DNA of 64,000 bases from the NCBI GenBank assembly GCA_951406725.2, contig OX597817.1:148800001-148864000 (forward strand), given 5' to 3'. The notes under the pieces were generated by a model. That model searched no databases. It worked only from the letters and a program-made list of their open reading frames with translations, and had not been told where the DNA came from. This stretch comes from Octopus vulgaris. Lineage: Eukaryota. Below, piece by piece: positions 1 through 64,000 of this stretch. A program made the position numbers and the translations under genes. Position 1 is the first letter of the stretch, and every line of letters starts with the position of its first letter.

Positions 1-130
1 CCGCCCGCGATCTCCGGGAATTGGTCGGACAATTCGTAGAGAATATAGATTCCGACCAAATCGGCTATCTGCGCACTATCCGAACTACCCATAGGCACAT
101 CAAATTCATTGGGAGTATCTTTACGGATCC

Positions 131-221
<91 letters not shown>

Positions 222-225
222 TATG

Positions 226-293
<68 letters not shown>

Positions 294-311
294 TATATTA
301 AGTAACTCTCA

Positions 312-530
312 AGGCGGTGAGCTGGTAGAAGTGTTAGCACGCCGGACGAAATGCTTAGCAGTATTTCGTCTGCCCCAGCATTCTCAGTTCAAATTCCGCC
401 CTGGTCGACTTTGTACTTTACCATTTCGAGTCGATGATTTAAGTACCAGTTGAGTACTGGGGCCGATGTGGTCGAGTGTCCCGCTTCCCCACAAAATCCA
501 GGCCTTGTGTCAGTAGTAGAAAGAATATTA
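312..530 (+). mobile_element. tRNA-derived SINE family 1, tail type A
   Basis: Head ggcggtgagctggtagaagtgttagcacgcc, B-box-like cagttcaaatt, central gtcgactttg...aagtaccagtt block and tail ggccttgtgtcagtagtagaaagaatatta. Homologous copies recur across the window. Confidence 0.85.
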
Positions 531-1032
531 GAAACAACTTCGTGTGGACTGATTGTTAGCGCGTGTAGAGGGGTAATCTCCAACTCCGGTTGACGAATGT
601 CAAATTCTATTTTAACAGATGAACGATAACTTGAAAAAGTAATATGAATAGCAACATGTCCTGCCCTTAGGACGAAGAAATTTGTCTGCGCGAGATCTTT
701 ATTTTTAAGCTTAGTGAGTATAACTTTGGACACCGTGATCACCTCTTTAGACTACGAGATTGATGTCTCATATCATAATAATAACTGCTGATATAAATTG
801 ATTCAGAAATAGTATTTCTGAAACTAACTCTGTCAAAATGTCCTTTTCTAGATGTTCGACAATGGGATTAATCGAGACGATTAGACGTTTTAAAAGAAGA
901 TTGACGCAGAGAAAAGCAGTCACTATTAATTTCGATATATAAATGTGTGTGTGTGTATACATGCATACACAATATACATACATATATTCATATGTAAATA
1001 TATATATATATATATATATATTTACATATGAA

Positions 1033-1082
<50 letters not shown>

Positions 1083-1100
1083 TGTATAGATATATGTATA

Positions 1101-1271
1101 GGCGTAGGAGTGGCCGTATAGTAAGTAGCTTGCTTACGAACCACATGGCTCAGGGTTCAGTCCGTGGCACCTTGAGCAAGTATCTTCTACGATAGCCTCG
1201 TGCTAACCAAATTCTTGTGAGTGGATTTGGTAGACGGAAACTGAAAGAAGTTCGTCGTATATATGTATGTA

Positions 1272-1365
<94 letters not shown>

Positions 1366-1598
1366 GTGTGTGTATGTGTTTGTATGTTTGTGTGTCTGTG
1401 CCTGTTCCCCCAATATCGCTTGACAACAGATGCTGGTGTGTTTACGTCCCCGTAACTTAGAGGTTCGCCAAAAGTGACCGATGGAATAAGTACTAGGCTT
1501 ACAAAGAATAATTCCTGGTTTCGATTTGCTCGACTAAAGACAGTGCTCCAGCATGACCACATTCAAATGACTGAAACAACTAAAAGTGTAAAAGAGTA
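1101..1598 (+). mobile_element. CORE-like tRNA-derived SINE (family 2) with internal (TA)n(TG)n microsatellite
   Basis: Head ggcgtaggagtggccgtatagtaag, ggttcagtcc, CORE-like caccttgagcaagtatctt, internal microsatellite, 3' body ending gactgaaacaactaaaagtgtaaaagag. About ten copies in the window. Confidence 0.9.
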
Positions 1599-2250
1599 TC
1601 ATATGTGTGTGTGCGCATTTGCGCGTGCGTGTGTGCGATTCTGCATGTCTATGATAGTATATGTGTCTGTGGGAGGTTGGTATTGGTCTGCGTAAGTCAA
1701 AGACATTCAGTAAAATCGAATGTGTAGAATGAACCTGCCGTGGGAGGTGGAATATGCGAAGTTTCCGAGAGAATCATTCTTCAAGAAAAATTTCGAAAGG
1801 GAGAAATTAATAAGAGGCATCAGAGTTTTACATCTAAATTAAACTCTGCTGCTTTGCATTGATTCCCTCTACATCCAACTGTTTCCTGAAGAAGTACTAT
1901 GTCCGGAACGTTAAATTTTCTAAAATACACAGCAAGTTCACTGTAAATTGTTAGCTATTCAACTACATAGTAGGTTTGAGTATATCATACAAATGCACGG
2001 ACACACGCACATACAGACACAGTCATACGTATATCAATGTAGTACATGTATGTCAGTACATGTGTGTGTGCGTCCGTGTGTTTAATAAAAATGGAGAGTT
2101 AGCTCAGATAGCATTTGCTTATATCATTCTTAGACGCGGTTTCGCGAAGGTACGAGGAAGAATCGTATAATTTGGTTCAGTATAGAATTTTGCTCTTCAC
2201 ACCATGAAGTTTGTTTCAGAATATTTTGCTTCTATGTGTTATATATATAA

Positions 2251-2320
<70 letters not shown>

Positions 2321-2511
2321 GATAAAACAAATTGAGGAAATAGATTTATGAGAAAAAATATTTTAAAACCACCTGGGCCTCGTTAGCTTTGTTTCAAAGT
2401 GCAAACAGGTTGACATTTTATTGCTGTAGGACAATGGCATCTCTTAAGTAACATACATCTAGATTTTAAGAATACTTATATCTCCACTGTTTTAAAATAT
2501 CTGGCAGTAAC

Positions 2512-2987
<476 letters not shown>

Positions 2988-3239
2988 TATCTGTTAGTAA
3001 CAGTTTGAAAAAATGGAATTTCAACCCTAGTGTAACAGACTTTGATGTTGTATTTTATATATATACAAATTTTGAAACTATAGAGTCGAAGCAATATACT
3101 GTGTGAACATTATCAATAATACGTATATAAAGTGTGTGTGTGTGTTGCCTAAACGCCATTATAGAGTGGTTACAACCAGAAATGACTAAAGATCTCTCGG
3201 TCTTGAATTTTTCTCAAGCGGTCACTGGGACGATTGAGT

Positions 3240-3560
3240 AAATTTGTCGAAGGACGGGTCATTCAGAATTTTCTTTCCTCAGTCGAGTTCCAGACTATCA
3301 TTGTAATTTCGGCTGGCTATAATCGAGATTGCTCCAATCTGGCTATCTCCAATCTGGCTATCTCCAAGGAAAAACTACGCTTGGAGAAAGCAGAGAATGT
3401 ATACGAAAACAAGGACGGGAAACAAACAAAGAGAGTTACACAAATACAAATAAGAGGACATAACAACAGGTGTCTTTCGACTAATGACGAATTAAATTAA
3501 GCCGGCGTGTGTGGAAATAAAGCCTTACGGCAGGGATACAATATTTCACAGGCACAGGGA
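3240..3560 (-). repeat. Dispersed (TA)n-associated repeat family, unclassified
   Basis: Shares ccagattggagcaatctcga..ccagccgaaatt and tgaggaaagaaaa..gaatgacccgtcc blocks with 54890-55060 (+) and 63630-63780 (-), and more distantly 48265-48420 (+). Confidence 0.65.
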
Positions 3561-4677
3561 GGAATATAGATGTTGCACGGACATATATATGAATGTATAT
3601 GTATATATGCATTATATATATGTATGTACGTATATATACATATACGTATGCGTGAGCGTTTGTGTGTGTGCGTACGCGTATGTGTGTATGTATGTGTGTG
3701 TGTATGTGTGTGTATTGAAAATATTACGACGTCTCACACGATAAAATTCATATTAATAGTGAAGAGAAGAAAAGATAAAAGAAAATATTTGTATTTTATC
3801 AAAATATGCTACCGGTTTCAATCGTTTGTTTAAAAACAAAAATATAAATACTTTCTTTTACGCATAATTGTTTATTGCAGAACACTGATGTGGTGAATAT
3901 CGATATTATATAATTAAGAAACTGTTATGTAATTATGATGGTAATTTACCGAAACACGTATTTATACTATAAAGTATTGAACACCTTATATAATTTATGC
4001 ATATTATTATTTAACTTGACTGGTATTCTGCATACAACCTTATACTGAGGTTGATGCCCCGTATCAGGCACCACTAGACTGTGTGTGTGGAATCTTCTAT
4101 TGAGTTCAATCTTTTTTTATATGTCACGGTTTTTATTCGATATATACGATCTAGGAAAAGGATGAAAATACATTCATAAAAAAAGGAACGAATTTGAAGT
4201 AAGTATATTATTTTATTTCTGTGTATATTCTTACTCTTTAATGAAATTGCTGATTGTTATCATCGCTAGAACTGTCCTTATAGATTACGGTTTTACTGAT
4301 TCACTCACAAACAGGGCAGAATGGACATTCTTAATCGATCGAATAAGAAATATAAGAAACATGTAAATAAGTACATTAACTGTGACGAGGTTAACCTAGA
4401 AGAATGCTATCCACATGTGAAATGTACTGTGAAATACATAGCTTCTAGGTAATCTCTTTAAAAACGATTTGTTTGCATCTGTATTCTTTATTTACCTATC
4501 AGCTTTCATTGTCCGTCTCTTTTTTCTCAATCCCCCTCTCGGATTTTATATACACGCATATACATAAATATACGTGTGTGTGTGTGTGCTTATGTACATA
4601 AATACACACACAGGCCACAGAAACGCGAACGTACACAAAAGCATATCATATATCTATATATACATATGTATATGTAT

Positions 4678-4711
<34 letters not shown>

Positions 4712-4740
4712 ATACATGTGTAGATATATATATATATACA

Positions 4741-4843
<103 letters not shown>

Positions 4844-6382
4844 CCCCAGCATAGCCATAGCTCAAGAGCTGAAACTGGAAAACATAAAATAAACATATAC
4901 ATATATATATAAAACATTACATGTGTTTGTGTGTTGTATGTATGTATAACAGTAACTTTGAAAATATCTACATACGTATCTATTTGTAAATGTACGTACT
5001 TTAACACTCTCACAGCTATACATACTCATATATGCACAAACATAAATACATACATCTACATACATTTACACATAAATCTCTCCATCTATGACTGTGCATG
5101 TGAATGCTTTCATATACGTATATAAGGGTACGAAATGCGTGCATATATGTATAAATACACAGACACGCAAACACATATTCTTCCATCGATGCATTTACCA
5201 ATTTATTTACGCAGCAGTAAAATCTTTTCGTTTGTCCAATTAGAAAGAAATGCCATTCGCTGCTGTAAAAAAGAAAGAAAAAAGAGCTTGTCTCGCAGAC
5301 TAACCTCAATAGACCAAAACGATGCTCGACAAAATCCAGTAATAGGGACCGATTTAATGCCAACTACTTGACTAGATAACTGGAATTTGATTCTAATTCA
5401 AACAGAAGTGCTTCAAGAGAAATGATGTGGTCACATTTACGTTGTTTGAGCCGAGGAGTGCCAGAATAGATATGTAGCATAGGCAGTAAAGAGTTAGAGA
5501 TACAAAGAAGGGAGGAATACCATATATCTAGTGGGAAAACGAAGTGAGTGAGAAGGAACGAGAGATGGAATATGGATGAGAGAGAGTAAATGAGAAGAAG
5601 AGAGATTGATGAGAAGGATCTTATGTAGAGATCAGGTTGAAAAGACAGACGGAGAGTAGAGGCTTCTGGATAATCAGCGTGTATAAAATTGATATATAAT
5701 GTTGTAGAACTCCAGCGGAAACTCTGATATGTCTTAAATATTGGAAAGGAAGAACTTGTAGAGATTATAAGGAGCCTAAAAGTAGACTTTCATGTGACCA
5801 ATTGATCAGCTAGAAGTAGCAGCCACATATTTCTTAAATCTCGGGCTTAACCGTGTTAAAAAGAAAATATACGTCTATGGAAATGTCTTAGACTAAGAGT
5901 AATAAAAAAAAAATGTCGATGGCTGGGTTGATTGTTAATATTGGTCTAAGCCATCGGAGATTATTGGGATGAAAGAAAAATATGAAGCAAGTGTTTAAAT
6001 CGGCTGTTATCCTATTTAATCAGCCGAATAGTTCTGTGCTGTTTTATCATAATGCTTCATACCCTGACGATATGTCGCCTTGTGGTGGGTTGGGTTTAGG
6101 AGTGTTTACCTGCACCTTCTTTTCCTGGATCGGGCAGAGTTTTGTGTCTTTGGGCAAAGCATTTCCTTTCACGTTGCGCCACTCTACTCAGCTAAACACG
6201 AGAACCAGCCTCTTGCTGTCTCATTCTCCGATGACCCGCTGAGTAGAAGGTGCTTGAACCAAGAACACGTTTAAATCTGTTCGCCACTGCGAATTGCTTA
6301 AACAATTAGAGAAATTGTGGTAGAAGGTATCAGGTCATATTCGCTTCCGAGTGACAAATATGTTTCATTCTGATAGGCTAAT

Positions 6383-6493
6383 ACAATTCTATATTTAAGA
6401 GATGAGGAACTGTGTACATTATTTACATTACTTACATTTGACGGATAACAAAGATGAGGACAAATATCCGTCAAATGTAAATAATGTAAATAA
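6383..6493. mobile_element. Short fold-back derivative of the 2512-2987 element (tail plus inverted tail)
   Basis: ctatatttaagagatgaggaa...atttgacggata followed by aagatgaggacaaatatccgtcaaatgtaaataatgtaaataa. Perfect 12-bp TSD tgataggctaat (6371-6382, 6494-6505). Confidence 0.8.
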
Positions 6494-7545
6494 TGATAGG
6501 CTAATGTTATCCCATAACCTGATTATCTTGTCTTGTATTTTAATCTAAACACCTATATAAGTTTCATATAAGAAATGCCCTTCACTGATTTTGATAGTTT
6601 GTCAGAACTGCCCGGCTATTTTTATAGAGAATTAACCTACTCCTTTCATTAACTAAATTGCAACCATATTGCTCTTCATATTCGAGTTCTTCGTTGCTCT
6701 TCTGATGACACGTTTTTTGTGTGTCATAACAGTTGGAGTTCATTATATACTCCCACATGACAAATTTCAATATATTTAGTGTTGACCAGAGACTATATAT
6801 GATCTGAAATGTTCATATTCAACTTCGGAATATTTTACCATAGCTTGGTAACATAAGTTCTTTCACTTTTATTATATAAAATATAAAAGACCAATAGTAT
6901 AATTGTCAGATATGTTGCCAGAGTTATTTATGTGTACAAGATGACTCACAGCCTGTGTCCCCACATATTCCATGTACTAAACAAGTCAATTATAGCAGCT
7001 ACGACATCGTTATACCAAACTGCAGACACGTCCAAATTTTAATCCACAGATAACATGTTGAATGGTATAGAATTCAAAACCAGTTATCTCATTTTAAATT
7101 TCCAGTTAGGAAATTGTAGTTTAGATATTTCTCTGAAAAATATCTTCGATTAAGCTTCTTGTATTACACGATCTAAAACATTCCATTTTCTATTCTATAG
7201 TCATTATTTAGAATAGAATATTTTATTCTTCAGATAGAGAGGAATTTGATGATTTTTAAAGGCAAATAAATATTTCATTTCAAAATCAAACTGAAGAAAT
7301 TACGTTTTATGTTACTTAAAGCATTAGAGAACAATTCAAAATTTATATAAATTGCATGAATGTTGTGCTGAAGAGTTGTTAGACTTATTCTTGTACAGGC
7401 CATTAAAAAATAAATAAAACTGTTTCATTTACATAAATTGAATATTTCATAATGTACACTTGACATGAATACTTCGTTAGAGAACATTTCGCCGTATGTG
7501 ATGTGCATGTATTTGTCTTCACATATACATGCACACATATATTGA

Positions 7546-7608
<63 letters not shown>

Positions 7609-7666
7609 GTATATATATATATATACATAGATTCATATATATGTATACACATACATTTATATATAC

Positions 7667-7698
<32 letters not shown>

Positions 7699-7749
7699 AC
7701 ATATGTATATATATATATACATAGATTCATATATATGTATACACACATT

Positions 7750-7815
<66 letters not shown>

Positions 7816-8341
7816 CATTCATATATATGTGTATACACATTTATATATACATATATATATGTACGTATACGTATATGTATGTGTGAATGTAATGTATAAA
7901 TATGCACTCGTTAAAAAAGAGCAAAAGAGAGAGAGAAATACATAGAAAGAGGAATATTACGTGGAAGTATATTTATCATGTGATATATTTACGTTTTATA
8001 ACAGCGTTTAAGTGTATACGTGCGATCATATTTAATACATACGCCTGTGTGTTTGCGTGAGTAGGGGTGGTTGGTTGGTTGGGTAGTAAGTTGGATGGTT
8101 GGTTGGCTGTGTGTGTGGGAGGAGTGGCTTTTGTACTGCATTTGCGAGTATGAGGTTAAGTGTGAGTTTGTGCGTGTATGGATGTGTGTAAGTATTTCTA
8201 TGGAATTTGTTCCAGGAGTGTAGTTATTATTCCGTAGTGTTTATGTTCGTATTGTGGCATAAACGCGGATATAGACACACCACACGCGCGCTACTCACAC
8301 ACACAGACATATACACAAACATGTTGACATATGTGTGTATG

Positions 8342-8374
<33 letters not shown>

Positions 8375-8428
8375 ATGTGCCTGTGCTTGTGAGTCTGTGT
8401 GTCAGTTTGTATATATGTGTACGGATGT

Positions 8429-8466
<38 letters not shown>

Positions 8467-8575
8467 GCATATACATATACACACGCAAATATAAATACAT
8501 GCATATTTAGATAAAGAGGGGGAGCAGGACTGACTGACAGACCAACAGACAGACAGACAGACAGATAGATAGATA

Positions 8576-9471
8576 TGTTTCTTTATTAGCCACAAAAGGC
8601 TGCACACAGACAGGACAACATTACAAGGTAGAGCTTTTCTTTTGGCGGTAAAAGAAGGGGGTTTGGTTTTCGATCAAAAGGGATCGTAAATGGAAAGAAA
8701 GAGGAAAAAAAGGGGAGGATAAAATAATTTTTTAAAAAAAAAGGTGAGGTGAGAGAAAAAAAGGGGAGGTGAGGAAAAAAAATGGAAAGGAAAAAAATTG
8801 ATCAACAGGGATCGTTATCACAGAAATGTCCATATGAAGTGTAAAGGGGAGGACAGGTGAGGTTTACCCGTGGGAAGAAAAGCCTACGGAAAAGACCACG
8901 GTAACCTCGGTCAATGAAGTCACATGTTATATTCCTTTTTTTTTTTTGGCAAATAAGCAACTCTCTGTATTAATTTTTACGGTTCATAGAATCATAGTCA
9001 AGGTGGCTTCGTCATTCATACGTGCCATCCTTGCTACATTCACCCATCTTTTTTTAAAACATTCACTAGACAAAAAGTTGTCCATAGGTCCCGGCCTGAA
9101 AGTCGTTTCAAACAGGCGGGTCAGGTATTCCTCGTCGACGCCCAGGTTTGCCCCAAGATCGTCGCCGTACCTCCCCTCCACTAATCCCCTATAGAATGCT
9201 TTGGTTGTGTTGAAGTCACTCAAAGTCGACCCGGGACGGCAGAGTTGCTTGAGAGCAACGCGACACTCGCGGTGCCATTCGACCTTCCTTGGCCTCTTTT
9301 TGATCCACGACTGCAGTTCGGTCATGGAGACGAGCTGCGGGAACGCGTGCCTCACAAACGACGACCACACCTGTTCACCATCGTCTACATAGAGCCGGAG
9401 ATGTCGCAGTCTCAGCGCGTGTCTGCGCATCATCAACCATGTCGCAGTCTCAGCGCGTGTCTGCGCATCAT
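8576..9471 (-). mobile_element. 5'-truncated, internally deleted L1/Tx1-clade LINE (relative of 10774-15540)
   Basis: ORF 8984-9631 contains WLMMRRHALRLRHLR...TTKAFYRGLVEGR...GPMDNF joined to LSSECFKKRW, homologous to the ORF2 C-terminus at 11061-12596. AATAAA precedes (TATC)n; GACA/GATA repeats on both sides. Confidence 0.9.
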
Positions 9472-10069
9472 TAGACAGACAGACTTCCGCGAAGGAGAGC
9501 AGATAACCCGAAGTATGCATACATAGGACCAGAGTCAATTCAATATACACTATATCATATATACATCTAAAGCATCGTAAAGTATTACGTCCACGTTTGG
9601 AATCGTCGGCGTGGCATAACTCGAGACACAAATTAGTAATGGTAAACTAAGCTAAACTTAACATTCTACGAAGAGAAATGACGGAAGGCAGAAGCTATTT
9701 CATACAATAAAAGACAAATTTCCTCTTTTCATTTCTCTTCTTTTCCATCAATCAATTTTTAGAATATGATATATCTGGAGTTAGTGAATGGAAATATTAG
9801 CAATTATGAAATCAAAGTATTCCATTGGAGAACTTGTTTGATTTGCTTCTTCCATGTGTGATTTCCCTATCACAAGAAAGTATAATATTTTACAATCTGT
9901 TGTAACTTTGATCAAAGCTTTGACTAGCCGAATACTTACATTCACTTACTTCACAATTTGGAGAAGAATTTCACATCATCTGCTGGCTAAATATAGTTTA
10001 ACTCTCGCTTCTCGTCTAACAAATATGCCATATCGGGAAAATATGGTCGTGTGAGAAATAAAGCAGGCA

Positions 10070-10285
10070 AGGAATTTCTAGCGATTGGGTAAAATTATTA
10101 CATTGATTCCGGTGTTCAACTAGTACATATTTTATCGATCCCGAAAAGGATGGAAAGTAGACGAATAGAAAGGAATGGAAAATTTGACCTCGGCGGAATT
10201 TGAACTCAGAACGTATAGTCGGACGAAATGCCGCTAAGCATTTTATCCGGTGTTCTCACGATTCTGCCATGTCACTCCCTTCATC
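10070..10285 (-). mobile_element. SINE family 1, diverged
   Basis: gacctcggcggaatttgaactcagaacgtatagtcggacgaaatgccgctaagca is the reverse complement of the family 1 head. Confidence 0.75.
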
Positions 10286-10673
10286 TATTTAGTCATTTAA
10301 CAGCAAAACTTCATTGACAATAGGCACCTTTATTACTTAGAAGTTTTCAATTCAAATGTTGCTGAAGATCTGTGAATACCACATGTTATTTCAGGGGAAA
10401 AGAATGCAACACCACATGGTTTACACATGGCAAAGTAGAAGACTAAAGACTTGTGTAGTATCTTGTTTTCTTTTTCGATTTTTTTTTCTTTTGTTCAATG
10501 AACAAGCAAAGTTTCGTGTCAAATTCATTAATGGTATTTTTGTATTTCAACTTATCTGTTCACTTAGTATATTGCCATAATGCGTCATTTGATGAGTCGT
10601 CTGGAATATCGGTACGCGAAACTTATGTTTCGAGAAGAATATGCATACATATATACATGCACTCATGCATAGA

Positions 10674-10687
10674 GATAGATAGATAAT

Positions 10688-10773
<86 letters not shown>
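10674..10773. repeat. (GATA)n microsatellite at the LINE 3' end
   Basis: Direct reading. Confidence 0.95.
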
Positions 10774-10774
<1 letters not shown>

Positions 10775-11060
10775 CTTTTTATTGTGGCCACACAGGGCTA
10801 TACACAGAATAAAGATGGACGAAAAACAAAGGTTCGATCAATAGGGATCTGTGGGTTGTGTGGAGTATAAAAATATAATATATATATATATATAAATAAA
10901 GTTCACAGTTTAGGTGTAGCCCTGGAAAGAAAAAACCTACAAAAAAGACCAAGGTCACCTCAGACAGTTCGAAAATGAACACATGAGTAAGTCGCCTTAC
11001 ATCTCGTTGTCTCTTTTGGTCACAGATTTACGCTTAAAATAGTGTCGTCTTTCATACTGA

Positions 11061-14000
11061 CTATTTTTCCACTTTTACCCACTTTTTATTAAAACATTCG
11101 TTCGACAAAGCCTTCCTCTCTATTCTCATCCTCCTTTTCAAGTGGTACTTGAAAAAGTTGACGAGAGACTGACCAGAGAGGAAGGTGTTTGTTTGCAGTC
11201 CTTTCAAACGCGTCCACCACACACATTCTTTCGCCATAGCCATCAGCGTAACGAAAACCGTTTTCCCTTCCCGTTTAAAGGAAGGTGGTGGAGTAATATT
11301 CACGATAGACTCGGCCGATAAGCGGGCTCGTCCTACACGCGACAACAGCTGTTCGACGAAGGTCCACAGCTCTGAAATATCTGGACACTGCACGAGTGCG
11401 TGCAGAACGGTTTCGTCGCTGTGACCGCATCTCGGGCAGGTCGGTCCGGTGATGGTTTTCGAACCGTGCCTGTAGCTCTTCTCTTGAACAGGTAGTGCGT
11501 CACGATAGCATTGCCAAGCCAGGGATTTCTGGAAGTTATCCATAGGCCCCGGGCCGAACGTCGTCCTGAACAGGCCGGTTAGGAATTTCTCGTCGACGCC
11601 CAGGTTTGTACCGAGTGTGATGTCGGACCTCCCCTCCACTAGTCCTCTATAGAACGCTTTAGTCGTTTGTAAGTTGCACAATTTTGACCCCGCTCGGCAG
11701 AGCTGCTGTAGAGCTTGGCGACACTCTCGGTGCCAATCGCCCAGTTTCGGTCTCTTCCTGATCCACGTTTGCAGTTCGGTCAGTGAGACGAGCTGCGGGA
11801 AGGTGCGCCTCACAAACGGCGCCCACACCTGTTCACCGTCATCGATGAAGTTCCGGAGATGTCGCAGTCTCAGCGCATGCCTGCGCATCATCAACCACGG
11901 CATGCCCATTCCTCCATTCAACGGATATTGACAGCAAATGGACCTCCTCACCATTGGAACGCCACCCTTCCACATGAAGCGGAAGAGTATGCGTTCCAGT
12001 TTGGTGATGGTGGCGTCGGGACAAGGCACGACGGTCAGGCGGTAATCGATGACGGACGCGATGTACGCGTTCGCCACCTCCGCCCGACCTTTTAGAGACA
12101 GCTTTCTCTCGGCCCATGTTTGGCTGAGAGTGACCATTCTACTCGTGATCTCGTCCCAGTTCTTATCCATTTGGAGGTCCGGACTGAACCAGACCCCGAG
12201 CAATTTAACCGGTCCGTCTGTCCAGCGTCCCACTATTGAGCCGCAGTCGGACGGCATGGGCTTGCTTCTCCAGGTGCCGAGTAGCAAACCCACTGACTTT
12301 TCCGGGTTAATCTTCGCTCCCGTCACCGTTTCGTATTTTCTTAGTGTCTCGCCTATCATCTGGATGTGTTTTTCGCTCGACACTATGACGGTGACATCGT
12401 CTGCATATGCCGACACGCTCGTCCCGCAACCCAGCTCCCGTGGGATGCCCCTCAGTGTCGCCAGCTTCCGCAGTAGCGGCTCGAGAGTCGACAGAAGTGC
12501 CGACAGGGGACACCCCTGACGGGCCGAACGCGTGATATCAAACGGTTTCGACAGGTGGCCGTTCACCCGAATCACCGATCGGATGCCGCTATACAAGGCA
12601 GCGATCCAACCGCGGAAGCCAGCCGCCCTGAGGACGGCCCCAAGTACCGATGGTCGACCCTATCGAAGGCTTTAGACTGATCCAAATTTATCAGCGCCCC
12701 ACCCATGCCAGGATCCTTAACTACCCTGTCCACAATGTAGCGCATCTGATGGAGGTTGTCATGTATGGTTCTGCCCAGCACGGCGCATGTTTACGCCCTG
12801 CCGATCAGTTTACCAATGACAAGCGCCAACCTCTCGGCTATTACTTTGGCCAAAATTTTCAAATCTGCGTTAAGCAGAGTGACGGGCCTGAAAATATCTA
12901 TAAAATTCCCCTTGTTTGGGTCTTTCTTCAGCAACGACATTGCACCTCGGCTCACGAAGCCGGGGATTCTCCCGTTTTGTTGCCAGTTGCAGTAGACTGA
13001 TGCCAAGAGGTCGCCAAACAAGTCTGGCATTTGACAATACAGCTCGTAGGGTAAACCATCCAATCCAGGCGACTTATTCCTCGCGCAGCCCGCCATCGCA
13101 TCCCACACGTCAGCGGCTGTGATGGGACTTTCACAACACTCCGCTTCTCTTGCCGAGAGCAGTGGCAGGTCGGTCAGGTAGGCACTGATATCCATCCCGC
13201 GTTCCAACCTACCACTCGCACCAAACAGTCGAGCAAAGTGCTGTTGAAAGGCCTCACACATCCTTTAGGGTTCGAGTAAACTGCATCCCTGTTGATCTAT
13301 TAGAGACCGAATGGTGGCTCTGTTTTCACGCTGCGCCTCCGCTATCCGGGCCTCTCGCGCAGCTTCGAGCCCTTCGTTCCTTAAGGCACGCATTTTAGCT
13401 CTGACGACGCAACCTTCGTGCTTAGCGTTGAGGTGTTGGTCGAGGGCCATCCTTGCAGCCAGCACGTTGGTTGCGCTGCCAGTGGTAAGTGCCTCTTCTA
13501 GTTTCTTAACCAGGTCTCCCTCTACTCTATTTGGATCTATCGCTAATTCTTTGCTAAACCTAATTGATTCCGATTTTATTGCCATTTTCAGGGCGTACCA
13601 CCAGCGGTTGTTAACGACGGCTCCCGTCAGCGCCCTCTTAATTAACTCGCTAATCCGGTTCCTATAAACCTGTCGCGCTAAGAGCGACGTGTTCAGTTTC
13701 CAGTAACCGGGACCCTGTCTATGTGTCTTATCTAAGTCGAGCATAGACGTCGCAAATTTGGGATCTGTGTAGCTGACTATTTTAAATTGTGGACATCCAA
13801 TCCGCTGTCCTGCATAGAATTCTATCTAGATAAGATCTCGACGATCCGACGCGGTTTGTCCAAGTCCACGTTGGCACGTTCGGATGGTCATTCGGAACCT
13901 GTCAGACAAATGGAAACATCTGAGTAGGTCTTTGAGGCAATTACACCCCCTTCTATTCCTATCCATTCCCACATAATCTAGATGCGTGTCCAAGGTAGCG

Positions 14001-14422
14001 CTCCAATCCCCTACTAAGAGTAAAGGTCTAGACGTACCCAGGAAAACCTCTAGACGCCTGAAGAAATCCGCTCGACCCGTTAAGGACGGTACATAAACTG
14101 CCATCAGACGGAATGCACACCCATTTCTGCCATCCACGTCCAAGACAACCAGCCTACCCTCCGGGTCTAGGAATGTTGTTCTTACTTTTACATTTAGACT
14201 CTTTCGAAAAAGCACCGCGGTACCTCCACCACCCATGTTCGGCAGACAGGGAGAAAAATAAATGTCAAATTGATCGCCAAACATGGACGCGAGGGCCCGC
14301 GGCTTGCTGAGTCTGGTTTCACTGATACCTACTATATCCACGTTCTTGATGTCGTTTAGAAGGTAACCTTGCTTCCAAGCCGACGCCAAGCCACGCGCAT
14401 TCACACAACCTAATTTAAGCAT
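11061..14422 (-). pseudogene. ORF2 (APE endonuclease + reverse transcriptase + C-terminal CCHC) broken by stops and frameshifts
   Basis: NARGL/ISETR/VGDWSATLD (APE); GPGYWKLNTSLL and KSPGLDGLPYELY (L1/Tx1 hallmarks); RPVTLLNADLKILAK, LDQSKAFDRVDH, RQGCPLS, YADD (RT); CPRCGHSDETVLHALVQC. Spread over five ORF fragments. Confidence 0.93.
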
Positions 14423-14496
14423 AATTGATGTTTACGAAAATTGTATTTCACACACTACATTGGAAGAGACAAGAGGCAAGAGGGAAGGTCACTTAC

Positions 14497-15448
14497 TCAT
14501 TTCGAAAGTTTCATTTTTTCTTCTTCTTTTGTAGTATCTTTGATGAGGTGTTTGTATAGTTTTTTGGAGAGGTATCGTTGAAACCCGCCTACCGCATTTG
14601 GAAATATTGTTTTCAGTGTATGGTGTTGTGTTTGTGTTATGTGTACAATTTTTATGTGTTTCGGTGGTGTGGTGCGCGGATGATTATTTGTCTTAAGGTC
14701 ATCTTCACAGATGTCCGTGTTGGATGCAATGTAATCCATTAATTTTTTATTGTCTGTGTCTATTGCAGTTAGTTGTGTGTGTGGTTTTGCGGGTTCATTG
14801 ATTTTTTTATTGTCTAGGGGGATGCTGTCCGGAGTTAAATATCTCCCTGCTTTACTTCCTTGTTTGGTGAGCTTTTTTGATCTTTTCCTTTTACCCCCTG
14901 TGGCTATTTGCCATTCCGTCGAACTTTCGTCGTCCGACGAATCAGAAGGGGGTAAAGGCAAAGCATTTGCATTAATATGTATGTTAGGAAAAATTGTTGA
15001 TGTTTTGCGCGGTGTTTTGTGCGGTGTCTTTTTAATTGTTGTCCTCGGTTATGGTGTTGGTCTATCTTTTGGTTCAGCATGTTGAATTGGTTGCGACGTC
15101 AACAGTGATTGTGTTGGTACTGTTTCTTTTCTTGGTGGTGTTGTTGGGGTTTGTTGTTTTTCTTGGCATTGTTCCATAATTGAGTGTGTTGGTGTTGGTG
15201 TTGGTGTTGGCAACAAGAGTTTTTTATTTGTTCTTTCTTGCAGTAGTAGTCTCGTTGTTGTTGTTGTTAGTGGTGGTGGTGGTGGTGACAGGGCTGTTAC
15301 CGCAAGTGGTTGCAACGTTCACTACCTCGTCATTCAGGTTTGCACTTTGCGTGCATAAGTTCGTTTTTTCTCCTAGCGTTTCCAGACAAGGAAAATGTTG
15401 GTCCATAAAGGAACGCGACCAGCGTTCTACAATAAAATTTCTCGACAT
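14497..15448 (-). pseudogene. Putative ORF1 of the Tx1-like LINE, frameshifted and low-complexity
   Basis: Collinear fragments 15224-15448, 15049-15315 and 14497-14961 immediately upstream of ORF2. Contains an EWQIATGGKRKRSKK basic patch. Confidence 0.55.
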
Positions 15449-15540
15449 TTTTTAATGTCGAGAAGAAAATTACACAAAATATGGGCTATAAATAGCCAAA
15501 ATGAACGATTACCTTCGGAGCCGATGTGACAACACGCGTC

Positions 15541-15664
<124 letters not shown>

Positions 15665-16143
15665 TCAGGAAAGGTTAACCGACTAGCAGACTAGCAATAG
15701 CTATTACGACTGACCGTTCTCAGTGCACCACTAATTGCCTCGGTTTAATAATTTAAAGCGTACAACAGAATACAGAATACAACAGCAATATTTATCTAAT
15801 TTGAACTCCGCCCTTAGTAGAAGTTTATCCAGATATTAACGTTGTATGTCTCCTGAAAAATGCATAGTGATATTCAGTGAGGTATATTTTCCAACCGTTT
15901 AAAGAGCAATTAGCACAGAAATATTAAATCCGTTAGCCAATATATCATCAGGACTTCTGTCAAAAAAAGTTTAAACAATTCACCTAGTAATATGTCTCCT
16001 GGAACTGCACCAGGCAACCCAACATTTCCAAACATCAAAGTGAAGTGTAGAATGTAACCAATCGTAGAGAGAGTAGTGTTGAACGCAATTCAGTATCTAA
16101 TGAATCTATGCACATAGACGCACATATACGCATATATATATAT

Positions 16144-16188
<45 letters not shown>

Positions 16189-16368
16189 TATAAATATGTA
16201 TACTTATATACATATATATACATATACACATATGTATATATACATCTATATATATACATATATTTGAATATACACATTGATATGTATATACATATAAATA
16301 TATACAGCTATATATATATATGTATGTATTTATATATATGCATATACATGTGTATATTTAAATGTGAG

Positions 16369-16400
<32 letters not shown>

Positions 16401-16529
16401 CATACATATATATGTACACAGATTTACATATAGATATATATATACATATATATATATATGTATATATATACATATATATGCATGCAAATATATATATGTG
16501 TGTGTGTGATTGTGTGTATGTGTGTATAT

Positions 16530-16568
<39 letters not shown>

Positions 16569-16595
16569 CATGCATGTATATATATGGAAACACAG

Positions 16596-16635
<40 letters not shown>

Positions 16636-17479
16636 AGAGAGAGTCCTGGAAGAATATGACGGTTCTAATAAGTATACATTTCCTTTTCAGTACTGACTCT
16701 AGGCATTTAGCCAAATCATTTGAAGCTGACCGAATGGAGAACATCGAAGATAGTTCACTTATAAATGTAAAAGTGTAAAGTATCGGCTTTCTGTTAGAAT
16801 AATGCTATATCTTAACAGAGCTTTAGTCTTTTCTCTTGCTAGGCACTATCTACTACAACTAATGAGTAATATAATAGATGGAGAAAACAACCTTATGATG
16901 AAATATAATTATATGAAAGAAGAGTGAATTTCCCTATTCTTGTTGTATTCCAATGTTGCTATGCTAGCTATGTTAAGCCCTAAAGATTGTATTCACGTTG
17001 GATCATAAAGATTATGTAAAGGATGTGTACGACCAGAAGCTACCTACGCAACAGTCTTTCTGTTCTCGAATAATATAATCGCAAAAATGTAAAGGCTCAG
17101 GCATACTGGCAGTATTTTGGTCGAAAGCAATGCAGGTAACCTCTGTTCAGTAGAAATTCTTACGATTTTAAAGGGGGAGAGGCAATGGGTAGATTGGTCA
17201 AGGTAAATGTCGTTTTAAAAGCAGAAATAAACTTTGGTGAAAAGCATTTTTTGTGAAAAGCATTTATCGTTTCTGTGGAAGAACAAGACTGACTTAGAGA
17301 TTAAACAATGAATACACTCACTAAAGGTTTTGAGAAAATAACTCTGTACGAACTTTTGGCATCTAAGATTGTAAGTGGACCATATATAAACTATAACTGC
17401 TGCAATATTTTTTCACTTGCTAAATCTAGAAGAAGGGACAATTCCTACGATATTTGCAAGTTCTTGAAGGGTTTTTGTA

Positions 17480-17700
17480 TTTGATGCCGTTAATGTTCCG
17501 TTTCAACTGATGCAGGTGAGCACTTGCAGGAAACACATGAACAAAAGTGTCCAGGAAGATAAAGTTTTGCAGATGAGAATTGCAAATGTAAGTGTGTTGG
17601 AATACCCGAGTAATGGAGGTACAAGGTTTTTTAGTTCCGAGAGAGAGAGACAACAGAAGTAGCAACAGAAAAGAAAGAGACAATTTGTGCTAGGCAATGG
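17480..17700 (-). mobile_element. Degraded CR1/L2-group LINE 3' ORF2 remnant
   Basis: Fragments SELKNLVPPLL and HVFPASAHLHQLKRNIN resemble CR1/L2-group C-terminal motifs. Confidence 0.4.
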
Positions 17701-18224
17701 AGCTTGTCCGTTAGTGACAGACTACCAGGATATCTATGAATTTGTCAAAATATGGCTGGCTCTTGTTTCTTACTTCAGATCCGATTTGGTCAAAGAGAAA
17801 AATTATTAAAATCATAGAAGATAAAAAAATCCTGTCTTTTATTGTATCTAAAATGACACGATCAAATGTACCTTTTCAAATTTTAAACCAAAAGATGTGA
17901 TTGAAGGGCAACTAAATTGCTATTTTGATGGTTTGTATTATAAAAGTTTGAGAAAAGAGGTAACGGAAAATAATTACATTGTTTTCATACAGATATTTTC
18001 CAAAAGGGTTGTTTTCTTCATCTTAGGTACTAAGTTCAAATTCCGTCAGGTTCAACTTTATCTTTCATCCTTTTGGAGTCTATAGTACTGCTTGATCACT
18101 GGTGTCGATTTAATCCAGTTAGCCACTCCTCAAAACCTGCTGGCATTGTGCCAGAATTTGAAACCTATATTTTACATCGGAGCTCCTCCATCTGAAAATT
18201 TCGAACCTATATTTTACGTCTAAG

Positions 18225-20150
18225 CTCCTCCATCTGAAAGCCCTAACCTCTGCTGAGTAATACGCCAGCATTAGTGACTTTGTCATCAGAATTATCATGA
18301 ATACAAGAAAGCCAATTCTAGTCCACGTTGATTCCTTCTGGTGAAAAGAGAAAGCGAACCATTGTTCAAAGTCTTTGAGGGGATTAAAATCGCCGACCTC
18401 GTCGGGTTATTCATATCGGATAACTTCAAAAGACGTACCCACCCACATAGGTTGGCCCTCTATAGGGACGACGGCCTGGCTATCTCAAGCTATATGAAAG
18501 GCCACAAGATGGACAGGTTCAGGAAGAATTTGATAAAAATATTTAGGGTGTTCGGCCTCTTCATAACGGTCGATTTTTGGGGCGTAACCTTAGACCTGAG
18601 TATAGGCAAGTATTACGCGCACAGGAAGACTAACGAGGATACAGTATACATCCGCTAGAGCTCAAACCATCCCACTGCTGTAATTCGAAACCTGGCTCTT
18701 GGCATTAGTAAAAGACTATCTAACCTGTCGGCTAATAGAGGCATCTTTAACAGAGCTGCCTCCCACAAGAACGATGCTTTGGCTAGACGCGGGTTTACTG
18801 AGAAGCTCGCGTATGTGGGCAACCCCCAAACATCCTCTCCTCACGCAAAAACGATTAGGGGAAGAGACATTATATGGTATAATGCCCCTTTTAACATGGA
18901 CTTTTCCACCAACGTAGCTAAAGGCTTCCTGCCATTAAGAAACACTTTCCCAAAGGCCATCAGTATTACAAACTCTTCAGCCCTCCCCCAATAATGTCAA
19001 GGTGAACTGTTCCTGCTTACACAACATTGCATGCATCAACAGACGCAAAAATGCACCCATACCACCCCAACCACAACCTGCAACTGCTGAAACCCCACCA
19101 TGTGCACTTTAGAAGGATCTTGTTTCTCAAGGGCCGTTATATACAGAGCCACTCTTACACCATCCGATGACATTACTAGGCACTATGCGGGTATGACAAC
19201 TAATGACTTCAAGGGAGGGTACTCCCAGCATGTGCACTCGTTTAGATCCAGGGACAGAGAGAACTCTACTTCCCTTTCTCGTTTTCTCTGGAGACTCCGT
19301 GATCTTCGAGTTGAAATACCCAGCATCATGTCTACAGAGCGTCACCATATTCACCCGGCGCCCCGGCTGCCAGCTCTGCTCACACGAAAAACTGCATATC
19401 CTCCAACAACCCGCAGTATCCATCAACAAGAAATACCACATTCGCACCAGCTGCTTCTCTACACCACCTGCACCAAGGTCACCACTCGCAACCAACCCCC
19501 TGGGCCGGACCGATATTTACTAATTACCAACGTTCACCAAATTCCAACGCTTGTTTTGGGCGTATATACTCGCACATGCGCGTGTTCAGATGCTTATGTG
19601 GACGCGCATGCGTATGTGCGTGCTCACTGGTATGCATGCGTACATACATGCGAATATACATAGGTACATATGAATGAATACTCGTGTATGTGTGTACATG
19701 CATGCGTGTGCGTATGTATGTGTGCATGTGCACACTTGCATATTCGTCCAATCTTGTGCGTATGCAGACGCTCGCGCCCATGTACAGATGCGCGCACTCG
19801 CATCAATACTATATGAGCGCTTCTACACACCCAATTATAAAACTATGTACTTGCATATGTCACCCCTTCCCACTTCCCACCCAACGACCTGACCGATTTC
19901 TAAATGCCATGTGATCTATTTCCTGTCCTCCACGTGGTCAATTTCCTGTTTGCTATACGGTATTTTCCACTTATCCGTTACCCATATACCAACATCAAGC
20001 TACGACACCACGTGACCATCTTCGACCAGTCGCAGCCCACGTTACAGCAATAATAATCAACGTCTGTCATTCAAATCTAAAATGGCTGACGACTATCCTC
20101 ACGCTTGAAACCCAAGAAGTTAAGATGATGTGACAGCTGCAGATACATTC
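18225..20150 (+). mobile_element. Penelope-like element, Naiad-like (RT + GIY-YIG), 5'-truncated and decayed
   Basis: IADLVGLFI, LYRDDGLAI, FWGVTLDL, IIWYNAPFNMDFSTNVAKGFL, CNC*NPTMCTLEGSC, VIYRATL...HYAGMTTNDFKGGYSQHVHSF, CQLCSHEKLHIL. Degenerate CTGACGA...GAAAC at 20086-20111. Confidence 0.85.
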
Positions 20151-20179
20151 ATACATAGCAAGAGAATGAGTGAGGTGGG

Positions 20180-20261
<82 letters not shown>

Positions 20262-21379
20262 GGGAGAGAGAGATAATAAGTAGTAATTTTGCAACTGTAT
20301 CTGTCAGGTTGTTTTTAAATTTTACCTGGAAAAAAAACATGACAGAATATGTTTATAGTTGTTTCATTGAGTTACTAATTTAACAATCAATTTAAGATCA
20401 AAGTCTTTTCTGTCTCGTCGTTACTTACCTACACTGCTATTTCAATAGTTGTAGCAATCTTTCAAACCAATTCCAAAGAATACATCCATGTAATCGAACG
20501 AAATGGGCAATTAACTACGACCGTTATTAGCTATTGATTTCCCTTCTGGTTGCAGAGTTCATTTTAAGCGGTCACCATCGCCGCACTAAGAGGAAGAACT
20601 GATCGAGAGACGCATAGAAACAAGAACAGAACACAGTCAGACTGACACTCACCCCAGCGTATACACATACGCTCATGATTTAATGCCAATATATAAAATT
20701 ATGTGTGTGTCTGTGTGTGTTTGCTTGTGTATGTGTGTGTGTTTATGTAAGTGTGTGTATGTGAAACCGTTAACCGGAAAGTGCTTTATCACGATTTACT
20801 ACTGCGTTACTAATAGATTAACTCCATATGAATGAACAAAGACTTTGCTTTGTTGATCAACCGAATATTAGTACGTTTCGATATTGCCTGCAACATTCTT
20901 TTCCATCCCCACTCTTACTCTTTCTCTCCTCCTTTTACTCTTGCATCTCACCATCCTTATCGTGTTCATCCTCATCATGATCAACACAATTATTTATATC
21001 CACCCTCAATCATCAAAAGAATAAAAAAAATACTACTTGTTTCGTACAATGATTTGCTTTACTTTTGGAAGACTAACTTCAAACAATACAATATTATAGT
21101 GTGTATCATTGTAAAGCGAAATTCAAAGGAAATGAAGCACTTTGAAATGTCTTCAAATCTTAAGTCTATCCTCCGTGTCACCAATTCCTTTATAAGATGT
21201 TAATTCATTGACGTCTTCAAAGGAACTTCTCTCTGCTATTCAACTGCTATTCCAAAGCCGAGATTTAGCTGTGCTCAGTTATTTTAGACCAATATATTCA
21301 ATCAGGTACTATATAATTTTTTTTTTACTTTTTTTTAATATAGGTCCTTGTTTTGTCCCAATGATACTTTAACTAAACA

Positions 21380-21630
21380 AGAGAATACAGGTCAGGATAA
21401 TGTGGAGACCGTAATGGGAAGTAACATGCTTTCCTGCAGAGAGGGAGAGAGAAAGAGAGAGGTGTTAAATGGTTTACTGGAACCAGGGTCCTCTCGCTGC
21501 TCAGGAGTCTTGAACTAGAAGAGTAAAAATGTTGCCGGAAAATTGTCGGAAGTCGCTGAGAAAGCAAGCCATTACATCCGTCTCAAGAGAAAGCGCATCT
21601 GGAGCAGCATCAACGAACGAACACTGAGGA
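21380..21630 (+). mobile_element. Probable HERO/RLE-type non-LTR retrotransposon C-terminal remnant
   Basis: WEVTCFPAE...RGVKWFTGTRVLSLLRSL...LSEVAEKASHYIRLKRKRIW resembles the PVEVGCRGF...AEKASxWLWLRR end of HERO-clade ORFs. Confidence 0.45.
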
Positions 21631-21655
21631 TGTTAGAAATATCTGACCCAAAGAA

Positions 21656-22059
21656 GGCGGCGGCTGGCAGAAACGTTAGCGCGCCGGGCGAAATACTTAG
21701 CGGTATTTCGTCTGCCGGTACGTTCTGAGTTCAAATTCCGCCGAGGTCGACTTTACCTTTCGTCATTTAGGAGTCGATTAAATAAGTACCAGTTACGCAC
21801 TAGGGTCGATATAATCGACTTAAACCGTTTGTCTGTCCTCTCTATGTTTAGCCCCTTGTGGGAAGTAAAGAAATAGGTATTTCGTCTGCCGCTACGTTCA
21901 AAGTTCAAATTCCACCAAGGTCGACTTTGCCTTTTATCCTTTCGGGGTCGATTAAATAAGTGCCAGTTACGCACTGGGGTCGATATAATCGACTTAATTC
22001 GTTTGTCTATCCTTGTTTGTCCCCCCAGTGTGTAGCCCCTTGTGGGCAGTAAAAAAATA
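21656..22059 (+). mobile_element. SINE family 1 dimer, tail type B, with 21-bp TSD
   Basis: Full unit plus a second unit starting at ggtatttcgtctgcc. TSD agaaatatctgacccaaagaa (21635-21655, 22060-22080). Confidence 0.92.
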
Positions 22060-23304
22060 AGAAATATCTGACCCAAAGAAACCACATTTAACTGCACAAA
22101 ACTCATGCTGTAGTGCCGACGTTTTATCGGTTCCATGGAAAGCTGGCGTTTGGCAGCTCCACTGTCGCGGTGGAAGTGATCGACATACCTACAGATCTGC
22201 TTCACTACCTAATATGACATTGATTCCTGCATTTGGAGACCGACTATACCGGCATCCTTAGAATGTGCATCTATTGTGAGCACTTTTAAAGCGTACGAAT
22301 TCTGACTGGCATTTGTGTGATGCGCTTTCTATCAACAACCAAATTTGATATATTTATTCAGATGTAGCTCAATGATTTTTACCAAACAACTGGTTCTTAC
22401 TTTGCTTTTCCCTTATGCTATGAACACATATACAGCATACGATGTGCTAATTCGCCCTAGCGTAATATACTGTGATTCTACAAGCAAATTTACGAAACAG
22501 GTACTCAGACTGTAATTAAGTATTAGTACCATGTACGTGGCTAGTACCACTCAATTTTTACCTCACGTTCACGCGACAATCTGTTCTGATCAAGGAGAAG
22601 TATTTTTTTACGAACTCAAGATGTGTGCCTAAGAGTTATTAAATGTGGTCACAAGGAAAATTTATGCGGCATTACACAATGATTTAGATTTAACATTAAA
22701 AAAAAAAATCTCCAAAACAAATTTGATTTCACTCAACTACCAGTTGCACTACCACTACTAGATAGAGACTAAAATTACGGAGCGGTGATAGAAGGCGTAT
22801 CATAACCATATATGCTAATAAAGAAAACGGAATTTGAGGAATGTATTTTGGCTGATACTCACCGCATACTCATTAACAGACGGCACTGACTAAAGCTCAA
22901 CCAACGATTTACTCAAATAATCATTCTCAGAATGATTTGTGAAGTTAAAATTTTATTAGCAATTACTCCGTTATTGGATAGAGGGAAGCAGCATTACATT
23001 GTTGATCATTAAAAAAGATTAATCTCGATATCTTTAAAAATCTTGATAGTTACTCTTGACAGTTAAAAAATAAATTTTCAATGTTTTTCCATCATTACTA
23101 TTATGGTAGAAAAAATTTTGTCCTTGCATTGTTCTATATTAATTTTGCTAAGTACAATCAAAATCAAAAACAAAAAAAAACATAAAAAATAATTAAGCAG
23201 GCCTCCTTGTGAACAATACGCTCTCACAAAACCCCACAGGAACAGAAATACGGAAAGGTTTCCGGTTACGAAAGAACAGATTATCTCCTTGTTTACCTTC
23301 TTTT

Positions 23305-23675
23305 ATTTCTTTCACTCATTGGACTGCGGCCGTGCTGGGGCACCGCCTTTAAGAGTTTTAGTTGTAGAAATCAACCCCAGCACTTCATTTGTAAAAACCT
23401 GATACTTACTTTATCGGCTTTTATTAAGTATCTGCTGCGTTACGGGGACATAAACAAACCAACGCAGTTTTCAATCTGTGGGGGATACAAACACAGACAC
23501 AAATACACATAGACATATAATAAAGATGACGAGCTTCCACAGAGATTCCATTCGCCAAATTAACTGACAAGACGTTTTTCGCCCAGAGCCTAAAGCAGAC
23601 GACATTTTGACCGAGTTGTCACGCGCAGAAACTCAATCCAATGTCACGTGGTTGCAAAGCGGATTTCTTCATGAA
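23305..23675 (-). mobile_element. SINE family 2, diverged
   Basis: gactgcggccgtgctggggcaccgcc...gttacggggacataaac...gtcacgtggttgcaaagc. Confidence 0.75.
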
Positions 23676-23960
23676 GGCTAATTTCAGATACATATTGTTC
23701 AATTCTAAGTTCCTTACAAGCAGAGATCCGTTTTGGCTGCATTCCATCCACGGTCGATTAAATAAGTACCCCGCAACTAACATACTCGATATAATAGATT
23801 CTATCGATTACTCCCAATTGATTGATCTTGTATCCACGTTGCAAACAATTTCTATTATTTTGTTCGATATTTTTAACATTTCTACAAGTTTTCACCAAAA
23901 ACCGGTTCAGCAGCTCGTCATTAATACTATAAAAAGGAATGTTGTTGTTGTTGTTGTTGC

Positions 23961-24006
<46 letters not shown>

Positions 24007-24559
24007 GGTGGTGGTGGTGATGATGATTAAAACCAGTCGCTGAGGCTACAACCCGCACAAAATTTAAAATAAATTATATTTAGACACAATGTACTTGAAT
24101 AATTCCTCATAGTTACTTTGCTGCTATTTCCAGCAAATACAATCACCATATGGATATCTTTTGCACTTTAGCAGAAAATTAGCATAGTATAATTTTTAAC
24201 TTGCGGGCATTAACTTAGATGTTATACTCCAAAGTTTATCTTAGTAGCAATCCGTACAAAATTGCATCTGCACCTACAAAATATTGCATATTTCTTGCCA
24301 TATGCTATTGTATAGATTTGGATGAATTCTAGAGCAATCCGTACAAATTATTGATAAACCGTCGTATTTATACATGATTCAAGACACAAAGAAAAGCGGC
24401 CATATGTACATATACATATATACATACATACATACATACATACATACATACATACATACATACATACATACATACATACATACATACATACATACATACG
24501 TACGTACACACACACGTATGCGCATTAATATGTACTTACACATACACACACATATCTAT

Positions 24560-24851
24560 AAATACAGTGTACATTTAAACACATAAGCGGTAGCCAGCAT
24601 AGGACTACCTACACGCTAGAGAGGACAGTAAAATTCCGAAGCACTATTAGAGATAAAAATTGAAGGGAATGAAAAATGAAAAATATTTACCATCTAACCC
24701 CTGGAGCATTGGCTTCAGACTTTTTTTAACAAATAAAAGAAGTTGATAGGTGAAGCCTTCTGCAACAGGTATACCATAGATTAAATATATATATACACGA
24801 GGCCACTGGTGATAGAAATTTCTAATATTTCCGATTACATTTTGATAACTT

Positions 24852-24855
<4 letters not shown>
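24560..24855 (+). repeat. Dispersed (TA)n-flanked repeat, second copy at 38090-38236 (-)
   Basis: Blocks atacagtgtacatttaaacaca...cataggactacctacacgctaga and actggtgatagaaatttcta match the reverse complement of 38090-38236. Confidence 0.6.
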
Positions 24856-24933
<78 letters not shown>

Positions 24934-25193
24934 TGGATATGTACGTGCAATTTTCTCGGTGAGTATAGACCTGCGCGTGCGTAGATTAATATATCAACAT
25001 ATAATACATAGGCGTTGAGTACTCTCGTCTCTTATATATGACAATAAAATATACATGATACATACATGCATACACATATGTACTAAGGTCTACCAGAGTG
25101 TATATTCGTGTGTGTGTGTATGTATATATATATATAAATAAGCATATAAACATATACATAATTTGCATGTATATTATATATGCATGCTATATA

Positions 25194-25273
<80 letters not shown>

Positions 25274-25715
25274 TATGTACATATACAAATAAATATATAT
25301 ATATACATATGTATATATAAACATATACACATATATATATATATATGTGCAATGATATATATATGTGTGTGCGTGTTGTGTGTGTGTTTGTATATGTATA
25401 TGTCTACGGTATACCCGTACACATTTCCGTAAACCTACGCAACTGTATATATTTCTGTGTACGTTTCTGTATGTATTTATAGATGTACGCACATATGTAT
25501 TCATTATGAACATAACTCATATAGGTAATACGTATATACTACCCGAAATCAACTACATACATACACAAACACACACACGCGCGCGGTTGCGTGCGCGTGT
25601 GTATATATATATATGTGTGTGTGTGTTTGTGCATGTATATATGCATATGTATATAAATCTATATATATACATATGTATGTATACATATATGTATATATAT
25701 ATATATGTGTATATA

Positions 25716-25809
<94 letters not shown>

Positions 25810-25943
25810 CACGCATGTGCCGTTCGACATGGTATAAGTGGTAATTGTGCCGAAGACAATTCCCCCTGTCATCACTTTCACATCTCTTGCCATTATTACT
25901 CTGACACACACTGACAGACACACACACGCAGACACACACACAC

Positions 25944-25980
<37 letters not shown>

Positions 25981-26594
25981 CAGTGGCACTGGCAACAAAG
26001 CCTTCCTTCTTTTTGCATACTGCAGATGTCACTTCAATCAGCACATACAAGCTGGAGTGAGACTTTGAAGAGAATGCATGATGATTTGAGAAAGTCTTAA
26101 TAGCAGCCAGGTGACATCCCATACAACAGAATCATATCGCCTCGCGGCTCCGTTATACGCACACAGACACACACGCACACACACATGCATATACTCACAC
26201 ATACATACACACATACATAATACATACATATATACATACATATATACATACATACATACATACATACATACATACATACATACATACATGCATGCAGACA
26301 TACACAGGCACACACATATATATTTATATGTCGGTGCATATGCGTGTTAGAATAGTACCAAGTGAATGTTAGGGATGTGTACATATACAATAGCTGGTGA
26401 TGCTGAATATTGGATAATGAATATATTATTGCATATACAGATATACACTCACATATTCATGCAAGCATATACATACACGCACGAACAGTTTCATGTAGAC
26501 ACACGCCTACACACGCACAAACTCGCACACATACACACGCAGATATATATATATATATAATTATACATATGTGTGTGTATACATACACACACAT

Positions 26595-26627
<33 letters not shown>

Positions 26628-26849
26628 CATATATGTGTGTGTATATACATAAAAAAACATATATATATATGTATGTATGTATGTGTTATATATGTATCTA
26701 TGTATGTATAAATAAATACATATATGCAAGTCAGATGAAATGCCTGCCTAATGTCTAAAACGATAAGCATTACGTAAATTTTCTCTTCGAACTTTTGCAG
26801 AAACTGACATTACAAACAGAGATGGTACAGACACAATACTAACTAATCA

Positions 26850-27860
26850 TTAAATACGTGTTAAAGAATTTTCCTTGTCTACATTGTACATCTGTGCAGA
26901 TGATCCCAAACTCCAGAAAGTCATACACGGCATCGGAGACAGAACATACCTTCAGTCAGATCTGTTTGCTATTTTGCAATGGGCAGAAAGAAAAAAAAAC
27001 AATATGCTTCTAAATGAAGATAAGTTTGATTTGATCCACTTTGGAAAATAGGAAACTCTGAAATTACGAAATTTCGATTTGCTCTTCCCGCGGGCAGCTT
27101 CCATACTGTCATCCAACAAGACCAGAGAACTTGGAGTAATTGAAGATAACAAGCTAAGCTGAGTTTCCCACGTAAACAGCAAAACTGACTTGGCCCGCAA
27201 GATGTGCTCCTGGATTCTATTCTTAGAACTTTCCGGTTTAGAGATGCCTACATCATCATCCTTCTCTGCTCTATTTTTGCCCGACCCCACCTTGAATACT
27301 GTTGTCCACTGTGGCCACCAATACGAAGCAGCTCATTATGAAAGTTGAAGCATTCTAGAGGTCAATAACAAGAAAGATAGACGGCATGAGAGGCATTGAC
27401 TATTGAGGTCGACTAAAAAAGACAAGTTCTACTCTCTCCAACGCTGCCGGGAATGCTACATTGTTTGTGTGATGTAGAAAATATTCCATCGATATTGCAC
27501 AAATGCTGTTGGTATCAATTTTAAAATCCATCCAGTCATTGGCCCCCGTGCTATCCGCCCACTACAAAAGTCAAACTCGTGACACATAGCAACATTACGT
27601 CACAATTACCGGTCAAGCTTTCTTTAATACCATACCGAAATACGTCAAAACGAGAACGGATCCCATATAATCTAAATGTTCACTGGTCAAATTTCTTAAA
27701 AAAATACCGGACCAATCTCCTACACCCGGATATGTCTCCAGCAATAACTTTGCTAGAGTGAGCCATGGTGCCCAATATATGACTAAAAGACTTCACCAGG
27801 TGGTGCTATTGAGTTAGACATGGCCTGGACCGAAACCTATGAAAGTTATCAAAGTTATTC
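26850..27860 (+). mobile_element. CR1-group LINE 3' fragment, decayed
   Basis: ICADDPKLQKVI..LQSDLFAILQWAE..NMLLNEDKF, ELGVIEDNKLS, ARKMCSWIL, RPHLEYCCPLWPP. Ends in tandem aaagttat repeats. Confidence 0.85.
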
Positions 27861-27926
27861 TTCTCATCATTTGTGTGTGTGTGTATATACATACACACAC
27901 ATATATATATATGTATATACATACAA

Positions 27927-27975
<49 letters not shown>

Positions 27976-28592
27976 ATTCTTTCACACAGTTTGGTTGACT
28001 CAAATATACGAAGCTTTTATTTGTTAGATATATCTCATTCAAAGTCTGATTTCTCAAGTGAAAATTTTAAAACTTCAGCCAAGATTTAATGTTTTGGTTT
28101 ACAGATGATAACTCTCTATATCTCATTCTCAGATGAGATTGTAACATCGAGAAACTATAATGTAAAAGTGTTTTGAAGCTACACTGGGCTTTCCTTTAAT
28201 ATTTAACCTTAGTCAAATCGCTGACATTTATTTTGCTCTCGATGAGGTTATTGGATTCTGCCCACTGGTGCAATATACGTATTAAGATATAACATTAACA
28301 AGTTTCAATAAAAGTACGATGTTTATTATATATCATTTTCTATATTAATGAGAATTTATTAGAATACCAATCACATGATGGGAGAGTCGTATGAAGCAAT
28401 TAGCCTCACACAAAATCTGATAGATTTACTTTTGTTTATTCTAAAGTGACCAAAGGTTTCACAGAGCGAAAGTGTATTTAATACAAACACTCACACACGC
28501 GCACTTGCAACACACACACTCTCACACACACACACACACATATATACACACATATACATATATATATATATACATACACACATTCATGTATT

Positions 28593-28628
<36 letters not shown>

Positions 28629-28670
28629 ACGCGTGCACACGCTCCTATATATATATATATATATAAACCA

Positions 28671-28704
<34 letters not shown>

Positions 28705-29349
28705 TGTATATATGTATACGTACATACACAAGCATAGACACACTCCTATATAAATCTATATGTATATATCATTGTATCAAGCAGACTATATATTAATTGG
28801 TAACATGACTTATATACCCTATTACCATAGTTTATCACATGATATCAGATCAAGCCACTCGCAAAGCAAATCCAACACCAAAATTGAAATACCAGTTCTG
28901 TATTAATTCTATTTGACTATAATAACCTTTCTGCAGTAAAGCCAAATTTCGCTGTTTACTTCAGCTGTACAATTTATAAGGAAAACCGTTCGCTATTACT
29001 AATATAGTTTATAACAATAATATTCCGGTATTAATAATACTTTATTTATACCAATTACAGGTCAGTACCGAACAGTAATTTAATAGCAGTCCACTTCAAT
29101 AGTAAGTAATAACAAGTTCAGAAACACCATTCATTAGTAATTCAGATTTTCCAACCATAATAACATACTATTGCCTTTTTTTATTTAATCACATATGATG
29201 ATAGTAATATTCCTACAGACACTAATAACATATAATATCACCTCACAACGCTGTACTAATATATAGTTTTTCAGAATTATAGTTCAAAATTGATGCGTTA
29301 TGAACAATTTTATAACTAAAACAGTGTAGCTACATCGACCAACCCCGTT

Positions 29350-29415
<66 letters not shown>

Positions 29416-29803
29416 CGCTCTTCCTCTGTTCCCTCCTCTCTCTCTCGCACGCGCTTTCACTTTTACTTTCACTTTCAATCTCTCTCCGCAATCAAGGATA
29501 TTACGATAGCTTCAAACTCTGTATGCAACACACTACATAAACTTTTATCTATAGAACAACAGATTGAATGCTTTCAATCCTTCAATACCAATGATTCTCT
29601 TTCTCCTTATAACTTTATGGTACTTCAGATTAGACAGAATTGGAATTCTTTGAAATACATTTTTTTTTTCAAATCAAGAAAGACTGCAAACAGGTGACCC
29701 AATATATTAACCAATAAAATATACTATATATATTACTGTTAAATTACTTCATCATCATCCCCATGGTTGTGAGCCTGACGTTCTAAGCAATGAGACATAC
29801 GCC

Positions 29804-29835
<32 letters not shown>

Positions 29836-30240
29836 CTCTTTTACTCTTTTATTTGTTTCAGTCATTTGACTGCGGCCATGCTGGAGCACTGCCTTTAACC
29901 GAGCAACTCGACCCCGGGACTTATTGTTTGTAAGCCCAGTACTTATTCTATCGGCCTCTTTTGCCGAACCGCTAAGGGACGGGGACGTAAACACACCAAC
30001 ATTGGTTGTCAAGCAATGCTAGGGGGACAAACACAGACACATACATACACGCACACACATATATATATACATATATACGACGGCTTCTTTCAGTTTCCGT
30101 CTACCAAATCCACTCACAAGGCTTTGGTCGGCTCGAGGCTATAGTAGAAGACACTTGCCCAAGATGTCACGCAGTGGGACTGAACCCGGAACTATGTGGT
30201 TGGTAAACAAGCTACTTACCACACAGCCACTCCTGCGCCT
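29836..30240 (-). mobile_element. SINE family 2, near intact
   Basis: Complete reverse-complement copy from ctcttttactc to cactcctgcgcct. Confidence 0.92.
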
Positions 30241-30406
30241 ATATATGTATATATATATATGCATATACATATACATATATATAAATATTTAAAGGTGCAG
30301 TAGTTACATGTGAAAATATGTTTTAACCTAATAATCAGGCGCCATCCCTGCACATATGTCAGTGTGTGCGCGTGCGCGCGCGCGTGTGTGCTTGCATAAT
30401 TATAAT

Positions 30407-30638
30407 TATAATTTAGGGTATCTAAGAGATACCTTCATGCTGGAAATAGCAGCCCCAACTTGACTCTAAAACCATATTAAATGTTCATACAGAGCCAGGA
30501 GAGAAGATAAAAGGACAAGATGAACTTGCAAAAAATTACTCGATAATTCCAGATCCCGGATTTCTGACTTTGCAAAATAAGGCTTTGCCTCATCAGTGGA
30601 ATATACACAGAGGTATCTCTTAGATACTCTAAATTATA
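30407..30638 (-). mobile_element. Inverted-repeat-bounded non-autonomous element containing an HHR motif
   Basis: 28-bp inverted repeats at 30407-30434 and 30611-30638 (1 mismatch) enclose the HHR. Confidence 0.6.
30546..30602 (-). ncRNA. Type I hammerhead ribozyme motif
   Basis: attcca-CTGATGA-ggcaaagccttattttgcaaagtca-GAAA-tccggga-TC-tggaat: perfect 6-bp stem I, short stem III, AUC cleavage triplet. Stem II is irregular. Confidence 0.65.
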
Positions 30639-30762
30639 GTTTTAATAATAATTATCACTTTTGAATGATTTTCTCCCATGCTGGCCACTTGATCAGATCG
30701 ATAATTAAATTTACGATCGTATCCTTATTTATATATACATAAACACACACACACACACACAC

Positions 30763-30796
<34 letters not shown>

Positions 30797-31779
30797 ATGC
30801 ATAGAAAAAATACTTAAGTCTGATATAATAAGGTTACAATTTGGGAATATTCTAATTCACTGCAAACAACATTTAGCATTGTCTTGGAGGAGGCTTATTG
30901 ATGCACGCACGTGGTATTAAATTGTATTTAAAGGGGCAGTAGCTTCATGTTGTGAAAACATGTTTCAACCTAATAATCAGGCGCCATCCCTATAAATAAA
31001 TGCAAGAAAAGCCTATATACTTTGTAAGTATATATCTCCCCATAGACACCTCCGCCACTTTTGGTAGCGGAATATTCCATCGGACATAAATCGATTTGAT
31101 TATAAAGAGATGGCGTTTCAGGCATTTAGTTTTATGGTAGATAAGTATGACCATTATAGTGAAGAAGTGTGTATTTCCTTAAACTGTTTTATCAGGCAAT
31201 GAATAGCATTATATGAGGGTATTGATGGAATCTGTACCACGTTAATTATTCCGGGAGAGAGTTCAGGTCATACATCCTAGAAAGAGCCTATCGTAAGATT
31301 CTAGACAAGTATTTAGCTCTTCTTGCTTTTGTGTTCATATGTTCCTATGTTTTCTTCTTTTCCATCATTAGATTTATAATTGGAATCACTGTTATTGTCA
31401 GTTCATTGCCTTTATCCTCTGAAATACAATAGCAGTTAAGACAGCTTGCAATTGCTATTTCTACTCATCGACATCAATGGGATAACTAATATCGTATCGT
31501 ATCGTACGTACGCTAAGCAGAACTGGCGATAGGTTTTTGTACCACAGCCATAAGACACACTTCATTCTTTATTCAGATGGAATGCAGAATCAAAGCAGCA
31601 CCAGCATGGATATAGCAGTCTGGAATCTAGATGGACATCGATTAAGAAAGCCACTACAAATAACAGTCACGGACAGCTAAAGCACCGACATTAATACACG
31701 TTTATAACAACAAAAGCAACGGGAATTTCAACAACAAAAACATATACAACAATAATATCATCTATCATATCATCATCAT

Positions 31780-31812
31780 TAGTAGTAGTAGGAGTAGTAG
31801 TGGGAGTTGTAA

Positions 31813-31857
<45 letters not shown>

Positions 31858-31949
31858 CAGCAGCAGCAGCAGTAGCAGCAGTAGCAGCAGTGGTAGTGGT
31901 GGTAGTAGTAGTAGTAGTAGCAGCAGCAGCAGTAGCAGCAGTGGTAGTG

Positions 31950-31981
<32 letters not shown>

Positions 31982-32270
31982 GGTAGTAGTAGTAGTAGTA
32001 GTAGTAGTAGTAAAAATAACAATGAAATTAAAAGGAAATAAGAAGAAGAAGAGAAGGGGAAGAGGAGGGGGAGGAATGTGGTGGCGGAGGAGGAGGAGAA
32101 GTAAAGATGAACAAGAACAAGAAGAAAGAACGAACAAACAAATGAATGAAGGAAGGAAGGAAGGAAGAAAGGAACGAACGAATGAAGAAAGGAACGAAGG
32201 AACGAAGAAAGGAAGGAACGAACGAAGCAAGGAAGGAAGGAAGGAAGGAGGGAAAGAAGGAATTCACATA
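31780..32270. repeat. (TAG/CAG)n followed by (GAAG/GAAC)n low-complexity tract
   Basis: Direct reading; accounts for the poly-V/T/L ORFs. Confidence 0.9.
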
Positions 32271-32507
32271 AGACATAAGGTCAGTAATTGTGTGGAAAAG
32301 TATTAGCGATAGCAATAATTATTTCTGCAGGTGCAAGGCTTGGAAATTGCGTGTAAGAGGGTGGGACTGGTCAAAGAGACCCATGCAATGCAGGGTACTC
32401 GCAACCCATGGGTAACATCCAGTACTGAGTTCAAATAAAAGCAAGGGTGAAACACACGTAGGGACTAAATATTTTTGCTGCTCTTTATCCTAACTTCCAC
32501 AACCTAT

Positions 32508-32675
32508 GCGTAGGAGTGACTATGTCATAAGTAGCTTCCTTACCAACCACATGGTTCCGGGTTCAGTACCACTGCGTGGCACATTGGGCAAATGTCTTCT
32601 ACTATAGTCTCGGGCCGACCAAAGCCTTGTGAGTGGATTTGATAGATGGGAAACTGAAAGAAGCCCGTCGCATGT

Positions 32676-32716
<41 letters not shown>

Positions 32717-32953
32717 CGTGTGTGTGTGTATATGCTTGTGTGTCTGTGTTTGTCCCCCCACCAACATCGCTTGACAACCGATGCTGGTATGTTTACGTCC
32801 CTGTAACTTAGCGGTTCGGCACAAGAGACCGATAGAATAAGTACTAGGCTTACCAAGAGTACGTCCTGGGGCCGATTTACAAAGAATAAGTCCTGGGATC
32901 GAAAGGCGGTGCTCCAGCATGGCCACTGAAACAGGTAAAAGAGTAAAAGAGAG
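32508..32953 (+). mobile_element. SINE family 2
   Basis: Head, CORE-like block, internal microsatellite, 3' body with an internal duplication. Confidence 0.9.
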
Positions 32954-33144
32954 TGGCCTATGCTCTGTAGATCATAACTAGTAACACTGCTTATAATAAT
33001 TGTCGTCTAACCACTATTACTAGAAGCTAACCGGATAATGATAATTTAAGTGGACTTCTAACTCATACGGTAATACTCGTACATCAAACTCTACACACAT
33101 GATATATTTCTGTATCTGTGTCTGTATTTCCTACCAATCAGTTG

Positions 33145-33456
33145 GTGGAGGCACATGGTCGAGTGGGTAGGGCAGCGAACTCGCCGTCGAGGGATCGCGG
33201 GTTCAAATCTGATTCCGGGTGATATGTGTGTGTATGAGCGAATCACCTAAGCTGCACGCTGCTCCGGCAGAAGGTAATGGCGAACCTCTGCTGACTCTTT
33301 CGGCACAACTATCTCTCACTCTTTCCTCCTGCATCTTGCAGCTCACCTGCGACGGACCGGCATTCCATGCCGGTGGGAAACCTATACGCCAAGGAAACCG
33401 GGAAACGGGTCCTTATGAGCCAGGCATGGCTCGAGAAGGAACAAACAAAAACAAAA
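33145..33456 (+). mobile_element. tRNA-Arg-like SINE family 3 with 10-bp TSD
   Basis: gtggaggcacatggtcgagtggg..gggttcaaatc head; cctgcgacggaccggcattcca block; (aaac)n tail; TSD caatcagttg (33135-33144, 33457-33466). Confidence 0.88.
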
Positions 33457-34106
33457 CAATCAGTTGACCACCGGCGGTGGGGTGTTTACATCACTTTAAC
33501 TTTGCAGTAGGACAAAAAAGGATAGAATAAGTACCAGATTTTAAAGTAATTTCTGCGATCGATTTCGATTTTCTCGATTAAAATCGTCAAGGCTGTGCCC
33601 CACGATCGCCGCAGACTGATCGAAACAAGTAAAAACAAATTAAAGTTGCCATGAAACAACATTATATGTTAATTAATATTCTATCAAGCAAAAATATCTA
33701 GAATAAGTACTAGGCTTACCAAGAATGCATCCTGGGGCCGATTTACAAAGAATAAGTCCTGGGATCGAAAGGCGGTGCTCCAGCATGGCCACTGAAACAG
33801 GTAAAAGATATATTTATAAGGCCAGGGAGATATATTGTTGTGACTTGCATCATTTTCCGAGATAAGTATAAATGTAGCTTTTACCTTTTACTTGTTTCAG
33901 GCCTTTGACTGCGGCTATGCTTGAGCATTCCCTAGAAGAAGTTCTTTTCGGTCGAATAAATGAACACAAGCACTATATTTTTCAAGCTTGGTACTTGGTC
34001 TTTTTGCCGAACCGCTATGTTACCGGGACGTAAACAATCCAACTACAGCTGACAAGGTGGAGGGCAAACAGACACAAACACACACACACATACGTACACA
34101 AATACT

Positions 34107-34145
<39 letters not shown>

Positions 34146-34151
<6 letters not shown>

Positions 34152-34434
34152 ATCACGTGACCGACCAGTCCATCAGATGTAGTTACACATCGCTGGTCAC
34201 AATGCGTTCGCATTGTTTTAGCCTTCAATTGACGCCACCCCGCTGGCTAAGCGAGCAGGCCAACAGAAGAAAGAGTGAAAGAAAGTGTGGTGAAAGAGTA
34301 CAGCAGGGATCACCACTCCCTGCCGGAGCCTCGTGTTTTCGCTCAATAAACACTCACAACGCCCGGTCTGGGAATCGGAACCGCGATCCTACGACCGCGA
34401 GTCCGCTGCCCCAACCACTGGGCCATTGCGCCTC

Positions 34435-34437
<3 letters not shown>
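34146..34437 (-). mobile_element. tRNA-Arg-like SINE family 4 (family 3 head, different 3' body)
   Basis: Reverse complement gtggaggcgcaatggcccagtggttggggcagcggactcgcggtcg...; 3' end cacgtgatcacgtga abuts (TA)n. Partial copy at 58628-58740. Confidence 0.85.
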
Positions 34438-34486
<49 letters not shown>

Positions 34487-34527
34487 CGTGTTCTCTCGGT
34501 ATTTTTTGTTGGGGGATTAATTATATA

Positions 34528-35058
34528 TACGTGGTCTGATCAATAGGTATACGAAACTACAACACACAGAGTTAAATCGCTCGGCACAGATTGACCTTGA
34601 CCACTGGTCGGCTGATTTTGTGCAGCAGAAACCAGAGTGTCTTTTTGGTCAGCTGAAAGCACTTTGGGCACAAATTTGGCAGATACGCGTCTCATACCCA
34701 AACTTTCAATGATAATGGGCAGATCTGAACTGTAACTAATCTACACATCGAATGGGTGATTCGACGACTCCTCCTCAGAGCTGCACGCACATCTGTTTGA
34801 CTCATACACTTCTCTCTATACACTTCTGCAAATTTGCGCAGACCTTTGAGCAGCTTTCGCCACGACATCTTTCTCTGTCATGGGCAATGCGACGATGACA
34901 CACTACACACGTTCCTTCCAATCACTGCTGTAAACAGCAGAAATGAGCTAGAACGTTAAAACTTACAGCTCATGCACAGGAGAGATCAAAGTCAATACCT
35001 TCCAAGCGGCTTTACTCTGCGTGCTTCAGCTTGGTTACTATGGCAACAGTCCGGATAC
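34528..35058 (-). mobile_element. Internally deleted mariner-like element
   Basis: Minus strand encodes LGMRRVSAKFVPKVLSADQK (mariner WVPHEL-region homolog). TIR-like ends tacgtggtctgatcaata and ggcaacagtccggatac. Confidence 0.7.
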
Positions 35059-35998
35059 CGTTTCACTTCACTTGGGCTTCTTTCACTTATGAGGGGATTT
35101 CGACTAAATCCCCTCACAAAGCTTTAGTCGGTCTGAATCAGTAGTAGAAGACACTTTCCCAAATTGCCAAAGAGTGGGACTGAACCGGTACCATGTGGTT
35201 GGTAGGTAGGATTCTTATCACACAGCTACGCCAACGACTAAAGAAATTAAAATTATTTCTGCTGAAAATACTCAACAATGATTGTCATATATCCAAAATT
35301 TTGTCTATCATGATAATAATGGAAGTAGCTATATGAAATTTCTATTTGATGAGCTAAAATTTACAGAGTAGAAAGATAAATTTTATAGCGTTTATAGCAT
35401 AATTTTATCAGCTTTCAATAATGAAAGTAACACAATCTCATACGAACTAACGTAGAAATCCCTTCGTAACCGCTTGTCCTCTTACTTGTAGGAGAAAAAA
35501 TACCCTGCAAATCATATTCTACGTCTTAAAAGGAGAGACTTGAGAAAATAAGACAAACGAAACAAAACAAGATAGTTACGGCGGCAACGCAGTCTAATTT
35601 CTCTATCTCCAAATCTCTGACGTTCTACCTAAATAAAATCCAATCAATATCGAAGATATTGATGATCGCTGTAGAATAAATGCAATCACTTAAAATGCTG
35701 TCCTACAACTAGTCTCAATTTCCAATAGAAGCTAATTAACTGGTCTTAGGCTGCTAATTTAGTTGAACAATGAATGTACGTCACAACTCACTATAAAGCC
35801 AAAGATAAAGGATCGTTAATCTTGTTTAAAATCCACAATATTATCGTGGATGTTATGATAAATAGCCACAATCTTTTATATATACTGGAGATGAAGAAAT
35901 CAATGAGAATAACTGACAATATATTTTATGGCCAGAAGCTAAGGAAAATGTTAACGCGCCTGGAAAATTGCTTGGCGGCATGTTTTCTATCTTTACGT

Positions 35999-36032
<34 letters not shown>

Positions 36033-36035
<3 letters not shown>

Positions 36036-36930
36036 AAAATTTTGGAATTTTGGGATAAGAACTTTTATCTGTTGGGGTTGGTTTCCGATACTAAGACAGA
36101 GTTTTTATTGTTGCGATAGTTGAAAAAATTGTTGCTGGCTTTGGCCACGATACTATTCATCTTATTATTATTACTATTAGTTATAATATCGTCGGCAAAT
36201 TCCCTGGCTATAGGAATGCTGCCATTGTTATCATCAATAATATAACTGTTATTAAGAATGCTGGTACTATTACCACTAACACCACCACTGTTAATAATCT
36301 GGCTAATGTTATTATCATTATTACTATTGCTAACGCTAATGCTGCTATGAATGTTGCTAATATCCATACTACTTCTATTATTATTATTATTGTATGTTAT
36401 GTTGGAATGGGTAAGGGCGGTGTCGCTACTCATGGGTGGAGAGACCCTATTTAGCAGCTTATTATTATGGGAAGCTATTATCTGCGAAAGATTTTTAGTA
36501 TTTGAGAATGCTATTCTTACTTTATGCGAATTTATAGTGGAGTAGTATCTAGAATTCCTAGGAAAATTCTTAGTAACGGCTTCATGGAATTCTAAAGGGA
36601 GATTAGACCTGATTTGTCTCCCGAAAGGAATCACAAACCAGATATAGTTTTTTTTTGTTCTTGGAATGGCTGAGAGTGTTGACATTTACATTAAAGGGTA
36701 TATTTCTGTGTTGTAGAATGGGTTTAGGTTTACGCTGGCCTCCCCTGGTCCGTAAGTTATTATTGTAAAATATATTTGTGTCGACGTTGCTAGAGCTGAA
36801 ATCACTATTTATGTTATTTATATTATTATTAGAAGTTATCTTATCTTGATGGGCAGATATTAGTTTAGGATGGGTCGGATCGATATATGATACCTTATCC
36901 CTATAACCGGCCTTTGACAATTGGATAAAT
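36033..36930 (-). mobile_element. Penelope-like element fragment (RT thumb/linker), Asn-rich
   Basis: YIWFVIPFGRQIRSNLPLEFHEAVTKNFP...KVRIAFSNTKNLSQIIASHNNKLL parallels the IIWYNAPF...HFP...KVNCSCLHNIA region at 18870-19040. Abuts (TA)n. Confidence 0.7.
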
Positions 36931-37129
36931 CGAGCCACCGTCATCAGGGTAGAAAAGGTCTTACATTTCAGATCATAATTTCTGTCGTTTGTCCTTCGTG
37001 TAAGTTGGGTCTATTTAATATAAATATCTATATATTTATACGTAAATATTCATGTCGGAAGGTCTCCACTTTTTGTTTTTACCGTTTTGCGTGTAAACGT
37101 AAATACATAATTTCTATTTTATATGCCTA

Positions 37130-37785
37130 TAAGCGCAGGAGCGTGTGTGTGGTATGTAGCTTGCTTAAAAACCACATGGTTCCGGGTTCAGTCCCACAGG
37201 ATGGTACCTTGGGCAAGTGTCTTCTACTATAGCCTCGGGCCGAGCAAAGCCTTGTGAGTGAATTTGGTAGACAGAATCTGAAAGAAGCTTTTCATATAGA
37301 GGCTGTCCCAGAAGTCGCGCACCATTCTGGTTTTCATTTAAAATAATTAAAGCATTTTATTTTATTATAATTTTTTCTGCATCTAATATTGTAGAGAGTG
37401 CTCAATTTGAGCATTTGTAACGATTAATTTCAATAAAGTGTTTTTGAAATTGATAAGGATGTATTCTTTTAAAAAACCACGGTGATGCGCAACTTCTGGG
37501 ACGCTCTGTATATGTATATATATATATGTGAGTGCGTGTGTGCGCGCGTGTGTGCGCGTGTGTGTGTACGCATATGTTTGTGTGTCTCTGGTTGCCCCCC
37601 CCCCCCCAATATAACTTGACAACCGATGCTGGGGTGTTTACGTCCCATAACTTAGCTGTTCCACAAAAGTGTCCGATAGAATAAGTAATAGGCTTACAAG
37701 GAATATATACAACGGTCGATTTGCTCGACTAAGTGCGGTGCTCCGGCATGGCCCCAATCAAATGACTGAAACAAATAAAAGAATA
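37130..37785 (+). mobile_element. SINE family 2 interrupted by a MITE
   Basis: Head 37130-37290, 3' body 37575-37785. Confidence 0.88.
37297..37508. mobile_element. Tc1/mariner-type MITE
   Basis: TIRs ...gtcccagaagtcgcgcacca and ggtgatgcgcaacttctgggacgctctg, TA at both ends. Confidence 0.75.
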
Positions 37786-38016
37786 TATACATATTTGATA
37801 TTTGATATTTCATACCCAAACTTTTACACATAATATATCTAATTTGTTTATCCGTATAATTTCTCTCCGTATCTGTTCAACTTGATCTCCTCTCTCATAG
37901 CCATTCCTTACCCCGTTGAATTGATCTCCTGTAAAGACATCGGAGCCTACCTTTGAATCATTTGAGCATTACAAAGATTTTTCTATACCGAAAATTTCTT
38001 GATCTCATTTGTTGAC

Positions 38017-38080
<64 letters not shown>

Positions 38081-52104: not shown

Positions 52105-52750
52105 TCTTATTTCTTTATTACCCACAAGGGGCTAAACCTAGAGGGGACAAACAAGGAGAGACAAACGGATCAAGTCGATTACATCGACCCCAATTCGTAA
52201 CTGGTACTTAATTTATCGACTCCAAAAGGAAGAAAGGCAAAGTCGACCTCGGCGGAATTTGAACTCAGAACGTAGCGGCAGACGAAATACGGCTAAACAT
52301 ATATCTTTACTACCCACAAGGGGCTAAACACAGAGAGGACAGACAAGGACAGACAATCGGATTAAGTCGATTATATCGATCCCAGTGCGTAACTGGTACT
52401 TATTTAATCGACCCCGAAAGGATAAAAGGCAAGTCGACCTCGGCGGAATTTGAACTCAGAACGTAGCGGCAGACGAAATACGGCTAAACATTTCGCCCGG
52501 CGTGCTATCGTTTCTTATTTATTTATTGCCCAAAATGCGCTAAACATAGAGGGGACAAACAAGGACAGACAGGGGGATTAATTCGATTATATCGACCCCA
52601 GTGCGTAACTGGTACTTATCTAATCGACCCCGAAAGGATGAAAGGCAAAGTCGAACTCGGCGGAACTTGAACTCAGAACGTAGCGGCAGACGAAATACCG
52701 CTATTGCGCCCGGCGTGCTATTTCGTCCGTTTCTGCCAGCTCGCCGCCTT
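52105..52750 (-). mobile_element. SINE family 1 trimer, tail B
   Basis: Three units; only the rightmost (5'-most) has the complete head. Confidence 0.9.
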
Positions 52751-53572
52751 CAATCTTATTTACTGTTATTCTTTTTAAGAAGAGAGATTGTGATATGATA
52801 CCGAACTGCCTAATTGTAGTAGATCGAATGATGACATAGAAGCTTCCTTGTGACCATGCATATTCTGCAACGTGTTAATTGCTGAGTCCATGGATGGATG
52901 CAAAAACGTGAAACCAGTAAAATATAATATACATGCAAAATAAAAATATACATGTTATAAATTTCTTTATCTTAATTCTCGTTGTCATCAACATCATTTA
53001 AACAGCAACTCGTAGTGGTTGATATCAAACAATTCAAAACCCAAAAGTAATTCGAGATTTTCTTGAAATTTCGAATGCTCACGTGCATTATTACATTTAA
53101 TCGAAACATTTCGTTCAAGTGATATTATACAAGTAATTAGTAGACAAAAACATCCTCTATGGATGTCTAAATCAAAAGTTAACAGCCGAGAGGGATAACT
53201 TAAGCCTGCTGAATTTCGTATAAAGAACGAACCACAAGTTATTTTCCCCTGAACATATTCTTTATATTATATCCTGTTCAGAAGTTGCTTTATGAAGTAC
53301 AAATTTTAAAAAGTACTCCGTTCGTTAAACATATGTGCTATTTCAGATTTTCCAAAAAGGTTAATGGAAATTTAATGAACTTTAATTATTTTATTACGAT
53401 AAAATTTTAGAATAGTACAGCTTCGATGAAGTACTGTGTGATATAGAGTAAATTATTTATGCTTTTCAAAAACCGAGTCAAAACTTGGTATAAGAGGTAA
53501 GATAAGTGAAATGTTTCCACTTCTATCTTATATTTCAATATTTCTTGGATAAGAAACACACACACACACACA

Positions 53573-53651
<79 letters not shown>

Positions 53652-54044
53652 CAGAAAAATGAATTTGGAGTTAAGCTTTGAATTACTCAAAACATGAATG
53701 AAGGACTAACAAAAAGTCTGAAAACAAGCAAGACAAACTTGTTATAACGCTTTGGATAGGCAAAGTATTAATAGGGTATAATACAGGGTTTAGATTAGTG
53801 ATGATGATAGCTTTCATTATACTCGGATTACCTATGTTCCGTTTTGTGGCATCAATTGATGTAAGGTGTCTAGAATCTGACATTGCCGTGGGTAGATTTT
53901 GATGGAAGAAACAGCAGACAGATGGACACTTGTCAAATAAGGCTCTAACGGCATTTTAGGGTATACATATATATGTGCATGTGTGTAAGAGTGTGCGACT
54001 ACGTACGCACGTGTGATTGTATATGCATGAGAATATATACATAC

Positions 54045-54080
<36 letters not shown>

Positions 54081-54425
54081 ATGTGTGTGCGTGTGTATGT
54101 ATGAATGTATGTATGAATGTATGTAAGTATGCATACATGTATATATATACCACGTGAATGGGCATGACTAGCGAGAGAGTGCATATTTGGGTTGGGTGTA
54201 GTATGAATTATTTGAAATTAATGTTTTCTCAACACCTGCCATCCATCTTAGTATTGTATGAATTATAAATCTGATATTTCTGAAGGAGTGAGAAGTGATA
54301 TATTATCATTGTGAAAGAATTTCAGACTATACACATCACTAATCCTTTGTCGCATTCTTCTTTATTAAACAAGTTTATTTTCCTTATACAATTCTCTCCT
54401 GCTTTGTGATGTATATATATGTATG

Positions 54426-54569
<144 letters not shown>

Positions 54570-54620
54570 AAAGTCACATCACAAAGCAAGAGAGAATAGT
54601 ATAAAGAAATATATATATAC

Positions 54621-54656
<36 letters not shown>

Positions 54657-54661
<5 letters not shown>

Positions 54662-54870
54662 GATTTGAAGAAAATGCTGACAAATAATTGAAGTAATTTA
54701 AGTAATTTAATTAGGTTAAAGTTTTTTTCTACCGGTTGCGCATTTGTTATGCTTATCAAAATATATTTTGATAAGCATAACAAATGCGCAACCGGTAAAA
54801 AGAACTTTAACCTAATTAAATTACTTAAATTACTTCAATTATTTGTCAGCATTTTCTTCATTTCCTTTTT
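54657..54870. repeat. Loopless palindrome with ~107-bp arms between (TA)n tracts
   Basis: Centre caaaata|tattttg at 54763/54764; a handful of arm differences. Confidence 0.92.
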
Positions 54871-55195
54871 TATATATATATATATATATAGTTTTTTGCT
54901 TGGGACTGGCCAGATTGGAGCAATCTCGAGTATAACCAGCCGAAATTGCAAAGATAATCTGGAACTCGACTAAGTTAAAAACACCGAATGACCCGTCCTT
55001 GTTTTCTTTGTATCATCTGTTTGGATGTTTTGCGTTCTTGTCCCATTTTGTTATTTTATATAAAAAAATATAGCGGCGTACGTACAATTTGGTCTCTTAT
55101 ATGTAAACATATATATACATACATATATATATAATATATATATACATACATATATATATATATAATATATATATACATACATATATAATATATAT

Positions 55196-55234
<39 letters not shown>

Positions 55235-55235
<1 letters not shown>

Positions 55236-55453
55236 TATTTTATTTGTTTCAGTCATTTGACTGCGGCCATGCTGGAGAAGTGCTTTAGTAGAACAAATCG
55301 ACCCCAAGACTTATTTTTTGTAAGCCTAATACTTATTTTATCGGGGTCAATTTCCGAACAGCTAAGTTACGGGGACGTAAACACAGCAGCATCGGTTATC
55401 AAGTGATGGTGGGGGAACAAACACAGACTCACAAACATACAAGCATACACATG

Positions 55454-55489
<36 letters not shown>

Positions 55490-55524
55490 GAGAGAGAGAG
55501 GGAGGCAGAGATAGATAGATAGAC

Positions 55525-55576
<52 letters not shown>

Positions 55577-55593
55577 GGATGGATAGATAGATC

Positions 55594-55691
<98 letters not shown>

Positions 55692-55803
55692 GAAATATAG
55701 ATATAGATATATTCCAAGAAACTTTCCCTAGGTGCCACGCAGAGAGACTGAACCTGGAGCCATGTGGTTGGTAAGCAAGCTACCTACCACACGTCAACTC
55801 CTG
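55235..55803 (-). mobile_element. SINE family 2 with expanded internal (GATA)n
   Basis: 3' body 55235-55440, (GATA)n ~55510-55690, head remnant 55715-55803. Confidence 0.85.
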
Positions 55804-55949
55804 AAGTCACTTCAATATTTGTGTATCCATTCAATACATGGTAGCGTAATCACGATTCCACAATTCGAGTATAGAATAGGAACCAATTTTATCTTCCAGA
55901 TTCTGCATAGTAAGAAGCAGTATGTTGAAATTGTAATAGCTATATATTG

Positions 55950-56560
55950 GTAATAATAATGGAAGTCTGTTGGGGTTCGACAATGACATCAGTTACGCCG
56001 GAGGTGGGAGCGGAACCCAAAGGCGGACGCGCATACGCCGCCACATGTTGGGCACGTAACAGCAGAAGTAGGGTTGGGGATCCTATCTTTTCGGGGTTGT
56101 CGCTCCTAGTCCAGAACCCTTGAGGCGCTTTTCCTCGAACAGCCTAACACGTTTCTGGACAGCTGGACGCCAGGCGCCGCGGTCAGAGGCAAGCGATTCC
56201 CAGTCACGGGCTGAAATGCCGCAGGCCTCAAAGGAAGTTTTCAGGCTGTCCTTGTACCACCTCAGTGGCATTCCAGGGTTTCTGGCTCCAGAAGCCAGCC
56301 CAGAGAAGAAGTTCATTTTTTGTTTGACGCGCGTCATCCATTCAGACTGCAGGTCCGACCCACCAGAGTTGGGCCTTCATGATGAGGGCTGCCAGCTTGG
56401 TGGAAAGTCTGATGCCTCGTTCGGCCCACACAAGTTTCCATAGTCTGCCAAACGAAGCTCCTGCTTTTGCAAGCCTCATGGTGACATATTTGCCATGCTG
56501 CAGTTTGAGGAAAGGCTGCTTCCCAGGTATGTACAGCTCTACACGTTGTCCAGAGTTGTA
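55950..56560 (-). mobile_element. RTE-clade LINE 3' fragment
   Basis: RLAKAGASFGRLWKLVWAERGIRLSTKL, RWYKDSLKTSFEACGI..WESLASDRGAWR, terminal CPTCGGVCASAFGFRSHLR zinc-finger-like motif, (TAT)n tail. Confidence 0.85.
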
Positions 56561-58400
56561 CACTTAATCTCAGTCTGAGGTATATATTGGTAGTATAAGC
56601 ACAATTACCCCCATAGGACAAATTCCCCCTGATGACAAATTCCCCTTGATGACAAAGTATATTTTACAAATGAACTCATCTGAATTTTCCTTCTCAGATA
56701 TTGAGCAAAATGTCACACTTAATTTAATGAAGTTGAATTTATTCTTGAACACCAGTAACTTCCGATTAGTATCTTTTCGAACAGTTCAGTGAATGCAGCG
56801 AGTTCTCTTTTGAAATAGCAGATTTTCAATGAAAGGGGTTAGATTGGGGAGGCTCATATCAAATCTGCATAATACATTTTTCAATGTATTATGACGGTGT
56901 CACTTGATGTTGTTGTCACAGTAAAATGCTTTGCTCTCAACTCGTCATATATCAAATCAAGTGATTAATAACTTCTAGAATATACTAGTGAATCGGTCCC
57001 AATTAGCAGAGGTAGTAGGTCTTGGGGTTCTTAACTGTATCGTAGGCGATCCACGTGACCGATATTTATAGTTGACACACTAAATCATTTTGTCCTTATG
57101 TTAATGGTGATATATACAGTGGGAATGAATATTGATATGTTTAATGTCCGTTCTTGTTAAGAAGGCAGCGTGAGTTTTTGCGCACAATTGCCATACATGC
57201 AACGTACGATGGGTAATGTTAGAAGCGTTTAATTTGGTTACTTCAGATAATTGAGAGACAGAAAGAGAGAGAGAAAGAAACAAAGAAAGAAAGACGGAAA
57301 GAGAAAAAGTGAGAGAAAGAGAGAGAAAGGAATAGAAACTGAGAGTGTGGAAAATTAAATCTTACTGTCATATGAATACTAGCTTGGATTAAATCGAAAC
57401 TACGAGCCAAGCATCAGCACATGAAATACTCATCTGTTGCATTACCGCTGGGCAACGGGTTTGCTGATTGTATCACACGGGTATATACACGTTCGTTTGT
57501 CTTCAGTCACAAAATCATATATGAATCATTATTTGATTTTAAGTACACCTTTAATCCTAACAAGGTAATCCTGATACACAGGTAATTCGATAGACGAACA
57601 GCAAAAGCATACCCAACATAGTATCTTATCCCATCTCGCTTCGTTGCTTTCATCAAGAATTAAACAAAAGAATATAACCATATTTCCCATTAATGTGTGT
57701 GACTTTAAATCTATAAAAAAAATCGACAAATTTATAAGAATGGCGTCTAGTGAATAACATGAGACCGTCCATGTGTTATATACGTGTTATGACGTATGAG
57801 TGACACCAGGCTATCACGCCAGATCTTTCTAGTAGAATTAATATCGGTAAAGACACCAACCAGGCCGTCTGTGAAATAACGAAAATTTCTACAAAGTTAC
57901 TATGAAACCAATATTAACAGGAAACTGTAGATCACAAACACTGGCGTCAAACATCATCGCCTGCTTCAGCTCTGTTTGGATAGGAATATCACAGAAATAA
58001 AGAGAAAAACCACAAAGACTAAATATCCGCGAATTCTGTAACAGATTGGCTTTTACTCTCCCTCTCTCATACAACCTTGGCAGACGTATGTCTTATAGAA
58101 GGTTCCGTCACCTCAGCCACCAAAAGTATTGTCGTAACAAAGAGGAAAGGAAGACAGAAAAGACATAGTGCAAAGGAGAAATAAGAGCAGACGACATGTG
58201 TGTGTATATGCGTATGTCTGTGAGTGTGTTGTGTATAGATACATAAATACATATTCATGCATATATATGTGAGCATACATATATATGTGTGTATATATGT
58301 ACATATATGAACACATATATCCATATATATACAAATATATATATATATATACATACACACACATATATATATATACATATGTACACATACATATATACGC

Positions 58401-58431
<31 letters not shown>

Positions 58432-58545
58432 TATGTGTGTTTATATACATATATATTTATACACAGATATATATACGCATACATATATAATATATACACA
58501 TATATATTCATATATGTATATATATGTGTGTGTGTGTATATATTC

Positions 58546-58590
<45 letters not shown>

Positions 58591-59939
58591 CATACATATG
58601 TGTGTGCGCGTGCGTATGTGTACGTGTGTGATCGATAAGGCTACCGGACAGTGTTATACATCGCTGGTCACAATGCGTTTCACATCGTTTTAGCTATCGA
58701 ATGATGACACCTTGTTGGCTGGGCATGCAGGCCAGCGTTATCCTTGATCAGAAAATTAGTCCGTGGCAGGGTTAGCCATTTGCAGCTGCGTGGGCTGGGG
58801 TGATTTAAAATGAAACTTTTGTTCAAGAACACGAAGCGCCGCAGAACAACACCACAGATGAATCGACGTAATCTCAAATAATAAACCGCGATAGGTGAAC
58901 AGCGATATGGTGAAATATTACTGTATAAGCTCCATATATATGGTCAATTCTGTTGCTAGAAATAGACAGTCATTAACCCTCAAATCGCACCTCAGAGCTT
59001 GACGGCAATACAAACAAACGTGATTTATCTTGCAAAAACTATATGTCGGTTACATTAAACATTGAAGTTGATTAAACAAGGGTTTAACTTATTCGATTAT
59101 GGGGGTGCCAAATTAACTTTAAGGGCCTAAACTACTACAACAGTAACAACATGTATGAGATACAAAATACTGTATTTGATTTTTTTACTCTCAACTCTCT
59201 GATGAATTGTAAACGATACGACTACACTCACACGCTACATTATTTATCCTTAATCTATCTATAAATTCTCCTCTCTTCTTTCTTCCGTAACTGAAATGCA
59301 TCAATTAGAATTCTGGTGTACTTTTGTAAGAGGTGAATCACTCAATGCTTGATTACTTTATTGATAAGGATTGTTTGTTTGTTTGTTTGTTTATTTTTAT
59401 ATTTTGTTTTCTTTTTCTTTTTTTTGTTATATCTTGTTGTTGTTTTTGTTTTTTGTTTTTTTTGTGTGTGCAACAATTGATTGATTAATATGAAGAAAGC
59501 AGATAGATGTTAATTATTGAACAAAGTCTCGAAACATTAAATATATCAATTGTTCATTAATTCAGATGTTATACTATATTTAGAGAGAAAAAAGAAAATC
59601 TGCATATTACTTCTACGAAATCTACTGATGATGACGATGGTGGTGGTGGTGGTCGTGGTATTGTTGGTGGTGGCGGCGGCGGTGGCGGCGGCAGCAGCGG
59701 TGGTGGTCGATAACGGACGGCAACAACGCCAATAAGAACTGTAATACTATTGTGTTAATGTGGAATATACAGCTATAAGCATTTATTGAAGACGACCATG
59801 ACGATGATCATGATGATTATGATGATTAGGAGGAGGAGGGGAAGGAGTATAGTTTTCTTGGCTGGTGATATTTTTTTATTGTAAATAATATTATTATTGC
59901 TGTTGTTCTGTGCCTAACTTAGAAATTATTATTGTTGTT

Positions 59940-59979
59940 TTTGTTCTTGTTGCTCATCTTCTTATTATAATTACTATTA

Positions 59980-60035
<56 letters not shown>

Positions 60036-60165
60036 CATCATTATTATTATTATTATTATTAACAGCAGTAGTAGTAGTAGTAGTAGTAGCAGCAGCAGTA
60101 GTAGTATTGTTATTATTATTATTGTCATTGTTATTATTGCTATTATTATTGTTATTGTTGTTATC

Positions 60166-60215
<50 letters not shown>

Positions 60216-60240
60216 CAGCAGCAGTAGTAGTAGTAGTAGC
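59940..60240. repeat. (ATT)n/(AGT)n compound microsatellite
   Basis: Direct reading. Confidence 0.9.
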
Positions 60241-61271
60241 GATTCTTTGAAGCAAATCAATAACAAAGAAATCTAATTAAAATAATTTTAAAAAAGACAA
60301 TGCAATTTTTTTGAATACATCTTCTAATGAAGCCATCGGAATTGCTTAAAACGGAGATCAAATTAAAAAAAAAAACTGTCCATCATATGAATTAGGAAGA
60401 GATCAATAGAATTGAATGATTAACTAAAATAGAGATAAATTAGTCTGGCAATCAGACCTTAGTTAAAGCATCATTAAATATTGTCAAGATTTTTCCGGGA
60501 TTTTTTTTCATTCCATTTATATTTGTATTTCTCTTCCATCCGGTCGGAACTTCATCTATTGACGACATTTTTTTCTGTATTCCTGTCTTAGCAAAGCAAT
60601 GGGTGGCAAGAATATTGTGATCCCATCGATGTGGGATGCTGAAGGTTTGCAATTCAGTCACTCTGCTGAGTTTATAATGTGCTCAGCATGACCGGGGTAA
60701 ATAGAGAAGAAAGTGATTAATGTTAGCTATAGAAAGAGCAGAAATCGCTAGAAGATGGCTGTGGGTCAGGAGGAGAGAACCTTACAAGGAGCAGTATTGT
60801 TAATCTTAATGCGAACTGGGGCTTGCTAAATCCCGAGTGGGTTTCCTGGGTCAGGATGTCTGGTTTTGAAAGGCCCAAAGCATTTAATGACCGCCGGAAA
60901 CATCACTGACGATGAGCCCGGGTATATCACAGGAAGATGTATGAAAAGATTAAGAGGTCTATTCATCTCTCATTTTGACATGAGTTTTTATTCTCACTTA
61001 GTGGTAAAATAAATGGTTATTTGTAATGATACATCACACATTTCTTTCAGAACCACAACATTTCTTTCAGATCAGGGGTTAACCAATTGAAAAATCGATA
61101 ACTGAGCAGCGGTTTTGTAAAAACAAAACAAAATGATGAAGCAAGATCGCTTGCTAAAAAGCTTAATTACGAAGATAATTAGTTTCATCAAACCTAAACA
61201 GAAAACCTTGAGCATTTATCATCTACCTTTTTAATTTGTTACAGAGCTCTTGAAAGGAAAATCATCTATCA

Positions 61272-61339
<68 letters not shown>

Positions 61340-61902
61340 TGTGTATATGTCTGTCTGTATACACTAATCATTATAACCCAGGAGACGTGAGAGGCAAGAA
61401 CATAAGATCTAAAGCATCGAAATATATATGTGTATATGTGTGTGTGTGTATGTGTGTGTATGTGTGTGTATGTGTGTGTATGTGTGTGTATGTGTTTATG
61501 TGTGTGCATGTGAGTGTTTGTGTGTGGGCGTGTTTGTGAGTGTGTGTACAAGTCCATACATAGATTCATACATACAGGCTAGTTATGACATATTCATCAT
61601 ACCCAGCAAATTTTGCAACTGTTGTTCCACTTGTGATGCCATGTTAGGACGAGACACGAAACTCAAGAGCTTGAAGGAATCAGTGTTAAATATATTTCAT
61701 CATCGAAAAAGCAACAACGGCTCCATCGCTCCCGGGTAGACAAACTTGTCTATCACTGTAATGTTCCTTCAACTACGATAGATGCTTTCACATAAAGGTT
61801 TCCTGGCGCTGGCTGAAACATTACAACAGTTTTCTCCAAACTAATGCTGAGTCCAAACCCACTAGAAGATGCAGAATTATGATCCATGCGAATTTATTCT
61901 TC

Positions 61903-62266
61903 TATTACCTCCGCCATCGCTAAGGCGGAGGTATTGTTTTCACTCGTGTTTGTTTGCATGTTTTCCGTGGACAAGGTATCTTAAGAACCGCTGGGTGGTT
62001 TCGGATGAATGTTTCAGGGATGTTTGGCCTCGTAACTGGCACGAACTGCTTAGATTTTGGGATCGATGTGATATCAAACAGGGATTCTGGATTATTTTTC
62101 CGGTTTTTTATTTCATTTTTGAGAGTAGTCGGATTCATTTTTTATTATTCAGTTTATGAGAGTAGCCGAGTTTATTTCAAATATTCTCATTTCAAAAATC
62201 ATCTCTGGCTAATCGATGAGAGAACGTTGGTGTGGCCTACGCGGAGGTTTGCGCTCTCTGAGTGAT
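61903..62266 (+). mobile_element. Non-autonomous DNA element, DINE-1/Helentron(HINE)-like architecture
   Basis: 5' hairpin acctccgcc/ggcggaggt (61907-61932), (gttt)n, 3' subterminal gcggaggt followed by the short hairpin cgctc..gagtg. Confidence 0.55.
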
Positions 62267-62509
62267 CATGATTTTTATTCATTTATTTGTTTTAGTCCTG
62301 TGACTGCTAGCATGAAGGTGCATCGACTAAAAGGGTTTCAGTCGAAGAAATCGGCCCCAAAAATATATTCTTTGTAAGCCTAGTACTTGTTCTATAGGTC
62401 TATCAGGCTGAACTGGTCAGTTACTGAGGCGTAAACACACCAGCATTGGTTGTCAAGCGATGGCAACGAGGGTGGGGGAACAAACACACACGCACACACA
62501 CACACACAC

Positions 62510-62560
<51 letters not shown>

Positions 62561-62565
<5 letters not shown>

Positions 62566-63086
62566 AAATCAAATTGCGATAAAATAAAAATAATTATAAT
62601 CGCTGGTATTTCTAACACAAGCCATATATTTTCCATATATCAGTACATTAAGGCGAAATATGTGCTAGGAACACAGAAGCTAGATAAATTTAGTGAAATG
62701 AAGTTAAAAACGTTTACTAACTCGGTTATTCTCAGACTGCAGTTTCTTTCTTTTCAGCAATAAAGATAATTTATTTGCTCAGGGAGAATTCATCAGTGAG
62801 AGCCCTGTTTTTCTGAGATCCTAACTCACTAGAAGCATGTGCTTCTAATGATTTACTCTCTCTAACTAATCAGATCACTGCGCAGACTCCGAACGTCCCG
62901 ACAAAACTAGGGATTTCTGGTATATCGTCTAGCGCTCAAAATTTATCGAGAAATATGTAAACAAATCAAATTGCGATAAAATAAAAATAATTATAATCGC
63001 TGGTATTTCTAACACAAGCGATATATTTTCCATATATCAGTACATTAAGGCGAAATATGTGCTAGGAACACAGAAGCTAGATAAAT
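62561..63086 (-). mobile_element. Retrozyme-like partial tandem (397-bp unit, 129-bp terminal redundancy)
   Basis: Direct repeats 62561-62689 and 62958-63086 (1 mismatch), (TA)n on both sides, internal HHR. Confidence 0.8.
62730..62801 (-). ncRNA. Type I hammerhead ribozyme
   Basis: tctca-CTGATGA-attctccctgagcaaataaattatctttattgctgaaaagaaa-GAAA-c-tgca-g-TC-tgaga: 5-bp stem I, long stem II hairpin, palindromic stem III, GUC cleavage site. Confidence 0.8.
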
Positions 63087-63251
63087 ATATATATATATAT
63101 ATACGACGGGTTTCTTTCAGTTTCCGTCTATGAAAACCCTACACAAGGCTCTGGTCGGCCGGATGCTGTATAGCAGAACACACTTGCCCAACGTGCCTCG
63201 TAGTGGGACTGAACCCGGAACCATGTGAAATTATTATTATATGATAAGGAA

Positions 63252-63470
63252 GGCGGTGAGCTGGCAGAATCGTTAGCACGCAGGCTGAAATGCTTAGCGG
63301 TATTTCATCTGCCGCTATGTTCTGAGTTCAAGTTCCAGCCAAGTCGACTTTGCCTTTCATCCTTTCAGGGTCGATGAAATAAGTACAGTTATGCACTGGG
63401 ATCGACGTAATCGACTAGACCCTTTCATCAAAATTTCCAAGGCCCTGTACCTAGAGTAGAAATAATTATT
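63252..63470 (+). mobile_element. SINE family 1, tail type A
   Basis: Full head ggcggtgagctggcagaatcgttagcacg and tail ggccctgtacctagagtagaaataattatt. Confidence 0.88.
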
Positions 63471-64000
63471 ACATGATGAAGGATGCGAAACGGCTGTAAT
63501 CCTAAAAATATCAAGTGCTTAGATAGATATATTCACCTCTCATTGTTCCTGACTTTGTATGATATATATATATACATATATAGGGGGTGCGCGTGCGTGC
63601 GTATGTGTATGTATGTATATATTATTTATGAAAAATACAAATTGAGAAAAGAACGCAAAACATCCGGACAGGTAGGTGATACAAAAATGGGACAACAAAA
63701 CATCCAGATAGACGATACAAAGAAAACAAGGATGGGTCATTCGAAGTTTTCTTTCCTCAATCAAGTAGCAGATTATATTACATGTGGGTACGCATAGGTG
63801 TTGGAAGAAGTTCGACTTAATAAATCATTATGTCATAATTTTAGCATAGACATCAAGTAACGACATTTCCATTATTTTTGTTCGGACCTGCTTTCATTTG
63901 AAATTAGATTGAACATGTGTTCGCAATACTGTTATCATTAATTGCTGAGTTTTTTACAATGGAAACAATGTCAGCATATCTTTAATTACAAGAAATGAAT

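What the first reader, a model, noticed from the sequence alone, without database searches (positions are those of the whole stretch)
8576..8630. SINE family 1 tail B matches the Tx1-like LINE 3' end
Seen: LINE end ccttgtaatgttgtcctgtctgtgtgcagccttttgtggctaataaagaaacat versus SINE tail ccttgtttgtcccctctgtgtttagccccttgtgggtaataaagaaata (e.g. 47830-47880, minus strand). The long LINE ends similarly (ctgtgtatagccctgtgtggccacaataaaaag). Other family 1 copies (312-530, 63252-63470) have a different tail. Established: shared 3' ends define SINE-LINE partners, mostly for CR1, L2 and RTE and seldom for L1/Tx1. Inference: tail swapping onto a Tx1 partner. The SINE copies here are not in GATA, implying relaxed targeting or a sister LINE.
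Basis: partly seen in the sequence, partly recalled or inferred. Interest (0 to 1): 0.72.

Follow-up and report, generated by a model that had tools for sequence, protein, structure and literature searches.

The report
Octopus SINE with Tx1-LINE tail
In an octopus-type genome, one subfamily of a short parasitic repeat (a SINE) carries about 40 bases that match the very end of a GATA-repeat-targeting jumping gene of the Tx1 group, so it likely took its tail from that group and likely borrows its copying enzyme, a pairing I did not find described for Tx1 elements.

Summary
The match is real. A profile built from the 8 tail-B units finds, among 127,934 window positions, only those 8 and then the 3' termini of both LINEs (29.9 and 20.6 bits; background at most 7.4). 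Tail-A copies do not match. Both LINEs are Tx1-like (endonuclease, RT, zinc finger; nearer Xenopus Tx1 than human L1) and sit in GATA-type repeats; contigs of four public runs show the same GATA flank for the family. The closest named protein is from an octopod.

The partnership is inferred, not shown. Identity is only 33 of 41 bases, no better at LINE-family level, and lower than the youth of SINE-B predicts, so the donor is probably an unsampled sister family. The hairpin is 3-4 bp, shifted in register, without covariation, and no more stable than shuffles. None of 4 tail-B insertions lies in GATA.

SINE tail swapping is well known; published L1-clade tails were from plants and an alga, and Tx1-driven SINEU shares no tail. 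New variant of a known kind.

The parts
8577..8628 (-). 3' terminus of the short Tx1-like LINE; the stretch shared with SINE tail B (core 33-41 nt: small hairpin, then AATAAA)
8577..9471 (-). Short Tx1-like LINE copy: 5'-truncated, 33-nt duplication at its 5' junction, internal deletion at about 9075, about 400-nt 3' UTR
8528..8576 (+). GATA/GACA microsatellite on the 3' side of the short LINE; a GTCT run also lies at its 5' junction (about 9472-9483)
10775..15540 (-). Long, full-length but broken Tx1-like LINE of a second family: low-complexity ORF1 region, ORF2 (about 14422-11061) with endonuclease, RT and zinc finger, in-frame stops and frame changes
10775..10807 (-). 3' terminus of the long LINE; second-best non-SINE match to tail B (20.6 bits)
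10673..10773 (+). GATA array on the 3' side of the long LINE
15541..15664 (+). GATA array on the 5' side of the long LINE
21656..22059 (+). SINE dimer head-body-B-body-B; terminal tail B; perfect 21-nt target duplication at 21635-21655 and 22060-22080
44513..44718 (+). SINE monomer with terminal tail B; degenerate target duplication (13 of 14 core)
47476..48048 (-).
52108..52748 (-). SINE trimer B-B-B; terminal tail B; 9-nt duplication overlapping the tail end
313..530 (+). SINE monomer with tail A (control)
63252..63470 (+). SINE monomer with tail A, ending in ATT repeats; 18 of 22 target duplication (control)

Best explanation
Tail B of this SINE shares about 40 bases with the 3' terminus of two GATA-inserted Tx1-like LINE families; it was likely captured from a member of that lineage, and the tail-B subfamily was likely copied by that lineage's reverse transcriptase. 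Shown: the shared sequence, its position at the terminus of both LINEs, a common SINE body with two tails, target duplications on the three insertions that end in tail B. Inferred: capture by template switch, replacing tail A at the base where A and B diverge; a donor that is an unsampled sister family or an ancestor of the short-LINE family; binding of ORF2 protein to the terminal hairpin-AAUAAA stretch; and priming at non-GATA sites through short homology between the SINE's AAGAAA(U) end and the target, because the SINE RNA lacks the LINE's read-through into GATA repeats.
For: Profile scan picks only the two LINE termini beyond the training set; shuffle tests. The two LINEs are 79% identical over 365 nt of ORF2 and blastn finds no significant match between their 3' UTRs, yet both keep this stretch, and the family majority in four public runs agrees with the long LINE across the hairpin (changes at 8595 and 8597 in 97-99.8% of depth): the motif is old and constrained on the LINE side, which sets the direction LINE to SINE. 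SINE-B bodies are 92-96% identical to the in-window majority and most laid contigs are 90-99% alike to the short-LINE copy (X1: 14,220 of 20,562), so the ages overlap roughly. A LINE variant at 8612 (27-45% of depth) has the SINE letter, so nearer subfamilies exist. Four terminal-type junctions are all followed by AG and an A-rich run resembling the tail end. Relaxed targeting has precedent: only 23% of SINEU-1 and 13% of SINEU-2 lie at the Tx1-Mar target (PMC4494074).
Against: Identity to the SINE-B majority is 33 of 41 (80%), below the 85-95% of tail-B units to their own majority; the two family-level changes gain one match and lose one. Hairpins are 3-4 bp, not more stable than shuffles (z -0.10 to -0.96 for the LINE and tail-B ends), differ in register (6-nt loop in LINEs, 5-nt in SINEs) and show 0 pairs changed on both sides. 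0 of 4 tail-B insertions touch a GATA array while 2 of 2 LINEs do. 5 of 8 tail-B units are internal, one trimer ends in tail A. A- and B-tailed heads share the same AA before the head (5 of 5) and similar duplication lengths. The 5' part of the match is low-complexity TGTC sequence. No RTE, CR1 or L2 3' ends of this host were available for comparison.
Confidence: 0.55

Rival explanations
1. Tail B comes from a Tx1-like LINE but is a passenger: the SINE is still copied by the LINE that serves tail A (RTE, CR1 or L2 type), which needs only a small hairpin and an A-rich end that can prime by short homology.
For: No GATA targeting (0 of 4). A trimer with two internal B tails ends in tail A. Tail A can form a hairpin with the same CUUGU loop as tail B in at least one copy (501-510). 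Same AA before the head in A and B copies. RTE-BovB is reported as greatly expanded in cephalopods (PMC10294476, passage).
Against: Three insertions end in tail B with target duplications. Tail A against tail B is not convincingly homologous: 3 of 32 pairs had at most 13 of 500 shuffles, none 0. By eye, no T-run about 10 nt upstream of the three B target sites, the RTE signature of PMC6007223 (abstract only); n is tiny.
Confidence: 0.22
2. The likeness is convergent: a polyadenylation signal, a tiny GC hairpin and TGTC-rich sequence arose independently at both 3' ends.
For: AATAAA accounts for part of the match and only 4 of 8 tail-B units keep it. Hairpin register differs. The long-LINE match is weak for some copies.
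Against: Dinucleotide shuffles keep the composition and do not reach the scores; a 13-22 bit gap over every other window position and over 80 loci of distant LINE relatives (best 8.7 bits); spacing to the terminus is the same.
Confidence: 0.1
3. The transfer ran the other way: an ancestral LINE picked up its 3' end from an older SINE of this family inserted in its 3' UTR.
For: The SINE family is abundant and has old members (bodies 65-90% alike to the majority).
Against: No SINE body sequence lies upstream of the match in either LINE; the old SINE copies in the window carry tail A or a decayed tail, not tail B; both divergent LINE families hold the motif.
Confidence: 0.08

Closest known systems
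Maize/sorghum ZmSINE2/3 with LINE1-1_ZM, and Chlamydomonas SINEX-3_CR with L1-1_CR (Ohshima 2012, PMC3472496, passages; Ohshima 2013, PMC3747384, passages and Table 1)
   Same: tRNA-type SINE sharing a short (about 50-80 nt) 3' stretch with a LINE of the L1 group; hairpin proposed; taken as stringent 3'-end recognition.
   Different: Here an animal, a Tx1-like target-specific LINE without poly(A), and no compensatory changes in the hairpin. The table of 58 pairs lists no Tx1 partner and no cephalopod.
SINEU with Tx1-Mar in crocodilians (Kojima 2015, PMC4494074, parts 1-4 of 5 read)
   Same: SINE thought to be copied by a Tx1 LINE; tandem copies; weak target preference in two of three families.
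   Different: SINEU has snRNA heads and poly(A); the link rests on a shared target and the paper found no LINE sharing its 3' end. Here the link rests on a shared tail and the target is not shared.
Kibi, Koshi and crocodilian (TTCC)n/(TTTC)n Tx1 families (named in PMC4494074)
   Same: Tx1 LINEs inserted in microsatellites.
   Different: Target here is (GATA)n; one search for Tx1 + GATA + microsatellite + non-LTR + target found 0 papers. Relationship to Kibi/Koshi not tested: no labelled sequences.
Tail exchange in SINE superfamilies (MetaSINEs, PMC4824008, passages and supplement parts; mollusc SINEs, PMC4758252, passages)
   Same: One head and body with exchangeable LINE-derived tails.
   Different: Named donors in the passages read are CR1 and L2. 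The body here does not resemble BivaMeta-SINE1 by eye.
Octopus OK, OR1, OR2 SINEs (Ohshima and Okada 1994; not read, cited in PMC4758252 and PMC4824008; the name OK is recalled)
   Same: tRNA-derived, abundant octopus SINEs; this family may well be one of them.

Membership tests
Tx1 clade (LINEs) | ORF2 with N-terminal AP-type endonuclease, RT and C-terminal zinc finger | tested here: met
   Exo_endo_phos, RVT_1, zf-RVT (the last just under its cut-off) in pieces of the long LINE
Tx1 clade (LINEs) | RT groups with Xenopus Tx1L rather than L1 | tested here: inconclusive
   Leans Tx1: a profile of 7 relatives scores Xenopus Tx1 564 bits, human L1 455. Tree of 51 of 56 offered rows: the lineage with the Argonauta protein (59% identical stand-in; the window's own ORF not in the tree) is sister to Xenopus Tx1 at 91/90, below the strong-support mark; no mammalian L1 in the tree
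Tx1 clade (LINEs) | Target-sequence preference | tested here: met
   2 of 2 copies have the microsatellite on both sides, same orientation; GATA runs are 428 of 64,000 nt; loose ends beyond the 3' end read GATA repeats in 4 of 4 runs (57, 63, 47, 38 contigs)
Tx1 clade (LINEs) | ORF1 with RNA-binding or zinc-knuckle domains (recalled) | tested here: inconclusive
   Broken, Thr/Asn/Lys-rich region; the 183-aa piece scanned has no Pfam match
tRNA-derived SINE | Pol III internal promoter in the head | tested here: inconclusive
   B-box-like motif (recalled consensus) in the SINE units, 21 matches against 5.2 expected; A box by eye only; no tRNA call by ARAGORN or Rfam on the head
tRNA-derived SINE | Short, non-coding, multi-copy, with target duplications | tested here: met
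   About 220-nt unit, 17 matching units or fragments; duplications in 4 of 6 insertions tested
Stringent SINE-LINE pair | Shared 3'-terminal sequence | tested here: met
   33 of 41 nt
Stringent SINE-LINE pair | Shared stem-loop with compensatory changes | tested here: not met
   0 pairs changed on both sides in 10 sequences; register shifted; folding no better than shuffles
Stringent SINE-LINE pair | Same terminal repeat and insertion signature | tested here: not met
   LINEs run into TATC repeats; SINE-B ends in an AAGAAA-type unit at non-GATA sites, 0 of 4
Stringent SINE-LINE pair | Tail-dependent trans-mobilisation | not testable with these tools
   needs a cell assay
MetaSINE | 66-nt Meta domain after the head | tested here: not met
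   by-eye comparison with BivaMeta-SINE1 rows in the supplement of PMC4824008; no alignment run
Octopus OK/OR1/OR2, Deu/Nin, Ceph or CORE SINEs | Family consensus or central domain | not testable with these tools
   no Repbase, Dfam or SINEBase sequences at hand

The most novel reading that the evidence does not exclude
An animal Tx1 lineage recognises its RNA by a specific 3' signal, and one enzyme places the LINE in GATA repeats but the SINE at AGAAA-type sites, including the SINE's own head. Target choice would then be set largely by the RNA 3' end rather than by the endonuclease, and the pair would be a natural experiment on Tx1 targeting.
Probability: 0.25. Interest if true: 0.75.

Novelty: new variant of a known kind. 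Interest (0 to 1): 0.5.

Why it matters
Animal LINEs of the L1/Tx1 group are usually taken to recognise their RNA loosely, through poly(A). Ohshima 2012 found only three SINEs with L1-clade tails among 58 pairs, all in green plants or algae, and the one Tx1-linked SINE group I found in print shares no tail. A very abundant cephalopod SINE subfamily with a Tx1-type tail would extend stringent recognition to animal Tx1 elements, name a likely engine for part of the large octopus SINE load (11.6% of the O. vulgaris genome, mostly unclassified among recent insertions; PMC13282606, passages), and give a short RNA signal to test. A GATA-targeting Tx1 family is a smaller addition to the list of known targets.

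Tried and rejected
No whole genome was held, so no genome-wide counts. A degenerate tail pattern found 0 matches in viral, metagenome and genome contigs; a SINE body pattern found 0 in viral contigs. A metagenome scan gave 80 loci of distant LINE relatives (24-35% identity); none holds the tail motif (best 8.7 bits), so the motif is not general to the clade as sampled. Scans with close relatives found no confirmed locus in genome or viral contigs, so no third 3' UTR. No RNA holder was listed. Protein atlas and representative search gave no clade names. MetaSINE identity, my first guess, was dropped. Homology of tail A with tail B is not established. tblastn with the L1/Tx1-type proteins fetched by then found no further LINE piece in the window; other clades were not searched for. 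Literature: 9 answered searches showed no paper on a Tx1-tailed SINE or on the partner of an octopus SINE; subscription papers, Repbase Reports, Dfam and SINEBase were not searchable, and file 1 of two supplements could not be searched.

Full report
Observation. The SINE family gives 17 units or fragments in a self-search, plus one extra hit, which is the short LINE's end itself (34 of 41 nt against that copy, E 2e-6). Eight units carry tail B. Against 1000 dinucleotide shuffles of the short LINE's last 100 nt, 7 of 8 tail-B units beat every shuffle and 0 of 6 tail-A-type ends came near; the long LINE gave weaker results, 4 of 8 at 4 or fewer per 1000 and 2 of 8 not significant. A 33-column profile made only from the 8 tail-B units, scanned over 127,934 positions, ranks the training copies first (41.0-51.5 bits), then the short-LINE terminus (29.9), the long-LINE terminus (20.6), then background (7.4 or less). 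The match is therefore specific and lies at the terminus of both LINEs.

Host and LINEs. The closest named protein is from the octopod Argonauta hians (59% identity), so the host is likely an octopod (inference). The long LINE (15540-10775, minus) is full length but broken; its pieces match endonuclease, RT and zinc-finger families. The short LINE (9471-8577) is 5'-truncated with an internal deletion at 9075 that family contigs bridge with the missing coding sequence. The two are 79% identical over 365 nt of ORF2, and blastn finds no significant match between their 3' UTRs; they are different families. A profile of seven relatives scores Xenopus Tx1 at 564 bits and human L1 at 455. In an RT tree (51 of 56 offered rows; 5 dropped for short coverage; the Argonauta protein stands in for the window's own) the lineage is sister to Xenopus Tx1 at 91/90, short of strong support, with no mammalian L1 included. 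'Tx1-like' is the fair label.

Target of the LINEs. Both copies have the microsatellite on both sides and in the same orientation, while GATA runs cover 428 of 64,000 nt. Laying contigs of four public runs (four organism labels, four studies; one may be the source) on 8560-9159 gave GATA repeats as the listed loose end beyond the 3' terminus in all four (57, 63, 47, 38 contigs). The family is abundant there (3,709-20,562 contigs laid per run; depth is not a copy number).

Family-level test. In those runs 97-99.8% of depth differs from this copy at 8595 and 8597, which makes the family read as the long LINE does across the hairpin. One change gains a match to tail B and the other loses one, so identity stays at 33 of 41 against the SINE-B majority. 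A variant at 8612 (27-45% of depth) has the SINE letter. Tail-B units are 85-95% identical to their own majority over the same columns and their bodies 92-96% (that majority is dominated by B units, 8 of 13 rows). So the similarity survives at family level but is too low for a recent capture from exactly this family. A sister family or an older capture fits better (inference).

Structure. RNA folding puts a 3-4 bp hairpin at the same place in both LINE ends and in five of six tail-B ends folded, but none beats shuffles (z -0.10 to -0.96). The LINE hairpin has a 6-nt loop and the SINE hairpin a 5-nt loop, one base out of register; no pair changes on both sides in either register. The structural argument usual for stringent pairs is not met here. 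What speaks for function is conservation: two LINE families keep this stretch, and a second small GATC-N6-GATC motif, in otherwise unalignable UTRs.

The four tail-B insertions are a monomer, a dimer and two trimers. Only 3 of 8 tail-B units are terminal. These three insertions have target duplications: 21 of 21, 13 of 14 and 9 of 9 nt, each unmatched in 300 random flanks. Three of five internal junctions resume at the same base of the head, which suggests a composite master copy or a preferred site in the SINE itself; the other two resume at places where the head resembles the tail's AAGAAA(T) end. The outer junctions also continue with AG and an A-rich run, as expected if the RNA end primes by short homology (inference, n = 4). 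None of the four insertions touches a GATA array. With SINEU-type preferences of 13-23% (PMC4494074), 0 of 3 or 4 is unremarkable, but it gives no positive link to the Tx1 enzyme.

Mechanism. Most likely a SINE with tail A acquired the last 40-50 nt of a Tx1-like RNA by template switching, and the tail-B subfamily then spread with that lineage's ORF2 protein, which binds the terminal stretch and primes at sites matching the SINE's own end (0.55). Common origin of the two sequences I put at about 0.85. The main rival is a captured but idle tail, with the tail-A partner still doing the work (0.22); convergence (0.10) and SINE-to-LINE transfer (0.08) are less likely.

Comparison with print. Ohshima's survey lists 58 SINE-LINE pairs, three with L1-clade tails (maize, sorghum, Chlamydomonas), none with Tx1 (PMC3472496, passages; PMC3747384, passages and Table 1). 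Kojima links SINEU to Tx1-Mar by shared target and states that no LINE shares the SINEU-1 3' end (PMC4494074, parts 1-4 of 5). Tail exchange itself is standard (PMC4824008, passages). An O. vulgaris annotation counts 80 L1-Tx1 families and mostly unclassified SINEs, with no pairing in the passages seen (PMC13282606, passages and supplement passages). PMC4758252, PMC10294476, PMC3272025 and PMC5804259 were seen as passages, PMC6007223 as abstract. Nine answered searches found no report of a Tx1-tailed SINE, but repeat databases and the 1994 octopus SINE paper could not be read, so an existing annotation is possible.

Verdict. Observation confirmed, interpretation partly supported. A real Tx1-type tail on an octopod SINE subfamily; partnership plausible but unproven. 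New variant of a known kind, interest 0.5.

Noticed in passing
window 8672-8685, 8800-8813, 10836-10849 (minus): A second short motif, GATC-CCTNTT-GATC (self-complementary arms, 6-nt loop), occurs twice in the short LINE's 3' UTR and once in the long LINE's, nowhere else in the window. It is absent from the SINE; a candidate second cis signal.
   Followed up: partly
window 21876, 47830, 47646: Three internal SINE junctions resume at the same base of the head right after tail B: either a dimeric master copy or repeated insertion into the SINE's own head.
   Followed up: partly
window 313, 21656, 44513, 52748, 63252: All five intact SINE heads, A- and B-tailed, are preceded by AA; in one case the AA lies inside the target duplication, in another it does not. 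SINE 5' end or shared cut preference is unresolved.
   Followed up: partly
window 9439-9471 and 9075: Short LINE has a 33-nt duplication at its truncated 5' junction and an internal deletion of roughly 420 nt of ORF2.
   Followed up: partly
window 14497-15450: ORF1 region of the long LINE is short, Thr/Asn/Lys-rich, contains AAC/ACC repeat tracts, and the piece scanned has no Pfam match.
   Followed up: partly
window 19091-19663 (+) and 36065-36685 (-): Open frames that by eye recall Penelope-like elements (recalled); no Pfam match at E 0.01.
   Followed up: no
window 18033-18239: 5'-truncated SINE with a third tail-A-like end, followed by a 42-nt tandem repeat that begins within the tail.
   Followed up: no
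window 55230-55440, 55708-55803 and others: At least two further multi-copy SINE-like families (self-match depth 7-11); two of their copies flank a GATA array at 55510-55689.
   Followed up: no
window 41716-41797: ARAGORN calls one tRNA-Ser(AGA); may be a gene or the head of another repeat.
   Followed up: no
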